A stretch of 64,000 nucleotides of DNA from Acidimicrobiales bacterium (lineage in GTDB: Bacteria > Actinomycetota > Acidimicrobiia > Acidimicrobiales > SZUA-35), in the NCBI GenBank assembly GCA_965216655.1, contig CBDCGP010000002.1, positions 8,482 to 72,481 on the forward strand, given 5' to 3'. The notes under the pieces are model-generated. The model was not told where the DNA came from and ran no database searches. It was given only the letters and a program-made list of their open reading frames with translations. This document shows, in pieces, positions 1 through 64,000 of this stretch. Made by a program: the position numbers and the translations under genes. Position 1 is the first letter of the stretch, and each line of letters opens with the position of its first letter.

Positions 1-115
1 CCGATACGCCATCGAAGGCGTCGGCCGCCAGGCCCGAATCGTCGCTACTGCTGCAGCTCGATACCAATAACAGCAAGATGGCACCAATGGCCACCTGTGC
101 CCTGGTTTGCCTCAT
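1..115 (-). CDS. lipoprotein, N-terminal fragment (gene runs off the window start)
   Basis: ATG at 113-115 (minus) with AGGAGG 8 nt upstream. Translation MRQTRAQVAIGAILLLLVSSCSSSDD has a signal peptide with a lipobox-like LVSSC. The frame stays open to position 1. Confidence 0.5.
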   Translation of the reverse strand, partial: MRQTRAQVAIGAILLLLVSSCSSSDDSGLAADAFDGVS

Positions 116-315
116 GAGGTTGACCTCCTGTTCGCGGCCGCGGTGAAGCAGCCCGTTCATGACCAATCTGAATTAACAGCTGTGAACGATGTGAGCAGAT
201 GGTGTAGCCGGCCCCCGACCGATCAAAGCCGCCGCGCACTGTGGCGCCCCCTCTAGGAGACGAGGCTAGCAGAAACACCTATTTCGTGCCATTGTGCGAC
301 CGCCGACCGGTCGCG

Positions 316-2412
316 CTACTCCTCGGCCCCGAACCATTGCTCGTACAGCTCGCCGTATTCACCGGATTCGATGACGGCGATCAGACCGCGGTTCACCGCT
401 TCGGTCAACTCGCTGTCGGTGCCGAGCGCGAAGCCGAAGCCCCGCTCGGCGAACACGAGCCCGGTCAGTTCGGCATCGCCGTCGACGTTGTCGGTCACGA
501 AGTGCTGGAGGATCGCGGCATCGTGGACGACGGCGTCGAGTGATCCGGTGAGCAGGGCGTCGTAGGCCTCGTCCGCCGTGACGTACTCCGTGGCCGGAAT
601 GCCCTGCGCGGAGAGGTACTCGTCGGCGAGGGAATCGGCGACCACCCCGACGTCGTGGTTGCGCAGGTCGCCCGGTCCGCTGATACGGCCCTCCAACTCG
701 TCGAGGGTGAAGGCCGAGGCGATGCCGGCCGTGAAATAGGCCAGCACGAACAACCCCACGAACATCCAGAACAGGCCGAAGACCCGACCGACGACACCCT
801 TGGGGGTCTTGTCGCCGTACCCGACGGTGGTGGCCGTCACCGCAGCCCACCAGAACGCCTCCCAGATCCCCTCCCGGTACGACTGGGGGAACTCGGGATT
901 GGTGCGTCGTTCGGCCAGCCAGACGATGTGGGCCGCGGCGAATAGGATCACGACGAGGCTCAGCACGACGACCAACAGATCAAGGGAGAACACGGTGCGG
1001 GCCACCGCTCCCAGCCGGCCACCGAGAAATCCTCTCGACTCGGACGGGACCAGGATCTCCAGCCCGGAATCGAAATACGGTTGACTGAAATCGATGCGTT
1101 CCTCGCGCTGGGACGTGATGGCGATGGCGCTGGCCCCCACATCGGCTTGGCCGCGGGCGACGTCGTCGATGAGCTTGGCGTTGGTGGTGACGCCGTAGAT
1201 CTCGAGCTCGGCGCCGATCTCGTCGGCCACGAGATCAAGCAACTCCATCGTGAAACCGGTGTAGAGCTCCTCGTCGTAGCTGACGAACGGGGGAGCGGTT
1301 CGGGTGGCGACCCTGATGGTGCCGACGTCGATCCGGTTGGCATCGGATGAGATCGGTATCGGCCCGAGCTCGCCGCCGGCATCGAGGTGGGCCTGGACGG
1401 CCGCATCGAGCCAGCTCTCGACCGCGTCACGGTTGTCGCTGATCCAGGTGGCGGCGTGGGCCTCGATGTCGGGCTCGGAGTCCTCGCCCTTGAACATGAG
1501 CGCGTTCTGGGCCGAGATGTCGGCGAGCGGTATGGCGAGTCGGTCGAGCAGCGTGGCGATGGCCGGCTGTTCGTCGAGCAGCTCGCCGTTGGCCACCGCC
1601 CGGATGTCGTTGGGTGGGAATCCCATGGCGCACGGGTCGGCCAGGCACCCGCTGATGCCGTCGATGACGGTGGCCTCCTCCTGCCGGGCGATGTCGGGCG
1701 GCAGGCTGGGAAACGGGGCTGGAATCCAGGCGACGTCGGAACCGGGCACCAGCACCCCGGTGGTCCAGTTCGGGGTGAACGTGTAGTACAGGATCGGGAG
1801 GCCATCGGCCTGGCGGCGGACGGCGGCTTCCATCAACGGCCCGTAGTCGGCGCTGACCTGCTCGACGGTATCGGTGAGCCCGTAGGCCTCGAGATGATGT
1901 TCGACGATGGCGTGGCAGGCCCATTCGAGGTTGCAGCCGATCAGGTCGGCGCGGCCGTCGCCGTCGTCGTCGAAAATGGCGGCGATGCCCGGGTCGGCCA
2001 GATCGGCGAGTGTGGTGATCCCGGCCGCCTCGATCGAGGCCGTGTCGGCCAGATACCCCTGGAGCGCCCCGCCCCGAACCTCGAACCCGACGGCCCGTGC
2101 GCCGTCGGCGTCACCGCCGAGGAGCTGGTCGTGGAGGGGGAACCAGCCGTTGACCCACAGGTCCACGTCGCCGGCCTGGACGCTGGCATAGAAGTCGTCG
2201 TTGGAGTAGGTGGCGGGCCCGTCGATGACATAACCGAGTTCGGCCAGCAGCTGGGTGACGACCTCCGCCTGGAACCACCCCGTGTCCCAGGTCGGCCGGG
2301 CCACCACGATGACCTCGCCGTTGCCGGGACCGACGTCGTCGGGCCCCTCGGACTGCGCGGCAGCCGGTGCTCCCGACGCCAGAGCCGAGATCGCGACGAG
2401 AAGGACCGTCAT
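316..2412 (-). CDS. GluR0-like ligand-gated K+ channel with an N-terminal OpuAC-like binding domain and a split SBP family 3 domain
   Basis: K+ selectivity filter TATTVGYGD lies between two hydrophobic helices. SBP3-like lobes flank the pore (IRVATRTAPPFVSYD...; ...GFGFALGTDSELTEAVN). The N-terminal ~300 aa resemble a glycine-betaine-binding protein (DLWVNGWFPLHD). I chose the start at the signal peptide MTVLLVAISALASGAPAAAQ; the longer ORF to 2517 would overlap repeat copy A. Confidence 0.8.
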   Translation of the reverse strand: MTVLLVAISALASGAPAAAQSEGPDDVGPGNGEVIVVARPTWDTGWFQAEVVTQLLAELGYVIDGPATYSNDDFYASVQAGDVDLWVNGWFPLHDQLLGGDADGARAVGFEVRGGALQGYLADTASIEAAGITTLADLADPGIAAIFDDDGDGRADLIGCNLEWACHAIVEHHLEAYGLTDTVEQVSADYGPLMEAAVRRQADGLPILYYTFTPNWTTGVLVPGSDVAWIPAPFPSLPPDIARQEEATVIDGISGCLADPCAMGFPPNDIRAVANGELLDEQPAIATLLDRLAIPLADISAQNALMFKGEDSEPDIEAHAATWISDNRDAVESWLDAAVQAHLDAGGELGPIPISSDANRIDVGTIRVATRTAPPFVSYDEELYTGFTMELLDLVADEIGAELEIYGVTTNAKLIDDVARGQADVGASAIAITSQREERIDFSQPYFDSGLEILVPSESRGFLGGRLGAVARTVFSLDLLVVVLSLVVILFAAAHIVWLAERRTNPEFPQSYREGIWEAFWWAAVTATTVGYGDKTPKGVVGRVFGLFWMFVGLFVLAYFTAGIASAFTLDELEGRISGPGDLRNHDVGVVADSLADEYLSAQGIPATEYVTADEAYDALLTGSLDAVVHDAAILQHFVTDNVDGDAELTGLVFAERGFGFALGTDSELTEAVNRGLIAVIESGEYGELYEQWFGAEE

Positions 2413-2501
2413 CACGGATGCCACGCACAACCGATTCACACTTGGCCACGGTAGACGTTTCTCGTCGAGAAGGTCGAGAAGGCCCGGTCTCGAGAGCGGC
2501 G

Positions 2502-2551
2502 CATTCGCGGGTGACAACGGTCAAAAGCGGTCGTCCTCACCCGCGAACGAC
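2502..2551 (-). repeat. 50-nt interspersed palindromic element, copy A (sense orientation is on the minus strand)
   Basis: The reverse complement reads GTCGTTCGCGGGTGAGGACGACCGCTTTTGACCGTTGTCACCCGCGAATG, nearly identical to 28057-28106 and 51987-52036. It lies 17 nt downstream of the gcvP stop. Confidence 0.8.
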
Positions 2552-2568
2552 AGGGTCCGGGGCAGGTT

Positions 2569-5466
2569 TCAGCCGCCGGCCGCAGGTTCGGCGAAGGCCT
2601 CGAGTGGTGGGCAGGAACAGGCGATGTTGCGGTCGCCGTAGACGTTGTCGATGCGGTTGACCGGGCAGAAGTACTTGTCCATGGTCATGCCCGGCAGCGG
2701 GAACGCCGCCCGCTGACGCGTGTAGGACCGGTCCCACTCGTCGACGGTCAACTCCTCGACCGTGTGCGGAGCGTGGCGGAGGATGCTCGAGTCGGCCTCC
2801 ATCTTCCCGGCGGCGACATCGTCGATCTCGCCCCTGATGGCGATCATGGCGTCGCAGAAACGGTCGACCTCGGCCAGGCTCTCCGACTCGGTCGGTTCGA
2901 TCATCAGTGTGCCCGCCACCGGGAACGACATCGTGGGAGCGTGGAAGCCGTAGTCGGCGAGGCGTTTGGCCACGTCGTCATTGGTCACGCCGGTTTCCTG
3001 GGTTATCTTCCGCAGGTCGATGATGCACTCGTGGGCGACCAGCCCGTCGGTTCCGGTGTAGAGCACGGGATAGTGCTCGCCCAGTCGTTTGGCGATGTAG
3101 TTGGCGGCGAGCACCGCCGCCTCGGTGGCGTGACGAAGGCCCTCGGGACCCATCATCTTCATGTACATCCAGGAGATCGGCAGGATGCCGGCCGAACCCC
3201 ACGGGGCGGACGAGACGGCGCCCACCGTTCCGGTGTTCTCGATCTCGACCACGGGATGGCTCGGCACGTAGGGGGCGAGGTGTTCCCGCACGGCCACCGG
3301 TCCGACACCCGGACCGCCGCCTCCGTGGGGGATGCAGAACGTCTTGTGGAGGTTGAGGTGGCTGACGTCGGATCCGAAGTCGCCGGGTTTGGCCACCCCG
3401 AGGAGGGCGTTGAGGTTGGCGCCGTCGGTGTAGACCTGACCGCCGCCGTCGTGGACCATGCGGCACACGTCGCGAACGGTGTGCTCGTAGACACCGTGGG
3501 TCGACGGGTAGGTGATCATCAGGGCGGCCAGCGTTTCACCATGCTCGGAGATCTTGGCTTTGAGATCGTCGATGTCGACGTTGCCGTCGTCGTCGCAGGC
3601 CACGACGACCACCCGCATCCCGGCCAGAACGGCCGATGCGGCGTTCGTGCCGTGGGCGGAGGCGGGGATGAGACAGATGTCGCGCTGGGTGTCACCCCGG
3701 GAGGCGTGCCAGGCCCGGATGGCCAGCAACCCGGCGAACTCGCCCTGACTGCCGGCGTTTGGTTGGAGCGACACCCGGTCATAACCGGTGACCTCGGCAA
3801 GGGCGTCCTCCAGTTCGGTGATCAGCTGACGGTAGCCGGCGGTCTGATCGGCCGGGGCGTAGGGGTGGATGCCGGCGAACTCGGGCCAGGTGATCGGCTC
3901 CATCTCGGCGGCGGCGTTGAGCTTCATGGTGCAGCTGCCGAGCGGGATCATGGTGCGGTCGAGTGCCAGGTCGCGGTCACTGAGGCGCCGCAGCCAGCGC
4001 ATCATCTCGGTCTCGGTGCGGTGCATCACGAAGTTCGGATGCGTCATGAACTCACTCGAACGCTGCAGTGCCTCCGGTAGCCGGCCGGCGCCGGCCTCCG
4101 CGGCGATCGCCGTCGAGGCATCGCCTCCGACGGCGTCGGCGATCGCTTCGAGCAGGGTTTCGACCAGCGCCTGAGTCGACGTCTCGTCGAAGTTGGCGCA
4201 AACGGTGTCGTCGTCGACCCGCCGGAGGTTGATCCTGCAGGCTCGGGCCGCCTCCATGACGGCGTCGGTCCGATCGCCGGTGCCCGTCACCCGCACCGTG
4301 TCGAAGAACGACTCCGGGGTCGTGAGACCGAGGGCGTCGACGCCGGCGGCGAACCGGGAGGCGAGGCCGTGCACGTCGTTGGCGATCTCGGTCAGGCCCT
4401 CCGGTCCGTGCCAGGCGCCATAGGCCGCGGCCACGTTGGCCAGGAGCGCCTGGGCGGTGCAGATGTTCGACGTCGCCTTTTCCCGCCGGATGTGCTGTTC
4501 CCGGGTCTGTAGCGTCAGCCGATAGGCCGGTCGGCCGTCGGTGTCGATCGACACCCCGACCAGACGGCCGGGCATCGTGCGGACGTGTTTGTCGGCCGTG
4601 GCCATGTATCCGGCGTTCGGGCCGCCGAAGCCGAGTGGCACGCCGAACCGTTGGGCGGAGCCGACGACGATGTCGGCTCCCATCTCCCCCGGAGGGGTCA
4701 GCACACAACAGGCCAGCAGGTCGGCGGTGACCGCGACCAGGCCGCCGGCGTCGTGAACGGCGCTGATCAGAGGGGCGATGTCGGCCACCTCACCGGTCGA
4801 GCCGGGGTAGGCGAGGAGCGCGCCGAAGGCGTCGGACGCGTGGTCGACGACGGTTGCCGCCTCGCCGACGATCACCTCGATGCCGAGCGGTTCGGCTCTG
4901 GTGCGCACGACATCGATCGTCTGAGGATGGCAGCCGGCGTCGACGAACATCGTCGCCGAGTTCGATTTGCCGATGCGACGCAGCATCGTCATGGCCTCGG
5001 CCGCGGCGGTCGCCTCGTCGAGCAGCGACGCATTGGCGATCTCGCAGCCGACGATGTCGGCCACCATCGTCTGGAACGTCAACAGCATCTCGAGCCGGCC
5101 CTGGCTGATCTCCGGTTGATACGGCGTGTAGGACGTGTACCACGCCGGGTTCTCGATCATGTTGCGGCGGATGACCGGGGGAGTGATGCAGTCGTTCCAG
5201 CCGCAGCCGATGAGTGAGGTGAACACCTCGTTACGATCGGCGATCTCCCGTAGCGCGGCGAGGGCCTCGTGCTCGGTGAGCGGTCCGTCGACGCTCAGCG
5301 GCTCGTCGATCCGGATCGACTCCGGTACGGCGGCCTCGAGCAGCTCGGACGCACTGGCGTAGCCGAGTGCGGCCAGCATCGTGGCCTGCTCGTCGGCGTT
5401 GGTGCCGATGTGACGGGGGGCGAAAGAATGGGTGGTGAGGGCCTCGGAGTTGGACGTGTCGGACAT
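2569..5466 (-). CDS. gcvP: glycine dehydrogenase (aminomethyl-transferring), P protein
   Basis: About 965 aa with the PLP-lysine motif [19 protein letters not shown]. The start [10 protein letters not shown] lies 2 nt after the gcvT stop. The upstream 123 codons of the ORF are Arg-rich and overlap gcvT. Confidence 0.95.
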
Positions 5467-5468
5467 GA

Positions 5469-6638
5469 TCAACCTCGGTGGAATCGATGGGGGGCGAACG
5501 GAAGCTCGGCGACCGAGCAGGTGACGTCGTTGCCTCTGACGTCGGCGATCAGCGTGGTGCCGATCTCGGCCAGGGCCGGGCGAACGTAGCCCATGGCCAC
5601 CGGCCCGTCGACGGTGGGGCCGAAACCGCCGCTCGACACGAAGCCGACCGCTTCTCGGCCTCCGGACGCAGCGGACGGGTCGTCGACGAAGAGCTCGGTT
5701 CCGTCGCGGACCGGCCGCTTGCCGTCGGGTTTGATGCCGACGCGGACCCGGGTGGGACCGTCGGCCAGCTCGGCCTGCACCCGGGCGCCGCCCAGGAAAT
5801 CGCCCGCCTCCCGCCGGCGCTTCGGCATCGACCACACGAGGTCGGCCTCGACGGGTGAGATCTCGGCGGTCAGGTCGTTGCCATAGAGGCAGAGGCCGGC
5901 CTCGAGCCGCAGCGTGTCGCGGGCGCCGAGCCCCACCGGTCGGACGAGATCGTGGGCGAGCAGGGCTCGGGCCAGGCGGTCGGCGTCGGCGTTGGCCACC
6001 GCCAGCTCGAAGCCGTCCTCGCCGGTGTAGCCCGAGCGGGCGGCCATCACCTCAACGCCGGCCAGTGTCAGCGGACGGTTGTCGAGGAACACCATGTCGT
6101 CGATGGAACCGTCGCCGTCGTCGGCGGCGAGCAGCTCGGCCACGACGGCTGCCGTGTCGGGGCCCTGGATGGCGATGAGGGCCACGTCGGGCCGCTCCGT
6201 GATGTCGACGTCGGTGAGGTGCTCGGTGAGGAACGCAAGATCGGCGTCACGCCGCGAGGCGTTGGCGACCATCGAGAGGTGTGTGCCGTGATTGGCGACC
6301 ATGAAGTCGTCGACGACGCCGCCTTCGGCGTTGAGCAGCAGACCGTAGCGCTGCCGTCCCTCCTCGAGGGTGGTGATGCCGGCCGGCGTGACCCGTTCCA
6401 ACGATGCGGCCGGGTCGTCGCCCCGCATCTCGATGACCGCCATGTGCGACACGTCGAACAGACCGCAGTGCGTGCGACACCATGTGTGTTCCGCGATCAC
6501 GCCCTCGTACTGGATCGGCATCTCCCACCCGGCGAACGGCACGAGCCGTGCACCCAGCTCGGCGTGCAGCCCGTGGAGCGGGGTTGTCGACAGCTGGTCG
6601 CCCGGTTGTCCGTCGGTGGCGTTCGATTCTGTGGCCAT
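5469..6638 (-). CDS. gcvT: aminomethyltransferase, glycine cleavage T protein
   Basis: Family-typical [28 protein letters not shown] and 389 aa. The start [10 protein letters not shown] lies just downstream of the riboswitch. Confidence 0.95.
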
Positions 6639-6694
6639 GGCACCTCGATTCAATGGATCCCGGCCGCCGAAATCGGCCGCCGGTGATCTCCCGG

Positions 6695-6882
6695 TGCCCC
6701 CTCTGTCGCTGGTACCTGAGAGATTCGAGATCCGCAGTGGTCTCTTTCCCCTTCGGTGGCCGACTCGATCGACTCTCTCCAGAGTTATGTCACCGGCGCA
6801 ACGGTTCGTGGGGCCTGAGAGTTTCCGGGGCGGTTGCTCCTTCGGCGGATCGCTCACCTGGTGATCGATCGCTCTCCCGCAG
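6695..6882 (-). promoter_or_regulatory. tandem glycine riboswitch (two aptamers)
   Basis: The minus strand reads CGGGAGAG...CGCCGAAGGAGCAA...CTCTCAGGC, then CTCTGGAGAG...CACCGAAGGGGAAA...CTCTCAGGTACCAGCGACAG. These match the conserved cores of both glycine aptamers, directly 5' of gcvT. Confidence 0.85.
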
Positions 6883-6917
6883 CGCTGGTTCTCCTGTGGC
6901 TTGTTCAGCCGAGAGTA

Positions 6918-6946
6918 ACCGTAACCATCTTTGCCGATCGATTCAA
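6918..6946 (-). promoter_or_regulatory. candidate promoter for the riboswitch-gcvTP transcript
   Basis: The minus strand reads TTGAAT-N17-TACGGT, about 35 nt upstream of the first aptamer. Confidence 0.35.
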
Positions 6947-7023
6947 CCGAACCGGCGGTTGGCGGGTGCGTGGGGCGCGGGGGCTGCGATGTTTCGCGTA
7001 GCGAAACTCGGAGTGAGCCGCAG

Positions 7024-7102
7024 GGCGGCTCACACGGCCGCCGGTTGGTGTGGTTGGCCAGGGGTGGCGGGCCGCGGGCGGCTCACACGGCCGCCGGTTG
7101 GT
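7024..7102. repeat. 27-bp perfect direct repeat, two copies 52 bp apart
   Basis: GGGCGGCTCACACGGCCGCCGGTTGGT occurs at 7024-7050 and 7076-7102. It lies between the phosphotransferase stop (7107) and the gcvT promoter region. Confidence 0.85.
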
Positions 7103-7106
7103 CGGT

Positions 7107-8201
7107 TCAGCCGCGTGATTCCAGCAGCTCGAGGGCGGCGGTTGCGAGCGACGTGACCTGATCGGCGTAGTCGTCGATCTCCTCGGTCACCTCGCCGAGA
7201 GCGCCCTTGAGATAGCGGGAGTACACGCCCTCGACAATGGCGCCCAGCCGCCAGAGCTGGAAGGCCCGGTAGTAGTCGGCGTGCTCGGCCAGGTGGTCGG
7301 CGTCGAACCCCGTCTGCCTGCAGTACAGATCAGTCAGTTCGTCCTTGGTGAGGAATCCGCCGGCCTGGGTCGGGAAGTCGGTGGCCCCCCGGTAGTTGGG
7401 TTCCCCCGGTTCGAGCCAGTTGTTGAGCAGGTAGCCGAAGTCGGCGAGAGGATCGCCCAGTGTGCACAGCTCCCAGTCCAGTACTGCGAGCACATCACCC
7501 GACCGAGGGTCGATGAGCATGTTGCCGAGCCGGTAGTCGCCATGGACGATGCCGGTGTAGCGCTGCTCGGGCCTGTTCTCGATAAGGATCCGGTAGGACC
7601 GGTCCATGGCCGGCAACTCCCGGGTCTTCGTCTTCTCCCATTGCCCCTGCCACCGTTTGAGCTGTCGGTCGACGTATCCCTCGGTGCGTCCGAGATCGCC
7701 GAGTCCGATCGCCTCCATGTCGGCGGTGTGGAGATCGGCGAGGGCGCTGATCGCCGACTCGCTGATCCGCCGGCGGACCTCCTCGGTCGGGACGGTGGCG
7801 GCAACCGTCTCCTCGTCATGGAGCACGACTCCGTCGACGTAGTCCATGACATAGAACGGGGCACCGTTGACCGCCTCGTCGGTGCAGAGACCCAGCGCCC
7901 TGGGCACGGGAACCGAGGTCTTGCCAACCGCGCTGATCACCCGGTGTTCCCGGGCCATGTCGTGAGCCGTGGCCAACACCGCCGTCAGCGGTGGGCGGCG
8001 CAGCACATAGTCGGTACCGTCCGCCGCGCCGACCTTGTAGGTCAGATTGGAGTGGCCACCGAGGATCATCTCGAAATCGAACGGTCCGACGGCGCCGTCG
8101 ATAGTGGCTTCCAACCAGGCGGTCACCGGTACCCGGTCGATGCCGTCGACCTGCTGGGAGCCGGTCGATTGGCCGCCTGAGCCTGCGCTGTGCGAAGTCA
8201 T
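7107..8201 (-). CDS. phosphotransferase (APH/choline-kinase-like) family protein
   Basis: LGGHSNLTYKV nucleotide-binding region and catalytic-loop motif HGDYRLGNML...DWE. Start at MTSHSAGSGG; the upstream part of the 676-aa ORF is Arg/Pro-rich and overlaps the plus-strand gene at 8342. Confidence 0.85.
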   Translation of the reverse strand: MTSHSAGSGGQSTGSQQVDGIDRVPVTAWLEATIDGAVGPFDFEMILGGHSNLTYKVGAADGTDYVLRRPPLTAVLATAHDMAREHRVISAVGKTSVPVPRALGLCTDEAVNGAPFYVMDYVDGVVLHDEETVAATVPTEEVRRRISESAISALADLHTADMEAIGLGDLGRTEGYVDRQLKRWQGQWEKTKTRELPAMDRSYRILIENRPEQRYTGIVHGDYRLGNMLIDPRSGDVLAVLDWELCTLGDPLADFGYLLNNWLEPGEPNYRGATDFPTQAGGFLTKDELTDLYCRQTGFDADHLAEHADYYRAFQLWRLGAIVEGVYSRYLKGALGEVTEEIDDYADQVTSLATAALELLESRG

Positions 8202-8341
8202 GACCTCCCATTTAAGTGCGGAACGATGGCTGATGTCCGCTCGTCGGCCTCGATCCGGGGGGTCGGCCCCGGTGTACCCGCCGGTCAGGCCCCGACTAAT
8301 CTGGACCCATCCCCTCGAACGCCTTTCACGGTGGCCGAACG

Positions 8342-9874
8342 ATGGCCGCCTCCGCTCTCGCCGCTCTGTCACTTCTTGTCGCCGCATGTTCGCCGACCAC
8401 CGAAACCGCGCGATCCGAGGAGTCGACGTCATCGACAGCCCAATCGGACACACCGGCTGACGACAGCCCCGGTGTCGATCCCGATCCCGACATCGACTCG
8501 GCTGATCCCACCGATCCCAATGCACCGACGGATTCCGAAGAAGGGGACACGGACGGCGACGCCGAGACGGAGAGTGCCGACGGGGTTCTGAGTCCGTCCG
8601 AGGTGCTCGAGGTTCTGGCGGACCTCGACGGCCAGCTCGCCATCGGGAACGGCCCGCTGGTGGCCGTCGCCCGTCCCGACGGTCGACGCTACATCGAGCT
8701 CGACGGCGGACAGACGAACCTGGCCAGCCAGCCGACGTGGTCGGCTGACGGTTCGAGCCTGGTGTGGAGCTCCGTGTCGGCGCTGGCCCAAGAGGCCCGT
8801 GTTCAGCGGTTCGACGACGAGGGGGTGGCCGCCGGCGAGCCGTTGGTCTCCGACGTGGCCGGACCCCCGGTCTTCTACTTTCAGTGGAACGGTGATGGAT
8901 CCGAAATTCTGTACCTCCGGAACTCGACTCGCCGTCAAACGGTGGAGGCCGGGGTGTTGTCGCCCGGTGGCGAGGCCCGTTGGCTCGCGGACGGCGATCC
9001 GTTCTTCGTGGCCTGGGCGCCGACCGAGTCGGTGATTGCCGCTCATGTCGCCGAGGAGCGGGTCGCCCTGTTCGACCCGGCGGACGCCGCGGCGCTCGGA
9101 GGATCCGACGACGAGGCTGATCCCGGTCGGCTTCCACTTCCGGTCCCGGAGAATCCGGTGGAAGGTGACGACGTGGTCGACGGCGGCGGATTCTCCTCGC
9201 CGGCCTGGCTCGATGACACCACCTTGTTGACCGTCGTGGCCGAGGCGCTCAGCGCAGTCGATGTCGAAACGGGCGCAGTCGAGTCGATCCTCGACGTCGG
9301 TGGTCCGATCCGGTTCGTGCTCAGCCCCGATCGGTCGAGGGTGGCATTTCAGCTGGCCGGAGACCTGGATCCGGACGACGGGACTCTCGAAGTTGGTCTG
9401 CCCACTTCGGTTCAGGCCGAGGCCGCCGGCGGGTCGTTGATCGTCGTCGATCTCGACGACCGGGAGGTCGCCGTCGTCACCGACCGCCCTGCGGTCGCCT
9501 GGGAGTGGAGCCCCGATGGCGAAAAGCTTGCCTGGCTCGAACTCGAGGGTCCGATCTCACGCCGTCGCGGGCGGTGGCGGTTCTGGTCGGTTGATGGGCC
9601 CGTCGCGGGTGACGTACGGTCGCCCACCGTCCAACTATCGCTTAAAGAAACGGTTAGCTATCTTCCATTTTTTGCCCAATACAGCTTCAGCCTCCAACGA
9701 TGGTCGCCGGACTCATCGGCCTTCGCTCTCGTCGGATCCAACCGCGGTCGCAGCGGTGTATGGGTCCAGCTCGTCGACGTGCCGGCCGAGCCGGTGCTGG
9801 TGGCACCGGGAGACGTTGTCAGCTGGGGTTTTGGGCCCACCCCCGCCCCTGATGCCGGCCTTTCACCGGCTTGA
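8342..9874 (+). CDS. lipoprotein with TolB-like (PD40) beta-propeller repeats
   Basis: Lipobox LSLLVAACSP. Repeated PD40-like motifs: WEWSPDGEKLAW, QRWSPDSSAFAL, VLSPDRSRVAF, PTWSADGSSLVW. Confidence 0.7.
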   Translation: MAASALAALSLLVAACSPTTETARSEESTSSTAQSDTPADDSPGVDPDPDIDSADPTDPNAPTDSEEGDTDGDAETESADGVLSPSEVLEVLADLDGQLAIGNGPLVAVARPDGRRYIELDGGQTNLASQPTWSADGSSLVWSSVSALAQEARVQRFDDEGVAAGEPLVSDVAGPPVFYFQWNGDGSEILYLRNSTRRQTVEAGVLSPGGEARWLADGDPFFVAWAPTESVIAAHVAEERVALFDPADAAALGGSDDEADPGRLPLPVPENPVEGDDVVDGGGFSSPAWLDDTTLLTVVAEALSAVDVETGAVESILDVGGPIRFVLSPDRSRVAFQLAGDLDPDDGTLEVGLPTSVQAEAAGGSLIVVDLDDREVAVVTDRPAVAWEWSPDGEKLAWLELEGPISRRRGRWRFWSVDGPVAGDVRSPTVQLSLKETVSYLPFFAQYSFSLQRWSPDSSAFALVGSNRGRSGVWVQLVDVPAEPVLVAPGDVVSWGFGPTPAPDAGLSPA

Positions 9875-10246
9875 TTCGGCACGCGACACCGTTAGCTCCT
9901 ACGAAACTGAACAGTTCTCGGCGGCGCTACGAGACGGACAGTCGGGTGCGATGTTTTCTGGGCCTCGGGTAGGGAGAGTTTCCCGGATCGGGGTCGTGGC
10001 CGCGGCTCGACGGTGGCGGGGCGCGAGACATCCCGAAGTTGATCGGCTACTGTCGTTAACCGACATCGCATTGATCGAGGCGTTGTGGATGGATAGCAGG
10101 CGGTTCTGGCATGGTGCGGCCTCTTTGATCCCGGGCCGACGTCACTGAGATCCTGAATCCCGTTTCCCGAGCGGGGCCTGCGCCGCCGATATCCACCTGG
10201 CGGTCGGGAACGGCTCCGGGGACACCGCCGCAAGGATGCCACCACC

Positions 10247-12598
10247 ATGAATGATCAGCAGTCGCCGTCTGCTCCTGATCCGGAAAACACGCCACTATCG
10301 AGTCCAGCTGTCTGGTCGCGGCCCGAGCATGCGGTCAGCGATCAGGAGGCGTTCTCGTTGCTTGCCGAGTCGATGGCCGAGAATGCCGGCCCGGAACCCG
10401 AACGCGGCTCACCGGTGGGACGCCCCGATGAAGTTCCACCGCCTGTGCGGGTCAGATCCGATGCCATGCCGCCGGTCGTTCCCTTCCGGTCGGACCTGTC
10501 GTCGATGAGTACGCCGACGGCTGCGGCCGGACGGTTCGGAGCTCCGATGCAATCGTCCGCCGACAATCGTCGGTCCGACTGGTCCACCCCGATCCTGGTC
10601 GAGGACCAGTGGGAGGTCGTCAACGATCCCGAGTCCGAGCTCGTCCACGGCCACGTCACCGAGGTCATCGACCTCACACAGGTGCCACCGGTGCATGTCG
10701 GTGACGGTGGGATACCTGAACACACGTCGAATCGCATTCTGCCCCCTGTCGAGGAGTTCAATGATGCCCGTCCCCTCCCGCCATTGGTCTTCCTCAACAC
10801 GCGAGGCGACGTCATGCCCCGGGTCGGCGAAACGGCGAATGGCCGGAATGGCGATACATTCAACAATGTGGTGGCGGCCTGGGACGGCGACGAGCCATCC
10901 GTGGCAACGGCGATCAGCCCATCCGGAGTCGAGAACATGGCGGAGTCGAGGGGAGATTTTGAAGCGACGGCCGACGCCGGCCGTGCGCCCGATGTCGTCG
11001 ATGTATTCGAGCCACTGGACGGTCACGTCGTGGATCCACCACCGCCACCGATGGACCCGGCGACCGCTCCGCCTCCTCCGTCGCCCGAGCCTGCACAGCC
11101 GGGGGTGATCAATGCCGGTCATACGCAGGTTCTTCCCCCTCGGCCGTCGGCGTCGCCGCCGCCCGGTTCGTTCGTCGAGAACATTCCGAGCATCGAGTTC
11201 GATGACGAGATCGAGGTCGATCCGGGCGTCGATATCGACCTCGGCCATCCGCCGCCTCACGCGGCGGTTCTTCCGCCGGACGCGCCCGGAATCGAGCTCG
11301 ACGCCCGGCTCGAGGAACTGCAACGGATATTCGATCAGTATTCGGGTCCGGTCATCGCGGTCATCGCAAGTATCGCGGGGCGCCGGCCGGCCATCGACGA
11401 GGCGTTGCAGTCGACGTTCGAGGCGGTGTGGAAAACGGTCGACACGTTCGACGCCGACCAGCCGCGCGGCCCATGGATGTTCACCCTCGCCCGCCGTCAG
11501 GCGACCGAGCAGCTCGAGCTGGCCCGCCGGCAGGAACAGGAGTCGAATCCGGGCCGGTACCCCGTGCCCTCGCACCGCCACGACGAGGCCGTCGCCGTTG
11601 ACAAGTCATGGGAGGCGTGGGAGGTGCGGCTGGCGGTCGACCAGCTGAACCAGTCCGAGCACGACGTACTCCGACTGATCCACAACGAAGGCCTCATTCA
11701 CCCCGAGATAGCGGCCAAGCTCCAAACCACCGTCGGTGCCGTCAAGTCCCACGCATACGGCGGATCGCATCGCCTGGTCGAGTTGCTCGACCATGTGATT
11801 CGACCCGACGCGACGGAGGGGTTGACGGTCGATCAGGCCTCGGCGCTCACCTGGTATCTGGCCGGTGTCGCCGACGGCTCGGATCTCGATGCCGGTGAGC
11901 GGTCGGCGGTAAAGCGGGTGCAGGCCCAGTTGGCCAGTGCCACCGCCTGGATCACGCCCGACCCCCACGCCTGTGAGCGGATCCTCGCCTTCGCCCGGCG
12001 AACGCTCGACGATCCTGGTCCGCTCGGTGCGCCGGCAACCGGCCACGGTCTCGGGTTCGTCGGTCGGAACAGCACCGACGCGATTGTTTCCGGCCCGGGC
12101 CCGGTCGCGGCCGACGTCACGGGAGCCCATCCGGAGCCCGGCGGGGGAGACGATGCACCGAAGCGTCCGTGGCTGACGATCGGGCTGACGTTGGCCGGCC
12201 TGGTGGCCCTCGTCGTCGCCTGGACCGTGTTCGCCGGCTCATCCGACTCGACGTCGGAGAAGGTCCGCCGCTATCAGATGCAGACGTCGGGAATCGACGG
12301 CGACGCATCCGGCGTTGTCGAGATCACGGTGGTGCCGACGGGCTCACGCTACGACTTCGAATTCGGCGGCCTCGACGCAACGACCGACGATCACTTCTAC
12401 GCAGCCTGGCTCCAGAGTTCGGTCGAGGGCGCCATCGTTCCCCTCGGCACGTTCAGCTGGCGGGCAGCGGGAGATCCGCTGGTACTGTCCGGACCGACCT
12501 GGTCCGACGCCTACGATCTGCTGGTCATCACCAGAAGCGACACGATGACCAGGGCGTCGATCGACGATCCCATGGTGCTGTCGGTTTCGATCGAGTAG
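10247..12598 (+). CDS. ECF-type sigma-70 domains fused to a TM helix and an RskA-like anti-sigma domain, with a long Pro-rich N-terminal extension
   Basis: Region-2-like FEAVWKTVDTFDADQPRGPWMFTLARRQATEQL. Region-4 HTH SEHDVLRLIHNEGLIHPEIAAKLQTTVGAVKSHAYGGSHRL. TM helix WLTIGLTLAGLVALVVAWTVFAG. C-terminal YAAWLQS...VPLGTF, typical of anti-sigma-K (RskA) domains. Confidence 0.7.
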   Translation: MNDQQSPSAPDPENTPLSSPAVWSRPEHAVSDQEAFSLLAESMAENAGPEPERGSPVGRPDEVPPPVRVRSDAMPPVVPFRSDLSSMSTPTAAAGRFGAPMQSSADNRRSDWSTPILVEDQWEVVNDPESELVHGHVTEVIDLTQVPPVHVGDGGIPEHTSNRILPPVEEFNDARPLPPLVFLNTRGDVMPRVGETANGRNGDTFNNVVAAWDGDEPSVATAISPSGVENMAESRGDFEATADAGRAPDVVDVFEPLDGHVVDPPPPPMDPATAPPPPSPEPAQPGVINAGHTQVLPPRPSASPPPGSFVENIPSIEFDDEIEVDPGVDIDLGHPPPHAAVLPPDAPGIELDARLEELQRIFDQYSGPVIAVIASIAGRRPAIDEALQSTFEAVWKTVDTFDADQPRGPWMFTLARRQATEQLELARRQEQESNPGRYPVPSHRHDEAVAVDKSWEAWEVRLAVDQLNQSEHDVLRLIHNEGLIHPEIAAKLQTTVGAVKSHAYGGSHRLVELLDHVIRPDATEGLTVDQASALTWYLAGVADGSDLDAGERSAVKRVQAQLASATAWITPDPHACERILAFARRTLDDPGPLGAPATGHGLGFVGRNSTDAIVSGPGPVAADVTGAHPEPGGGDDAPKRPWLTIGLTLAGLVALVVAWTVFAGSSDSTSEKVRRYQMQTSGIDGDASGVVEITVVPTGSRYDFEFGGLDATTDDHFYAAWLQSSVEGAIVPLGTFSWRAAGDPLVLSGPTWSDAYDLLVITRSDTMTRASIDDPMVLSVSIE

Positions 12599-12604
12599 CG
12601 ACGG

Positions 12605-13441
12605 CTACGGTCCGACCGAGATGCCGCTGCCATCGACGATCTGCCAGCCCAGCCGGCTGTGCCCGATGGATTGGGTGTAGAAGACGGCGATCCAGCGGGT
12701 CGACTCGCCGGCCCCGACGGTGAGCGCACCGCCGTAGAAGCCGTCCCCGGAAAACGTTCCCATCCACGAGTAGTCGGTCACTCTCGGCGGCAGTGTTGAT
12801 TGGGCCATGACCGCATTGCCCAAACCCTGTTCGAGGGTGACCATCAAAACCTCGTCGGGCTCGTCCCCCTCGTTGGTGATCAGCCGATCCGCGAACACGA
12901 CCGGTCCGGTCAGTGGTCGGATGCTCAGTCCCTCGACCGTGCCGGAACCGCAATACCAGTGGGTGCCCGGAGGATACCAACGCAGATAACCGGACAACGG
13001 CCGTGCCGTGGCCGTCTTGCGGACGAAGTCCTCGGACTCGATGAGCGTGAGCGCCATCTCCCCCCGTGGGTAGCCGGTGTTGAGAATACGGGTCCAGTGG
13101 TCGAGGATCTGCTGCGACGGCGGCGGATTGCGGGTGTTCCGGTACATCAGCTCGACGAATTCTGAGGAGGTGAGCGATCCGTGCTGGCGGTTGAACTCGG
13201 CCGACCGGGCGAGGTCGGTCGTTATGGCCGCTAGATTCGCCTGTCCTGATCCATATTGATTCGTCCAATGGAACGCCTCATTGAGATCCGGTTCACGGAG
13301 AAACAGGGCGATGAAGATGCGCCGAATCGAGTCGGTCATCTCCGGGCACGCGCTGTCGGGATGGCTGTCGGCGTCGATGCCCGCAGTCGGACCGGCCAGC
13401 AGAATCGATCCCAGCATGGTGACCGCCACCAGCAGGCGCAT
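12605..13441 (-). CDS. secreted DUF4214-like protein
   Basis: Signal peptide MRLLVAVTMLGSILLAG. The segment IRRIFIALFLREPDLNEAFHWTNQY...LARSAEF resembles DUF4214. An alternative start at 13540 is possible. Confidence 0.65.
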   Translation of the reverse strand: MRLLVAVTMLGSILLAGPTAGIDADSHPDSACPEMTDSIRRIFIALFLREPDLNEAFHWTNQYGSGQANLAAITTDLARSAEFNRQHGSLTSSEFVELMYRNTRNPPPSQQILDHWTRILNTGYPRGEMALTLIESEDFVRKTATARPLSGYLRWYPPGTHWYCGSGTVEGLSIRPLTGPVVFADRLITNEGDEPDEVLMVTLEQGLGNAVMAQSTLPPRVTDYSWMGTFSGDGFYGGALTVGAGESTRWIAVFYTQSIGHSRLGWQIVDGSGISVGP

Positions 13442-13859
13442 CACGACGCCGGCGCCGCCTCGGCGCGGTGAAGTGGCGTCATCATCAGGATGATCCCGAT
13501 ATCGCTGCCTGAGTGGTTCTTCGGTGTACATAGGATTCAACTGGTGCCAATTGACGGTAGGCGGTCACGTTCAAGCTCTGAATTCCAATGTCGCCTTGTG
13601 CGGAAGATGCTATCAGCATGTCGAATTGAAGTTCGAGCCCACACATCGGTCGGTGTCGGGAAACCTACCACCGGGGCGGTTCGGCCCCTCCGGAAGCAAG
13701 TTGCCGTCGGTGAGAATGGGTGCTCGATTCTTGGCAGGTCGAGCGCCACCTGTTTGATCTTATTTCTCGGTATTTGTAGCTGCTTGTTTATGCACTATAG
13801 ATTGATGGAGTGCTTGACAATATGCTGTATTATTTTGATTGGTGAGCGTAGATACTCGC

Positions 13860-15545
13860 ATGACATTCGAGCGCCGGAAGCCCTCGGTCGATCTCCGGGC
13901 CTTTCTGGATCCTCTGAAGCCGGGGTCCTATTTCGACTGCGGTGAGGCCCGCCTGGGCGGGATCGATGTTGCACTCGAGGAGGAGGCGTTGCGGCGGGGC
14001 CGCCCCGTTGGCGAGGATTCCTTCCAGCTGGTCGCCACCGACGGCGGTTTGATCTACTGCCGCGCGTCGATCATGTTCGCCATCGCCGCTCGCTGGAAGG
14101 ACCTGACCATCGGTCGGCCCGAGGATGGCGCTGCGGCCGACGAGTCCGTTCTTCCCGTGACGTGGCCCACCCACGGCGATCTCCGGTTCACGGTCAGCCG
14201 GCGTCTCGGCAGCAACATCTTTCGCCGATGGCTGCAACTGCAGGCTCAGGCCACCCGGCGAAGCCAGGTCGAGCAGGACGTTCGCTTCGAGCGGACCCGC
14301 GCCTTCACCTCCGGTTCGGACAACGGCGACGTGAACGGACACGACGGTCGAGCCAACGGATGGAATGGGGAGGCCAACGGCGTCCCTGTCAACGGTCGGA
14401 ATGGGGACGACGCCCGGCCCGGGACCGACGATGCGAATGGTGAGGCCGACCACGCAGTTGCCGCCAGCAACGGCGCGACCCACGATGATGTCCTCGACCT
14501 TCGCCCGGCGACCGAGGCGGAACCGACGGTGTCGTTCGATCCGCTGGCGACCATCGACGAAGCGGTCGTGGACGACTGGGTCGATGACCGCGTTCCGGCC
14601 ACCTCACCGTCGTCCTCCACTTCTCCCTCTGCCGCGGCTCCGCCTTCGACTACCACTCCGGTCCGGATTCCGCCCGAACGGTCCGACAACGGCGACGATC
14701 CGACCGCTGATCCGTTCAACGGACACCCGATCCGCGGCGACGCAGCGGTCGATCCAGTGGCCGACCCGGCCGCCACCCATTTCATGCGCCGGACCGTCGA
14801 CGGCACCGAGATCTTTCCCGATCAACGGGCCGGGAGGGACGGCGGGGATTTCGGCCGTTCGGTCGTCGACGCCCCGTCATTGCCGTCGGGCGACGGCGGT
14901 GGCTCTCGCAACGGACCGCTGGGCGTCCCGGTACCCGAGATAAGCGGCGCCCGACTCCAGCGAGCCGCGGGCAGCCCCGATTCGGTGGCCGTTCCCAGAC
15001 TCGACATCAGGTCCACGCTCCTGGCCGGACGACGTGAGTCGGAGTGGATCGAGGCCCTCCGCCGTCGCCAGGTTTTCATCCTCGGGCTCGTCACCATCCT
15101 CGCCCTGGCGGTCATCGCCCTGATCGGCTTCTTCTCCGGTGGCGACAACGGTGACATCGAAGCGAGCGCCGGCGCCGTCGTCGAAGCCGCCGACGGCGAT
15201 ACAACGCCGCAAACCCTGTCGAGCGACGCCGGCCCGGCGGTCGACGACACCAGCGTCACCCCGACCACGACGCAGGCCGCGGAAGCCGATCAGATGGCCG
15301 CACAATCAACCGTGCCGACGCTTCGGGTCAGTAGCACAGCGGTGCAGATCTGCCACTCGAACTACGGAGGCTGCGTTCCGGTCGCCGCCGATGTCGACTG
15401 TGAGGGCGACGGCGACGGCCCGGCCTTCCAGGTCGCCCCGGTTGCCGTATTCGGTGACGACGTGTACGAACTCGACACCGACAACGATCGGGAGGCCTGC
15501 GAACCGGATCAGCCGCGGGCATCGGTCGACGCCGACGACGGCTGA
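13860..15545 (+). CDS. membrane protein with a C-terminal Excalibur-type Ca-binding motif
   Basis: Single TM helix FILGLVTILALAVIALIGFF. C-terminal CHSNYGGCVP...LDTDNDREACE matches the DxDxDGxxCE-type Excalibur signature. I preferred the ATG at 13860 over the GTG at 13839. Confidence 0.6.
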   Translation: MTFERRKPSVDLRAFLDPLKPGSYFDCGEARLGGIDVALEEEALRRGRPVGEDSFQLVATDGGLIYCRASIMFAIAARWKDLTIGRPEDGAAADESVLPVTWPTHGDLRFTVSRRLGSNIFRRWLQLQAQATRRSQVEQDVRFERTRAFTSGSDNGDVNGHDGRANGWNGEANGVPVNGRNGDDARPGTDDANGEADHAVAASNGATHDDVLDLRPATEAEPTVSFDPLATIDEAVVDDWVDDRVPATSPSSSTSPSAAAPPSTTTPVRIPPERSDNGDDPTADPFNGHPIRGDAAVDPVADPAATHFMRRTVDGTEIFPDQRAGRDGGDFGRSVVDAPSLPSGDGGGSRNGPLGVPVPEISGARLQRAAGSPDSVAVPRLDIRSTLLAGRRESEWIEALRRRQVFILGLVTILALAVIALIGFFSGGDNGDIEASAGAVVEAADGDTTPQTLSSDAGPAVDDTSVTPTTTQAAEADQMAAQSTVPTLRVSSTAVQICHSNYGGCVPVAADVDCEGDGDGPAFQVAPVAVFGDDVYELDTDNDREACEPDQPRASVDADDG

Positions 15546-15575
15546 TCACGCGCCACGTTCAACGGCCCGACCACG

Positions 15576-16400
15576 TCAAGGCGCACGATCGGCGAGGGCG
15601 AAGGCCGCCCAGTCGTCGATGCCGGCACGTCCGTCCACCCGGAGGCCCGGGCGGTGGCGCTGATAGGCGGCGAGCAACCGATCCGACTGATGATCGAGAA
15701 AGCCGGCGACCACCACCGAGCCGCCCGGCGCCAGGAGCCCCATCGCGGCCTGCGCAACCCGCTCGTGGACGACGAGCAGCACGTTGGCCAGAATGAGATC
15801 GAAACCCGTGAATCCCAGGGAGGCGACGACATCGACGTCGCCGAGCACCAGGTCGATGACGACCCCGTTTGCCGAGGCGTTGTACCGGGCCGAATCGATT
15901 GCGCCGGCATCGATATCCGATGCCACGACACGGTCTGCTCCCAGGTGATGGGCGGCGATGGCCAACACGCCCGACCCGGTGCCGAGGTCGAGCACATGCT
16001 CACCCGTTCCGTCGGCGTCCGCGTACATCTCACTCATCAACTCGAGGGCGAGCCGGGTGGTCGGATGGCTCCCGTGACCGAACGCCGGTCCGGCCACGAT
16101 CGGGAACGTCACCGTCCCGCCGGTCGTGGTGACGGTGACGTCGGCGGGTTCGCGGCGGACCCAGCTGTCGTCGATCGATTCGACCCGGCCGACGAGATTG
16201 TGTCGGGGGGCAAGACCGGCGGCCCGCTCGGCGGCATCCAACCGATCGAACCCGGCTATCAAGCGCCCTCCATCGGCCACCACACCAAGGGTGCCCAGAT
16301 CCCACAGTTCAGAGACAAGCAGCTCGTGATCAGCCAGAGGGTCCTCCGAAGGCGATGCCTGCCCGTCAGGTGAGAGCGAGAAGTTGACCAACCACGGCAC
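15576..16400 (-). CDS. prmA: ribosomal protein L11 methyltransferase
   Basis: AFGHGSHPTTRLALELM and the SAM motif VLDLGTGSGVLAIAAHHLGADRVVASDID. Confidence 0.85.
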   Translation of the reverse strand: MPWLVNFSLSPDGQASPSEDPLADHELLVSELWDLGTLGVVADGGRLIAGFDRLDAAERAAGLAPRHNLVGRVESIDDSWVRREPADVTVTTTGGTVTFPIVAGPAFGHGSHPTTRLALELMSEMYADADGTGEHVLDLGTGSGVLAIAAHHLGADRVVASDIDAGAIDSARYNASANGVVIDLVLGDVDVVASLGFTGFDLILANVLLVVHERVAQAAMGLLAPGGSVVVAGFLDHQSDRLLAAYQRHRPGLRVDGRAGIDDWAAFALADRAP

Positions 16401-16411
16401 CTGAACATCCT

Positions 16412-16441
16412 ATGGGTCACCATGGGTCACCATGGGTCACC
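16412..16441. repeat. perfect tandem repeat, 10 bp x 3 (ATGGGTCACC)
   Basis: Units at 16412-16421, 16422-16431 and 16432-16441, in the divergent prmA/ppx intergenic region. Confidence 0.9.
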
Positions 16442-16462
16442 GGTTGCCGTACGATCGATGTC

Positions 16463-18118
16463 GTGTCCGCCTCGAACACCGAGATCACCGGTCGGCTTGC
16501 ATCCGACCAGGCCGACGATGACACCCGGCCTCCTGTCCTTGCGGCCATCGACATGGGCACCAACTCGTTTCACATGGTGGTGGCCCGAGGCGCCGTCGAC
16601 GGTGGGTTCGAGGTGATCACAACCGAGAAGGACATGGTGCGGCTCGGCAAGGGCAGCGGCGAGATGAAGCAGCTCACCCCCGAGGCCATGGAGCGGGGGA
16701 TAGCGTCGCTGAAACGGATGCTGGCCGTCGCCGCCAGCTATGACGCCGCCGTCTCGGCGGTGGCCACCAGCGCGGTCCGGGAGGCCAGGAACCGGTTCGA
16801 GTTCCTCGACCGCGTGGAGGCCGAGACGGGCTTGACGATCGACGTCATCAGCGGCTTCGAGGAAGCCCGCTTGATCCACCTTGGAGTGCTGCAGGCGCTT
16901 CCGGTTTTCGACAAGCGTATTCTTGTCGTCGACATCGGCGGTGGCAGTACGGAGCTGCTGGTCGGTGAGGGCGACGCCCTCAAGGCCGTTCGCAGTGTGA
17001 AGCTCGGATCGATCCGACTGACCGATCGCTTCTTCCGTTCCGACGATGCGGCCGCCAAGATCGCGCCGGAGCAGGTCGACGAATGTCGACGATACGTCCG
17101 CAGCATTCTGGCCGGCGCGGCCCACGACCTGGAACCGCTGGGACACGAGGTGGCCATCGGTAGTTCGGGAACGATCACCGCGCTCGGCGTGCTGGCCGCC
17201 ACCGAGCGGGGAGAGGAGCTCGCGTTCACCAACGGACTCGTGTTCAGCCGCAGTGAACTGGCCGCATTGGTCGACCGGCTGGTGAGGTCGACCGAGTCCG
17301 AACGGCTGGCCATGGACGGGATGGACGATCGTCGGGTCGACATCATCGTCGGAGGCGCACTTCTCCTCGAGGCGGTGTTCGAGATGCTGGGCGTCGCCGA
17401 GATGACCGTTTCCGGATACGCACTGCGTGAGGGGGTGCTCTACGATCGGCTGTCGGCCCGGGCGGCCGGCAACACGCGGCTGTCGGACCTGCGCCGATCG
17501 AATGCCCGCCGCCTGTCGCAGCAGCTCGATCCCGATTCGCGCCACGCCGAGGTCTGCGCCCGACTGGCCGTGCGGCTGTTCGACGAGACGCGGGACCTTC
17601 ACGGGCTCGGCGACGACGATCGGGAGCTGCTGGACATGGCGGCGCTCGTCCACAACGTGGGTCTCTCGATCTCCCATGCCGCCCACCACCAGCACACCTA
17701 CTACATCGTTCGCAACTCCGAGCAGCTGACCGGGTTCACCGACCGTGAACTCGAGCTGCTGGCTCAAATCGCCCGCTATCACCGCCGAAGCCACCCGTCG
17801 CCGCGCCACGCCGAATTCGCCGGGCTCGGAGCCGACGACCAGCGGCAGGTCTCGGTCCTGGCCGGACTGCTGCGGGTGGCGATCGGCCTCGATCGGGGCC
17901 ATCAGGGCTCGGTCGGCGATGTCGTCGTCGCGGTCGGTGACGCTCCTCCGAGCGCCGATTGGCAGCCGGATCGGCCGGGTCGTCGCTGGTTGACGATTCG
18001 CCCCGTCGCCATCGACGAGGGCCTCGATCTCGATCTGGAGATCTACTCGGCGCAGGAGCGATCCGGTCTGCTTTCCGAGGCGCTCGACTTCAACGTCGCC
18101 GTCATCGGATCGGGGTGA
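16463..18118 (+). CDS. Ppx/GppA family phosphatase with a C-terminal HD domain
   Basis: AAIDMGTNSFHMVV, the actin-fold phosphate-1 motif typical of Ppx/GppA, and HD region HNVGLSISHAAHHQHTYYIV. I preferred the GTG at 16463 because the ATG at 16412 lies inside the tandem repeat. Confidence 0.85.
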   Translation: MSASNTEITGRLASDQADDDTRPPVLAAIDMGTNSFHMVVARGAVDGGFEVITTEKDMVRLGKGSGEMKQLTPEAMERGIASLKRMLAVAASYDAAVSAVATSAVREARNRFEFLDRVEAETGLTIDVISGFEEARLIHLGVLQALPVFDKRILVVDIGGGSTELLVGEGDALKAVRSVKLGSIRLTDRFFRSDDAAAKIAPEQVDECRRYVRSILAGAAHDLEPLGHEVAIGSSGTITALGVLAATERGEELAFTNGLVFSRSELAALVDRLVRSTESERLAMDGMDDRRVDIIVGGALLLEAVFEMLGVAEMTVSGYALREGVLYDRLSARAAGNTRLSDLRRSNARRLSQQLDPDSRHAEVCARLAVRLFDETRDLHGLGDDDRELLDMAALVHNVGLSISHAAHHQHTYYIVRNSEQLTGFTDRELELLAQIARYHRRSHPSPRHAEFAGLGADDQRQVSVLAGLLRVAIGLDRGHQGSVGDVVVAVGDAPPSADWQPDRPGRRWLTIRPVAIDEGLDLDLEIYSAQERSGLLSEALDFNVAVIGSG

Positions 18119-18140
18119 CCATGGGATTGGCCCGATCGGA

Positions 18141-18170
18141 TTGACATCGGGTTAGTCAACTGGCTAGCTT
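18141..18170 (+). promoter_or_regulatory. candidate promoter of the ABC transporter operon
   Basis: TTGACA (18141-18146), N18, then TAGCTT (18165-18170), about 50 nt upstream of the ATG at 18221. Confidence 0.35.
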
Positions 18171-18220
18171 TCTGGGAGGTCCGACGCACCTGGAATCGTC
18201 GGCCGGAAGGGGAGATCCAC

Positions 18221-19927
18221 ATGACGTTCCATCGACTTCGCGCCCTCATCGCGCTTCTGCTCGCCATGACACTGGTTGCCGCGGCCTGCGGGGGTTCGGA
18301 CGACTCAGAGACCGCCGATGACGGCGAAACCGAGGCGGCGGGCGAAGAGGCGGCCGACGACGCCGACGCGGCCGAGGACGAGCCGGAGGACGCCGCCGAT
18401 CAGAACAACGACGCCGGTGACTCCGCCGCGGTCGACGGCGACCCCGTCGCCGGCGGCACATTGATCGTCGGGAGCACCCAGATTCCCCGCCACCTGAACG
18501 GCACCGTGCAATCGGGATATGCGACCGCCGTGCCCGGCACCCAGCTCAACGCCGGGCTTCTGCTCTACGACGCGGAATGGAACCCGCAGCCCTACCTGGC
18601 CGAGAGCTGGGAGGTGGCCGAGGACGGGCTGTCGGTCACGGTCAACCTGGTGCAGAACGCCGTGTTCCACGACGGTGAGCCGATCACCTCCGAAGACGTG
18701 GAGTTCTCGATCCTCACCGCCCAGGCCCACCATCCGTTCAAGACGATGTTCGCACCGGTGACGGGCGTCGACAAACCGGACGATTTCACCGCCGTCATCA
18801 ACCTGAGCCAGCCTCACCCGGCCATCCTGCTGGCCATGTCTCCGGCGCTGCTGCCGATCATCCCGGAGCACATCTTCAACGACGGTCAGGAGATGCCGAC
18901 CCATCCCCGCAACAGCGAGGACTTCATCGGTTCCGGACCGTTCCAGCTGGTCGAGTACAACCCGGAGTCGATCATCCGCATGGAGCGGTTCGACGACTTC
19001 TTCATCGAGGGTCGTCCGTATCTCGACGAGATCGTCATCGAGATCTTCCCCGATGCCTCCCCGATCGTGTTGGGGCTGGAGAACGGGACCACCCACCTGT
19101 CGTCGGCGGCCGGACCGGGCGACATCGTGCGACTGCAGGACAACCCCGATCTGATCGTCACCAGTGATGGTCATGAGGCCATCGGCCAGATCACCTGGCT
19201 CGAGTTCAACCTGGCCGACCCGGTGCTCGGGGTCAAGGAGGTCCGCCAGGCCATCGCCTACGCCCTCGATCGCGACTTCATGGTCGAGGCACTCGACCTT
19301 GGTCTGACGAACCCGGCCCTGACCGGGATCACGCCGTTCAGCCCGTTCTACAACGGCGACGTCGAGGCATATGAGCAGGATCTCGACACGGCCAGGCAGC
19401 TACTGGCCGACGCCGGTTTCGCCGAGGGCGAGATCGAACTCACCATCGAGTACATCCCCGGATTCCCCCAGGGCCAGGCCTACGCCGAGTACGCGGTCCA
19501 AGCGCTGGAGGAGATCGGGATCACCCTCAGTCTCAATCCGTCTCCTGATTTCCCGACCTGGGCCGAGCGGGTGAGCACCGGCGACTACCAGATGACGACC
19601 AACAACGTGTGGAACTGGGGTGATCCGGTGATCGGCGTGCACCGCACGTATCTCAGCTCCAACCGGGTGGGCGTCATCTGGACCAACAACACCGGGTATG
19701 AGAACACCGAGGTCGACTCCCTGCTCGATCAGGCGGGTCAGACGTTCGACGAGGCCGAACGGGCCGACCTCTACGCCCAGTTCCAGGAGATCGTGGCCGA
19801 CGAGGTGCCGATCTACTTCGTGTCCAACCCGCCGTTCTGGCAGATCTACCAGCCGTCGGTGCAGAACCCGCCTCTCAACATCTGGGGTCAGATGTCACCG
19901 ATGCACGAGGTCTGGCTGTCGGAGTAA
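18221..19927 (+). CDS. ABC transporter substrate-binding lipoprotein, family 5 (peptide/nickel type)
   Basis: Lipobox LVAAACGGSDD, acidic linker, about 500-aa SBP_bac_5-like body. It is the first gene of a five-gene importer operon. Confidence 0.9.
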   Translation: MTFHRLRALIALLLAMTLVAAACGGSDDSETADDGETEAAGEEAADDADAAEDEPEDAADQNNDAGDSAAVDGDPVAGGTLIVGSTQIPRHLNGTVQSGYATAVPGTQLNAGLLLYDAEWNPQPYLAESWEVAEDGLSVTVNLVQNAVFHDGEPITSEDVEFSILTAQAHHPFKTMFAPVTGVDKPDDFTAVINLSQPHPAILLAMSPALLPIIPEHIFNDGQEMPTHPRNSEDFIGSGPFQLVEYNPESIIRMERFDDFFIEGRPYLDEIVIEIFPDASPIVLGLENGTTHLSSAAGPGDIVRLQDNPDLIVTSDGHEAIGQITWLEFNLADPVLGVKEVRQAIAYALDRDFMVEALDLGLTNPALTGITPFSPFYNGDVEAYEQDLDTARQLLADAGFAEGEIELTIEYIPGFPQGQAYAEYAVQALEEIGITLSLNPSPDFPTWAERVSTGDYQMTTNNVWNWGDPVIGVHRTYLSSNRVGVIWTNNTGYENTEVDSLLDQAGQTFDEAERADLYAQFQEIVADEVPIYFVSNPPFWQIYQPSVQNPPLNIWGQMSPMHEVWLSE

Positions 19928-19949
19928 CAGCGGGAAGAGGTAGTCGTCG

Positions 19950-20927
19950 ATGAGGACATTCGTCAGCAAGGTCGCTCAGGGTCTCGGGCTGATCCTTGCC
20001 GTCATCGTTCTCAACTTCACCATGATCCACCTGACCCCCGGCGACCCGGCAACGGTGCTCGCCGGGGAGAGTGGCGCCGGCGATCCCGAGATCATGGCCC
20101 AGGTCAGAGCCGACTACGGGCTCGACCAGCCGTTCATCGTGCAGCTGGGCAACTACTTGGCCGACGTCGTCCGGGGTGATCTCGGGTTCTCGTATTTCTT
20201 CGACGAGCCGGTCACGACGCTGATCGGGCGGCGTATCGGGCCGACGATTCTGCTGGTCGGCGCCGCGCTCGTCTTCTCCGTGGTACTGGGGGTGCTGGCC
20301 GGCGTCTTCACGGCTCGACGGCCCGAGTCGGCATCGAGTCACACGGTGACGGTTCTGGCCCTGGTCGGTTACTCGATGCCCGTGTTCTGGACCGGCATCC
20401 TGCTGATCATCCTGTTCGCGTCGGTGTTCGAGATCCTGCCGATCGCCGGGATGCGCGACGTCCGCTTCGAGGGCGGTACGTTTGCCGCCGTGGTCGATGT
20501 GGCCAAGCATCTGATCCTGCCCGCGCTCACCCTCGGACTGTTGTATCTGGCGCAGTACTCCCGGCTGGCCCGGGCCTCGATGCTCGAGGTTCTGCAATCC
20601 GACTACATTCGCACCGCCCGGGCCAAGGGCCTGTCGGAGCGGATCGTCGTCTACAAGCACGCCCTTCGCAACGCCGTGATTCCGGTGGTGACCATCGCCG
20701 GGCTCCAGTTCGGCGCTCTGCTGTCGGGTGCCCTCCTGGTGGAGACCGTGTTCAACTGGCCGGGCCTCGGTCGTCTTGCGTTCGACTCGATTCTGCGCCG
20801 CGACACATCCGTGTTGTTGGGTGTGCTGTTGATGTCAGCGGTGCTGGTGGTGGTGGCCAATCTGTTGACCGACCTCGTCTACCGGCTCATCGATCCCCGA
20901 ATACGGGTGGGAGGATCACGCGCATGA
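19950..20927 (+). CDS. ABC transporter permease (DppB/OppB-like)
   Basis: N-terminal MRTFVSKVAQGLGLILAVIVLNFTMIHLTPGDP and the EAA-loop region DYIRTARAKGLSE. Confidence 0.9.
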   Translation: MRTFVSKVAQGLGLILAVIVLNFTMIHLTPGDPATVLAGESGAGDPEIMAQVRADYGLDQPFIVQLGNYLADVVRGDLGFSYFFDEPVTTLIGRRIGPTILLVGAALVFSVVLGVLAGVFTARRPESASSHTVTVLALVGYSMPVFWTGILLIILFASVFEILPIAGMRDVRFEGGTFAAVVDVAKHLILPALTLGLLYLAQYSRLARASMLEVLQSDYIRTARAKGLSERIVVYKHALRNAVIPVVTIAGLQFGALLSGALLVETVFNWPGLGRLAFDSILRRDTSVLLGVLLMSAVLVVVANLLTDLVYRLIDPRIRVGGSRA

Positions 20928-21850
20928 CCGCGGCACAGGAACCGGACCTTCTCGTCGGCCCGCTGGGGGCGGATCTCGGCCCGACGGTCGACAGTGTGGT
21001 GGCCGGTCCCCCCAACCGGCAGGCATTGCGGCTGTTCCTCCGCAACAAGGCCGCCGTCTTCGGCCTGGTCCTCTTCGTCTCCATTCTCCTCATGACCATC
21101 TTCGGGCCGATGCTGTACGACAACGACCCGTCCGACATCATCGCCCGGCCGCTCTCGGCCCCCGGCGGCGAAAACGACGCTCCGATGCTGGGCACCGACT
21201 ACCTCGGCCGTGACGTGCTCGCCGGTGTCATCAACGGCGGCCGGGTCAGCCTGGTGGTTGCCGGTCTCGCTGCGCTCATGGTCGTCTTCATCGGGGTGAC
21301 GATCGGCGCGGTCGCCGGCTACTACGGCGGCTGGGTCGACTCGGCCCTCATGCGATTCACGGAGTTCTTCCAGGTCCTGCCCGCCCTGCTGTTCGCCATG
21401 GTCGTCGTCGCCCTCTTCGCACCGTCGATCACCACCATCGCCATCGCCATCGGGTTGGTGGCGTGGCCCAGTATCGCCCGCCTGACCAGAGCCGAGTTCC
21501 TCCGGCTCAAGAACCTGGAGTACGTCAAGGCGGCCCGGGCCATCGGAGCCGGTGACTGGTCGATCATGTCGAAGGTCATCTTTCCCAATGCCCTGCCGCC
21601 GCTGATCGTGTCGGCCTCGCTGCTGATGGGCGCCGCACTGCTGTTCGAGGCGGGGCTTGCCTTCCTCGGGCTGAGCGATCCCAACACCTTGAGCTGGGGG
21701 CTGATGATCGGCCTCAACCGGGCCAATTTCCTCAGCGCCTGGTGGACGGTCACGTTCCCCGGGCTGGCCATCTTCCTCACCGTTTTGAGCTTCAGCCTCA
21801 TCGGTGACGGCCTCCAGGACGCCTTCAATCCGAAACTGCGAGGCCGCTGA
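20924..21850 (+). CDS. ABC transporter permease (DppC/OppC-like)
   Basis: Overlaps the upstream stop (ATGA). Motifs GTDYLGRDVLAGV and EYVKAARAIGAG. Confidence 0.9.
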   Translation: MTAAQEPDLLVGPLGADLGPTVDSVVAGPPNRQALRLFLRNKAAVFGLVLFVSILLMTIFGPMLYDNDPSDIIARPLSAPGGENDAPMLGTDYLGRDVLAGVINGGRVSLVVAGLAALMVVFIGVTIGAVAGYYGGWVDSALMRFTEFFQVLPALLFAMVVVALFAPSITTIAIAIGLVAWPSIARLTRAEFLRLKNLEYVKAARAIGAGDWSIMSKVIFPNALPPLIVSASLLMGAALLFEAGLAFLGLSDPNTLSWGLMIGLNRANFLSAWWTVTFPGLAIFLTVLSFSLIGDGLQDAFNPKLRGR

Positions 21851-22728
21851 TGAGCCGGTTCGGGTTCGACCCGATCCTGTCGGTCCGTGACCTCACCGTC
21901 ACGTTCGGTTCATTCACCGCGGTCAGCGATGTGTCGTTCGACCTGACCCCCGGTCGGACACTGGCGGTGGTGGGGGAGTCGGGGTCGGGCAAGTCGGTGA
22001 CGGCACTGTCGATCATGCGCCTGGTCGAGCTCGGGAGTCGAGGTCGCATCACCGCCGGTGAGATCCAGTTCCGCCGGCCCGACGGCTCCATTGTCGATCT
22101 CGTTCAGACCGACGAGGAGGAGATGCGCCACATCCGGGGCAACCAGATCTCGATGATCTTCCAGGAGCCTCTGACCAGTCTCAATCCGGTCTACACCGTC
22201 GGTAATCAGGTGGCCGAGGCGGTCATGTTGCATCAGGGCCTCGACAAGGACGCGGCCCGGAAACGAGCTCTCGAGATGTTCGAGCTCGTCCGCATTCCGA
22301 ATCCGTCGGAACGGCTCGACCAGTACCCACACGAGATGTCGGGCGGTATGCGTCAACGGGTGATGATCGCCATGGCGCTGTCGTGCGACCCGACCGTGCT
22401 GATCGCGGATGAGCCGACCACCGCCCTCGACGTCACCATTCAGGCCCAGATCCTGGGGCTCATGCGGGATCTCCAGAACGAGACCGGGGCGTCGGTCATC
22501 ATGATCACCCACGACATGGGCGTGGTGGCCGAGGTGGCCGACGAGGTCGTGGTGATGAACCGCTCGAAAGTGGTGGAAACCGGAACGGCAATCGAGATCT
22601 TCGAGAACCCCAAGGAGACCTACACCCGGTCGCTTCTGGCCGCCGTTCCCCGACTGGGGTCGATGAGCGGCACCGATGTGCCGTCGCGGTTCGACCTGGT
22701 TACCACCGGCGAGGGGCCCGACCAGTGA
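21850..22728 (+). CDS. ABC transporter ATP-binding protein (DppD/OppD-like)
   Basis: Walker A GESGSGKS, signature MSGGMRQRV, Walker B LIADEPTTALD. Confidence 0.9.
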   Translation: MSRFGFDPILSVRDLTVTFGSFTAVSDVSFDLTPGRTLAVVGESGSGKSVTALSIMRLVELGSRGRITAGEIQFRRPDGSIVDLVQTDEEEMRHIRGNQISMIFQEPLTSLNPVYTVGNQVAEAVMLHQGLDKDAARKRALEMFELVRIPNPSERLDQYPHEMSGGMRQRVMIAMALSCDPTVLIADEPTTALDVTIQAQILGLMRDLQNETGASVIMITHDMGVVAEVADEVVVMNRSKVVETGTAIEIFENPKETYTRSLLAAVPRLGSMSGTDVPSRFDLVTTGEGPDQ

Positions 22729-23669
22729 CCGCCGTCGCCGACGCCGGAACGCCGGCTCCCGACGGGATCGACACGCCCCTGGTGCGGGTGACCGATCTCA
22801 CGAAGCGGTTTCCGGTCGGTCCCGACACCGTGCACGCGGTCGAGGAGGTGTCGCTGGCGATCGGCCGGGCGGAGACCTTGGCCGTGGTGGGCGAGAGCGG
22901 CTGCGGCAAATCGACGCTGGCCAACCTGATCGTTCGGCTGCTCGACCCGACCAGCGGCCGGGTCGAACTCGACGGCGTCGACATCACCGATCTGGGCACC
23001 CGGGCGTTGAAGCCCCACAGACGCAAGATGCAGATCATCTTCCAGGACCCGTTCGCCAGCCTTGATCCCCGCCGCCAGGTCGGCAAGGCGGTGGCCGAAC
23101 CGCTGCTCATCCACGGGGTGGCGAAGAAGGGAGCGGCGCTCGACGACAAGGTCCGCAACCTGTTCGAGGTCGTCGGCCTCGAGGCGTCGCACGTCAACCA
23201 GTTCCCGCATCAATTCTCGGGCGGGCAGCGGCAGCGCATCTGCATCGCCCGGGCCCTGGCCCTGGAACCGGAGCTGGTCGTGGCCGATGAGGCGGTCTCC
23301 GCGCTCGATGTGTCCATCCAGGCCCAGGTCATCAATTTGATGATGGATCTTCAGGCCGAGCGCGGTCTCAGCTACCTGTTCATCAGCCACGATCTGGCGG
23401 TGGTCGAACGGGTCAGTCACCGGGTCGCGGTGATGTACCTGGGCCAGATCGTCGAGCTTGGATCCCGAGCCCAGATCTTCGAGAACCCGCAGCATTCCTA
23501 CACGAAACGCCTGCTGGCCGCGGTGCCGATCGCGGATCCGCGCCGTCGGCGCGACCGACCGCTGCTGACCGGGGAGATCCCGAGTCCGGTCTGGAAAGCC
23601 GGAACCGGGCCGACCCTGGTCGAACACGTCGAGATCGAACCCGGCCACCTTGTGGCCCGCGAAGACTAG
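22725..23669 (+). CDS. ABC transporter ATP-binding protein (DppF/OppF-like)
   Basis: Walker A GESGCGKST, signature FSGGQRQRI, Walker B VVADEAVSALD. Confidence 0.9.
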   Translation: MTAVADAGTPAPDGIDTPLVRVTDLTKRFPVGPDTVHAVEEVSLAIGRAETLAVVGESGCGKSTLANLIVRLLDPTSGRVELDGVDITDLGTRALKPHRRKMQIIFQDPFASLDPRRQVGKAVAEPLLIHGVAKKGAALDDKVRNLFEVVGLEASHVNQFPHQFSGGQRQRICIARALALEPELVVADEAVSALDVSIQAQVINLMMDLQAERGLSYLFISHDLAVVERVSHRVAVMYLGQIVELGSRAQIFENPQHSYTKRLLAAVPIADPRRRRDRPLLTGEIPSPVWKAGTGPTLVEHVEIEPGHLVARED

Positions 23670-23686
23670 CCGAAGGAGCCGCCCCC

Positions 23687-25360
23687 ATGACCACGACCGT
23701 TTTCACCGCGCGCCGGATCATCACGATGAACCCTGCCCGGCCGTTTGCCGAGGCAGTGGCTGTTCGTGACGGTCGCATTCTGGCCGTCGGTTCCGCCGAC
23801 GAGCTGGCGTCGTGGGGTGACCACACGGTCGACGCCACGTTTGCCGGTCACGTGCTGCTCCCCGGGTTCGTCGAGGCCCACTCCCACGCCATGGTCGGCG
23901 GCATGTGGACAATGCCGTACGTCGGCTACTTCGACCGGATCGCTCCCGACGGCAGCCACTGGCCGGGCTGTAAATCGATCGACGAGGTCCTCGACCGGCT
24001 CCGTTCGGTGGCGGCCGAGATGGACGATCCGAATGAAACCCTGGTGGCGTGGGGCCTCGACCCGATCTACTTCGATGCAAACGACCGGCTGCTGGCCGAA
24101 CACCTGGATCGGGTGTCCGACACCCGACCGATCTTCGTCTACCACGTCAGCGGCCACCTGGCCACCGCCAACACGGCGCTCCTGGCCGCCGAGGGCATCG
24201 ACCGTCACACGCCGACCCCCGGTGTGTCCCGCCGGGCCGACGGCGAGCCCGACGGCGAGTTGCAGGAACCGGCGGCCATGACCCTGGCCCGCGAGGCGTG
24301 GGACAAGATCCGATCCGCCTTCGCCACCGACGAGGTGCCGTGGAACTACGCTCACGAGGCCCGTAACGCCGGCCACACCACGATCACCGATCTCGGCACC
24401 ACGCAGCTCTACGATCCTGAGCAGCTCGACCGATGGCGGCGGGTCACATCCGATCCCGACTTTCCGGCCCGGGTCATGGTGGCCGCCGGCCCCGGCATCG
24501 GCGGAGGCGGCGACCACGACGAGTACGCGGCTCTCGCGGTCGATCTGCGTGACAACGACACCACCGGTGACAAACTCCACTTCGGCATCGTCAAGATCAT
24601 CCTCGACGGATCCATCCAGGGTTTCACCGCTCGGATCAGCTGGCCCCACTACTACTCGGCCCCGGCCGAGCATCCGGGCAACGGGCTGTGGCTGATGGAT
24701 CCGTCGACGATCGCCGATGTGGTCGGCGCCTACCATCGAGCCGGCTTGACCGTCCACTGCCACTGCAACGGCGACGAGGCCTCCGAGGTGTTCATCGACG
24801 CGGTCGAGAAGGCCCTGGTCGATCATCCCCGGTGGGATCATCGTCACACCGTGCAGCACTGCCAGCTGACCACGAAGGCCCAGTACCGGCGGATGGCGCA
24901 GCTCGGGATGGCGGCCAACATCTTCTCCAACCACATCTTCTACTGGGGCGACCAGCACCGCGACATCACCGTGGGTCCGGAACGGGCCGCCGGTATGGAC
25001 GCCTGCGCCACCGCCCTGCGGGAGGGGGTGTCGTTCTCGTTCCACTCCGACACGCCGGTGACGCCTATGGGCCACCTCCATGTCGCCTGGTGTGCGGTGA
25101 ACCGGCGTACCGCGTCGGGGCAGGTTCTCGGGGCAGACGAGACGATCTCGGTGGCCGATGCCCTCCACGCCGCCACGCTGGGTGGGGCCCACCAGCTCAA
25201 GTTGGATCACCTGGTTGGTTCGATCGAGGCCGGCAAGTTCGCCGACTTCGCGGTGCTCGACGACGACCCGCTCGAGGTCGACCCCATGACCCTGAAGGAC
25301 ATCGGGGTGTGGGGGACCGTGTTGGGCGGGGTTCCCCAGCAGGCAGCCCAACCGGCCTGA
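23687..25360 (+). CDS. metal-dependent amidohydrolase (Amidohydro_3 / YtcJ-like)
   Basis: LLPGFVEAHSH (HxH metal site), HCHCNGDEA, FSFHSDTPV. Confidence 0.85.
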   Translation: MTTTVFTARRIITMNPARPFAEAVAVRDGRILAVGSADELASWGDHTVDATFAGHVLLPGFVEAHSHAMVGGMWTMPYVGYFDRIAPDGSHWPGCKSIDEVLDRLRSVAAEMDDPNETLVAWGLDPIYFDANDRLLAEHLDRVSDTRPIFVYHVSGHLATANTALLAAEGIDRHTPTPGVSRRADGEPDGELQEPAAMTLAREAWDKIRSAFATDEVPWNYAHEARNAGHTTITDLGTTQLYDPEQLDRWRRVTSDPDFPARVMVAAGPGIGGGGDHDEYAALAVDLRDNDTTGDKLHFGIVKIILDGSIQGFTARISWPHYYSAPAEHPGNGLWLMDPSTIADVVGAYHRAGLTVHCHCNGDEASEVFIDAVEKALVDHPRWDHRHTVQHCQLTTKAQYRRMAQLGMAANIFSNHIFYWGDQHRDITVGPERAAGMDACATALREGVSFSFHSDTPVTPMGHLHVAWCAVNRRTASGQVLGADETISVADALHAATLGGAHQLKLDHLVGSIEAGKFADFAVLDDDPLEVDPMTLKDIGVWGTVLGGVPQQAAQPA

Positions 25361-25380
25361 TCACGCTGTAGGTTCGCCAT

Positions 25381-26559
25381 GTGAGCAACGTCGCCGCGGA
25401 CTCGGGCCGTGCCATCCGCCATGTCCTGGCCAACTGGCTCGGTCAGACGCTGCTGGTCGCCGGGCTCGTCGTCCTGATCCCGCTGCACCTCACGGCGATC
25501 GGCTTCGGGGTCGACGCCATTGCCGCGGTCACGGCGGCCGCGGGAATCGGGGGTATCGTCGCCGCGGAACCGGTGGGTCGGGCGGCGGCTCGGATCGGTG
25601 CCGTGCGTCTCCTGCGGATTGGCGTCGCCGCAATGAGCGCAGTCGTGATCGCCATCGGGCTCGTCGATTCCCTTGTCGTCCTGGTTCTGCTCAACGGCGT
25701 GGTCGGCGTGTGTATCTCAATGGTGCGGGTCGGGAGCCAGATGCTGGTCGGGAACCGGGTCGGCGACGAACGGCGTGGTCGTGTCCACGCCGTCCAGGGA
25801 TTTGTCGGCCGGGTCGGCATGCTTCTGTCCCCGGTCGCCATCGGCTTCGCCTGGGAGCAGTTCACGTCCACCTGGAGCTTTGTGTTGACGGTGGCGGCGG
25901 CTCTCCTCGCCGTGGCGGTCGGCGGCTCGCTCGATGCGGCTCCGGTGGCTCCACGACGTGCACGAGGGGTGGTCATCACATCGTGGTCGACCATGGTGCG
26001 CTACAGCTCCGGTCCGACCCTGTTCACCGCCGCCCGCTCGGGCCGCAACCTCCTGCTGCCGCTGATCGGCCTCGAACTGGGCTTGTCGCCGTCGCGGATC
26101 GGGTTGCTGGTCGGCATCGGTTCGGCCGCCGATGTTCTGGCGGCCCCGGTGTCGGGTCCGATCATGGACGGCCGGGGGCGGCTGGCCACGATCATCCCGT
26201 CGTTCTCGTTGACCGCGGCCGGGTTCGGCATCCTCGGTGTGGCCGACAGCGGTTGGCTGGTCGCCATCGCCGCTGTCGTCCTGGGCCTGGCCAACGGGCT
26301 GAGCGCTGGGCTGCTGCTCACCCTCGGCACCGATCTCGCTCCGATCGGGAACGAGGGTCCGTTCCTGGGACGCTTCGGCGCCATGCACGACGCCGGCCGG
26401 TTGCTCGGGCCGCTCATCGTCGGGCTGTTGGGCGATCGGCTCGGCCTTGGAGCAGCCGCCGGAACCCTTGCGGTGGTGACGCTGCTCGGCCTCGGGTGCA
26501 TTCTCGGTTTCGTCGGTGAGACCCGTCCGTTTGCGTCGGTTCCCTCTAGGGTTTCGTGA
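25381..26559 (+). CDS. MFS transporter
   Basis: About 12 hydrophobic segments in 392 aa, with a GTG start. Confidence 0.75.
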   Translation: MSNVAADSGRAIRHVLANWLGQTLLVAGLVVLIPLHLTAIGFGVDAIAAVTAAAGIGGIVAAEPVGRAAARIGAVRLLRIGVAAMSAVVIAIGLVDSLVVLVLLNGVVGVCISMVRVGSQMLVGNRVGDERRGRVHAVQGFVGRVGMLLSPVAIGFAWEQFTSTWSFVLTVAAALLAVAVGGSLDAAPVAPRRARGVVITSWSTMVRYSSGPTLFTAARSGRNLLLPLIGLELGLSPSRIGLLVGIGSAADVLAAPVSGPIMDGRGRLATIIPSFSLTAAGFGILGVADSGWLVAIAAVVLGLANGLSAGLLLTLGTDLAPIGNEGPFLGRFGAMHDAGRLLGPLIVGLLGDRLGLGAAAGTLAVVTLLGLGCILGFVGETRPFASVPSRVS

Positions 26560-27524
26560 TGGCCGACGTTCCCAACGCCGTTCCGGTCACCGTCATCGGC
26601 GGGTACCTCGGTGCCGGCAAGACCACGTTGTTGAATCATCTGCTCACCACGTCGGAGTCCCGTCTGGCCGTGCTCGTCAACGACTTCGGTGAGATCAACA
26701 TCGACGCCGGGTTGATCGAGTCCCACGACGGCGACACGATCACGCTGTCGAACGGCTGCATCTGCTGTTCGATGGTCGACGGTTTGGCCGCCGCGCTCGA
26801 GTCGGTGCTCGCACTCGAACCTCGTCCGGAGCGGGTTGTCATCGAGGCCAGCGGGGTGGCCGACCCCGGTACCGTTGCCGGTTTCTGCCATGCCCCCGGG
26901 CTACTGCTCGATGCCGTGGTGGTGGTCATCGACGTCGAGACGGTTCGGTCCAAGGTTGCCGATGCGTACGTCGGCGACATGGCGGCGGCCCAGCTTCGAT
27001 CGGCCGACATCGTCGTCGTCAACAAGGTCGACCTGGTCGACGGCGACACAGTGGAAGACGTGGAACAGTGGCTGCGTGACTACTGTCCGGATGCACTCGT
27101 GCTGCCAACCAGCCAATCGGTCGTGCCGTCCGAGCTGCTGTTCGGGCACGGCTCGGACCGTGGCCTGACCGCTGATTCCGGACCCTCCGACGCCGACCAT
27201 CTCTTCGAGTCCTGGAGTTGGTCGTCACCCGACCCGCTCGACCGGGCCGTCATCGAACGGTTCATGGGCGAGGTCCCGGATCACATCTGGCGGGTCAAGG
27301 GAATCCTGCGGTTGACCGACGACGACCGTCGAGCCTGGGTTCTGCAACGGGTGGGAAAGCGCTGGTCGCTCCGACCCATCGCCGGCCCGGCCGACGGTAT
27401 CACCACGTCGACGATGGTGGCCATCGGTCGCCCCGGCCCCCCTGCTTTTGCGGGTCTGCGACCCATAGACGGGTCGCAGACCGACAAATCCTGGAAGGCG
27501 GGCGATCAGGGAGATTCTCGATGA
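26556..27524 (+). CDS. COG0523 (CobW/ZigA-like) metallochaperone GTPase
   Basis: Walker A GGYLGAGKTTLLNHLL, metal-binding GCICCS motif, and a CobW C-terminal domain (WRVKGILRL). The last ~35 codons contain a hairpin repeat. Confidence 0.85.
   Translation: MMADVPNAVPVTVIGGYLGAGKTTLLNHLLTTSESRLAVLVNDFGEINIDAGLIESHDGDTITLSNGCICCSMVDGLAAALESVLALEPRPERVVIEASGVADPGTVAGFCHAPGLLLDAVVVVIDVETVRSKVADAYVGDMAAAQLRSADIVVVNKVDLVDGDTVEDVEQWLRDYCPDALVLPTSQSVVPSELLFGHGSDRGLTADSGPSDADHLFESWSWSSPDPLDRAVIERFMGEVPDHIWRVKGILRLTDDDRRAWVLQRVGKRWSLRPIAGPADGITTSTMVAIGRPGPPAFAGLRPIDGSQTDKSWKAGDQGDSR
27453..27482. repeat. 12-bp-stem hairpin element, family 2, copy 1
   Basis: GGTCTGCGACCC-ATAGAC-GGGTCGCAGACC. It shares the 21-nt string GCTTTTGCGGGTCTGCGACCC with 41767-41787. 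Confidence 0.8.
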
Positions 27525-28030
27525 TGAATGACTCGGGCACCGAGCCGTTTTCGATCCGCCCCGCCACCGTTGCCGACGTCGACGAGCTGCATCGCCTTGT
27601 CGGGATGCTCGCCGATTCGCTCGACGATCGTGGTCGGTACCACAGCACTCCCGAGAGTTTCGCCCGCTACGGCTTCGGGTCCAATCCGGTGATTCACAGC
27701 CTCCTGGCCGAGGGAGCGGGCGAAGGCGGCCGGGCGATCGGGGCCTGCATCTACCTACCCGACTTCTCCACCTGGCTCGCCCGGCCCGGGGTGTACATCC
27801 TGGACCTGGTGGTCGAGCCCACGCATCGGGGCCGGGGCATCGGTTCGGCCCTGCTGGCCGAGGCGGCCACGAGAGGCTGTGATGAGTGGGATGCCGACTA
27901 CCTGATCCTCTCGGTGGATCGCGACAACACCGGCGCCATCCGTTTCTACGAACGCGAGGGATTCGAGGCCGACGACCACAGCCGGGTCATGATCCGCCGC
28001 GGGCTCGACGGCCTCGGTCACGCCGACTGA
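27521..28030 (+). CDS. GNAT family N-acetyltransferase
   Basis: The ATG overlaps the upstream stop (ATGA). Acetyl-CoA motif THRGRGIGSALL and YEREGF. Confidence 0.8.
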   Translation: MMNDSGTEPFSIRPATVADVDELHRLVGMLADSLDDRGRYHSTPESFARYGFGSNPVIHSLLAEGAGEGGRAIGACIYLPDFSTWLARPGVYILDLVVEPTHRGRGIGSALLAEAATRGCDEWDADYLILSVDRDNTGAIRFYEREGFEADDHSRVMIRRGLDGLGHAD

Positions 28031-28056
28031 CACCGGCGGCCGGACCGCCCAACCCG

Positions 28057-28106
28057 GTCGTTCGCGGGTGAATTCGACCGGTTTTGACCGTAATCACCCG
28101 CGAATG
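28057..28106 (+). repeat. 50-nt interspersed palindromic element, copy B
   Basis: GTCGTTCGCGGGTGAATTCGACCGGTTTTGACCGTAATCACCCGCGAATG, 26 nt downstream of the GNAT stop. Confidence 0.8.
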
Positions 28107-28528
28107 ACCTCGTCTTCGCCGTTGTCCTCGTCGCCGTTGTCATCGTCGTCGAAGATCAGCGACGAGATGAACGGAATCGTGAGCCCGAAGAACACCCAGA
28201 TCGGCCAGAAGTAGCCGCCGAACGACGTGATGGCCCAGATTCCGGTGCAGATCAAGGCGGGGAAATACCACTGGGCCATGGATCGGATGACGCGACCCAC
28301 ACCGGATCGGGCGGAGATCAGATGATCGGGCGAAGCGTCGTCTACGGGGACGGGAAGATCGGCGGTCACGGCATCGAGGTCGGAACCGAAGCGGGCGCGG
28401 TAGACCGAGGACAGCCGCTCCTCCAACTCGTGCTCCGTGAGGCGGCCCTCCGCATAGGCCGTCCGTAGACGGTCCGAATACAACTCACGGTCCCGGTCCG
28501 ATATCCGAATTCGATCCGGTTCGGTCAT
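28094..28528 (-). CDS. DUF1707 domain membrane protein
   Basis: N-terminal RISDRDRELYSDRLRTAYAEGRLTEHELEERL is typical of DUF1707. Two TM segments and an acidic tail. The last codons (DEVIRG-stop) lie inside repeat copy B. Confidence 0.7.
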   Translation of the reverse strand: MTEPDRIRISDRDRELYSDRLRTAYAEGRLTEHELEERLSSVYRARFGSDLDAVTADLPVPVDDASPDHLISARSGVGRVIRSMAQWYFPALICTGIWAITSFGGYFWPIWVFFGLTIPFISSLIFDDDDNGDEDNGEDEVIRG

Positions 28529-28570
28529 GGATCCACCCTACATCTGTCCATCGAGCCGGGCCGCTCGCGG

Positions 28571-29801
28571 CTAGTGCTCTGACCACTAACGTTTGCGCGC
28601 TTTAGGCGGCTCGTGGTTTGGGGTGGCCCCAGCGTCGTTGTTGTTCGCTTCGGATCTTGGCTCGATGCCGGCGTTCGGCTGCGAGGAGTTCGGGATCTCG
28701 GGTGTGTGAGTTCCGCCACCGTAGGTAGCTCCGGATGGCTCTGGTCAGTGCCGGGTGGTCGGCATGGTCGCTGTTGGCCACGACGAACTGTCGGAGCGGC
28801 CCGAAGTGGGCCTCGATCGGATTGGCCCACGACGCATACGTGGGGGTGAACACCAGCTCGACCCGATTCGCCTGGCACCATTCACGGATCGCTTGGCCCC
28901 GGTGATGGTTCAGGTTGTCCAGGATCACATGAATCCACTCACCGTCATCGAGACGAGCCCGGATCGATTGCAATGCCCGCAGGGTCGGTTTCCATCCTTT
29001 GCGGCGTTCGATCCGGCCGAACAGCTGGTCCTCACCGATCGAGTAGCTGGCAAAGAACTGTCGGGATCCGTGCGGTTTGTTGTAGTTCGCCCGCAGCCGC
29101 TGGGGTCGCCCCTCGGGTGCCCACCCAGAGCCACCGACCGGTTTGATGGTCAAGGGCCCGAACTCGTCGAACGCGAACGTGCGGTCTCTGGCGTGTTCCA
29201 GGCACCACTCGATCCGAGCCAGCTTCTGTTCTTTCAACGGATCCGGCGACTCTTTCCAGGTCTTGGTCCGCTGGAACGTGATCCCCTCAGCGGCCAGGAT
29301 CTGACGGAGACGTTCACGACCGATCCGCACCCGGCCACCGGGCTTGGTGGCCAGATAGTCGACCAATTTCCGGATCGACCAGCAAGTGAATGGGCGCCCC
29401 AGCTTCTCGGGGCGAGTCTTGGCCGTCTTGACGATCAACTCGCGGTCAGTCGTCGTGATCAGGCGGGGACGGCCACCCGCCCACTGAGGGTCCAGCGATC
29501 GCATCCCCAAATCGTTGAACCGGTGGATCATCTCCCGGACCCGATCGGGTGAGGTCTGCACCAACCGGGCGATCACCGCCACATCGTTCCCACCGGCCGA
29601 GGCCAGCACCACCATTGCTCGCCGCCAGCGCACGATCGACCGGTCGGACTTACCGCCCCGCCGCACGATCGCCTGTAACTCGCGGCCTTCCGCGTCGTTC
29701 AATCGACGCACACGCACACGTTCTGCCATCCCCCAATCAAAACAGACCCAGAACACCAAACGGTGGACGCGACCCACCAACCATCATGGTCAGAGCACTA
29801 G
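28571..29801 (-). mobile_element. IS630-family insertion sequence, apparently intact
   Basis: Perfect 15-bp terminal inverted repeats: CTAGTGCTCTGACCA (28571-28585) and TGGTCAGAGCACTAG (29787-29801). TA dinucleotides sit at both ends, consistent with TA target duplication. Single transposase ORF. Confidence 0.85.
28602..29729 (-). CDS. IS630 family transposase
   Basis: N-terminal HTH region MAERVRVRRLNDAEGRELQAIVRRG...DVAVIARLV and a DDE_3-like C-terminal half (WIHVILDNLNHHRG...PTYASWANPIE). Confidence 0.85.
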   Translation of the reverse strand: MAERVRVRRLNDAEGRELQAIVRRGGKSDRSIVRWRRAMVVLASAGGNDVAVIARLVQTSPDRVREMIHRFNDLGMRSLDPQWAGGRPRLITTTDRELIVKTAKTRPEKLGRPFTCWSIRKLVDYLATKPGGRVRIGRERLRQILAAEGITFQRTKTWKESPDPLKEQKLARIEWCLEHARDRTFAFDEFGPLTIKPVGGSGWAPEGRPQRLRANYNKPHGSRQFFASYSIGEDQLFGRIERRKGWKPTLRALQSIRARLDDGEWIHVILDNLNHHRGQAIREWCQANRVELVFTPTYASWANPIEAHFGPLRQFVVANSDHADHPALTRAIRSYLRWRNSHTRDPELLAAERRHRAKIRSEQQRRWGHPKPRAA

Positions 29802-30935
29802 TCAACCGTTGAGGGCGGCGTAGACGGATCTCGCGAGCTTGGCCATGGGAAAGCCGGAGGCCTCCAGCACCACCAGACCCACTCCGAGGCGGCGATCGGG
29901 GTCGGCGAATCCGCCGGAGCCATAGGCCCCGTAGAAGCCGAAGGCCCGGTCGCCGGTGCGCCGCTTCGGGAACGGCCGGTGATAGCCGAGCAGCCACCCG
30001 ACCCGGATCGGTATGACCAGGTCACGTCGCCGGTTCTGCTGCCCGGTCGCTCGACGCCGGGTGGCCGGTGTCCACAGCCGAACTCCGTCGACGCCATCGT
30101 CGTCGGCGAGGGCGGCGTAGAACCGGGCCAGCGAACGGGCGGTGAAGGTTCCGTTGACCGACGGGACCTCCGCCATCAGGAACTCGTCGGTCGGTATGAC
30201 CTGGTGGGCGTTGCGGGGAACGAAGGCCGCAGCCATCCGTCGGGGGCTGACGCCAACCAGTCGCAGGGTCGGGTCGAGCGCCTTGGCCAGTCGGGCGACG
30301 GGGGCCGGCTCCGCCGCCAGTTTCGGGCGGCGAGCCACCCTCGGTAGCTCGGCCGCCGGCGTGCCGATATGGAAGCCGTCGAGGTCCAGGGGACGGGCGA
30401 TCCGTCGTACCACGAATCGGCCCAGCGACTCGCCGCTTGTCCGCCGTACGAGTTCGGCCACCAGCCAGCCGTAGGTGATGGCGTGGTATGCGTTCGCCTC
30501 GCCCGGGCGGTGGGCAGGTTCGGCCGCGGCCAGTGCATCGGACATGGCCTGGTGGTCGAGTAGCGTCCGAGGGTCGGTGATCAGGTGTCGAACATCGTAG
30601 AGCCCGGCTTCCATCGCCAGTACGTGACGCACCGTGACGTCACCTTTGCCGGCGGCCGCGAACTCCGGCCAGTGGTCGGCGACGCGATCGTCGTAGTCGA
30701 GGAGTCCGTCGTCGACGAGCATGTGTAGTGCCGTCGATGCCACCCCCTTGGTCGTCGACCACGCCATCGCCATCGAATCGCGTTCCCAGCTATCGCCCGA
30801 GTCCGGGTCTCGGTGGCCGGCCCAGACGTCGAGAACCGGTGCACCGTCGAGGTATACGCAGAAGGCACCGCCGCCGGCCTTGCGCAGCTCGCGCCGGGCG
30901 AGCCCGGCCAGCTCAGCAAACCGCTGTTCGTTCAC
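29802..30935 (-). CDS. serine hydrolase, beta-lactamase/EstB family
   Basis: SxxK motif in AWSTTKGVASTAL. I chose the GTG at 30935 because it forms a GTGA overlap with the upstream SDR stop. The stop codon abuts the IS630 right end. Confidence 0.8.
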   Translation of the reverse strand: MNEQRFAELAGLARRELRKAGGGAFCVYLDGAPVLDVWAGHRDPDSGDSWERDSMAMAWSTTKGVASTALHMLVDDGLLDYDDRVADHWPEFAAAGKGDVTVRHVLAMEAGLYDVRHLITDPRTLLDHQAMSDALAAAEPAHRPGEANAYHAITYGWLVAELVRRTSGESLGRFVVRRIARPLDLDGFHIGTPAAELPRVARRPKLAAEPAPVARLAKALDPTLRLVGVSPRRMAAAFVPRNAHQVIPTDEFLMAEVPSVNGTFTARSLARFYAALADDDGVDGVRLWTPATRRRATGQQNRRRDLVIPIRVGWLLGYHRPFPKRRTGDRAFGFYGAYGSGGFADPDRRLGVGLVVLEASGFPMAKLARSVYAALNG

Positions 30936-31711
30936 TTCGGCGGCATGCGGATACCACCGTCGAGGCGGATCGTCTCCCCGTTCATGTAGGGGTTGGTGAT
31001 GCACTCCATCACCCCGAACGCCAGCTCCTCTGCAGTACCGAGACGTTTGGGGAACAGCACGTTCTGGCCCAGGTGGGCCTTGAACTGATCCGACTGCTCG
31101 CCCTCACCGTAGATCGGCGTGTCGATCAGACCCGGCGCGATGGTGTTGACCCGGATGCCGACGGCCGACAGGTCGCGGGCTATCGGAAGTGTCATGCCGA
31201 CCACGCCGCCCTTGGACGCCGAGTAGGCGGCCTGGCCGATCTGACCGTCGAACGCCGCCGCCGACGCCATGTTGACGATCGCGCCCCGGCTGCCGTCGTC
31301 ATCGACCGGATCGGTCTGGGCCATGGCGGCCGCCGACTGACTCAACATGTTGAACGAGCCGATCAGGTTGACGCGGATCACGAACTCGAACCGCTCCAGC
31401 TCCATCGGTACGTTGTTGCGGTCGACGGTGCGGGCGGCCCAACCGATCCCGGCCGAGTTGACCAGCGCCCGGAGGGGCCCCATCTCCGATGCCGCCGCCA
31501 CCGCCGTCTGGGCGTCCTCGACCGACGAGACATCACAGCGGACGAACAGCCCGCCCAACTCCGATGCGACCGCCTGGCCCCGCTCCTCGTTGAGGTCGGC
31601 GACCACCACCCGGGATCCGGCGGCGGCCAACTGGCGGGCGCAGCCCTCGCCGATCCCGGAAGCTCCTCCGGTCACGATCGATGAACTTTGATCCAACTTC
31701 ATTCGGGGCAT
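30932..31711 (-). CDS. short-chain dehydrogenase, 3-hydroxyacyl-CoA dehydrogenase type II-like
   Basis: TGGASGIG cofactor motif and catalytic YSASKGG. Confidence 0.85.
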   Translation of the reverse strand: MPRMKLDQSSSIVTGGASGIGEGCARQLAAAGSRVVVADLNEERGQAVASELGGLFVRCDVSSVEDAQTAVAAASEMGPLRALVNSAGIGWAARTVDRNNVPMELERFEFVIRVNLIGSFNMLSQSAAAMAQTDPVDDDGSRGAIVNMASAAAFDGQIGQAAYSASKGGVVGMTLPIARDLSAVGIRVNTIAPGLIDTPIYGEGEQSDQFKAHLGQNVLFPKRLGTAEELAFGVMECITNPYMNGETIRLDGGIRMPPK

Positions 31712-31725
31712 GCAGGTCTGTCCTC

Positions 31726-32898
31726 TCAGGCGTCGACTCGTTCGATGATGGTGGCGTTGGCCAGGCCGCCGCCCTCACACATCGTCTGCAGACCATAGCG
31801 GCCGCCGGTTCGTTCCAGTTCGTTGACCAGTGTGGTCATGAGCTTGGTGCCCGAGCAGCCCAGCGGGTGGCCGAGGGCGATGGCGCCGCCGTTGACATTG
31901 GTCTTCTCGAGATCGGTCTTGTGCTCCCGCTGCCACGCCAGCACCACCGAGGCGAACGCCTCGTTGACCTCGAACAGGTCGATGTCGTCGAGCGACAGGC
32001 CGCTGCGCTCCATCACTTTCTCGGTGGCCGGGATCGGGCCCTTCAGCATGGTCACCGGATCGGTGCCGACGACGGCGAAGGTGTGGAACCTGGCCCTCGG
32101 CTTGAGCCCCAGTTCGGCCGCCTTCTCGGCCGACATGATCAGCACGGCCGACGCACCGTCGGAGATCTGCGACGAGTTGCCCGCAGTGATCTTGCCATCT
32201 TCCGAGAAGGCCGGCTTGAGGTTGCCGAGGATCTCGGCGGTCGTCCCCTCGCGGATGCCCTCGTCGCGGGTCATCATCACGGTCTCTTCGTCGACGGTGA
32301 CCGGAACGGGGATGATCTCGGATTCGAATCGACCCTCGGCGGTGGCTTGGGCCGCCCGCCGCTGGCTCTCGGCTCCGAACTCGTCGAGCTCGGCGCGGGT
32401 GATGCCGTACTCGTCGGCGATCATCTCGGCCCCGATGCCCTGGGGAGGAAGACCCGTGTCCTCGTATCGATCCTGCATCTGCTGGGGGAACGGCCAGCCC
32501 ATCTCGCCTTTGACGACGGATGCCCCCATGGGAGTGCGGGTCATGACCTCGACCCCGGCGGCGATGACCACGTCGTAGGCACCGGCGATCACACCCTGGG
32601 CGGCGAAGTGGAGGGCCTGCTGGCTGGAACCGCACTGGCGGTCGACGGTGGTGGCCGGAACCGACTCGGGCCAGCCGGCGGCGAGCACGGCGTTGCGGCC
32701 GATGTTGAGCGACTGTTCGCCGACCTGCATCACGCAGCCCATGATGACGTCGTCGACGATGGCGGGATCGATGCCGTTGCGCTCCTCCAGCGCCTTGAGG
32801 ACGTGAGCGGCCAGATCGGCAGGGTGCCAATCCTTGAGCATGCCGTTGCGCTTGCCGGCCGGGGTTCGGACGGCGTCGACGATTACTGCTTCTCGCAT
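31726..32898 (-). CDS. acetyl-CoA C-acyltransferase (thiolase)
   Basis: Active-site VDRQCGSSQQA, NVNGGAIALGHPLGCSG, and C-terminal CEGGGLANA. Confidence 0.9.
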   Translation of the reverse strand: MREAVIVDAVRTPAGKRNGMLKDWHPADLAAHVLKALEERNGIDPAIVDDVIMGCVMQVGEQSLNIGRNAVLAAGWPESVPATTVDRQCGSSQQALHFAAQGVIAGAYDVVIAAGVEVMTRTPMGASVVKGEMGWPFPQQMQDRYEDTGLPPQGIGAEMIADEYGITRAELDEFGAESQRRAAQATAEGRFESEIIPVPVTVDEETVMMTRDEGIREGTTAEILGNLKPAFSEDGKITAGNSSQISDGASAVLIMSAEKAAELGLKPRARFHTFAVVGTDPVTMLKGPIPATEKVMERSGLSLDDIDLFEVNEAFASVVLAWQREHKTDLEKTNVNGGAIALGHPLGCSGTKLMTTLVNELERTGGRYGLQTMCEGGGLANATIIERVDA

Positions 32899-32910
32899 GA
32901 GGTTCTCCGG

Positions 32911-33426
32911 TTACTTGTGGGGGTGTTCGGTTGTCGTGTCGAGGTTGTTCTTCAGCCGCAACAGGATGTCGGCCAGTACCTGTCGTTCCGAGTGGTCGAT
33001 GCCGCGGCGCAGCTGGACCCGGAGGCGCTTGTCGATGTCGGCCACCTCGATCATGAGCCGGCGACCCTCCTCGGTGGCGGCGACGAGCCAGACCCGCCGG
33101 TCGTCGTCATCGGCCAGCCGCTCGACCAGACCTCGCTGTTCGAGCCGGTCGATGTAGGTGCCGGTGGCGGCGCGGCCGTGGCCGAGTCCGTCGGCGATCG
33201 CAGTCTGGCTGATGGGACCGTGTTGATCGACGTAGGCCAGGGTGCTGGCCGTGTTCAGGTTGAGGTCGAAGGGGGCCAGATGACAGTCGTAGGCGTTGCG
33301 CATCGCCCGGGCGGCGGCCATGATCGTGCTCTCGACCCGCAGCCACGGCGGGGCGTCGAGCTCATGGGATCCGGTGGCGTCGTTTGTCGGCCGCGAATCC
33401 GACGTAGAGGAGACTGTATCGATCAA
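32911..33426 (-). CDS. MarR family transcriptional regulator
   Basis: Winged-helix region TASTLAYVDQHGPISQTAIADGLGHGRAATGTYIDRLEQRGLVERLADDDDRR. Confidence 0.8.
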   Translation of the reverse strand: MIDTVSSTSDSRPTNDATGSHELDAPPWLRVESTIMAAARAMRNAYDCHLAPFDLNLNTASTLAYVDQHGPISQTAIADGLGHGRAATGTYIDRLEQRGLVERLADDDDRRVWLVAATEEGRRLMIEVADIDKRLRVQLRRGIDHSERQVLADILLRLKNNLDTTTEHPHK

Positions 33427-33477
33427 TACAGTCTAGACAGATACCGTTTCACTCCGGCAACGTGGCCACCCCAGAAT

Positions 33478-34729
33478 TGGCAGCATTTCCGCGCGCCCGT
33501 GTGCGTGTGGTTTCAGGTGGTGTTCGCGACATCTGATCCGATTGGAGGATGTTATGGGAAGACCGAAGACGTCGTGGGCTGTGGCGCGGGTGGCGTTGGT
33601 TGGGGTGGCACGGGGGTTGTCTCGCCAACAGGCAGCCCGGGCTGCTGGGATCTCGGAACGCACGATGTACCGGCTGATCGACGAGTATGGGGTCATGCCG
33701 GAGCGTGTGGTGAAACAGCGAGCGAATGGGTTGACTGCTGATGAGCGGGAACAGATCCGCTCAGGTATCGACCGGGAGTTGTCCGATGCTCAGATAGCTG
33801 TTGGGCTCGGTCGGCACCGGTCGACGGTGTGGCGAGAGATCAAGGCTAATGGTGGCCGTCACCGCTACCGGGCGTATCGGGCTCATGACCGGGCTGACCG
33901 GCGGGCTCGCCGATGCCGACAGACTTGGATCGAGGCTCGACCGTGGTTGTGGGACGAGGTAGTCAGGCTCCTTCGGACAAAGAAGTGGTCGCCGCAGCAG
34001 ATTTCGGCCAGGTTGCGGGTCGAGCATCCTAGCGAGCCAGACTGGTGGGTGTCTCACGAGTCGATCTATCAGGCCATCTTTGTGCAGGCCAAACCTGAAC
34101 TGCGGAAAGAACTAGCGGCCTGTCTACGATCAGGGCGGGCTCGGCGCCGACCCAGGGGCCGAACCAAGCCTGGTGGTTCTCGGATTGTGGGGATGGTCAA
34201 CATCTCTCAGCGGCCACCCGAGGTCGAGGATCGGGCGGTGCCCGGCCATTGGGAAGGCGACCTGATTGTTGGCAAGGACGGAGAATCCTTTGTCGGGACG
34301 ATCGTGGAGCGTTCCACCCGGTTTGGGATGCTGATCAAACTGGACAACAGGACCGCTGCCCACACCGCTGACCGGATCAGTCAACACATCGTTGGGCTAC
34401 CCGAACACCTTCGCCGTTCGTTGACGTTGGACCAAGGATCCGAGAACGCCGCCCACGACACGTTCACCGTGGCCACTGGCGCAAACGTGTTTTTCTGTGA
34501 CCCTCACTCGCCCTGGCAGCGTGGCACGAACGAAAACTGGAACGGGCTGGCCCGACAATTCCTTCCCAAAGGGACCGACCTTTCGGTCTACAGTCAACAA
34601 CAACTCGACGACATCGCAGCGCTGCTCAACGAACGGCCCCGCAAGACCCTCGAGTGGGAAACACCAGCAGAACGATTCAACAAACTCGTCGCGGCCACTG
34701 CTTGAATCCACAGCGCGGAAATGCTGCCA
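33478..34729 (+). mobile_element. IS30-family insertion sequence, apparently intact
   Basis: Perfect 17-bp terminal inverted repeats: TGGCAGCATTTCCGCGC (33478-33494) and GCGCGGAAATGCTGCCA (34713-34729), enclosing one transposase ORF. Confidence 0.85.
33554..34705 (+). CDS. IS30 family transposase
   Basis: [10 protein letters not shown]...[12 protein letters not shown]...[30 protein letters not shown] is typical of the IS30 DDE domain. ATG at 33554 lies behind GGAGGA; the listed ORF begins at a TTG at 33542. Confidence 0.85.
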
Positions 34730-34757
34730 GATCGTAGGCAAGGAGACGAATCGAACG

Positions 34758-35267
34758 TCAGGCGTTGGCGGCCTCATGGTCGAGCAGCCAGCGCTTCACG
34801 TCGAGCCCGTAGTAGTAGCCGCCGAGAGAGCCGTCGGTTCGCAGGGCTCGATGGCAGGGCACGAACGGGGCGATCATGTTACGCCCGCATGCCGTGCCGG
34901 CGGCCCGCACGGCACGGGGCTTGGAGGTGGTGGCCGCCAGTTGCGTATACGTCGCCGTTGCCCCGGCCGGGATGGCCCGCAGCCCCGACCACACCTCGTG
35001 TTGGAGGTCGGTGCCGGCCTGATTTACGGGAACCAGGTCGAGAGAGGTGACCCTTCCGGCGAGGTAGTCGGCGACGGCCTGGTCGGTCAGCGGTTGTCGG
35101 TCGACCTGGGTGCACGACGGACGCTCGCCGTCGGCGGTGACCGGCAGGCGGTCGAGCAGATCGTCAGGTGGGCAGAACCCGGCGGCCACGACGGCCGGGT
35201 CGTTCGTCGGGTCGACGATCACGGTCAGTGGGCCGACGGGGGTCTGGTAGGTGGAGGCTTGCAGCAT
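34758..35267 (-). CDS. ogt: methylated-DNA-protein-cysteine methyltransferase
   Basis: Active site VPCHRAL. Start at MLQASTYQTPVGPL. Confidence 0.85.
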   Translation of the reverse strand: MLQASTYQTPVGPLTVIVDPTNDPAVVAAGFCPPDDLLDRLPVTADGERPSCTQVDRQPLTDQAVADYLAGRVTSLDLVPVNQAGTDLQHEVWSGLRAIPAGATATYTQLAATTSKPRAVRAAGTACGRNMIAPFVPCHRALRTDGSLGGYYYGLDVKRWLLDHEAANA

Positions 35268-35325
35268 GGGGCTACTCCGATTCTTCAGTCTGTCGAGGGA
35301 TGTCTGTCTGTGGGGGAAGTGTGGG

Positions 35326-36834
35326 TCAGCCGCTCCAGAGGGCCATGGCGGCGTAGGCTCGCCATGGCCGCCAGCCCTCGGCTCGGGCATCGAGCTCGCG
35401 GCCGGACACGCCGAGGCGCTTGGCCAGGACGAGATCCGACGCCGGCCAACCGTCGGGATGACCGAACGCCCGCATCGTCACGTAGCCCGCGGTCCAGGGG
35501 CCGATTCCCGGTAGAGCCAGCAGCTGACGCTCGGTTTCGATCGGGTCGGCCTCGAGCGACAGGTTGACCTGCCCGTCGACCACCGCCCGGGCCAGGGTGC
35601 GAATGGTTTTGCGCCGTCGCGACGGCATGCCCAGGTCGTCGAGGGGAGCGTCGAGGATCTCGGCCGGCGTCGGGAATCGATGATGGATTTCGATTCCGGG
35701 ATTGACGATGGCGAGCAGTTTCCCCAGCGTGGTGCGGGCACCGGCAACGCTGATCTGCTGTCCCACGATCGCCCGGACCGCGAGTTCGAATCGGTCGAAC
35801 GTGCCCGGGAGTCGGGGAACGACGATCTGATCGCGGCCGGTGGTCAGGAAGGAAGCCAGCGTGTCGTCCTTAACCAGTTCGGCGCCGATGGCCTCGAGGT
35901 CGGAGTCGAGGTCACACACCAGGCGGACGGCGGGCACGAGATGGCTCAGGTCGCTCAGCTCGTCGAGCGAGCAGGTGATCGCCGCGGCATGATCGTCGTC
36001 GGTGGGTCCGATCTCGATCCAGCCTCCCGGGACGTTCCGTCGGAACCGGCCGTCGACGGCCGACTCGAGACCCGGGATGGCCCGGGCGGCCAGGAAGGCC
36101 TGGAGGCCAGGCCAGCCCAGTGGGCCGCGTGCGGCGAGGGTCAGCTCGACTGTGGAGTCTCCCGATTCCGTTCCCGAGGTGCGTCCCGGACGGCGGCGCA
36201 GCTCCGTCGGTGTCGTTGCGAACGCCTGTTTGAACGATTCGTTGAACTGGCGAATACTCGTGAACCCTGCGGCGAACGCGATATCGGTGACCGGCAGCGA
36301 CGTCTGGTCGAGCAGGGTGCGGGCCAGCAGAATCCGGCGGGTGCGGGCCAGCTGATTCGGGCCGGTGCCGACCTCGGCCACCAGCTCGCGCCGCAGGTGG
36401 CGCTCGCTGACCCCGAGTCTCGACGCCAGCCCTCCGACCCCTTCACGATCGACGATGCCCTGCTCGATCAGCGACATCGCCTTGTTGGCCAGGTCGGCCC
36501 GCCGGTTCCACTCGGGATGGGCGGGCGCGAGTTCGGGTCGGCAGCGGCGGCACGGACGGAAGCCGGCATCGATCGCGCCCGCGGCGTGAGCGAAGAACCT
36601 CACGTTGCGGCTGGCCGGTGTACGAGCCGGGCACGATGGGCGGCAGAAGATGCCGGTCGTCTTCACCCCCGTGTAGAACGTGCCGTCGAAACGGCGATCC
36701 CGGCGGCTGATGGCCTGATAGCAGGCATGATGGTCGAGCCTGGCGTTGGACTTGGCGGCGGTGTCGGTTGCGGTGGTGGCCTGCCCGTTTCGCGAAGATG
36801 TTGTGGTCACAATGTCAGTTTTAGTCCTGGTCAC
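35326..36834 (-). CDS. Ada N-terminal domain / AraC HTH / AlkA DNA-3-methyladenine glycosylase II fusion
   Basis: TTGIFCRPSCPAR...GFRPCRRCRP (Ada Zn-Cys4), AraC-type HTH, and the HhH-GPD motif LPGIGPWTAGYVTMRA. Confidence 0.85.
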   Translation of the reverse strand: MTRTKTDIVTTTSSRNGQATTATDTAAKSNARLDHHACYQAISRRDRRFDGTFYTGVKTTGIFCRPSCPARTPASRNVRFFAHAAGAIDAGFRPCRRCRPELAPAHPEWNRRADLANKAMSLIEQGIVDREGVGGLASRLGVSERHLRRELVAEVGTGPNQLARTRRILLARTLLDQTSLPVTDIAFAAGFTSIRQFNESFKQAFATTPTELRRRPGRTSGTESGDSTVELTLAARGPLGWPGLQAFLAARAIPGLESAVDGRFRRNVPGGWIEIGPTDDDHAAAITCSLDELSDLSHLVPAVRLVCDLDSDLEAIGAELVKDDTLASFLTTGRDQIVVPRLPGTFDRFELAVRAIVGQQISVAGARTTLGKLLAIVNPGIEIHHRFPTPAEILDAPLDDLGMPSRRRKTIRTLARAVVDGQVNLSLEADPIETERQLLALPGIGPWTAGYVTMRAFGHPDGWPASDLVLAKRLGVSGRELDARAEGWRPWRAYAAMALWSG

Positions 36835-36961
36835 AGCCTTTTACTAGCGGAAAACGGACACGGCGGCTGGTCGCATCCCGGCCTGCCGGGTACGGGCCGG
36901 ATTCGACGCCGAGCCGAGATGCCCCGATCGGTGGACGCCGGGGCGGTAACCTTGTCGTGCG

Positions 36962-37594
36962 ATGGCTAGGGTCTCCCAATCCAACCAGATCGATGTCGGG
37001 CAAACGACCGGTCGGCGACGGCTGCACCGTGAAGCCGGCGCCGTGGTCGGGGCTCTGTTCGCCGCGACCGCCCTTTCCGGCTGCATCGGTTCCGAGGGCG
37101 ACACGGAGGGCGCGGTGACTCTCACCCCGACCCAGGCGGCCGAGCAGCTCATCATCGGACCGCTGGCCGAACAGGTCGGACTCGGTCCGCTCAACGCGAG
37201 TTGCCCGGACATGTCCGCCGCCACAGGCGGTGACGTGTTCCCCTGCACCGCGGCCACCGAGGCCGATCGTCTCGTCAACGTCGACGCCGCGATCCTTCCG
37301 TCGGGTCAGGTCGAGCTGTCCACCACCAACGTGATCCTGGGATCGGCGCTGTCGAGCTTCGAGCAATCGGCGGTCGATGCCATCAACAAGGTCCGGCCCG
37401 ATGCCAACCTCGAGGCGGGGGCCGTTGAGTGCGGGGATTCGTCAGTGGTGCTGTCCGACGACCGGATGATGATCTGTGAACTCACCGATCCGCGAACACA
37501 GCAGATCTTCGAGGTCAGTCTCACCGTCTCCGACATCGAGGCACGACAGTTCGAACTGATCGTCGCCGACCGCCCCAAAGGCACGAGCGGGTAG
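36962..37594 (+). CDS. hypothetical lipoprotein with two similar Cys-pair modules
   Basis: Lipobox ATALSGCIG. Each module carries a pair of Cys (NASCPD...FPC and VECGD...MICE). Confidence 0.55.
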   Translation: MARVSQSNQIDVGQTTGRRRLHREAGAVVGALFAATALSGCIGSEGDTEGAVTLTPTQAAEQLIIGPLAEQVGLGPLNASCPDMSAATGGDVFPCTAATEADRLVNVDAAILPSGQVELSTTNVILGSALSSFEQSAVDAINKVRPDANLEAGAVECGDSSVVLSDDRMMICELTDPRTQQIFEVSLTVSDIEARQFELIVADRPKGTSG

Positions 37595-37620
37595 CCGCAG
37601 TCCAACTGCGCGCTGAACTC

Positions 37621-39078
37621 CTAGGGGTTGACGGTCGGCTCGAATGTGACCGACCGCTCGTCACGGTCGGTCGCCGTCAGCCGCAGTTTGACCCGATCGG
37701 CGAGCTCGAGCGTTCCGGACGGCAAGCGAGCGACGACGGCCGGATCCCTGATCTGCACGGTGGCCTGGTCCCGATGCGGCGCCACGTCGACCACGACCGA
37801 GTCGAACACGTCGCCCACATGGTTCTCGAGCGTCAAGACCTCCGCCATGTCGAGCAGGGCCCGCTCGAGCGACGACTCCCGCTGACGAGCCTTTCCCATG
37901 AGCGACGGCAGCTCCTCCAGCGCTTCGACCGCCCACTGCGGTGGATCGTCATCGGCCAGCACGGCCAGCAGGATCTCGTTGCCGAATCGGTCGACCAGCC
38001 TCCGCAACGGTGCGGTGACGTGGGCGTAGAGCGAGGCGATGGCGCTGTGCTCGACGTTGTCGGGCCGATCCCCGGCGAACGCGTAGTAGCCGGCCCCCTT
38101 GAACAGCCGGGTGCACTGGACGAGGAAGGCATTTGCTGGTGCCGTCGTCGGTTCCAGCGAGCGAACGAACGAGGCGTAGTCGGTGTCGGTCGGCCAACCG
38201 AGATCGAGCGCATCGGCGATACGGCGTAGAACGTCGATGTCGGTCGGATCGGCGGGAGGCAGCGTGCGGAGAATCCCGACGCCGGCGTCCATCATCGCTT
38301 GTCCGGCCACCATGCCGGTCAACAGCGAGATCTGGGCGTTCCAGCCCTCGACGGGAATCGGCTCGTCGAACTCCAGCACATAGCCGTCATGGCGTTTCAC
38401 CACCTCCTGGGCCGGAAGGCTGAGGCTGACCCCGCCTCGCTCGGCCTCGCGCTGCCGGCGCAGCCGGCCGATGATCGACAACAGCACGAGGATCTCGTCG
38501 GTGGTCGGAGGCGACCCGGTCGGTCGTGCATCAGGCCCGGCCCGCTCGATCCGGGCCTGGGCCTCGCGATAGGAGATGGCTTCGGCCACCCGCACGACCG
38601 CCCGCTCGAGATGGCGATCCACGACCGAACCGGACTCATCGAGTCCGATGGTCCACAAGAGAGCAGGCCGGTCTCGGCCCGGGAGCAGGCTCGACCGGTC
38701 CTCGCTCAACACGGGTGGATGGAGCGGGGCCCGGCCGTCGGGTGAGTAGAGGGTGGCACCCCGCCGCCGGGCCTCGGTGTCGACTGCTCCACCGGGGGTA
38801 ACGAACGCACCGACATCCGCGATGGCGTAGTGCACGTTGAATCCCCGAGCTGTCCGTTCGGCGGCGAACGCCTGGTCGAGGTCGGTCGCCCCCGGCGGAT
38901 CAATGGCCACGAACGGCAGATGGCGCGCGTCTCGTCGGTCGTCCAGGTCGGCGGGCCGCGACCGCTCCGCCTCCTCGAGCACGCCGGTCGGAAACCGCAG
39001 CGGCACGTCGAGCTCGGCGCGGATCGCACGGAACGCCGACTCGAAGACCTCAGGTGCTCGGAGAACGACGGCGGGCAT
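37621..39078 (-). CDS. RNB-domain exoribonuclease (RNase II/R family)
   Basis: IDPPGATDLDQAF...HYAIADV and YAHVTAPLRRLVD, which are RNB catalytic motifs. Confidence 0.8.
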   Translation of the reverse strand: MPAVVLRAPEVFESAFRAIRAELDVPLRFPTGVLEEAERSRPADLDDRRDARHLPFVAIDPPGATDLDQAFAAERTARGFNVHYAIADVGAFVTPGGAVDTEARRRGATLYSPDGRAPLHPPVLSEDRSSLLPGRDRPALLWTIGLDESGSVVDRHLERAVVRVAEAISYREAQARIERAGPDARPTGSPPTTDEILVLLSIIGRLRRQREAERGGVSLSLPAQEVVKRHDGYVLEFDEPIPVEGWNAQISLLTGMVAGQAMMDAGVGILRTLPPADPTDIDVLRRIADALDLGWPTDTDYASFVRSLEPTTAPANAFLVQCTRLFKGAGYYAFAGDRPDNVEHSAIASLYAHVTAPLRRLVDRFGNEILLAVLADDDPPQWAVEALEELPSLMGKARQRESSLERALLDMAEVLTLENHVGDVFDSVVVDVAPHRDQATVQIRDPAVVARLPSGTLELADRVKLRLTATDRDERSVTFEPTVNP

Positions 39079-39089
39079 CGTGAGGTGCC

Positions 39090-39980
39090 TCAGACGCCGT
39101 CGGATTCCGACGGCTGTGACCCGTAGAGACCGAGCGCCTCGGCCAGGTCGTCGTTGGCCTGGTAGCTCTCCTCGTCGGTGGGGAACTTACCCGACCGGAC
39201 GTCTGAGGCGTAGGCCGTCAACGCTGAGACCTGGTCGTCGAAGGCGGTTCCGTAGCGACGCACGAACCGTGGTTTGAAGCGGTTCTCCAGCCCGATGAGG
39301 TCGTGGTAGACAAGCACTTGTCCATCGGTGTCGGCCCCGGCGCCGATACCGATGGTGGGTATCGAAACCGCCTCGGTCACCATCCGCCCGACGACATCGG
39401 GAACACCCTCGACCACCAGGGCGAAGCAGCCGGCCTCTTCCAGGGCGGTGGCGTCGGCTATCAGGGCCTGAACGGCCGACGCATCCCGAGCCTGGATCTT
39501 GAAGCCGCCCATCACGTTGGCCGACTGGGGGGTCAGTCCGATATGGGCCACGACGGGGATCTCGGCATCCAGGATCGGCTTGATCATCGGAATCCGTTTG
39601 GAGCCCCCTTCCATCTTGACGCACTGGGCGCCGGCCCTCACCAGGGTCGCCGCGTTGCGTACGGTCTCGATCTCCGACACGTGGAAGCTCATCCACGGCA
39701 TGTCGCCGATGACAAGGGCCGTCGGCTCGGACCGGCAGACGGCGGCCACGTGATAGGCGATCTGATCGACGGTGACGTGCAGCGTGTCGTCGTAGCCGAG
39801 GACCACCATGGCCAGTGAGTCTCCGACGAGGATCATGTCGACATCGGCCTCGGTGGCGACCCGGGCCGACGGGGCGTCGTACGCGGTCACCATCACGAGC
39901 GGATCGGAGCCATAGCGGCGCTTCGACTCTCGGATGGAGGGAACGGTTCGATTTGATCCCATGTGAACCCTTTCGGTCAC
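39090..39980 (-). CDS. panB: 3-methyl-2-oxobutanoate hydroxymethyltransferase
   Basis: MVTAYDAPSA, LVGDSLAMVVLGY, CVKMEGG. An alternative start 6 codons downstream is possible. Confidence 0.9.
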   Translation of the reverse strand: MTERVHMGSNRTVPSIRESKRRYGSDPLVMVTAYDAPSARVATEADVDMILVGDSLAMVVLGYDDTLHVTVDQIAYHVAAVCRSEPTALVIGDMPWMSFHVSEIETVRNAATLVRAGAQCVKMEGGSKRIPMIKPILDAEIPVVAHIGLTPQSANVMGGFKIQARDASAVQALIADATALEEAGCFALVVEGVPDVVGRMVTEAVSIPTIGIGAGADTDGQVLVYHDLIGLENRFKPRFVRRYGTAFDDQVSALTAYASDVRSGKFPTDEESYQANDDLAEALGLYGSQPSESDGV

Positions 39981-40057
39981 TCCCGGTGCCTATTCAGCGC
40001 CGGATCAGGATCGCAACCGTCGCCTGCACCGAGGAGTCGGTACCGGCCTCAACCGTA

Positions 40058-40981
40058 CTATGGCCCCGGGTGTTCCATCCGAACCGAACAGTTGTCGATC
40101 AGGCGGGTCTCGCCCAGGTGGGCCGCGATCAGCAGACGGGTTTCCGTTCCGAGTTGCGAGGGCGTCTCCAGGGTGTCGGGATCGACGACGGCGACGTAGT
40201 CGAGCCGGGCCCTCGGCTGCTCTGCGACCACGGCGATCATGGCGTCGGCCACCACCGACGGGTTCGTGGTTCCGGTCCTGATCGCCTGCTCGCCCGCGTC
40301 GAGCGCCTGTCGAAGTACGACGGCCGCCGCCCGGTCCTCGGCCGACAGATACACGTTGCGGCTCGACATGGCCAGCCCGTCGGGTTCCCGGATGATCGGG
40401 CAGCCGACGACGTCGACGGGCATCGACAGATCGGCAACCATACGCCGGATGATCGTCAGCTGCTGATAGTCCTTCTCGCCGAAGTAGGCCCGACACGGGC
40501 CGACGATGTTGAACAGCTTCGACACGACGGTCGCCACTCCCGCGAAGTGCGTTGGACGGGAGGCTCCATCCCAGCGAGCCGACAGGGTGGCCACCGAGAC
40601 GGTGGTCAGCACCGGCCCCAGTGGATACATCTCCGACCTCGTCGGGACGAAGAGGATGTCGACTCCGTTCTCGCCGGCGACGGTGCGATCGCGGTCGAGG
40701 TCGCGGGGATAGGAGTCGAGGTCCTCGTCCGGAGCGAACTGCAGTGGATTGACGAAGATACTGGCCACGACCACGTCATTGGCGTCCCGGGCGGCACGCA
40801 TCAGCGAACCGTGGCCGTCGTGCAGATACCCCATCGTCGGAACGAAACCGACCGATCGGCCGGCGCCTCGTTGGCGAGCGGTGACTCGGCGCAGCTCGTC
40901 GATGGTGGTCACGAGTTCGACCCCGGAGCCGGGGTCGGATCCGTCCTTGGTGTGGTCGCCGGTCATCGTGAGCTCTTCCAA
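40058..40981 (-). CDS. panC: pantoate-beta-alanine ligase
   Basis: VPTMGYLHDGHGSLM (HIGH-type motif) and FGEKDYQQL. Confidence 0.9.
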   Translation of the reverse strand: MEELTMTGDHTKDGSDPGSGVELVTTIDELRRVTARQRGAGRSVGFVPTMGYLHDGHGSLMRAARDANDVVVASIFVNPLQFAPDEDLDSYPRDLDRDRTVAGENGVDILFVPTRSEMYPLGPVLTTVSVATLSARWDGASRPTHFAGVATVVSKLFNIVGPCRAYFGEKDYQQLTIIRRMVADLSMPVDVVGCPIIREPDGLAMSSRNVYLSAEDRAAAVVLRQALDAGEQAIRTGTTNPSVVADAMIAVVAEQPRARLDYVAVVDPDTLETPSQLGTETRLLIAAHLGETRLIDNCSVRMEHPGP

Positions 40982-41730
40982 TGTTCCCCACCGTCCCCGA
41001 GTCCGGTGGCCGCTGTGGCGAGGACCCGGTAGAGATCGGCCTCCCCATCGCCGAGCTCGGCCAGCGCGCGGAGATGGGATTCGATCGTTTCGACGTCGCC
41101 GCGTGCCGCCGGCCCGGTCAGCGCCCGAGCGGCCCCGACGCGTCTGACGTTCGCCAGCGTCGAGTCCATGAGCGACCAGTAGAGATCGACCGGCACGCCC
41201 GTGTGGTCGGCGATTCGTTCGACCTGGGCGCAGAGCACGACCAGGTGGTTGGCGGCGATGGCGGCGGTGGCGTGATACAGCGAGCGGTGTTCCTCGGCGA
41301 CCTCGAACGCTCGGCCGCCGAGCGCGGTCACCAGTTCGGCGGCCAGAGGGTGGCCGGCGATGGCGAAGGCTGCGTCGTCCCGCAGTCGGGCCGCTCCGGT
41401 GTCGGGATCGGGAAGCGAAACCAACGGGTGCACCGACGCCCGTTGGTGGTGTGGCTCGAGGACGTGGAGGGTCTTGGCTCCCGAGAGGTGGATCAGTACG
41501 GCGTCAGCCGGGGTCACGGTCCTGGCCACCTCGGCGACGGCATCATCGGGCACGGCGAGGATCACGGCGTCGACCCCGTCGGCAGCGTGCGATGGATCGT
41601 CGTTGCGGCCGTAGCCCCCGACGTATCTCCAGTTCGTGTCGCTCAGAGCGCCGATCACGGATCGACCGGCCCTGCCGAGGCCAACGACCCGGAAGGTGAC
41701 CGTGCTTGGCGTGTCCACGACGGTGAACAC
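40963..41730 (-). CDS. Rossmann-like / DUF2520-type protein commonly found upstream of panC in actinobacteria
   Basis: N-terminal FRVVGLGRAGRSV dinucleotide-fold motif. Overlaps the panC start by 19 nt. Confidence 0.6.
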   Translation of the reverse strand: MFTVVDTPSTVTFRVVGLGRAGRSVIGALSDTNWRYVGGYGRNDDPSHAADGVDAVILAVPDDAVAEVARTVTPADAVLIHLSGAKTLHVLEPHHQRASVHPLVSLPDPDTGAARLRDDAAFAIAGHPLAAELVTALGGRAFEVAEEHRSLYHATAAIAANHLVVLCAQVERIADHTGVPVDLYWSLMDSTLANVRRVGAARALTGPAARGDVETIESHLRALAELGDGEADLYRVLATAATGLGDGGEHWKSSR

Positions 41731-41775
41731 TAGTCCGCTTCCCTACTTCACGCGAAGGACAAGCCAGCTTTTGCG

Positions 41776-41804
41776 GGTCTGCGACCCTTTGTTGGGTCGC
41801 AGAC
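41776..41804. repeat. hairpin element, family 2, copy 2
   Basis: GGTCTGCGACCC-TTTGTT-GGGTCGCAGAC, flanked by CTTTTGC...GCAAAA, about 30 nt downstream of the marR-like stop at 41835. Confidence 0.8.
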
Positions 41805-41834
41805 AAGCAAAACCAGCAGCCCGCTGGAGCGTCG

Positions 41835-42317
41835 TCACCGGTTGTCGTCGAGGCGGTCCGAGATCGAGCGCATGAGCGACTCGAAGACCGTGAGGTCGTG
41901 CTCGTCCAGCGCAGCCAGGACCAGCCGCCGGACCTCGGCGTGATGTTCGGGCGTGGCGTCGTCGAGTGCGGCCATACCCTTGTCGGTCAGGATCGCCCAG
42001 AGGCCTCGTCGGTCGTCCTCGCATTCCTCCCGCGTGACGAAGCCGACCTCCGCCAGACGGTCGACCCGATAGGTCAGCCGGCTCCGTGAGACGAAGACTT
42101 CGTCGGCCAGTTCGCTCATACGGAGCCGGGTTTCGTCCGCCCCGGCCAGGGCGGCCAGGATCTCGTAGTCGGTCAACGTCATGTTGGCCTGCTTCTGCAG
42201 TGCCTGGTCAACCTGCTCCAGCGTGCGGCTGGCGGCAAGGAACGCCCGCCACGCTGCATGTTCGCCAGGTTGTAGCGGGGTGTCCGCGCCAGGATTCCTG
42301 GAGTCTGATGTGTTCAT
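41835..42317 (-). CDS. MarR family transcriptional regulator
   Basis: TLTDYEILAALAGADETRLRMSELADEVFVSRSRLTYRVDRLAEVGFVTRE winged helix. Confidence 0.8.
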   Translation of the reverse strand: MNTSDSRNPGADTPLQPGEHAAWRAFLAASRTLEQVDQALQKQANMTLTDYEILAALAGADETRLRMSELADEVFVSRSRLTYRVDRLAEVGFVTREECEDDRRGLWAILTDKGMAALDDATPEHHAEVRRLVLAALDEHDLTVFESLMRSISDRLDDNR

Positions 42318-42344
42318 GGTCGCCCAACTTCACAGAGAAAGAAC

Positions 42345-42357
42345 TTCAATTCTTGAA
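42345..42357. promoter_or_regulatory. candidate MarR operator palindrome
   Basis: TTCAA-TTC-TTGAA is a perfect inverted repeat 28 nt upstream of the marR-like start, in a locally AT-rich stretch. Confidence 0.3.
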
Positions 42358-42520
42358 TGGATTCGGCCCGGATCCGTTGGATGCCGGGCTGCGATTCTAC
42401 GCGGAATTCGCCTGACATCGCCGCCATTCAATTCTAGTTCGGCCAAGCCGGACAGGACGCTGGTCCCACACGGCTCCGTCGCCCCGATCGACGTCCATGT
42501 TCTCTTGCCTTCTCTGACCC

Positions 42521-43363
42521 TTACGTTCTTTGACAGCGCGGGCACCAAGTGGTGGTTCGCCCATCGAGTTGCTGCGCCTTCAGGGTAGTCGAACACCGTG
42601 GACACGGGTAAGACCCGCGGCCATAGACGTTGAGCCGGTTCTGATTTGAACCTTCGTTGCCGGTGGCGTCTCGGTAGTCTCTCAGGGTGGTTCCGCCGTT
42701 GACGAGTCCGAGTTCGAGCACCTCGCGGATGGCGTCGAGAAGCCGCTCGGCTCGTTGTCGCCCCACACGGCGGGCTTTCGGGTTGATCTCGGCCAACCAC
42801 AAGGCCTCATCGGCGTAGATGTTGCCGACCCCCGCGATCGGCCGCTGGGAGAGGAGCCGGGTCTTGATCGGGCGTCCACTTCGGCGAAGCAACTCCCAGA
42901 ATGCGAGTCCGTCGAATGCCGGATCGAACGGCTCCGGACCGGCATTGGCAAGCGTTGGAATCGAATGATAATCGCCGGCCTCCACCACCCTGATTCGTCC
43001 AAAGCGCCGCACATCGTCGAACTCGAGCGTGGTGCCGTCGTCGAATGTCCACCAGGCCCGCAGATACGGATTGTCGAGCTCCGGTGGCCGGTTGACCACC
43101 TCCAATCGGCCCGTCATTCCAAGGTGCACGATGAGTTCCAATTGCGAAATAGGGTCCTCCGATTCGTTCCCCGGGCGAACGTCACCGATGGAAAGGATCA
43201 GGAACTTTCCACGCCTGCCGACCGAGTCGATTCGGTGACCGACCACATCGCGCGCCGGAAGGAACTTCGCCGACTGGTGGGAGCCGGCCTCGACCACGCA
43301 CCGGTTGAGCAACAGCGGCTCGAGCTGCCCCCTCACCGTCTCCACCTCCGGCAGCTCAGGCAT
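42521..43363 (-). CDS. mutM: formamidopyrimidine-DNA glycosylase
   Basis: N-terminal MPELPEVETVR and the C-terminal zinc finger CPRCSTTL...WCPRCQ. Confidence 0.9.
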   Translation of the reverse strand: MPELPEVETVRGQLEPLLLNRCVVEAGSHQSAKFLPARDVVGHRIDSVGRRGKFLILSIGDVRPGNESEDPISQLELIVHLGMTGRLEVVNRPPELDNPYLRAWWTFDDGTTLEFDDVRRFGRIRVVEAGDYHSIPTLANAGPEPFDPAFDGLAFWELLRRSGRPIKTRLLSQRPIAGVGNIYADEALWLAEINPKARRVGRQRAERLLDAIREVLELGLVNGGTTLRDYRDATGNEGSNQNRLNVYGRGSYPCPRCSTTLKAQQLDGRTTTWCPRCQRT

Positions 43364-43381
43364 CGTGGGCCCCGGTCACGG

Positions 43382-44266
43382 TCATCGGCCGAGATGTAAT
43401 CCGTCGCCGGACAGGGAAAGTTTCGGACCGTACTTCGGTGCTCCTCCGGTTCCCTTTGCCAGCCGGATCACCCGCCAGCGGTGACCCCGATACGGTTCGA
43501 GGAGCTCCAGCATCCGTTCGTCGGTGGCCCGCGGCTCATCGGCCAGCCACCACGCCACCGTGTTGGGAATGTGATAGTCGCCGACCGGAACCGCATCGGC
43601 ATCGCCCAGAACGACGGCGGTGACCATGGCCGCGGTCCACGGCCCGATCCCTCTGATCCGCTGCAGCCGGGCCGCGAGCGCAACCGGCGTGCGGTCGCTC
43701 ATCGCCTCGAGACGCGGCATCTCACGGGCCGACCGGATGAGAATCTCGGCCCGCTTGCGCTCCACGCCGAGCGGATGAAACTGGTGGTAGCCCATCGACG
43801 CCACCGTCGACGGGGCGGGGAGAATCCATCCCGAACGCGGGCCGGGAGCCGGGTCTCCGTGACGGCGAGCAAGTCTCCGACGGGCCTTGACGGCGTTGGC
43901 GACCTGCACCTTCTGGCCGAAAATGGCGCCGACCAGGGCATCCCAGAGCCGATCGGTTCTGCCGAGCTTGAACGGGTTCCGCCGCCACTGTTCGGCCACC
44001 CGACCCGTGGGGTTGAAGCCCGTGAGATCGTCGTCGTGGCCGAGGAGACGGGGAGCCTGGTCGAGCAACCACTCGCTGCCGGGACCCCAGGCCGTGGCGT
44101 GCACACGGTCGGATCGGATCCGCTCCATCGTGAGGGTTCCGAGGCCGACGGGTGTTCGGGTGGACCACCAGAATTCGGTAGGGCCGACCATCACGGGGTT
44201 CTTGGTGCCTCGCACCGTGTCGCGGACGTTGAGGTTGGGTGAAATGACGATTTCACGCTCAGCCAT
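43382..44266 (-). CDS. HhH-GPD superfamily DNA glycosylase (AlkA/Ogg-like, COG0122-type)
   Basis: LQRIRGIGPWTAAMVTAVVLGDADAVPVGD (helix-hairpin-helix plus Gly/Pro-Asp). Start at MAEREIV; the upstream 123 codons are Arg/Pro-rich. Confidence 0.75.
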   Translation of the reverse strand: MAEREIVISPNLNVRDTVRGTKNPVMVGPTEFWWSTRTPVGLGTLTMERIRSDRVHATAWGPGSEWLLDQAPRLLGHDDDLTGFNPTGRVAEQWRRNPFKLGRTDRLWDALVGAIFGQKVQVANAVKARRRLARRHGDPAPGPRSGWILPAPSTVASMGYHQFHPLGVERKRAEILIRSAREMPRLEAMSDRTPVALAARLQRIRGIGPWTAAMVTAVVLGDADAVPVGDYHIPNTVAWWLADEPRATDERMLELLEPYRGHRWRVIRLAKGTGGAPKYGPKLSLSGDGLHLGR

Positions 44267-44289
44267 CCACTGAGCGTAGCGACCACGGC

Positions 44290-46365
44290 TCAGGTCCACA
44301 GGGCGTTGAGCATGGCGTCGACCTCGTCGGCCACGCCGACGGTGGTCAGGTCGATCGCCGCCTGATGATCGTGGGCCGGTCCGTGATCGATGGTGTCGAA
44401 CAGGTCGGTGAGCGGTTGGAGGAATCGGCTCAACTGGGCGAAATGGTGACGGTCGTTCGCGTTGAAGCGGTGCACGTGGTAGCGGAGCGGGAACGAGATG
44501 GTGAGTTCCCGACGGGCCCGGGTCACCGCCACGTAGAGCAGGCGAAGCTCCTCGGCCAGACCATGAGGTTCGCCGAGTGCCATCTCGGACGGGATGTTGC
44601 CGTCGGCCGCATGCAGGAGGTGGACGGCCTGCCACTCGCAGCCCTTGGCCGAGTGGATCGTGCTGAGTGTGAGCCAGTCGTCGTCGAGATGCGGCCGGCC
44701 GGCCAGGTCGCCGGTTCGCTCCGGCGGGTCGAGCGTCAGTTCGGTGAGCATCCGGCTCCGGTCGCAGTACGCTCCCGCGGTGGCCGCCAGCTGGTCGATG
44801 TCGGCCAGTCGGGCGCCGCTGTTCTCGTAACGCCGCGGAAAGACGACGGCACAGAACGACTTGAGCCGGTCGATCTGTTCGGCCGGCGACAGGTCGCCAC
44901 CGGCACAGTCGGCCAGGGCGGACCGCAGGTCGTCGGCCTGATCAGCGGCGGACACCGGTACCCGGCCGAGTCCGTCGACGAACCGGAGCAGGGCGTTCGA
45001 CCCCGGCTTCAGTACCCGGAGGTCGTCGATGAGGCGGCGCACCGTGGCCGGACCGACGCCGTCGAGTGTGAGAAGAACCCGGCGCCACGCCAACTGGTCG
45101 TCGGGATTCTCGAGAATGCGGATGAGCGCCAGGACGTCCTTCACATGGGCCGACTCCAGATACTTCAAGCCCCCGTACTTCACAAAGGGGATATCACGCC
45201 GGACCAACTCGAGCTCCAGCGCGTCGCCGTGATGGCCCGCCCGGAACAGCACGGCCTGCTCGCGCAGATCGATGCCGCGCTCCCGGGCATCGAGAATACG
45301 GTCGGCGACCATCTTCGACTGTTCCTGCTCGTCGTAGCTGGTGAGAAGCACGGGCCGGACGCCACCGTCGATGCTTGACCACAGCCTCTTGTCGAACGTC
45401 GACGCCTCCACGTCGACCTGCTGGCCCAACAACTCGTTGGCCACCGCCAGAATCGGCTCGGTCGACCGGTAGTTCCGTTCCAGTGTGATCACCGACGCGC
45501 CGGCGAAGTCCGAAGGGAACGACCACATGTTCTCGACGGTGGCGGCCCGGAAACCGTAGATCGCCTGCGCGTCGTCTCCCACGGCGCAGACCTGGGTGGA
45601 GTGACCGCACATGCCGGCCACGATGTCGGCCTGGATGGAGTTGGTGTCCTGATACTCGTCGATGAGGATGTGGTCGAACAGGCAGCGAAGCGCCTCGCCG
45701 ATCGGGCTGGCGGTGAGACCTCGCCAGTACAGGAGAAGGTCGTCGTAGTCGCAGATGTTGCTCTGCCGCTTCTTGGCGGTGTAGGCGGAGAACACGGTGC
45801 GCAGATCGTCCGCATGGTCGGCACACCACGGGTAATCGGCGGCCAGGACGTCGGCCATCGGGGCCTGGCTGTTGACCATGCGGGAGTAGATGGCGGCGAT
45901 CGTCTCGGGCCGGGGGAAACGCCGGGCCTGCTCACCGAATCCCTCCTCGGCCCGCACGAGACCGAACAGATCGATGGTGTCGGCGTGATCGAGCACCGTG
46001 AATCCGTCGGCGAACCCGGCGGCCGATCCGTAGAGCCGGAGCAACCGATTGGCCACGGAGTGGAACGTGCCGCTCCACAGCCGGGACGACAGCGCCCCCT
46101 GGTCGTCGCACGTTGCGCTCACCCGGCCGACCATCTCGGCCGCCGCCCGGCGGGTGAACGTCAGCAGCAGGATGCGTGCCGGATCGACGCCGCCTGCGAC
46201 GAGATCGGCCACTCGGGCGACGAGTGTGCGGGTCTTGCCCGTGCCCGCACCGGCGACGATCAGCAGGTGGGAACCGCGGTGGCGGACGGCGAGTTCCTGT
46301 TCGGGATTGAGGTCCTCCGAACTGAGGTGTTCGGTGTTGGGGCGCGACGGCAGCTGATTTTCCAT
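44290..46365 (-). CDS. UvrD/PcrA-type superfamily 1 DNA helicase
   Basis: Walker A VAGAGTGKTRTL, motif II ILIDEYQDTN, TIHSAKGCEW, YVAVTRARREL. The start at MENQLPS (46365) or at 46398 is equally possible. Confidence 0.85.
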   Translation of the reverse strand: MENQLPSRPNTEHLSSEDLNPEQELAVRHRGSHLLIVAGAGTGKTRTLVARVADLVAGGVDPARILLLTFTRRAAAEMVGRVSATCDDQGALSSRLWSGTFHSVANRLLRLYGSAAGFADGFTVLDHADTIDLFGLVRAEEGFGEQARRFPRPETIAAIYSRMVNSQAPMADVLAADYPWCADHADDLRTVFSAYTAKKRQSNICDYDDLLLYWRGLTASPIGEALRCLFDHILIDEYQDTNSIQADIVAGMCGHSTQVCAVGDDAQAIYGFRAATVENMWSFPSDFAGASVITLERNYRSTEPILAVANELLGQQVDVEASTFDKRLWSSIDGGVRPVLLTSYDEQEQSKMVADRILDARERGIDLREQAVLFRAGHHGDALELELVRRDIPFVKYGGLKYLESAHVKDVLALIRILENPDDQLAWRRVLLTLDGVGPATVRRLIDDLRVLKPGSNALLRFVDGLGRVPVSAADQADDLRSALADCAGGDLSPAEQIDRLKSFCAVVFPRRYENSGARLADIDQLAATAGAYCDRSRMLTELTLDPPERTGDLAGRPHLDDDWLTLSTIHSAKGCEWQAVHLLHAADGNIPSEMALGEPHGLAEELRLLYVAVTRARRELTISFPLRYHVHRFNANDRHHFAQLSRFLQPLTDLFDTIDHGPAHDHQAAIDLTTVGVADEVDAMLNALWT

Positions 46366-46458
46366 GACGAACACGAGACTAGCGACGGCCTGTGACACCG
46401 ATCAGCTGCTCCCGCCGGCCGAGTTCTCGGGGATCGTGGACAATCGGTTCCGGCGATT

Positions 46459-46486
46459 TTGTGAACGGGAGCGTGATGACTAGAAT
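46459..46486 (+). promoter_or_regulatory. candidate promoter of the 46592-47936 cassette
   Basis: TTGTGA (46459-46464), N16, then TAGAAT (46481-46486). AGGAG lies 6 nt before the ATG at 46592. Confidence 0.4.
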
Positions 46487-46591
46487 CAATCGCTGCACCG
46501 TCGACCTTCAGCAGGCAGCGTCGTCGAATCGGCTCGAGAGCCCGAGAATCGGTCGTCCCCGGTGCAATCCGCCGCAACCCAGGAGTAAGAC

Positions 46592-47332
46592 ATGGTGACC
46601 GCATTGGAGCGTCACGCGACCAGTCGCGTGGCCACCCTATTCGAGCCTTTCGTGACCAGTGCCCGTCAGGACTTCCACACGAGCGAGGTGATCGAGCTGA
46701 TCACCTCGCCCGACTGTGATCCCGAACTGCTGGACCGCTACCTCATCCAGTACTGCGCCCAGGGCGTCCGGATGACGGAGCCTGTCGAGGGATGGATTCG
46801 TCGCGCCGGTGAGCGAATCGTGGACCAGGGTCTGACCGAGCTGGGCCAGGCGCTCCAGCGCCACGCCGTCCACGAACGTGATCACCACCTGCTGATGATC
46901 GACGACACCCGGCGTCTGGTCGACATGTGGAACGAGTCAGGTCGTGAACCGTTGGACGCCGAAGAGCTACTTGCGACTCCACCTTCACCGGGCACGGTCG
47001 ACTACATCGAACTCCACGGGTCGGTGATCGCCGGCGACGAACCGTACGGCCAGATCGGAATCGAATACGAGATAGAGATGTTGTCGGTCACCGCCGGCAC
47101 CAGGCTGCTCGCCAACGTGGCCAAGGTGTGCGGGGCCGATCGAATCGAGGCACTCAGTTTCCTCACCGATCACGTCGAACTCGATGTCGGTCACACCGAA
47201 TTCAATCGCCGCCAACTCGAGGCCATTCTGGAGGATCATCCGGAGTTCGCCCGACCGATCGCCGATGCGGGTGTGGCGGCCCTCGGTGCGTACCGTCGAT
47301 TCATGACGGACTGTCTGTCGGCCATTCGTTGA
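46592..47332 (+). CDS. heme-oxygenase-like fold protein, putative diiron oxidase (HDO-like)
   Basis: All-helical 246-aa protein with the ligand-like pattern E-x7-H (ELGQALQRH), a mid-protein IEYEIE, and H-x3-D-x2-H (HVELDVGH). Confidence 0.45.
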   Translation: MVTALERHATSRVATLFEPFVTSARQDFHTSEVIELITSPDCDPELLDRYLIQYCAQGVRMTEPVEGWIRRAGERIVDQGLTELGQALQRHAVHERDHHLLMIDDTRRLVDMWNESGREPLDAEELLATPPSPGTVDYIELHGSVIAGDEPYGQIGIEYEIEMLSVTAGTRLLANVAKVCGADRIEALSFLTDHVELDVGHTEFNRRQLEAILEDHPEFARPIADAGVAALGAYRRFMTDCLSAIR

Positions 47333-47336
47333 TCGG

Positions 47337-47936
47337 ATGGAAGACTTTCGGGGAGCCATTCGTCCGGCGGGATCGGACGACGAGTTGAATGCGATCTACG
47401 AGCTGCGAGCCAAGGTTTTTTTTGGTGAGGACATCCTGAAGCTGGGCCACTCGAGCCGGCTGACCGATGAACTGGATGAACATCCCAATGTCGTGAACCT
47501 GATCGTGGTTGCGAACGGATCAGGTCGCGAAGCAGAGGTGGTCGGCGGCGTGAGACTCGCGTTTCCCGCCCCCGATCTGATTCCGGCCCGCACACCATTC
47601 TTTGACTTCCAGGACCACATTCCTGGTCGTTCCACGAAAACGGCGTGCGGTTCCATGCTTTGCATTCGATCCGACTACCGACGCTCCCGGCTTGCGTCTA
47701 TGCTCGTTCGTTCGGGCATGTTTCTGAGTCGTGAGCGATCCATGAGCTACTTGTGCGCTGCCGTGCGGCCGCGGACGGTCCCATTCTTCAATCGACATGG
47801 ATGGGAGCAGGTTGCGCCACAGTTCGATCACCCGGTGGAGCTGGTCCCGGTGACGCCGATGATCATCGACCTCACCAAAGGGCCGTCATCGGAGGAATTG
47901 GCCGAAACGATAGGTGATCTACTGGCCGTCTCCTAG
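47337..47936 (+). CDS. GNAT-fold N-acyltransferase of the OlsB / N-acyl amino acid synthase / LuxI-like type
   Basis: Starts 4 nt after the upstream stop. IYELRAKVFFGE...TDELDEHPNVVNLIVV resembles the Y-x-LR-x-x-VF and D-E-x-D...(L/H)-L-x-V motifs of this subfamily. Confidence 0.5.
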   Translation: MEDFRGAIRPAGSDDELNAIYELRAKVFFGEDILKLGHSSRLTDELDEHPNVVNLIVVANGSGREAEVVGGVRLAFPAPDLIPARTPFFDFQDHIPGRSTKTACGSMLCIRSDYRRSRLASMLVRSGMFLSRERSMSYLCAAVRPRTVPFFNRHGWEQVAPQFDHPVELVPVTPMIIDLTKGPSSEELAETIGDLLAVS

Positions 47937-48022
47937 TCGCTCGGTGACATGAACTGATAGCGTCGAGCCCGGTCGCTCGGCGACCGATCGCATTTGTACT
48001 TGAAAACAACTCACCCCGGCCG

Positions 48023-49897
48023 ATGGGCTCCTTGTACCACCTACATGGAGACGTTGGCATGGTCGACAGTTCTAGCACAGAATCCGCAGATTCAGGCAGT
48101 GGTCTTGACATCCTCATCACCGAGGTCGCGACTGACCTGATGGGTGTCCCACTCGATGCAGCGGCGGCAGCAATGGATCGCGTGCTGGATCGGCTTGTGG
48201 ACTTTTTCGAGGTCGACGATACGTTCATTCGCCGCCACCGCCCCGATCGCGTTTCCGAGCTGGTCACGATCCGACCGCCACGCGATCTCATCGCCTCCCC
48301 GGAGTTGATAGCGGAAATTCCGCTCGACAGCGACCCGATCTTTCAAGCACTCGAGCACCTCACCGAGCCGTTCGTGCTGTATCCGGAGGGCTCCGATGCG
48401 ATTCAGGAGCTCGTCAAGACCAGTATCGGTGTCGATCGGTGCTCGTTTGCGTCGGTGCCGTTGATGCGGGATGAACGCACGGTCGGCATTCTCGCTCTGG
48501 TCCGGTTCACCGATCAGCGTTGGCAGGATGACGAGCTACGCACGCTCTTCGCCATTGCCACCATGATCGCCCAGTTCTGGTCGCGTCTGGACGCCGAGGA
48601 ACAACTCGCATATCGCGCCCATTACGACGAAATGACCGGTCTTCCCAATCGTCTCAAGCTCATGGACGAGGTCGCCGCCAGTTCCGATGCCGATCAGCTG
48701 TCGCTGATGAACCTCAACATCGACAACATGAAGGTGATCAACGATGGTCTGGACTTCGAACTCGGTGATCGCTTCATCGTCGGCTTGGCAAACCGCCTCA
48801 CAGAGGTCCTTCGCGACGATGCGGTCGTCGCCCGAACAAGCGGCGACCAGTTCTCGGTATTGGTGAAGAACACCCCGCCCTCCGGTGTCGAGAAGGTCGC
48901 CGCCCGATTGCTGGTCGAACTCGGTCGATCCCTCGACCTCGGCGACTTCAAGATCTCACGCTCCGTTTCCATCGGTATCGCCCACAAGCCTCCCGGCGAC
49001 ATCGAGCACGACCTGTTTGCCGAGGCCGACGCGGCCTTACATCTGGCCAAGAAACAAGGCAAGAACCGGTTCCGGGTCTTCGACAATGACATGCGCATGA
49101 GCGTTGTCAAGAAGTTCGAGCAGGAACTGGAACTGCGGCGGGCAATCGAAGCCGGCGAATTCACGCTGCACTATCAACCGGCGCTCGACCTCAAGTCGGG
49201 AACCGTTCAGGCCGTCGAGGCCCTGCTGCGCTGGAACCACCCGTCGGGCAAACTGCAAACGGCCGGTGCCTTCATCGAGACCGCCGAGGAGAGCGGCCTC
49301 GTCGTGGAGATCGGTGACTTCGTTCTCGAAGCCGCCATCGCCCAGATCGGTGAATGGCAGGATGACTATCCGGATCTGGAGATGTGGATCAACGTGTCAC
49401 CGGCCCAGCTGATGAGCCGGGATCTGGTCACCCAGGTCGAAAAGCTCCTGACCAAATATCAGGTTGAGCCGTCACGCATCTGCCTCGAGGTGACCGAGCA
49501 CGTTGTGCTCGACGACATCGAAGCGGCAACCGGCGCCCTCTATCGCCTGCGGGCCATGGGCGTTCAACTGGCACTCGACGACTTCGGCACCGGCTACTCG
49601 TCGATGAAACAATTGAAGAATCTCCCTGTCGACTGCCTGAAGATCGACATGAGCTTCGTCGCCGGACTGGGGAAGTCCGACCATGACGCCGCCATCGTCG
49701 ACGCCGCCATCACGCTGGCCGGTGCATTCGGGTTGAGCACCGTGGCCGAGGGCGTCGAGACCGACGAACAGGTCTGCGAGCTGCTCAGCCGGGGTTGTAG
49801 CCAGGCCCAGGGATTCCTGCTGGCAAGGCCCCAGAGCCCGGAGGACGTCGAGATGATCCTTCAGGCGGAGCCCACGCCTCACAGCATTCGCATCTGA
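48023..49897 (+). CDS. GAF-like sensor / degenerate GGDEF / EAL c-di-GMP phosphodiesterase
   Basis: YDEMTGLPNR, with SGDQF in place of GG(D/E)EF. The EAL set is complete: EALLRW, EVTE, DDFGTGYSS, KIDMSF, EGVET. Confidence 0.85.
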   Translation: MGSLYHLHGDVGMVDSSSTESADSGSGLDILITEVATDLMGVPLDAAAAAMDRVLDRLVDFFEVDDTFIRRHRPDRVSELVTIRPPRDLIASPELIAEIPLDSDPIFQALEHLTEPFVLYPEGSDAIQELVKTSIGVDRCSFASVPLMRDERTVGILALVRFTDQRWQDDELRTLFAIATMIAQFWSRLDAEEQLAYRAHYDEMTGLPNRLKLMDEVAASSDADQLSLMNLNIDNMKVINDGLDFELGDRFIVGLANRLTEVLRDDAVVARTSGDQFSVLVKNTPPSGVEKVAARLLVELGRSLDLGDFKISRSVSIGIAHKPPGDIEHDLFAEADAALHLAKKQGKNRFRVFDNDMRMSVVKKFEQELELRRAIEAGEFTLHYQPALDLKSGTVQAVEALLRWNHPSGKLQTAGAFIETAEESGLVVEIGDFVLEAAIAQIGEWQDDYPDLEMWINVSPAQLMSRDLVTQVEKLLTKYQVEPSRICLEVTEHVVLDDIEAATGALYRLRAMGVQLALDDFGTGYSSMKQLKNLPVDCLKIDMSFVAGLGKSDHDAAIVDAAITLAGAFGLSTVAEGVETDEQVCELLSRGCSQAQGFLLARPQSPEDVEMILQAEPTPHSIRI

Positions 49898-49909
49898 TCA
49901 GCCGAACGC

Positions 49910-50851
49910 TCAGTCGAGCAGGCCGGTGATGATGAACTCGGCTCGCCGCTGAAGTGCGGCCGTCTGCTCGTCGTCGCCTTCCGACGCCAACTCCTCGCCC
50001 CGGGGGTCGGCGACCAGCTGGTCCGGGTTGACCCCCTGCGAAACCCAGTAGTCGATCACGGCCTGAGCGCGCCTGCGGGCAACGTCGAGGTTGACCTCCT
50101 CCGAGCCGACGGCGTCGGTGCGGGTCACGACCGTGAGGGTGGCCTGGGGATTCTGGCTCAACAGCAGGGTGCCGAGGTCGAGTAGAGGGATGAACGGCGG
50201 ATCGATCTCGACGGAATTGAAGCGGAACAACACGACGTCCTCCACGAACAACGGTGTGCTCTCGCCCGGATCGATGACGACCGTCGGATCGATCTCGTAT
50301 TCGGCGACGACGTTGTCGGGGCCGACGACCGACTTGGCCTTCTCCACGATCAGATCGGCGACCTCCTGGCTCGGAACCTTGCCACCGAGGTACAGAACAC
50401 CGCCCCGAAACACAGCGGTTCGGCCCGAGTCGTCGCCGTCGGTGATCGTGGACGAAGCACTCTCGGCCCCGTCGGAATCATCACCGGTGCCGGCGCTGTC
50501 GGTATCGACGTCCAGTGCGGCGGCCTCCTCGCCGTCGTCGCCGTCGGTGGCATCGGAGCCGTCGGCCGTCGTCTCGACGCCGTCCTCGGCCGCCGCCTCG
50601 GAGTCGAGATCCCCGGCCTGCGCCCCGTCGTCGGATGCCGTCGGTGCGCCCGGGTCGGTGGCCGCGGTCTCATCGGCCTGGTTCTGGGCGATCAGATAGC
50701 CGATCAGGCCCATGCCGGCGAGGGCCAGAAGACCGAACAGGGCGAACATGGCCGTGCGGCTTCGAGACGGACGCGACGACGGTTCGGCTGCGAGGGCGGC
50801 GCGTGGCTGTTGATCGGCACTCCAGCTGGGAAGATCGTCGTGCTCGCTCAT
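49910..50851 (-). CDS. OmpA/MotB-type peptidoglycan-binding protein with an N-terminal TM anchor and acidic linker
   Basis: C-terminal TRTDAVGSEEVNLDVARRRAQAVIDYWVSQGV...RRAEFII. Start at MSEHDD behind GGAGG. Confidence 0.75.
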   Translation of the reverse strand: MSEHDDLPSWSADQQPRAALAAEPSSRPSRSRTAMFALFGLLALAGMGLIGYLIAQNQADETAATDPGAPTASDDGAQAGDLDSEAAAEDGVETTADGSDATDGDDGEEAAALDVDTDSAGTGDDSDGAESASSTITDGDDSGRTAVFRGGVLYLGGKVPSQEVADLIVEKAKSVVGPDNVVAEYEIDPTVVIDPGESTPLFVEDVVLFRFNSVEIDPPFIPLLDLGTLLLSQNPQATLTVVTRTDAVGSEEVNLDVARRRAQAVIDYWVSQGVNPDQLVADPRGEELASEGDDEQTAALQRRAEFIITGLLD

Positions 50852-51059
50852 TGAAATTGCCTCCACCCGGTCGGCGCCGAACGCCGATCCGGCCGTACGT
50901 GAATCGGACCGATCGAGTGGCCGGCACCGGGTCGGACGCCAAGTACCGACTGCGGATCCCGCCACGTCGGGTCAGCATATCTTGCCGCTGCTGGAGGGAG
51001 AAGCAACAAAGGTGCACAGCGGGACGCGAAGGGCCTGGGCCGAATGGCCCGAACGCCGC

Positions 51060-51320
51060 TCAGTCCTCGGAGACCACCCTGCTCGCCTTCAGCGTGGCGA
51101 TGATGTCTTCAAGAAGGAAATGGAACTTTCGGGACCCCGGGAGGCGGCTCGCCGGCAGACGGCCGTCGCCGGCCATGTTCAGAACCGTGCGCGGATTGAG
51201 ATCCAGCAACTCGGCCACCTGAGCGGTGTTCAGGATGGGTGGGTAGTTGCGGCGCACGCTTTCGAATCCGTCGGCGTTGGCGTCATCCGGACCAGAGCCG
51301 GTGGGAGCGTCCTTGCTCAT
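51060..51320 (-). CDS. excisionase-family (HTH_17) DNA-binding protein
   Basis: ILNTAQVAELLDLNPRTVLNMAGDGRLPASRLPGSRKFHFLLEDI. Confidence 0.6.
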   Translation of the reverse strand: MSKDAPTGSGPDDANADGFESVRRNYPPILNTAQVAELLDLNPRTVLNMAGDGRLPASRLPGSRKFHFLLEDIIATLKASRVVSED

Positions 51321-51463
51321 GTGCTCCAAGGTAACAGGAAACACAAGAACATGCGCCGGTCGAATGCAGACTTCGGTAGATTCCGGTAGACGATGCTCAA
51401 CATCGTGGCTGTCGACGATGCCCAACGCCGAGCGTGAGGCGGATTCAGGGCTATCGTTGGCCC

Positions 51464-51985
51464 ATGGTCGACGCCGTACGTGACAGTTCGCACCGTGACT
51501 GGGTCGAAGCGATCATCGAGATTCCCAAGGGATCGCGAAACAAGTACGAGATCGACCACGACACCGGTGAGCTGTGGCTCGACCGCCACCTGTTCACGGC
51601 AACGTCATACCCGGCCGACTACGGATTCGTGCCCCACACCCTGGCCGAGGACGGCGATCCGCTCGACATCCTCGTGCTGTTGAACGAGCCGACGGTTCCC
51701 GGATGTCACATCCGGGCTCGGCCCGTCGGCGTGTTCTGGATGGTCGACGAGGCCGGGCCCGACGCGAAGATTCTGGCGGTTCCAGCCACCGATCCCCGCT
51801 GGGATCACGTCGGAGACCTCTCCGACGCGTCGCCCCACCTCATCGCCGAGATCGGCCACTTCTTCGAGATCTACAAGGATCTCGAGCCGGCGAAGACGAC
51901 CGACGTCAGGAACTGGGGTGGCAGCGAGTCCGCCTGGCAGGAGATCCGAGCCGCATTCGACCGCTACGAACCCGGCGACCAGTGA
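51464..51985 (+). CDS. ppa: inorganic pyrophosphatase
   Basis: IEIPKGSRNKYEID, YPADYGFVP, EDGDPLDILVL. Confidence 0.9.
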   Translation: MVDAVRDSSHRDWVEAIIEIPKGSRNKYEIDHDTGELWLDRHLFTATSYPADYGFVPHTLAEDGDPLDILVLLNEPTVPGCHIRARPVGVFWMVDEAGPDAKILAVPATDPRWDHVGDLSDASPHLIAEIGHFFEIYKDLEPAKTTDVRNWGGSESAWQEIRAAFDRYEPGDQ

Positions 51986-51986
51986 T

Positions 51987-52036
51987 GTCGTTCACGGGTG
52001 AGAACGACCGCTTTTGACCGTTTTCACCCGCGAATG
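51987..52036 (+). repeat. 50-nt interspersed palindromic element, copy C
   Basis: GTCGTTCACGGGTGAGAACGACCGCTTTTGACCGTTTTCACCCGCGAATG, starting 1 nt after the ppa stop. Confidence 0.8.
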
Positions 52037-52065
52037 ACGTCGTATTTTGGCCATGGCCGACGCCG

Positions 52066-52866
52066 TCAGACCAGGGGCCACGGCCAGCGCCGACCACCGG
52101 TGTCGTCGTCGGGATAACACCCGCTCTCGAGAAGTGCGGCGGCCCGGGCGACGACGGCGTCGATCTCGAACCCGTCGAGCAGAGAACACACGTCGGCCGG
52201 CACCCCGTCGGACACCAGTTTCCCGAGGCCGGCGGTCACGTTGGCCGGAAGCGGCTCCCCGATGTAATCCCACATCACGGTGCGGAGCTTGAACTGGGCG
52301 TGGAACGACAGGCCGTGATCGATCCCGTACACCCGCCCATCGGAACCGAGCAGGCAGTGGCCCGACTTCCGGTCCGTGTTGTTGGCCACGATGTCGAGGG
52401 CACACAACGTCAGGAGGTCCTCGGTACCCATGCCGTCCTCGTGGAGCGAGAAGTAGTGGTGGCGGAAATCGGCGTTCACGAACGCCTGAACCGATCCCTC
52501 GCCGAACGGTCCCTCGGCGATGGTGGTCGGCGGGATCACATCCCAACCCACGTACTCGGCCAGCCGGTACATCGCCACCTCCCGCCGGTAGAGGCCCCGC
52601 GGAAAATCCCATAGCGGCCGCTCACCGGAACCCGGCTTGTAGATGGCGCGATGGCTCCGGCCGCCGCCGTCCGAATCCTGCACGACCACAAGCAGCGTGG
52701 CGTTGGAGCTGTCGGCCATTCGCCCCTCGATCTCGAACTCACCGGTCTGGAACAGGTCGATGAGTTCATCGGCCTCCAGCCCGAAGGCCGGGCCCGGAGG
52801 AGGCGTCGGATCGATCTCATCCGGTGACGGGTTCGGAGGCAGGGGTTCCGCGGGACTGTCGGGCAT
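52066..52866 (-). CDS. SCO1664-family protein (PI3/PI4-kinase-like fold)
   Basis: AIYKPGSGERPLWDFP...REVAMYRL...NNTDRKSGHCLL...IDHGLSF. Start at MPDSPAEP; the upstream ORF part is Arg/Gly-rich. Confidence 0.7.
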   Translation of the reverse strand: MPDSPAEPLPPNPSPDEIDPTPPPGPAFGLEADELIDLFQTGEFEIEGRMADSSNATLLVVVQDSDGGGRSHRAIYKPGSGERPLWDFPRGLYRREVAMYRLAEYVGWDVIPPTTIAEGPFGEGSVQAFVNADFRHHYFSLHEDGMGTEDLLTLCALDIVANNTDRKSGHCLLGSDGRVYGIDHGLSFHAQFKLRTVMWDYIGEPLPANVTAGLGKLVSDGVPADVCSLLDGFEIDAVVARAAALLESGCYPDDDTGGRRWPWPLV

Positions 52867-52880
52867 CGGGTGCGGGGCGT

Positions 52881-53408
52881 TCAGTTGAGCCGGGGGCAGG
52901 CATGGCCCTCGGGATCGAGCGGCTGACCGCACAGCGAGCACGGCGGGCGGCCCGCCGCCATCAGTTCCTCGGAGGAGACGATGAACGTGGCGGCCAGATC
53001 CACCGACACGTGGGCCCGGACCTGCGACCCGGACTCGTCCCAGCCGAACTGCTCCTGCAACTCGATTTCGAACTCGTCCTCGCCGTCGGATTCGGGGATC
53101 AGCTCGTCGATGACCAGCACCACCTTGGCCTCGGATTCGTCGACCCCCACGGCGATCTGGCCGACCACCCAATCGGGTTCGTCGGGGGTCAGGAACTCGT
53201 TGGCTCCGGGCTGACGGGTGGGGGAGGGGAGATCGTCGAGCACGGTTCTGAGAAACTGTGCCAGCGCTCGGACCTGTTGCTTCTCGAGCTTCAGCGTTAT
53301 CGTGTCGACCTCGTCGCCGATCTGGAGATAGAAGACCCGGCTTCCCGGCTCACCGACGGTTCCGGGGATGAACCGGGTCGTGTTGCGAAACTCGTGGGAA
53401 TCGGCCAT
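52881..53408 (-). CDS. DUF3090 family protein
   Basis: FIPGTVGEPGSRVFYLQ... and the C-terminal CSLCGQPLDPEGHACPR zinc-ribbon-like motif. Confidence 0.7.
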   Translation of the reverse strand: MADSHEFRNTTRFIPGTVGEPGSRVFYLQIGDEVDTITLKLEKQQVRALAQFLRTVLDDLPSPTRQPGANEFLTPDEPDWVVGQIAVGVDESEAKVVLVIDELIPESDGEDEFEIELQEQFGWDESGSQVRAHVSVDLAATFIVSSEELMAAGRPPCSLCGQPLDPEGHACPRLN

Positions 53409-53427
53409 GACCTACCGCAACACCGAC

Positions 53428-54111
53428 CTAGCTCGGAACCAGCGTCTTGAGGTCTTCACCCATCGAATTGACCGACAGGACCATCGGACCGCCTTGGCCG
53501 TAGACGATGGCCGAGATCGAGCACGGACCGACGACGATGCGCTGGAAGAGATCGAGATGGGTTCCCATGGCGTGGGCGACGGCCGCTTTGATGGTGTCGG
53601 CGTGGGAGACGGCGACGATCGTCTCACCCGGATGGCGGGCCACCAGGGTCTGGATCGTTCCGCAGATCCGCTGCTGCATCTCGGCGAACGACTCGCCGTC
53701 CGGGAAGCGGAAGCCGCTCGGATAGCGCTGAACCTGCTGCCACTCGGGCAGCTTGTTGAGCTCCGACAGTTTCCGCCCGGTCCAGGACCCGAAGTCGGCT
53801 TCGACGAGGCCCTTGTTGGACCGGATTCGGAGCCCGAGGGCTGATGCGATCGGAGCCGCCGTCTCCTGGGTCCGCTCCATCGGCGACGCATAGACGGCGG
53901 TGACCCGGCTCTTCGGGCGACGTTTGTGATGCGCCTTGCCCCGGAAGGCGAGGTCGGCGATTCGGGTGGCTGCAGCCTCGGCCTGTGCTCGCCCCTCGTC
54001 GCCCAGGTGGAGGCCGGGAGCTCGACCGGGGAGGACCTGGCCGGTCGTCGGCGTGCGCCCATGGCGGACCAGTAGGACCAGTGTCGGTTTCTTTGACGAC
54101 CTGCGTGCCAT
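53428..54111 (-). CDS. histidine phosphatase family protein (phosphoglycerate-mutase-like, MSMEG_4193-type)
   Basis: LVLLVRHGRT catalytic RHG motif and a later VSHAD. Confidence 0.8.
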   Translation of the reverse strand: MARRSSKKPTLVLLVRHGRTPTTGQVLPGRAPGLHLGDEGRAQAEAAATRIADLAFRGKAHHKRRPKSRVTAVYASPMERTQETAAPIASALGLRIRSNKGLVEADFGSWTGRKLSELNKLPEWQQVQRYPSGFRFPDGESFAEMQQRICGTIQTLVARHPGETIVAVSHADTIKAAVAHAMGTHLDLFQRIVVGPCSISAIVYGQGGPMVLSVNSMGEDLKTLVPS

Positions 54112-54184
54112 TACTGGAAACCCTATCGGAGCGGCCTACCATGTCCGGCATTCACGGCCGCAGCCCCAACGACCCGACACCGCG

Positions 54185-54880
54185 ATGACCGCTGACGATC
54201 CCGACGATCCCGACGACTTCGATCGCATCGGTCGTGACGTCGCCGCGTGCCGATCATGCCCCCGTCTCGTCGAGTGGCGGGAACAGGTGGCCCGGGAGAA
54301 GCGGGCCGCCTACGCCGACTGGGACTATTGGGGGCGGGGTGTGCCGGCGTTCGGCGACCCGAAGGCCGCCATCATGGTCGTCGGCCTGGCCCCGGCCGCC
54401 CACGGTGCCAACCGTACCGGGCGGATGTTCACCGGCGACCGTTCGGGCGACTGGCTGTATCGGGCCATGTTCAGGGCCGGGCTGGCCAACCAGCCGACGA
54501 GCGTCGACCGCGACGACGGGCTCGAACTGACCGGCGCGGTCGTCACCTCCCCGGTCAAGTGCGCGCCGCCGGCCAACAAACCGACGACGGCCGAACGAGA
54601 CGAATGCAAACCCTTCTTCGAGCGTGAGCTCGATGCGGTGGATCCGAAGGTCTTCGTCGTGCTCGGCGGTTTCGGATTCCAGGCACTGTGCCGGCATCTC
54701 GACGTGCGTCCCCGGCCGAAGTTCGGCCACGGCGTCGAGGTCGAACTCGACGACGGTCGCCACATCGTCTGCAGCTATCACGTCAGCCAGCAGAACACAT
54801 TCACCGGGCGGCTCACCGAGGAGATGCTCGACGCCGTGTTCGCCCGGGCCGTGGAATTGGCCGGCGGGGTGCCACGATGA
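54185..54880 (+). CDS. uracil-DNA glycosylase, family 5 (UdgB-like)
   Basis: CRSCPRL Fe-S Cys, GLAPAAHGANRTGRMFTGD, and a C-terminal SYHVSQQN. Confidence 0.75.
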   Translation: MTADDPDDPDDFDRIGRDVAACRSCPRLVEWREQVAREKRAAYADWDYWGRGVPAFGDPKAAIMVVGLAPAAHGANRTGRMFTGDRSGDWLYRAMFRAGLANQPTSVDRDDGLELTGAVVTSPVKCAPPANKPTTAERDECKPFFERELDAVDPKVFVVLGGFGFQALCRHLDVRPRPKFGHGVEVELDDGRHIVCSYHVSQQNTFTGRLTEEMLDAVFARAVELAGGVPR

Positions 54881-54907
54881 TCGTGGGTCGGTGACCGAAC
54901 GCGTATC

Positions 54908-55285
54908 GTGGACCGGGTGACGTTCGGACGCCCCCGCGGCGCGGCAATCGCCTCGATCATCTGTCTCCTGCTGATCGGCTCCGCGTGCTCGGAGGAGGTT
55001 CCGACGAACTACACGGCGGCCCATCGCGAAGCGTTCCTGGCGGCGTGCAGCCGGCCGCTCGACGATCCGAGGTTGTTGAGCGACGTGTGTGGTTGCGTGT
55101 ACGACCGCATAGAGGACGAGGTCCCGTTCGACGAGTTCCAGCAGATGAGCGAGCGGCTGGCCGGCGCCGCTGCGTCGTCGACGTCCACGACGGTGGCCAC
55201 CGCCTCATCGGCGGTCGTCGATCCGCTGCCGGACGACATCGCCCATCTGGTGGCCGACTGCTTCGAGACCGAAGCCGACCTGTAG
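54908..55285 (+). CDS. hypothetical lipoprotein
   Basis: Lipobox LLIGSACSEE, GTG start, 125 aa. Confidence 0.5.
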   Translation: MDRVTFGRPRGAAIASIICLLLIGSACSEEVPTNYTAAHREAFLAACSRPLDDPRLLSDVCGCVYDRIEDEVPFDEFQQMSERLAGAAASSTSTTVATASSAVVDPLPDDIAHLVADCFETEADL

Positions 55286-55340
55286 CCTGCGCAACCGGCG
55301 ACAGTTCCTCGCCGGAACCCGACTTCCGCTAGCTTGGTCC

Positions 55341-56483
55341 GTGATGGCCGAGACGAAGCAGCGGTGGACGTTCCAGTGGAAAGAGCTCTACTCGGAGGTG
55401 ATCACGTCGGGGTTGTGCACCGGGTGTGCCGGGTGCGTGATCGCCTGCCCCCACGACGTCATCGGCTACAAGCACGAACCCGGTGCGTACACCCCGTTCC
55501 ATCTGGAAGACGAGCTCGGTCCGGACAACTGTGGCCACGGTGAGAACGGCTGCACCCTCTGCACGAGAGCCTGTCCCCGATTCCGGTCCTGGGAGACCGA
55601 GGCCGACGAGCATCTCCACGGCCGCACCCGGGAAGACGACGAGATGTCGGGTATCTACAAGGACATTCTGTTGGTTCGGGCCGCGGACGACTCCGTCTAC
55701 GACGCCGGCCAGGACGGCGGGCTCGTGTCGGCCATCCTCATCTGGTGCCTGGAGAACAACATCGTCGACGGCGCACTCGTATCGACCCTGGAAGGCGGCA
55801 CCGGGGGATGGAAGGCCAAACCGGCAGTGGCAACCAACCGGGAGGAGGTGCTCGCCGGAGCCGGCAGCCGCTACACCTACTCGGCTAACACCATGGCCTA
55901 CAACGAAGCCGTCGAGCGAGGGCTCGAAAGCCTGGCCCTGGTGGGCATGAGCTGCCAGACGTCGATCGGTCCCGTCATGTGGCACCGACGGGCCGGCAAG
56001 GTGTCGAAGCCGATCAAACTCAACATCGGTCTGCTGTGTTCGAAGAGCTTCGACGACTCGATGTTCGACGAACTGTTCCTCCTCAAGTACGGGCTCCGCA
56101 AGGAGAACATCGTCAAGATGAACATCAAGGGTGTCTTCCAGGTGTGGATGGACAACGGCGACTACCACGAGATCAACCTGAAGGAATGCCACGCTTGGAC
56201 CCGGGAGGGGTGCAACCACTGCCCGGACTTCGCCGCCGAACACGCCGACATCTCCACCGGCGGCATCGGCAACGAGACCGACTGGACGCTCACGATCGTG
56301 CGAACCGATCTGGGGCGGGCGGTGATCGACGCGATGATCAACGACGGGGTGATCGAGACCCGCCCTGGTGACGACGACCCCGCGGCGATCGCCCTGATGC
56401 ATCGGCTGGCGGAGAACAGCAGAAAACGGTGGCCCACCTGGGCCAACGGCGAGGCCCGGGTCGGCATCACCGCCAAGGCGTGA
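55341..56483 (+). CDS. coenzyme F420 hydrogenase/dehydrogenase beta-subunit (FrhB/FdhB) family protein
   Basis: N-terminal ferredoxin-like CTGCAGCVIACP and CTLCTRACP. FrhB-like GQDGGLVSAIL and SRYTYS. Confidence 0.7.
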   Translation: MMAETKQRWTFQWKELYSEVITSGLCTGCAGCVIACPHDVIGYKHEPGAYTPFHLEDELGPDNCGHGENGCTLCTRACPRFRSWETEADEHLHGRTREDDEMSGIYKDILLVRAADDSVYDAGQDGGLVSAILIWCLENNIVDGALVSTLEGGTGGWKAKPAVATNREEVLAGAGSRYTYSANTMAYNEAVERGLESLALVGMSCQTSIGPVMWHRRAGKVSKPIKLNIGLLCSKSFDDSMFDELFLLKYGLRKENIVKMNIKGVFQVWMDNGDYHEINLKECHAWTREGCNHCPDFAAEHADISTGGIGNETDWTLTIVRTDLGRAVIDAMINDGVIETRPGDDDPAAIALMHRLAENSRKRWPTWANGEARVGITAKA

Positions 56484-56530
56484 CCGGCCGCTCCCGGCCG
56501 AGCTCGACCCGCCGATTCACGATTCTTCGG

Positions 56531-58351
56531 CTACAGGAAGCTGTCGGTGAGGATGTCGGCGATCCGGGTTGCCATGTCGTGGGCGAACGCCTCCGTGACC
56601 CCGATGGGGGTGACCTGGATGGTCTCGTTGAGATGATTGGTAACCGAGCCGGTTCCATCCGGCTCGATCTGCAGCACCGACCCGCAGGGTCGGGTCAGCT
56701 CCTCGAGGGAGTCGGCCAGGATGATGTAGCCGGGGCTCAGGCCCGTTTCGCCACGGCCGAGATCGAGGTCGTCGAGGTCGGTGTCGGCGTCGATGACGAC
56801 CGCTGGATGCTCTGCGGTGAGGCTTGGGTCGGAGACCTCGGAGACCTCGGTGATGTCAACGACCTCGGCGATCTCGGTGGCATCGACTCCGGCCTCGGGA
56901 TCGTCAGCGTCGGCCGCTTCCTCGAACGAGGCGCGACGAGCGGCCTCCTCCGCTCGGGCGCCGTCGGCTCCATCGACGACCGTGACCACATAGGAGCTGT
57001 CGGGCCGCTCCGTCATGATCGGCGGCAGCGCCCGAGTCCAGTTCCAACTCGTGGCCGTGTTCTTTCCCGACCGGATGGCGAACTGGATCTCGCCGGGCAT
57101 CGACAGCGCCGCCAACGACAGGATGGCGTGGCGGCAGGCGGCCATACGAGCCGCCCGTTTCCCCACGATTCCCAACGGACCGTAGAGGAGGTTGGCGGTG
57201 ACGGGTACCCACGGCAGCAGACTCATCTCCACGATCGGCTCGTGGAGAACCTCGGGAATCAGTTCCGGGTTGTCGAACCTCGGCTCCCAGGGAATGTTGG
57301 CGTAGCCGACCCCGAATCGCCCGAACAGCGAGTGGTCGGTGCTGCGCTCCCACAGGCCCGGGTCGAGGCGTGACAACCGGGTCTTGAGCTCCTCGGGGTC
57401 GGGATGCATCAGCCGGTGACGCTCTGCCACCACCGACCGGGTCTGGCGGATCGACTGGAGGAACGCCCATGCGTCGGGGCCGACCGATCCCCGGGTGAGC
57501 GGGTTGCGGTTGATGATCGTGCCCAGACGTGATCCCGTCAGCTGGTCCGGCGGCAGAGGCTCCTCGACGCCGATCGGTGGTACGTGAACGGCGGAAATCG
57601 ATGCAAAGGCGGCGCCGACCAGCTCCATCCGGGATTCGCTGCTGGCCGGCGGTCGGGGGCGACGGACCGAGAAGCAGGCGCTCGACACGTTGAGGAGGGC
57701 ATCACCGATCAGCATCGGCTCGCTCACCTCAACCTCGTCGATGACGGCCCTCGCCGAACCGGGATGGACGACGACCTCTCCGGTTTCCAACACTCGAAGC
57801 GAGAAGGATCCGCCTTCGTTCGACTCGTTGAACTCGAACGCTCGACCGACGGGGAGTTTCATCATCGATCCGGCGGTCAGCCCCGCCACCTGGCGCATCT
57901 CGAGATAGGCCTCGTCGTCGATCTGCTGAGCGGCCTCGGTGGCCCCGGGGTCCTCGCCGAGGTCGGGGAGCGCGCCGGCGTCGGCATCGACGGTTGAAGC
58001 CTCGTCGGTCTCGGCATCGACGGCTTCTGGTTGGTCGTCGGCGTTCGGAGACTCGGCACCGCCATCGTGCTGCTCGACGGTTGAAATCGTGTTCGGACCG
58101 TTGGGCGCGACCTTGTCGAATTCACCGGTCACGGAGCCGAGAATGACGGTTTCGACGTCGCCTTCCTCCGACGCCTCCTCGTCGGGGTCGGTCTGCTGCA
58201 CCTCGTCAGTCGTCAAGATCAAACTCCATTGCCGCCGTGTTACCCGCCCGCCCGACCGGGAAACGCTCTGTCGGTCATTGTAGGCAGCCCGAACAGGACG
58301 GTTTAGTGCGAACGTGAAGGTTTCGTCAGAGCGGCGCGGAGATCGAGGCAC
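56531..58351 (-). CDS. acidic hypothetical protein with an FHA-like segment
   Basis: 606-aa ORF with acidic low-complexity ends. Central VVVHPGSARAVIDEVEVSEPMLIGDALLNVSSACFSV is FHA-like. The start is uncertain because the ORF overlaps the tag stop by 49 nt. Confidence 0.5.
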   Translation of the reverse strand: MPRSPRRSDETFTFALNRPVRAAYNDRQSVSRSGGRVTRRQWSLILTTDEVQQTDPDEEASEEGDVETVILGSVTGEFDKVAPNGPNTISTVEQHDGGAESPNADDQPEAVDAETDEASTVDADAGALPDLGEDPGATEAAQQIDDEAYLEMRQVAGLTAGSMMKLPVGRAFEFNESNEGGSFSLRVLETGEVVVHPGSARAVIDEVEVSEPMLIGDALLNVSSACFSVRRPRPPASSESRMELVGAAFASISAVHVPPIGVEEPLPPDQLTGSRLGTIINRNPLTRGSVGPDAWAFLQSIRQTRSVVAERHRLMHPDPEELKTRLSRLDPGLWERSTDHSLFGRFGVGYANIPWEPRFDNPELIPEVLHEPIVEMSLLPWVPVTANLLYGPLGIVGKRAARMAACRHAILSLAALSMPGEIQFAIRSGKNTATSWNWTRALPPIMTERPDSSYVVTVVDGADGARAEEAARRASFEEAADADDPEAGVDATEIAEVVDITEVSEVSDPSLTAEHPAVVIDADTDLDDLDLGRGETGLSPGYIILADSLEELTRPCGSVLQIEPDGTGSVTNHLNETIQVTPIGVTEAFAHDMATRIADILTDSFL

Positions 58352-58929
58352 TTGCGACGGGACACACAGCCCTCGAGGTGGTCGTTGACGATGCCCATGG
58401 CCTGCATGCCGGCATACGCGGTGGTGGGTCCGACGAAACGGAAGCCGAGCTTCTTGAGCTCCTTGCTCAACGCGGTCGACTCGGAGGTCGTGGCCGGAAC
58501 GTCGGCCAACGACCGCGGAGTTCGATGATCGGCCGGTTCGTGGCTCCAGGTGATTCCGGCCAGCGTTTCACCGGACTCCCACAGCTCGAGCATGCGGCGG
58601 GCGTTGTTGATCGTGGCCTCGATCTTGCCGCGGTGGCGAATGATGGCGGCGTTCCCGAGCAGCCGCTCGATGTCGTCGGAGGTGTAGGCGGCGACCGCGG
58701 GGGCGTCGAAGTCGTCGAACGCCTCCCTGAACGCCTCCCGCTTTCGCAGGATGGTCAACCACGACAATCCGGACTGGAACCCCTCGAGGCAGAGCTTTTC
58801 GAACAGGGTGCGTTGGTCGGTGGTCGGCTCGCCCCATTCGTCGTCGTGGTAGGCGATGTAGTCGGGGGTGCTGACACCCCACGGGCATCGGGCCACGCCG
58901 TGCTCGTCGACGTGGAGGTCGGGGTTCAC
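58303..58929 (-). CDS. tag: DNA-3-methyladenine glycosylase I
   Basis: RCPWG...YHDDEWGEP...LEGFQSGLSWLTILRKR. The GTG start forms a GTGA overlap with the upstream stop. Confidence 0.85.
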   Translation of the reverse strand: MNPDLHVDEHGVARCPWGVSTPDYIAYHDDEWGEPTTDQRTLFEKLCLEGFQSGLSWLTILRKREAFREAFDDFDAPAVAAYTSDDIERLLGNAAIIRHRGKIEATINNARRMLELWESGETLAGITWSHEPADHRTPRSLADVPATTSESTALSKELKKLGFRFVGPTTAYAGMQAMGIVNDHLEGCVSRRKCLDLRAALTKPSRSH

Positions 58930-59276
58930 GACGCCACCTCCGGATCGTCGTCGGCCACGATCGTCGGTAGCTGATCGGGCATCAGGGCGGTGCCGCTGCG
59001 ACGCTGCTGATCGATGAGATCCCGATCGCAGTGCCAGCACAGATGCTCGGCCGTCGTCGACACGATCGAGAGCTGCGTGCCCCGCGACTTCTCGATCACG
59101 GCGACCGGTGCGGCGTAGATGTCGGTGGACCCACACCTCGGGCAGCTGACCCTGGGGTCGCGGTCCCAGATGGTGTCGCAGGCACCACACGCAATGCGGA
59201 TCAGTTCCCCGTGCCGTTCGCCGACGAGATCGTCGGTTTCACCGCAGTCGGGGCACGCAATGTCGTCGGCGCTCAC
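58926..59276 (-). CDS. small protein with four CxxC pairs (double zinc-ribbon-like)
   Basis: CPDCG, CGAC, CPRCG and CWHC in 116 aa. GTG start at 59276. Confidence 0.5.
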   Translation of the reverse strand: MSADDIACPDCGETDDLVGERHGELIRIACGACDTIWDRDPRVSCPRCGSTDIYAAPVAVIEKSRGTQLSIVSTTAEHLCWHCDRDLIDQQRRSGTALMPDQLPTIVADDDPEVAS

Positions 59277-59344
59277 CCCCTCATCGTAGTGCCGGCCTGC
59301 GTCAGTCGACCCGGGTCGTGTTGCCGCCCTAGACCGGGGCTGAG

Positions 59345-60580
59345 GTGTTAGCGTTGTGTTCCTTGAGCCGCACCATAGTTGATCGCCCGGGCCCCGGTGG
59401 TCCGGTCCCGCCGACGCGACCACACGTCCGCCGCCGCCGCAGCCCGATCCGGCGGGCACTTGTCGTGTTCGGCGTGATCATCCTGTTGATTGCGATCCTC
59501 ATCGGAGGATGGGGGTTCCGCCGCTATCGCCAGTTCGAGTTCGTCGAGGTTCCGGGTCTCGGCGCTCCCGAGATGACGTCGGAGGGGGGAGAGGTTTCCG
59601 GTTCGGTTCCGGCCAACTGGCTTCTGGTCGGAACCGACAGTCGGGAAGGGGTTGATCCCGGTTCCGACGACTTCATCGGCGATGCCGGTGAGGTACCGGG
59701 GCAACGAGCAGACACGATCATGGTCGCCCGCGTCGACTCGGCCACGCAGTCGGTCGACCTGCTTTCCGTGCCCCGTGACCTGTGGGTGCCGATCGTCGGT
59801 GACGGCGAGGGCCGGGTGAACGGCGCGTTCAACGGGCCGGGCGGCCGGGAGCGGCTCGTGCTCACGGTCGAGAACCACCTCGGCATCCACATCAATCACT
59901 ACACCGAGATCAACTTCGGCGGGTTCCAATCGATGGTCACCGCGCTCGGGGGAGTTCCGATCTGGTTCGACACCCCGATGCGGGACGCGGGCTCGGGCCT
60001 CAACATCGTCGACACCGGCTGTCACCTCCTCAACGGGCCCCAGGCTCTGTCGTACGCCCGATCACGCCAAGCGGAGATGTTCGTGAACGGCGAGTGGATT
60101 CCTGAGGGAACCGGGGATCTCGGCCGGACGGCCCGCCAACGCCAGTTCCTCACCAGCGTCGCCGCCACGGCGTCGACGAAGGCCAACGTCGGCGGAATCC
60201 TGACGATGGATCGCCTCATCGGCTCGGCCGCCGATCACATGGTGGTGGCCGACGGAGCCGGCGTCTCCGACGTGGCCGATCTGGCCCGCACCTTCGCCGC
60301 TGCCAACGGAGGCCGGTTCACCACTCACACGCTGCCGGTGTCGGACTGGGTGACGCCGGGAGGGGCCCAGGTTCTGTTGCTCGACGAGGCGGCCGCCCAG
60401 CCGATCCTCGACGTGTTCCGGGTCGACGGTCAGGAGCCGCCGAACAACCAGACGCTGTCCGGGGATCAGACGATCCCGGAGGCGAAGTCCGGGGCCGTGG
60501 TGGGACTGTCGGTGGACGACCTGGCATCGTCCGCCATCCCCGGTGTTACCCAGGTGGATTGCGCCGGTCAGGGTTCGTGA
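59345..60580 (+). CDS. LytR-CpsA-Psr (LCP) family cell-envelope phosphotransferase
   Basis: TM anchor, LLVGTDSREG, ADTIMVARVD, LLSVPRDLWVPI. Confidence 0.85.
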   Translation: MLALCSLSRTIVDRPGPGGPVPPTRPHVRRRRSPIRRALVVFGVIILLIAILIGGWGFRRYRQFEFVEVPGLGAPEMTSEGGEVSGSVPANWLLVGTDSREGVDPGSDDFIGDAGEVPGQRADTIMVARVDSATQSVDLLSVPRDLWVPIVGDGEGRVNGAFNGPGGRERLVLTVENHLGIHINHYTEINFGGFQSMVTALGGVPIWFDTPMRDAGSGLNIVDTGCHLLNGPQALSYARSRQAEMFVNGEWIPEGTGDLGRTARQRQFLTSVAATASTKANVGGILTMDRLIGSAADHMVVADGAGVSDVADLARTFAAANGGRFTTHTLPVSDWVTPGGAQVLLLDEAAAQPILDVFRVDGQEPPNNQTLSGDQTIPEAKSGAVVGLSVDDLASSAIPGVTQVDCAGQGS

Positions 60581-60599
60581 TCCCCCCCGGTCGGACCGG

Positions 60600-61205
60600 T
60601 CAGCTCAACAGGGTGATGAGATCGTCGACGACCTCGGCCGGTGAACCGTCGTCGGGTGTGTATCGACGCGCCGGATTCAGCGGTGCCTCGTAGGGGTCGT
60701 CGATACCGGTCATACCGGTGATCTCCCCGGCCCGAGCCCGGGCGTAGAGGCCCTTCGGGTCACGCTGTTCGCAGATCTCGAGCGGCGTGTCGACGAAGAT
60801 CTCGAGGAACGGCAGCTCGGCCGCGTCGTGGATGTCGCGGGCCAGTTGCCGAGCCGCCCGGTAAGGGCTGATTAGAGGAACCACCGCTACCACGCCGGCG
60901 TCGGCAAAGAGGCGGGCGACGTGGGCGACCCGCCGGACGTTCTCGTCACGGTCGGCGGCGGAGAACCCGAGGTCACCGTTGAGGCCGTGGCGGATGTTGT
61001 CGCCGTCGAGGAGGTAGGCGGGCCGACCGGCGGCGAGCAGGCGGCGCTCGAGTTCAACGGCGATGGTCGACTTGCCCGAGCCCGACAGGCCCGTCAGCCA
61101 CACGGTCGCTCCCGCTCCCGCCGCGGCCCAGCGGTCGGCGCGATCGACGGCGCTGGCGTGCCACACCGTGTTCTCGGTCCTCATGATCTTCTCCCCGACG
61201 GCCAC
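60600..61205 (-). CDS. cysC: adenylyl-sulfate kinase
   Basis: VWLTGLSGSGKSTIA and LDGDNIRHGLN. Confidence 0.9.
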   Translation of the reverse strand: MAVGEKIMRTENTVWHASAVDRADRWAAAGAGATVWLTGLSGSGKSTIAVELERRLLAAGRPAYLLDGDNIRHGLNGDLGFSAADRDENVRRVAHVARLFADAGVVAVVPLISPYRAARQLARDIHDAAELPFLEIFVDTPLEICEQRDPKGLYARARAGEITGMTGIDDPYEAPLNPARRYTPDDGSPAEVVDDLITLLS

Positions 61206-61214
61206 CGCAGGCCG

Positions 61215-62468
61215 TCAGTCGGTGCCCCGGATCATGCCTGCGCCGACGGTGACGTTGGTGTTCTCGTCGACGAGGATGAAGCTTCCCGTCATCCGGTTCA
61301 CCTGGTATTCGTCGGCGAAGAGGGGCTGGGTGACCCGCAGGCGGACCCGGCCGATCTCGTTGAGGCCCAGTGCTGTGGCCTCTTCATCGCGGTGGAGCGT
61401 GTTGATGTCGAGCCGGTAGCGCAGATCCTTGACGAGCGCCCTGGCCCACTTGGTGGTGTGCTTGATGGCAAGCTTCGACCCCTCGGTCAGCTGGGACGCG
61501 TCGGACATCCAACACACCATGGCCTCGAGGTCCTGGGTCACCGATGGCTGATTGTTGACCCGGCACAGCATGTCGCCCCGGCTGACATCGAGTTCGTCGG
61601 CCAGTTGCACGACCACCGACATCGGCGCCACGGCCTGCTCGACCGGGCCGTCGGGGCCGTGGATCGCGGAGATCGTGGTGGTGAACCCGGATGGGAGAAC
61701 AGCCACCTCGTCGCCCGGCTTCATCACACCGCCGGCGACCGATCCGGCGTATCCCCGGAAGTCGTGGTGCTCGGTACTCTGGGGCCGGATGACGAACTGG
61801 ACCGGGAACCGAACGTCGACCATGTTCACATCGGAGCCGATGTAGACCTCCTCCAGATGGTGGAGGAGGGTGGCGCCGTTGTACCAGTCCATGTTCGCCG
61901 ACCGGTCGACCACGTTGTCGCCGTGAAGGGCCGAGATCGGGATGAAGGCGAGGTCGGGCACGTCGAGGCGGGACGCGAACTCGATGTATTCGCTGCGGAT
62001 CCGGTTGAAGGTGTCCTGGTCGTAGTCGACGAGGTCCATCTTGTTGACGGCCAGCACCAGATGGGGGATGCGCAGCAGGCTGGCGATGAACGAGTGGCGG
62101 CGGGACTGCTCGGTGAGGCCCTTGCGGGCGTCGACGAGGATGATCGCCAGGTCGGCGGTGGAGGCCCCGGTGACCATGTTGCGGGTGTACTGGATGTGGC
62201 CGGGGGTGTCGGCGATGATGAACTTGCGTCGGGGAGTGGTGAAGTAGCGGTAGGCGACGTCGATCGTGATGCCCTGCTCCCGCTCGGCCCGCAGACCGTC
62301 GGTGAGGAGGGCGAGGTTGGTGTGTTCGTCGCCTCGTTCGGCCGACGTGGCCTCGATCGATTCGAGCTGATCCTCGAAGATCGACTTCGAGTCGTAGAGC
62401 AGCCGCCCGATGAGCGTGCTCTTGCCGTCGTCAACGGATCCGGCGGTGGCTAGTCGTAGGAGATCCAC
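61215..62468 (-). CDS. cysN: sulfate adenylyltransferase subunit 1 (GTPase)
   Basis: GSVDDGKSTLIGRLL, DTPGH, NKMD. GTG start with GGAAGGGG 6 nt upstream. Confidence 0.9.
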   Translation of the reverse strand: MDLLRLATAGSVDDGKSTLIGRLLYDSKSIFEDQLESIEATSAERGDEHTNLALLTDGLRAEREQGITIDVAYRYFTTPRRKFIIADTPGHIQYTRNMVTGASTADLAIILVDARKGLTEQSRRHSFIASLLRIPHLVLAVNKMDLVDYDQDTFNRIRSEYIEFASRLDVPDLAFIPISALHGDNVVDRSANMDWYNGATLLHHLEEVYIGSDVNMVDVRFPVQFVIRPQSTEHHDFRGYAGSVAGGVMKPGDEVAVLPSGFTTTISAIHGPDGPVEQAVAPMSVVVQLADELDVSRGDMLCRVNNQPSVTQDLEAMVCWMSDASQLTEGSKLAIKHTTKWARALVKDLRYRLDINTLHRDEEATALGLNEIGRVRLRVTQPLFADEYQVNRMTGSFILVDENTNVTVGAGMIRGTD

Positions 62469-62470
62469 GT

Positions 62471-62602
62471 TCAGCCCCTTCCTGGCCCATAGGTGGCGGT
62501 TTGCGGGCGGGAGTTTCGGCGGACGCCGAAACTCGGGGTGAGGCCCTCCGGGCCGAGCACGTCGTCAACGGATCCGGCAGTTGCGAGTCTCAGAAGATCC
62601 AT
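62471..62602 (-). pseudogene. 43-codon stub ORF beginning with a second copy of the cysN N-terminus
   Basis: The ATG lies 2 nt after the cysD stop. It encodes MDLLRLATAGSVDD, identical to the cysN N-terminus, followed by 29 unrelated codons and a TGA. It lacks the GKST P-loop. Confidence 0.5.
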
Positions 62603-62604
62603 GA

Positions 62605-63510
62605 TTAGAAGTAGCCCTCCTTCTTGCGGTCTTCCATGGCGGCCTCGCTCGTGCGGTCGTCGGCCCGGGTGGCTCCCCGCTCGGTGATCCGGGTGGCGGA
62701 CACCTCCTCGATGATCTTGTCGATCGAGTCGGCCGGCGACTCGACGGCGCCGGTGCAGGTGGCGTCGCCGATCGTGCGGAACCGGACCTTACGGGTTTCA
62801 ACCGTCTCGCCCTCCATCGGCTGCAGGAACTCGGTGACGCCCAACCACATGCCGTCACGCAGGAACACCTCACGATCGTGCGACAGGTAGACGTGGGGCA
62901 CCTCGATCTCGGCATCACGGATGTAGTGCCACACGTCGAGCTCGGTCCAGTTTGAGATCGGGAACACCCTCATGTGTTCGCCGGCGTTGTAGCGACCGTT
63001 GTAGAGGTTCCACAATTCGGGGCGTTGACCCTTCGGGTCCCACTGGCCGAACTCGTCGCGGAAGCTGTAGACGCGTTCCTTGGCCCGGGCCTTCTCCTCG
63101 TCTCGGCGGGCGCCACCGAAGAGGGCGTCGAACCGGTTGGACTCGATGGCGTCGAGCAGCACGCTGGTCTGCAACCGGTTTCGTGATGCACGCGGGCCGG
63201 TGACGTCCTGGATCTTGCCCGCATCGATGGCCTCCTGGACCGAGGCCACCACCAGGCGGAGGTTGTTCTCGGCCACCACGCGGTCGCGGAAGGCGATGAC
63301 TTCGGGAAAGTTGTGCCCCGTGTCGACGTGCATGATCGGGAACGGCAGGGGAGCGGGGGCGAAGGCCTTGAGGGCCAGGTGGAGGACGATGATCGAGTCC
63401 TTGCCGCCGGAGAACAGGAGCGCAGGTCGCTCGAACTCCGCCGCCACTTCCCTGATGATGAAGATGGCTTCCGCCTCGAGATTCGAGACATGTGAGAGTC
63501 GGGTAGTCAT
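62605..63510 (-). CDS. cysD: sulfate adenylyltransferase subunit 2
   Basis: PP-loop LLFSGGKDS and RTIGDATCTG. Confidence 0.9.
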   Translation of the reverse strand: MTTRLSHVSNLEAEAIFIIREVAAEFERPALLFSGGKDSIIVLHLALKAFAPAPLPFPIMHVDTGHNFPEVIAFRDRVVAENNLRLVVASVQEAIDAGKIQDVTGPRASRNRLQTSVLLDAIESNRFDALFGGARRDEEKARAKERVYSFRDEFGQWDPKGQRPELWNLYNGRYNAGEHMRVFPISNWTELDVWHYIRDAEIEVPHVYLSHDREVFLRDGMWLGVTEFLQPMEGETVETRKVRFRTIGDATCTGAVESPADSIDKIIEEVSATRITERGATRADDRTSEAAMEDRKKEGYF

Positions 63511-63690
63511 TCACTTCCTTCTGTGATTCCGGACCGACACGAGAAAGCGGGCCAAGGGCCCGTTGATCCTGTGCGGCGGCGGCACCGCCGACCGGGTGAC
63601 TTGGTGGGTGGCCGGCGGCCAACCTGGTGGCGGTGCCCACCAGCGTAGTACGGCCGACTCTCCTATCGGACAGATGATTTTACCCCTTAG
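63511..63690 (-). promoter_or_regulatory. structured 5' leader of cysD with a -10-like TAAAAT and a terminator-like hairpin
   Basis: On the minus strand: TAAAAT (63677-63682), hairpins CTGGTGG-GCACCG-CCACCAG and TGGCCG-C-CGGCCA, then GGGCC-CTT-GGCCC followed by GCTTTCT. Confidence 0.3.
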
Positions 63691-63721
63691 GTCGGCCGCC
63701 GATTCGGTCGAAGTTCTGACC

Positions 63722-64000
63722 ATGGCGGTCATCCACCCGAACGTCGATTCGACGGACGCCGTAGTAGTCGACCAGGACCGATTCGAGCCTGAGGGGCCCG
63801 TCGACGGCTTCGAACGCCGGCGGTTGCTGTTCGTGTCATCGGCCGGTGGCCATCTGGCCCAGCTGCTCCAATTGCGTCCGTGGTGGGCCAACCACGATCG
63901 TCGATGGGTGTCGTTCGACCTGCCCGACGCCCGATCGAAGTTGGAGGGTGAGGACGTGGTGTTCGCCCATCACCCGACGACACGGAACCTGATCAACCTG
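63722..64000 (+). CDS. Alg14/PssD-like glycosyltransferase subunit, N-terminal fragment (runs off the window end)
   Basis: ATG at 63722, with the frame open for 93 codons to the window end. LLFVSSAGGHLAQLLQLRPWW...HHPTTRNLINL resembles the PssD/CpsF/Alg14 family. It is absent from the ORF track because no stop falls in the window. Confidence 0.65.
   Translation, partial: MAVIHPNVDSTDAVVVDQDRFEPEGPVDGFERRRLLFVSSAGGHLAQLLQLRPWWANHDRRWVSFDLPDARSKLEGEDVVFAHHPTTRNLINL

Follow-up and report, generated by a model that had tools for sequence, protein, structure and literature searches.

A heme-oxygenase-like putative dimetal enzyme paired with a FeeM/LuxI-like N-acyltransferase, and the recurrent linkage of its family to c-di-GMP genes

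What might be made by a heme-oxygenase-like protein and an N-acyltransferase that are encoded next to each other, and is the product tied to the c-di-GMP phosphodiesterase gene that lies directly downstream? The question is raised by a locus in the genome of an Acidimicrobiales bacterium, within a stretch of 64,000 nucleotides that we refer to as the window. We propose that the first two genes form a two-enzyme cassette making an oxidatively tailored N-acyl metabolite that is coupled to c-di-GMP signalling, and we give this reading a probability of roughly 0.5. The parts of the proposal differ in strength. We think it likely that ORF1 and ORF2 act in one pathway. That the product would be an N-acylated amino acid or amine in oxidised form is plausible, at slightly under even odds, and that this product would be sensed by ORF3 is doubtful. 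The preliminary description of the locus is partly confirmed in what it observed and partly supported in how it was interpreted.

Table 1. Features of the locus, in window coordinates
Feature	Position	Strand	Description
Promoter-like site	46459..46486	+	TTGTGA-16 nt-TAGAAT; 9/12 consensus match
5' leader	46491..46576	+	two conserved blocks: CGCTGCACCGTCGACC (46491-46506) and CGGTGCAATCCGCCGCA (46560-46576)
ORF1	46592..47332	+	246 aa; heme-oxygenase-like putative dimetal oxidase/oxygenase (HDO)
ORF2	47337..47936	+	199 aa; FeeM-family, LuxI-like GNAT N-acyltransferase, 4 nt 3' of ORF1
Short hairpin	47971..47985	+	GGTCGC-TCG-GCGACC; in the ORF2-ORF3 spacer; 6-bp stem, no T-run
ORF3	48023..49897	+	GAF ~48170-48574, degenerate GGDEF ~48617-49069, intact EAL ~49130-49831 (Pfam, NCBIfam)

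The coordinates of ORF1 and ORF2 and the short gap between them were given correctly in the preliminary description; the four intervening nucleotides are TCGG, and an AGGAG Shine-Dalgarno sequence lies 5' of ORF1 at 46581-46585. The same description spoke of a two-gene cassette of lower GC and foreign origin. Lower GC is indeed seen (62.5% in ORF1, 58.7% in ORF2 and 60.6% in ORF3, against a window mean of 66.1 +/- 2.7%), with ORF2 at the 1st and ORF3 at the 4th percentile of 600-nt windows. However, the low-GC tract spans all three genes rather than two, and in this Acidimicrobiia clade the unit itself has three genes. Among orthologous loci the GC of the module is 0-5 points under that of the flanks and follows the host, with 53% in L003 and about 65% in L001 and L002. 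Because module GC tracks the host in this way, a recent foreign origin is not supported. A second low-GC spot in the window, at about 13.2-13.9 kb, lies mostly over a divergent intergenic region. The true start of ORF3 is likely the ATG at 48059, which has GGAG before it. The ORF2-ORF3 spacer is 86-122 nt, a distance that leaves co-transcription across it uncertain, which is a point against the best explanation.

A promoter-like site before the pair and a hairpin after it had also been pointed out, and both sequences are present. The uvrD-like gene and ORF1 diverge from an intergenic region of 193 nt, and the promoter-like site sits within it. The site is weak evidence for a promoter because it matches the consensus at only 9 of 12 positions and because two matches of this quality occur in 3.9 kb, where 0.7 would be expected. 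The hairpin is not convincing as a terminator: it has no T-run, a terminator scan found no terminator-like site at 47971-47985, and the surrounding region folds no better than shuffled sequences (z = -0.14). A terminator 3' of ORF2 is thus not supported. The two leader blocks are kept in the window and in L001, L002 and L005, and the interior between them has diverged, in a comparison of only these four sequences. By chance, 0 copies of block 2 (CGGTGCAATCCGCCGCA) would be expected in the window; it occurs there once and was otherwise found in the closest loci only. GCACCG and CGGUGC within the leader are able to pair. The leader as a whole has no extra stability relative to shuffles (z = +1.77), and no known RNA family, including c-di-GMP riboswitches, matched the leader and spacers (46200-48200) at E <= 1.

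Sequence comparisons and a predicted structure support the assignment of ORF1 as a heme-oxygenase-like putative dimetal enzyme, in line with the diiron layout suggested earlier. The AF2 model (pLDDT 95.8, pTM 0.91) is all-helical and has the seven-helix heme-oxygenase-like fold. When the model was compared with the PDB by Foldseek, as had been recommended, the top matches were 3dde (TM 0.72/0.76, E 1e-5) and CtCADD (TM 0.66-0.78); UndA, AetD and HrmI were also matched, and all five gave a probability of 1.00 and TM values of 0.5-0.78. Structures of TenA, thiaminase II and HmuO (TM 0.57-0.71) ranked under 3dde and CADD. The suggested Pfam comparison did return Haem_oxygenas_2 (PF14518), at a score of 28.9 bits that is exactly the cutoff of 28.9, and many ORF1 homologues carry a precomputed match to this family. 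Sequence comparison of ORF1 with PDB chains gave E-values that were not significant.

The motifs ELGQALQRH, IEYEIE and HVELDVGH, read earlier from ORF1, are all present. The E-x7-H of the first had been taken for a ligand pair, and this we revise: E83 is kept in only 50 of 121 family representatives, and the conserved first-helix motif is H91-x3-E95-x2-H98. The candidate ligands are E95, H98, E160/E162, H194, D198 and H201, a 3-His/3-carboxylate set on three core helices. Such a 3H/3C primary ligand motif defines the HDOs (review PMC13108848). The representatives have diverged to about 31% identity, and each of the six HDO-defining positions is kept in 88-93% of them, E160 in 98% (E95 in 107, H98 in 111, E160 in 119, E162 in 113, H194 in 109, D198 in 112 and H201 in 107 of the 121). 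The ligand positions are invariant in alignment A1. In profile alignments, E162, H194, D198 and H201 fall on the YSYE and H-x3-D-x2-H stretch of CADD, where we take the aligned residues to be E142, H174, D178 and H181, and the first-helix motif falls on the same motif in 3dde. The ligands of UndA have the same layout, presumably E101/H104, E159 and H194/D198/H201. In the model, H194, D198 and H201 are spaced i, i+4 and i+7 on helix 189-215, and E158 and E162 i and i+4 on helix 151-180; each spacing fits one helical face.

At 50% identity, the discrete subfamily to which ORF1 belongs makes up only 371 clusters in a search of 1.84 billion proteins. The identity of ORF1 to characterised HDOs is 12-18%, and the subfamily has extra near-invariant residues, H91, D105, H142 and E160. 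The copy in the window departs from the family at two positions, Y17 -> F (Y in 109 of 121) and E143 -> G (E in 105 of 121), and with these two changes it could have altered or reduced activity.

The case for ORF2 as a FeeM/LuxI-like N-acyltransferase is likewise supported by profile comparisons. It matches the Pfam family PF21926 (FeeM) with an E-value of 5.7e-14 and 52.6 bits against a cutoff of 27, over residues 19-177 and profile positions 1-157 of 158, and its orthologues are annotated alike. Compared with the PDB, the ORF2 family profile finds autoinducer synthases, led by 5w8a/5w8c (2e-12) and followed by 6wn0, 6wns, 3p2f and LasI (1ro5); we take 5w8a to be BjaI, 6wn0 RpaI and 3p2f TofI. 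The class named in the preliminary description, N-acyl amino acid synthase or LuxI-like GNAT, therefore holds, and the YELRxxVF and DExD features listed there occur as YELRAKVF and DELD. Membership in the MSMEG_0567 GNAT family was considered and rejected (31 bits against a cutoff of 68). The set of residues conserved in LuxI proteins is R24, F28, W34, D45, D48, R70, E101, S103 and R104 in LasI numbering. When aligned with 5w8a/5w8c, ORF2 keeps R24, F28, D44/D47, R73 and S106, and lacks three others: W34 is replaced by L34, E101 by Cys104 and R104 by Met107. Cys104 thus stands in place of the Glu of the E-W-S-R motif of BjaI. Because of this exchange and the missing W34 and R104 equivalents, the catalytic mechanism and the acceptor of ORF2 are uncertain.

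The pairing of HDO and GNAT genes is not due to chance. Of 84 related loci, 35 have a GNAT gene that is either fused to the HDO gene or no more than 400 nt from it. They amount to nearly all the loci from Acidimicrobiia, Egibacteraceae, Acidobacteriota, Bryobacteraceae, Sphaerisporangium, cyanobacteria and proteobacteria. Across the 84 loci, nearly every lineage outside Myxococcota has a nearby or fused GNAT partner. Overlap of stop and start codons between the two genes is common. Fusions exist in both orders, HDO-GNAT (L063, P0204, P0215 and L077, the Silvibacterium bohemicum S15 locus with a natural fusion at 5737-7467) and FeeM-HDO (P0234, P0237, P0227). The prediction that the two genes would be found as neighbours in other genomes is thus borne out. 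Our literature search also agrees with the remark that the pairing was not recognised as a described pathway, since we found nothing relevant on an HDO paired with a GNAT or N-acyl amino acid synthase, on PF14518, or on MXAN_3534/3535. None of the three outcomes that would have overturned the preliminary description was obtained. In the neighbourhoods examined, no NRPS, PKS, transporter or other biosynthetic genes are consistently near the pair, and none has an adjacent gene for a LuxR-type receptor. In L001, genes for an enoyl-CoA hydratase and PaaA/PaaC-like proteins are inserted upstream on the same strand.

In Myxococcota, the HDO gene follows a gene for a protein of about 700 aa and overlaps its stop codon (TAATG in L054). 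The N-terminal part of this protein is like the PilZ proteins YcgR, PP4397 and MrkH; the C-terminal part is a tandem GNAT that resembles VipF and N-myristoyltransferase. The tandem GNAT was revealed by structure prediction only. In sequence, the C-terminal domain is not related to the ORF2-type GNAT: Pfam gave nothing, hhalign a probability of 0.2, and a PDB sequence search nothing. The M. xanthus genes are MXAN_3535 (PilZ plus tandem GNAT) and MXAN_3534 (HDO), both annotated as hypothetical, and P0253 and P0258 are single-chain PilZ-X-HDO fusions. MXAN_3535 and PixB are remotely homologous (19% identity over 285 aa, E 9e-6), and MXAN_3535 is outside the 24 PilZ genes deleted in a published survey. 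We rejected the idea that the Myxococcota PilZ protein is PixB itself: the RxxxR spacing misfits R121/R331, the C-terminus differs, and 0 of 9 pixB primer sequences occur in the related loci examined. We also rejected the idea that the pixB operon contains an HDO, as the genes downstream encode a hybrid histidine kinase and a SAM methyltransferase, and a comparison with the HDO profile by hhalign gave a probability of 0.1.

ORF3 is probably a GAF-gated c-di-GMP phosphodiesterase, judging from its domains, and the earlier report of such an enzyme directly downstream of the pair agrees with the Pfam and NCBIfam matches. All of the EAL catalytic motifs are kept. The GGDEF motif reads SGDQF in the window, and a degenerate SGDQF/GGDQF is conserved among five orthologues. 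A GAF-GGDEF-EAL gene lies 3' of the pair in the window and in L001, L002 and L005, and also in L003, L004 and L008, whose flanks are of another kind and not related to these (genes for polyprenyl synthase and SLT in place of uvrD and OmpA). Since most Acidimicrobiia loci with the pair lack a GGDEF-EAL gene (L009-L014, L018, L020, L026 and L043), the trio is specific to one clade, of about five genomes. Elsewhere, two loci encode a membrane GGDEF-EAL protein near the HDO, by a divergent gene directly beside the HDO gene in L081 and by one at a distance of 2.4 kb in L062. These proteobacterial proteins do not share the ORF3 sensor, and their N-terminal domain is unrelated. One or two nearby GGDEF/EAL genes among approximately 30 non-Myxococcota loci is about the chance expectation. 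No c-di-GMP-binding domain was found in ORF1 or ORF2. The association with c-di-GMP arose independently in the form of GAF-GGDEF-EAL genes, membrane GGDEF-EAL genes and PilZ fusions.

We postulate that the donor for ORF2 is most likely an acyl-CoA or acyl-ACP thioester, whose acyl group would be moved onto the amino group of an amino acid or an amine. ORF1 would be a dimetal (Fe/Fe or Fe/Mn) O2-activating enzyme for the oxidative tailoring of the N-acyl product or of its amine precursor; oxidative decarboxylation, desaturation and N-oxygenation are examples of such a step. In the Acidimicrobiia clade, we think it most likely that the metabolite and the level of c-di-GMP are coupled, with the GAF domain sensing the product or a related lipid-like ligand, an arrangement that would resemble a signal synthase beside a sensor-GGDEF-EAL receptor. 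The PilZ domain in Myxococcota implies control in the opposite direction, from c-di-GMP to the enzyme rather than from the product to a GAF domain. A more ambitious version is that HDO-GNAT pairs make a new class of oxidised N-acyl (lipoamino-acid-like) signal wired into c-di-GMP signalling, with the GAF-GGDEF-EAL phosphodiesterase as receptor in Acidimicrobiia and with production controlled through MXAN_3535 in Myxococcota. We consider this version unlikely.

The pair could instead serve ordinary specialised metabolism or tailoring and play no role in signalling. It would then make, for example, an antibiotic, a siderophore-like hydroxamate or a membrane lipoamino acid, and the phosphodiesterase gene would simply be co-located or co-regulated. 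Characterised HDOs work in natural-product biosynthesis (PMC13108848), FeeM-type enzymes make N-acyl amino acids (Pfam family description), most loci with the pair have no c-di-GMP gene, and the genes inserted in L001 hint at acyl-CoA metabolism. We regard this as possible but less likely than our proposal, as the GGDEF-EAL gene stays with the pair when the flanks have changed completely, PilZ is translationally coupled or fused to the HDO across Myxococcota, and the pair has no consistent company of NRPS, PKS or transporter genes. It is improbable, in our judgement, that the GNAT acts on a protein or other macromolecule, a possibility raised for PixB, and that the HDO is a CADD-like self-sacrificing or radical-generating partner, or acts on the modified residue. 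CtCADD, the closest solved dimetal relative, is self-sacrificing (PMC13108848), the substrates of GNATs cannot be read from sequence (PMC8316039), position 17 of the family is a near-invariant Tyr, and the Myxococcota partner, itself remotely homologous to PixB (E 9e-6), has a tandem GNAT like the protein acylators VipF and N-myristoyltransferase. Yet ORF2 belongs to the FeeM/LuxI class of small-molecule acyltransferases, and the sacrificial Lys and Tyr of CADD-type pABA synthases (K152 and Y27 in CtCADD; PMC13108848) are absent from ORF1: the position aligned with CADD K152 is Leu in ORF1 and hydrophobic, with no conserved Lys, in the family consensus (a weak alignment), and family Tyr17 is Phe. 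With Phe17, a Tyr-sacrificing mechanism could not operate in the window copy.

Two further readings concern the individual enzymes, and both seem to us very improbable. ORF2 might be a true AHL synthase, which would make this a canonical quorum-sensing locus of the LuxI type in an actinobacterium, and ORF1 would then modify the AHL. LuxI-type synthases are the best solved relatives of the ORF2 family, equivalents of R24, F28, D45/D48 and R70 are present in ORF2, and one distant partner, that of P0077 (L087), is alone in having a weak Autoind_synth match. ORF2 itself gave no match to Autoind_synth (PF00765) at E <= 1, has L34, C104 and M107 for W34, E101 and R104, and, like the pair elsewhere, has no adjacent LuxR-type receptor gene. 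Alternatively, ORF1 might not be a metalloenzyme but a TenA/PqqC-like or true heme-oxygenase-type protein that shares the fold by chance, a reading that draws on the TM values for TenA, thiaminase II and HmuO, the PF14518 score at the cutoff and the non-significant PDB-chain E-values. The family-wide 3H/3C positions, aligned with the CADD and 3dde motifs, argue against it, as do the rank of 3dde and dimetal CADD as top structural matches and the lack of any TENA_THI-4 or Heme_oxygenase Pfam match in ORF1 at E <= 1. Our best explanation remains a metabolite-making cassette coupled to c-di-GMP signalling.

The reaction is known for only a dozen or so HDOs, and the substrates are free fatty acids or amino acids in every case (2026 review PMC13108848). 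An HDO subfamily that is almost always paired with or fused to an acyltransferase suggests a new diiron chemistry, with acylated compounds as substrates, and a metabolite not described before. This subfamily spans phyla, from the poorly studied Acidimicrobiia and Acidobacteriota to the tractable Myxococcus xanthus. The independent associations with c-di-GMP suggest that this second messenger is directly linked to the biosynthesis or sensing of a small molecule, and the link can be probed in cultured organisms.

ORF1 and the characterised HDOs have in common the seven-helix fold and the E-x2-H, E and H-x3-D-x2-H ligands on three helices. ORF1 differs in its place in a discrete subfamily of low identity with additional near-invariant residues, and in the GNAT partner that almost always accompanies its family; no such partner is described for the characterised HDOs (review PMC13108848). 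An N-acylated substrate would be new for the HDO family, being of a type absent from those of the dozen or so characterised members. The best structural match, the structural-genomics protein Sden_3740 (3dde), shares H-x3-E-x2-H, E and H-x3-D-x2-H with ORF1 at 16-17% identity and is itself without known function. ORF2 shares the full-length PF21926 domain and the LuxI-like-class GNAT fold with the N-acyl amino acid synthases FeeM and NasY, and differs in that a Cys replaces the conserved catalytic Glu. The tailoring enzymes of the FeeM cluster presumably differ from the ORF1 type, and we know of no HDO partner described there. With LuxI-type synthases (5w8a/5w8c; 6wn0, for 4-coumaroyl-HSL; 3p2f; LasI, 1ro5), ORF2 has the N-terminal R24, F28, D-x2-D and R73 in common, and is set apart by the lack of an Autoind_synth match, of W34/E101/R104 equivalents and of an adjacent LuxR.

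There are precedents for c-di-GMP-regulated GNATs. PixB of Myxococcus xanthus has a PilZ-PilZ-GNAT architecture (PMC8316039), and HfsK of Caulobacter is a c-di-GMP-binding GNAT (PMC5362036). MXAN_3535 has a PixB-like architecture of PilZ plus tandem GNAT. The window's ORF2 lacks a PilZ domain; the PilZ-GNAT feature is found only in the Myxococcota partner of the HDO family, and the methyltransferase and hybrid histidine kinase genes downstream of pixB include no HDO. The RpfF/RpfR (BDSF) systems of Burkholderia and Cronobacter, in which a sensor-GGDEF-EAL protein turns a lipid-like autoinducer into c-di-GMP hydrolysis (PMC6361424, PMC4698668), are similar in layout. There too a synthase gene lies beside a sensor-GGDEF-EAL gene, as it does in the window, L001-L005 and L008, an analogy of architecture only. 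The synthase is a crotonase there and an HDO with a GNAT here, and homology between the two systems is confined to the GGDEF-EAL domains. The RpfR sensor we take to be PAS, whereas that of ORF3 is GAF. If the more ambitious version of our proposal is correct, the trio would constitute a circuit from autoinducer to c-di-GMP in a Gram-positive phylum, an analogue and not a homologue of RpfF/RpfR.

Conservation of gene order indicates that ORF1 and ORF2, which encode a heme-oxygenase-like putative dimetal oxidase (HDO) and a FeeM-family GNAT, belong together. Loci L001, L002 and L005 are close relatives that are syntenic with the window. The flanks of L003, L004 and L008 are wholly different (a polyprenyl synthase gene upstream, a lytic transglycosylase gene downstream), and these loci still retain the order HDO, FeeM, GAF-GGDEF-EAL. 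Representative genomes were scanned, giving 84 loci; in 35 of them an iterated profile detected a GNAT that is either fused to the HDO or lies no more than 400 nt away. These 35 comprise essentially all of the loci from Acidimicrobiia, Egibacteraceae, Acidobacteriota, Bryobacteraceae, Sphaerisporangium, cyanobacteria and proteobacteria. Additional annotated neighbourhoods are consistent with this pairing. In eight Acidobacteria loci, HDO and GNAT are joined in one protein (HDO-GNAT), and our representative library contains both HDO-GNAT fusions (P0204, P0215) and fusions in the reverse order (FeeM-HDO; P0234, P0237, P0227). Such fusions argue strongly that the HDO and the GNAT act in one pathway. 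The preliminary description had proposed the two ORFs and their 4-nt spacing, an N-acyltransferase and a downstream c-di-GMP phosphodiesterase; the first two are borne out, and the last is probable.

Coordinates of the cassette, its surroundings and related loci
Feature	Sequence	Positions	Strand	Remarks
ORF1	window	46592-47332	+	246 aa
ORF2	window	47337-47936	+	199 aa
ORF3	window	48023-49897		likely start 48059; GAF, GGDEF and EAL domains
Promoter-like site	window	46459-46486
Leader block 1	window	46491-46506
Leader block 2	window	46560-46576
ORF1 codon 17	window	46640-46642		Phe
ORF1 codon 143	window	47018-47020		Gly
Hairpin	window	47971-47985
OmpA-family gene	window	49910-50965	-
HTH_17 gene	window	51060-51425	-
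GC-poor stretch	window	13200-13900		~57% GC
Genes beside GC-poor stretch	window	12605-13540; 13839-15545	-; +
PilZ-tandem-GNAT gene	M. xanthus L054	3830-5980		MXAN_3535 in DK1622
HDO gene	M. xanthus L054	5980-6729		MXAN_3534 in DK1622
GGDEF-EAL gene	L081	3789-5759	-	beside cassette
GGDEF-EAL gene	L062	1344-3287	-	beside cassette
Inserted genes	L001	2633-5807
FeeM-like ORFs	L023	1311-1958; 3182-3574
ORF 3' of HDO	L028, L040	6739-7455
ORF 3' of HDO	L088	6804-7466
ORF 3' of HDO	L022	6564-7484

Some loci vary around the pair. L001 (a 5.17-Mb Acidimicrobiales genome) has two same-strand genes inserted between uvrD and the cassette, one of the enoyl-CoA hydratase/isomerase family (558 aa) and one PaaA/PaaC-like ferritin-type gene (472 aa), which may provide accessory acyl-CoA chemistry. 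In L023 (Acidobacteriota), two FeeM-like ORFs are not adjacent to the HDO gene but lie upstream, at a distance of 2.4-4.7 kb. ORFs of ~220-305 aa are found directly 3' of the HDO gene in L028, L040, L088 and L022 (from Nannocystis, a metagenome contig and a Nitrospirota MAG); these have no Pfam match and may represent either GNATs that have diverged strongly or a partner of another kind.

The ORF1 family is well conserved but compact. ORF1 matches Pfam Haem_oxygenas_2 at 28.9 bits, exactly the gathering score, and searches of NCBIfam and direct sequence searches of the PDB returned nothing. A word-indexed search gave 374 matches, nearly all unnamed or "hypothetical protein", and an exhaustive search, covering 1.84 billion representatives, gave 371 clusters at 50% identity, 132 of them with E <= 1e-30. 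With an AlphaFold2 model for which 32 sequences were aligned (pLDDT 95.8, pTM 0.91), Foldseek against the PDB ranked Sden_3740 (3dde), a heme-oxygenase-like protein without an assigned function, first and the dimetal enzyme CtCADD second, above TenA, HmuO, UndA, AetD and HrmI. The defining feature of the superfamily is a 3-His/3-carboxylate set of ligands that three core helices supply (PMC13108848). The candidate ligands in ORF1 are E95 and H98, E162 (with E160), and H194, D198 and H201; they are invariant across the alignment, each is kept in 107-119 of 121 divergent representatives, and they align with the YSYE and H-x3-D-x2-H stretch of CADD and the H-x3-E-x2-H of 3dde. These matches and ligands uphold the initial assignment of a heme-oxygenase-like putative dimetal enzyme. 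The E-x7-H motif proposed then (ELGQALQRH) was wrong in its first residue, since E83 is conserved in only 50/121. ORF1 of the window deviates at two near-invariant positions: residue 17 is Tyr in 109/121 family members and Phe in the window and its closest relatives (P0005, P0006), and residue 143, adjoining near-invariant H142, is Glu in 105/121, with the Gly of the window absent from the other 31 aligned sequences.

ORF2 is, judged from sequence, a FeeM-type, LuxI-like N-acyltransferase. Its match to FeeM (PF21926) scores 52.6 bits, where the cutoff is 27, and a profile of 26 partner GNATs has as its top matches the LuxI-type autoinducer synthases 5w8a/5w8c (2e-12), followed by 6wn0, 6wns, 3p2f and LasI. 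The N-terminal LuxI-like block is retained (R24, F28, D44-x2-D47, R73). ORF2 has no Autoind_synth Pfam match and lacks equivalents of W34, E101 and R104, and therefore is not a canonical AHL synthase.

ORF3 is probably a GAF-gated phosphodiesterase: its GGDEF motif is degenerate yet conserved (SGDQF/GGDQF), and all of the EAL catalytic motifs are intact. Two proteobacterial MAGs have a membrane GGDEF-EAL protein beside the cassette, as a divergent neighbour in L081 and 2.4 kb away in L062. These two proteins, which share 45% identity, have in common a ~210-aa N-terminal domain that is hydrophobic, looks membrane-embedded, has no Pfam match and is unrelated to the GAF domain of ORF3.

In Myxococcota (at least 36 loci), a ~700-aa gene precedes the HDO gene, its stop codon overlapping the HDO start codon. 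Pfam finds a PilZ domain in the product, and in an AF2 model (pLDDT 83) the N-terminus matches the c-di-GMP receptors YcgR, PP4397 and MrkH and the C-terminus matches the tandem GNATs clavulanate ORF14, VipF and MAB_4324. In M. xanthus L054, the product (~716 aa; PilZN-PilZ plus tandem GNAT) has canonical RxxxR and DxSxxG motifs, and its gene is translationally coupled (TAATG) to that of the HDO homologue. NCBI names both DK1622 proteins "hypothetical", the searchable literature does not mention either locus tag, and the 24 PilZ genes that Kuzmich et al. deleted in M. xanthus do not include MXAN_3535. This protein is not PixB itself but a remote homologue (E 9e-6), and there is no HDO within the pixB operon. 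PilZ, an intervening region and an HDO also occur on single polypeptides (P0253, 844 aa; P0258, 811 aa). In these, PilZ lies at about residues 110-220, before a ~350-aa middle region and the C-terminal HDO; P0208 (824 aa) is alike except that no PilZ was detected. The middle region of all three is presumably GNAT-like. Most pair-bearing loci have no c-di-GMP gene. From ORF3, the PilZ partners and fusions, and the membrane GGDEF-EAL neighbours, we conclude that association of the HDO with c-di-GMP proteins recurs with different modules.

An AGGAG sequence lies upstream of ORF1. The promoter-like TTGTGA-N16-TAGAAT reported earlier is present but matches the consensus at just 9/12 positions. The hairpin described after ORF2 is a poor terminator candidate: it has no T-run, a terminator scan makes no call there, and shuffled sequence folds as well as this region does (z = -0.14). 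Two blocks of the ORF1 leader are conserved in the window, L001, L002 and L005, separated by ~55 nt that diverge. GCACCG and CGGUGC in the leader can pair, closing a conserved stem just 5' of the Shine-Dalgarno sequence of ORF1. Block 2 occurs once in the window and is absent from more distant loci. The leader has unremarkable fold stability (z = +1.77) and no Rfam match, and hints only weakly at RNA structure; the blocks may serve as paired operators or as an RNA element of the leader. Downstream of ORF3 are two genes that are kept in L001 and L002; one encodes an OmpA-family protein whose long low-complexity region is acidic, the other a small excisionase-like protein (HTH_17).

The lower GC content noted previously is real (ORF1 62.5% and ORF2 58.7%, against 66.1 +/- 2.7% for the window) but extends over ORF3 (60.6%). 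Because the GC content of the module follows that of the host genome in orthologous loci, a recent foreign origin is not supported. The only other window stretch as GC-poor as the cassette lies mostly over a ~300-nt divergent intergenic region.

Each of the three proteins adds a new member to an already known superfamily. Neither the 2026 HDO review (PMC13108848) nor the literature searched describes the HDO-GNAT combination, its fusions or its c-di-GMP coupling, in agreement with the preliminary description, which did not recognise the pairing as a described pathway. The three folds or families, the conserved ligand motif, the obligate pairing of the HDO with a GNAT and their fusion, and the recurrent c-di-GMP linkage are established, and the cassette is a good, testable lead. 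We postulate that ORF2 would N-acylate an amino acid or amine with an acyl thioester as donor, and that ORF1 would tailor the precursor or product using a dimetal site and O2; known HDO reactions include decarboxylative olefin formation, desaturation and N-oxygenation (PMC13108848). The product might then be coupled to c-di-GMP. In Myxococcota, PilZ could exert this coupling by controlling the acyltransferase, as has been proposed for PixB (PMC8316039). In the window, it would most plausibly occur by GAF sensing, much as in the BDSF synthase/receptor system RpfF/RpfR (PMC6361424, PMC4698668), which is unrelated to the cassette and resembles it in the proposed sensing of a signal.
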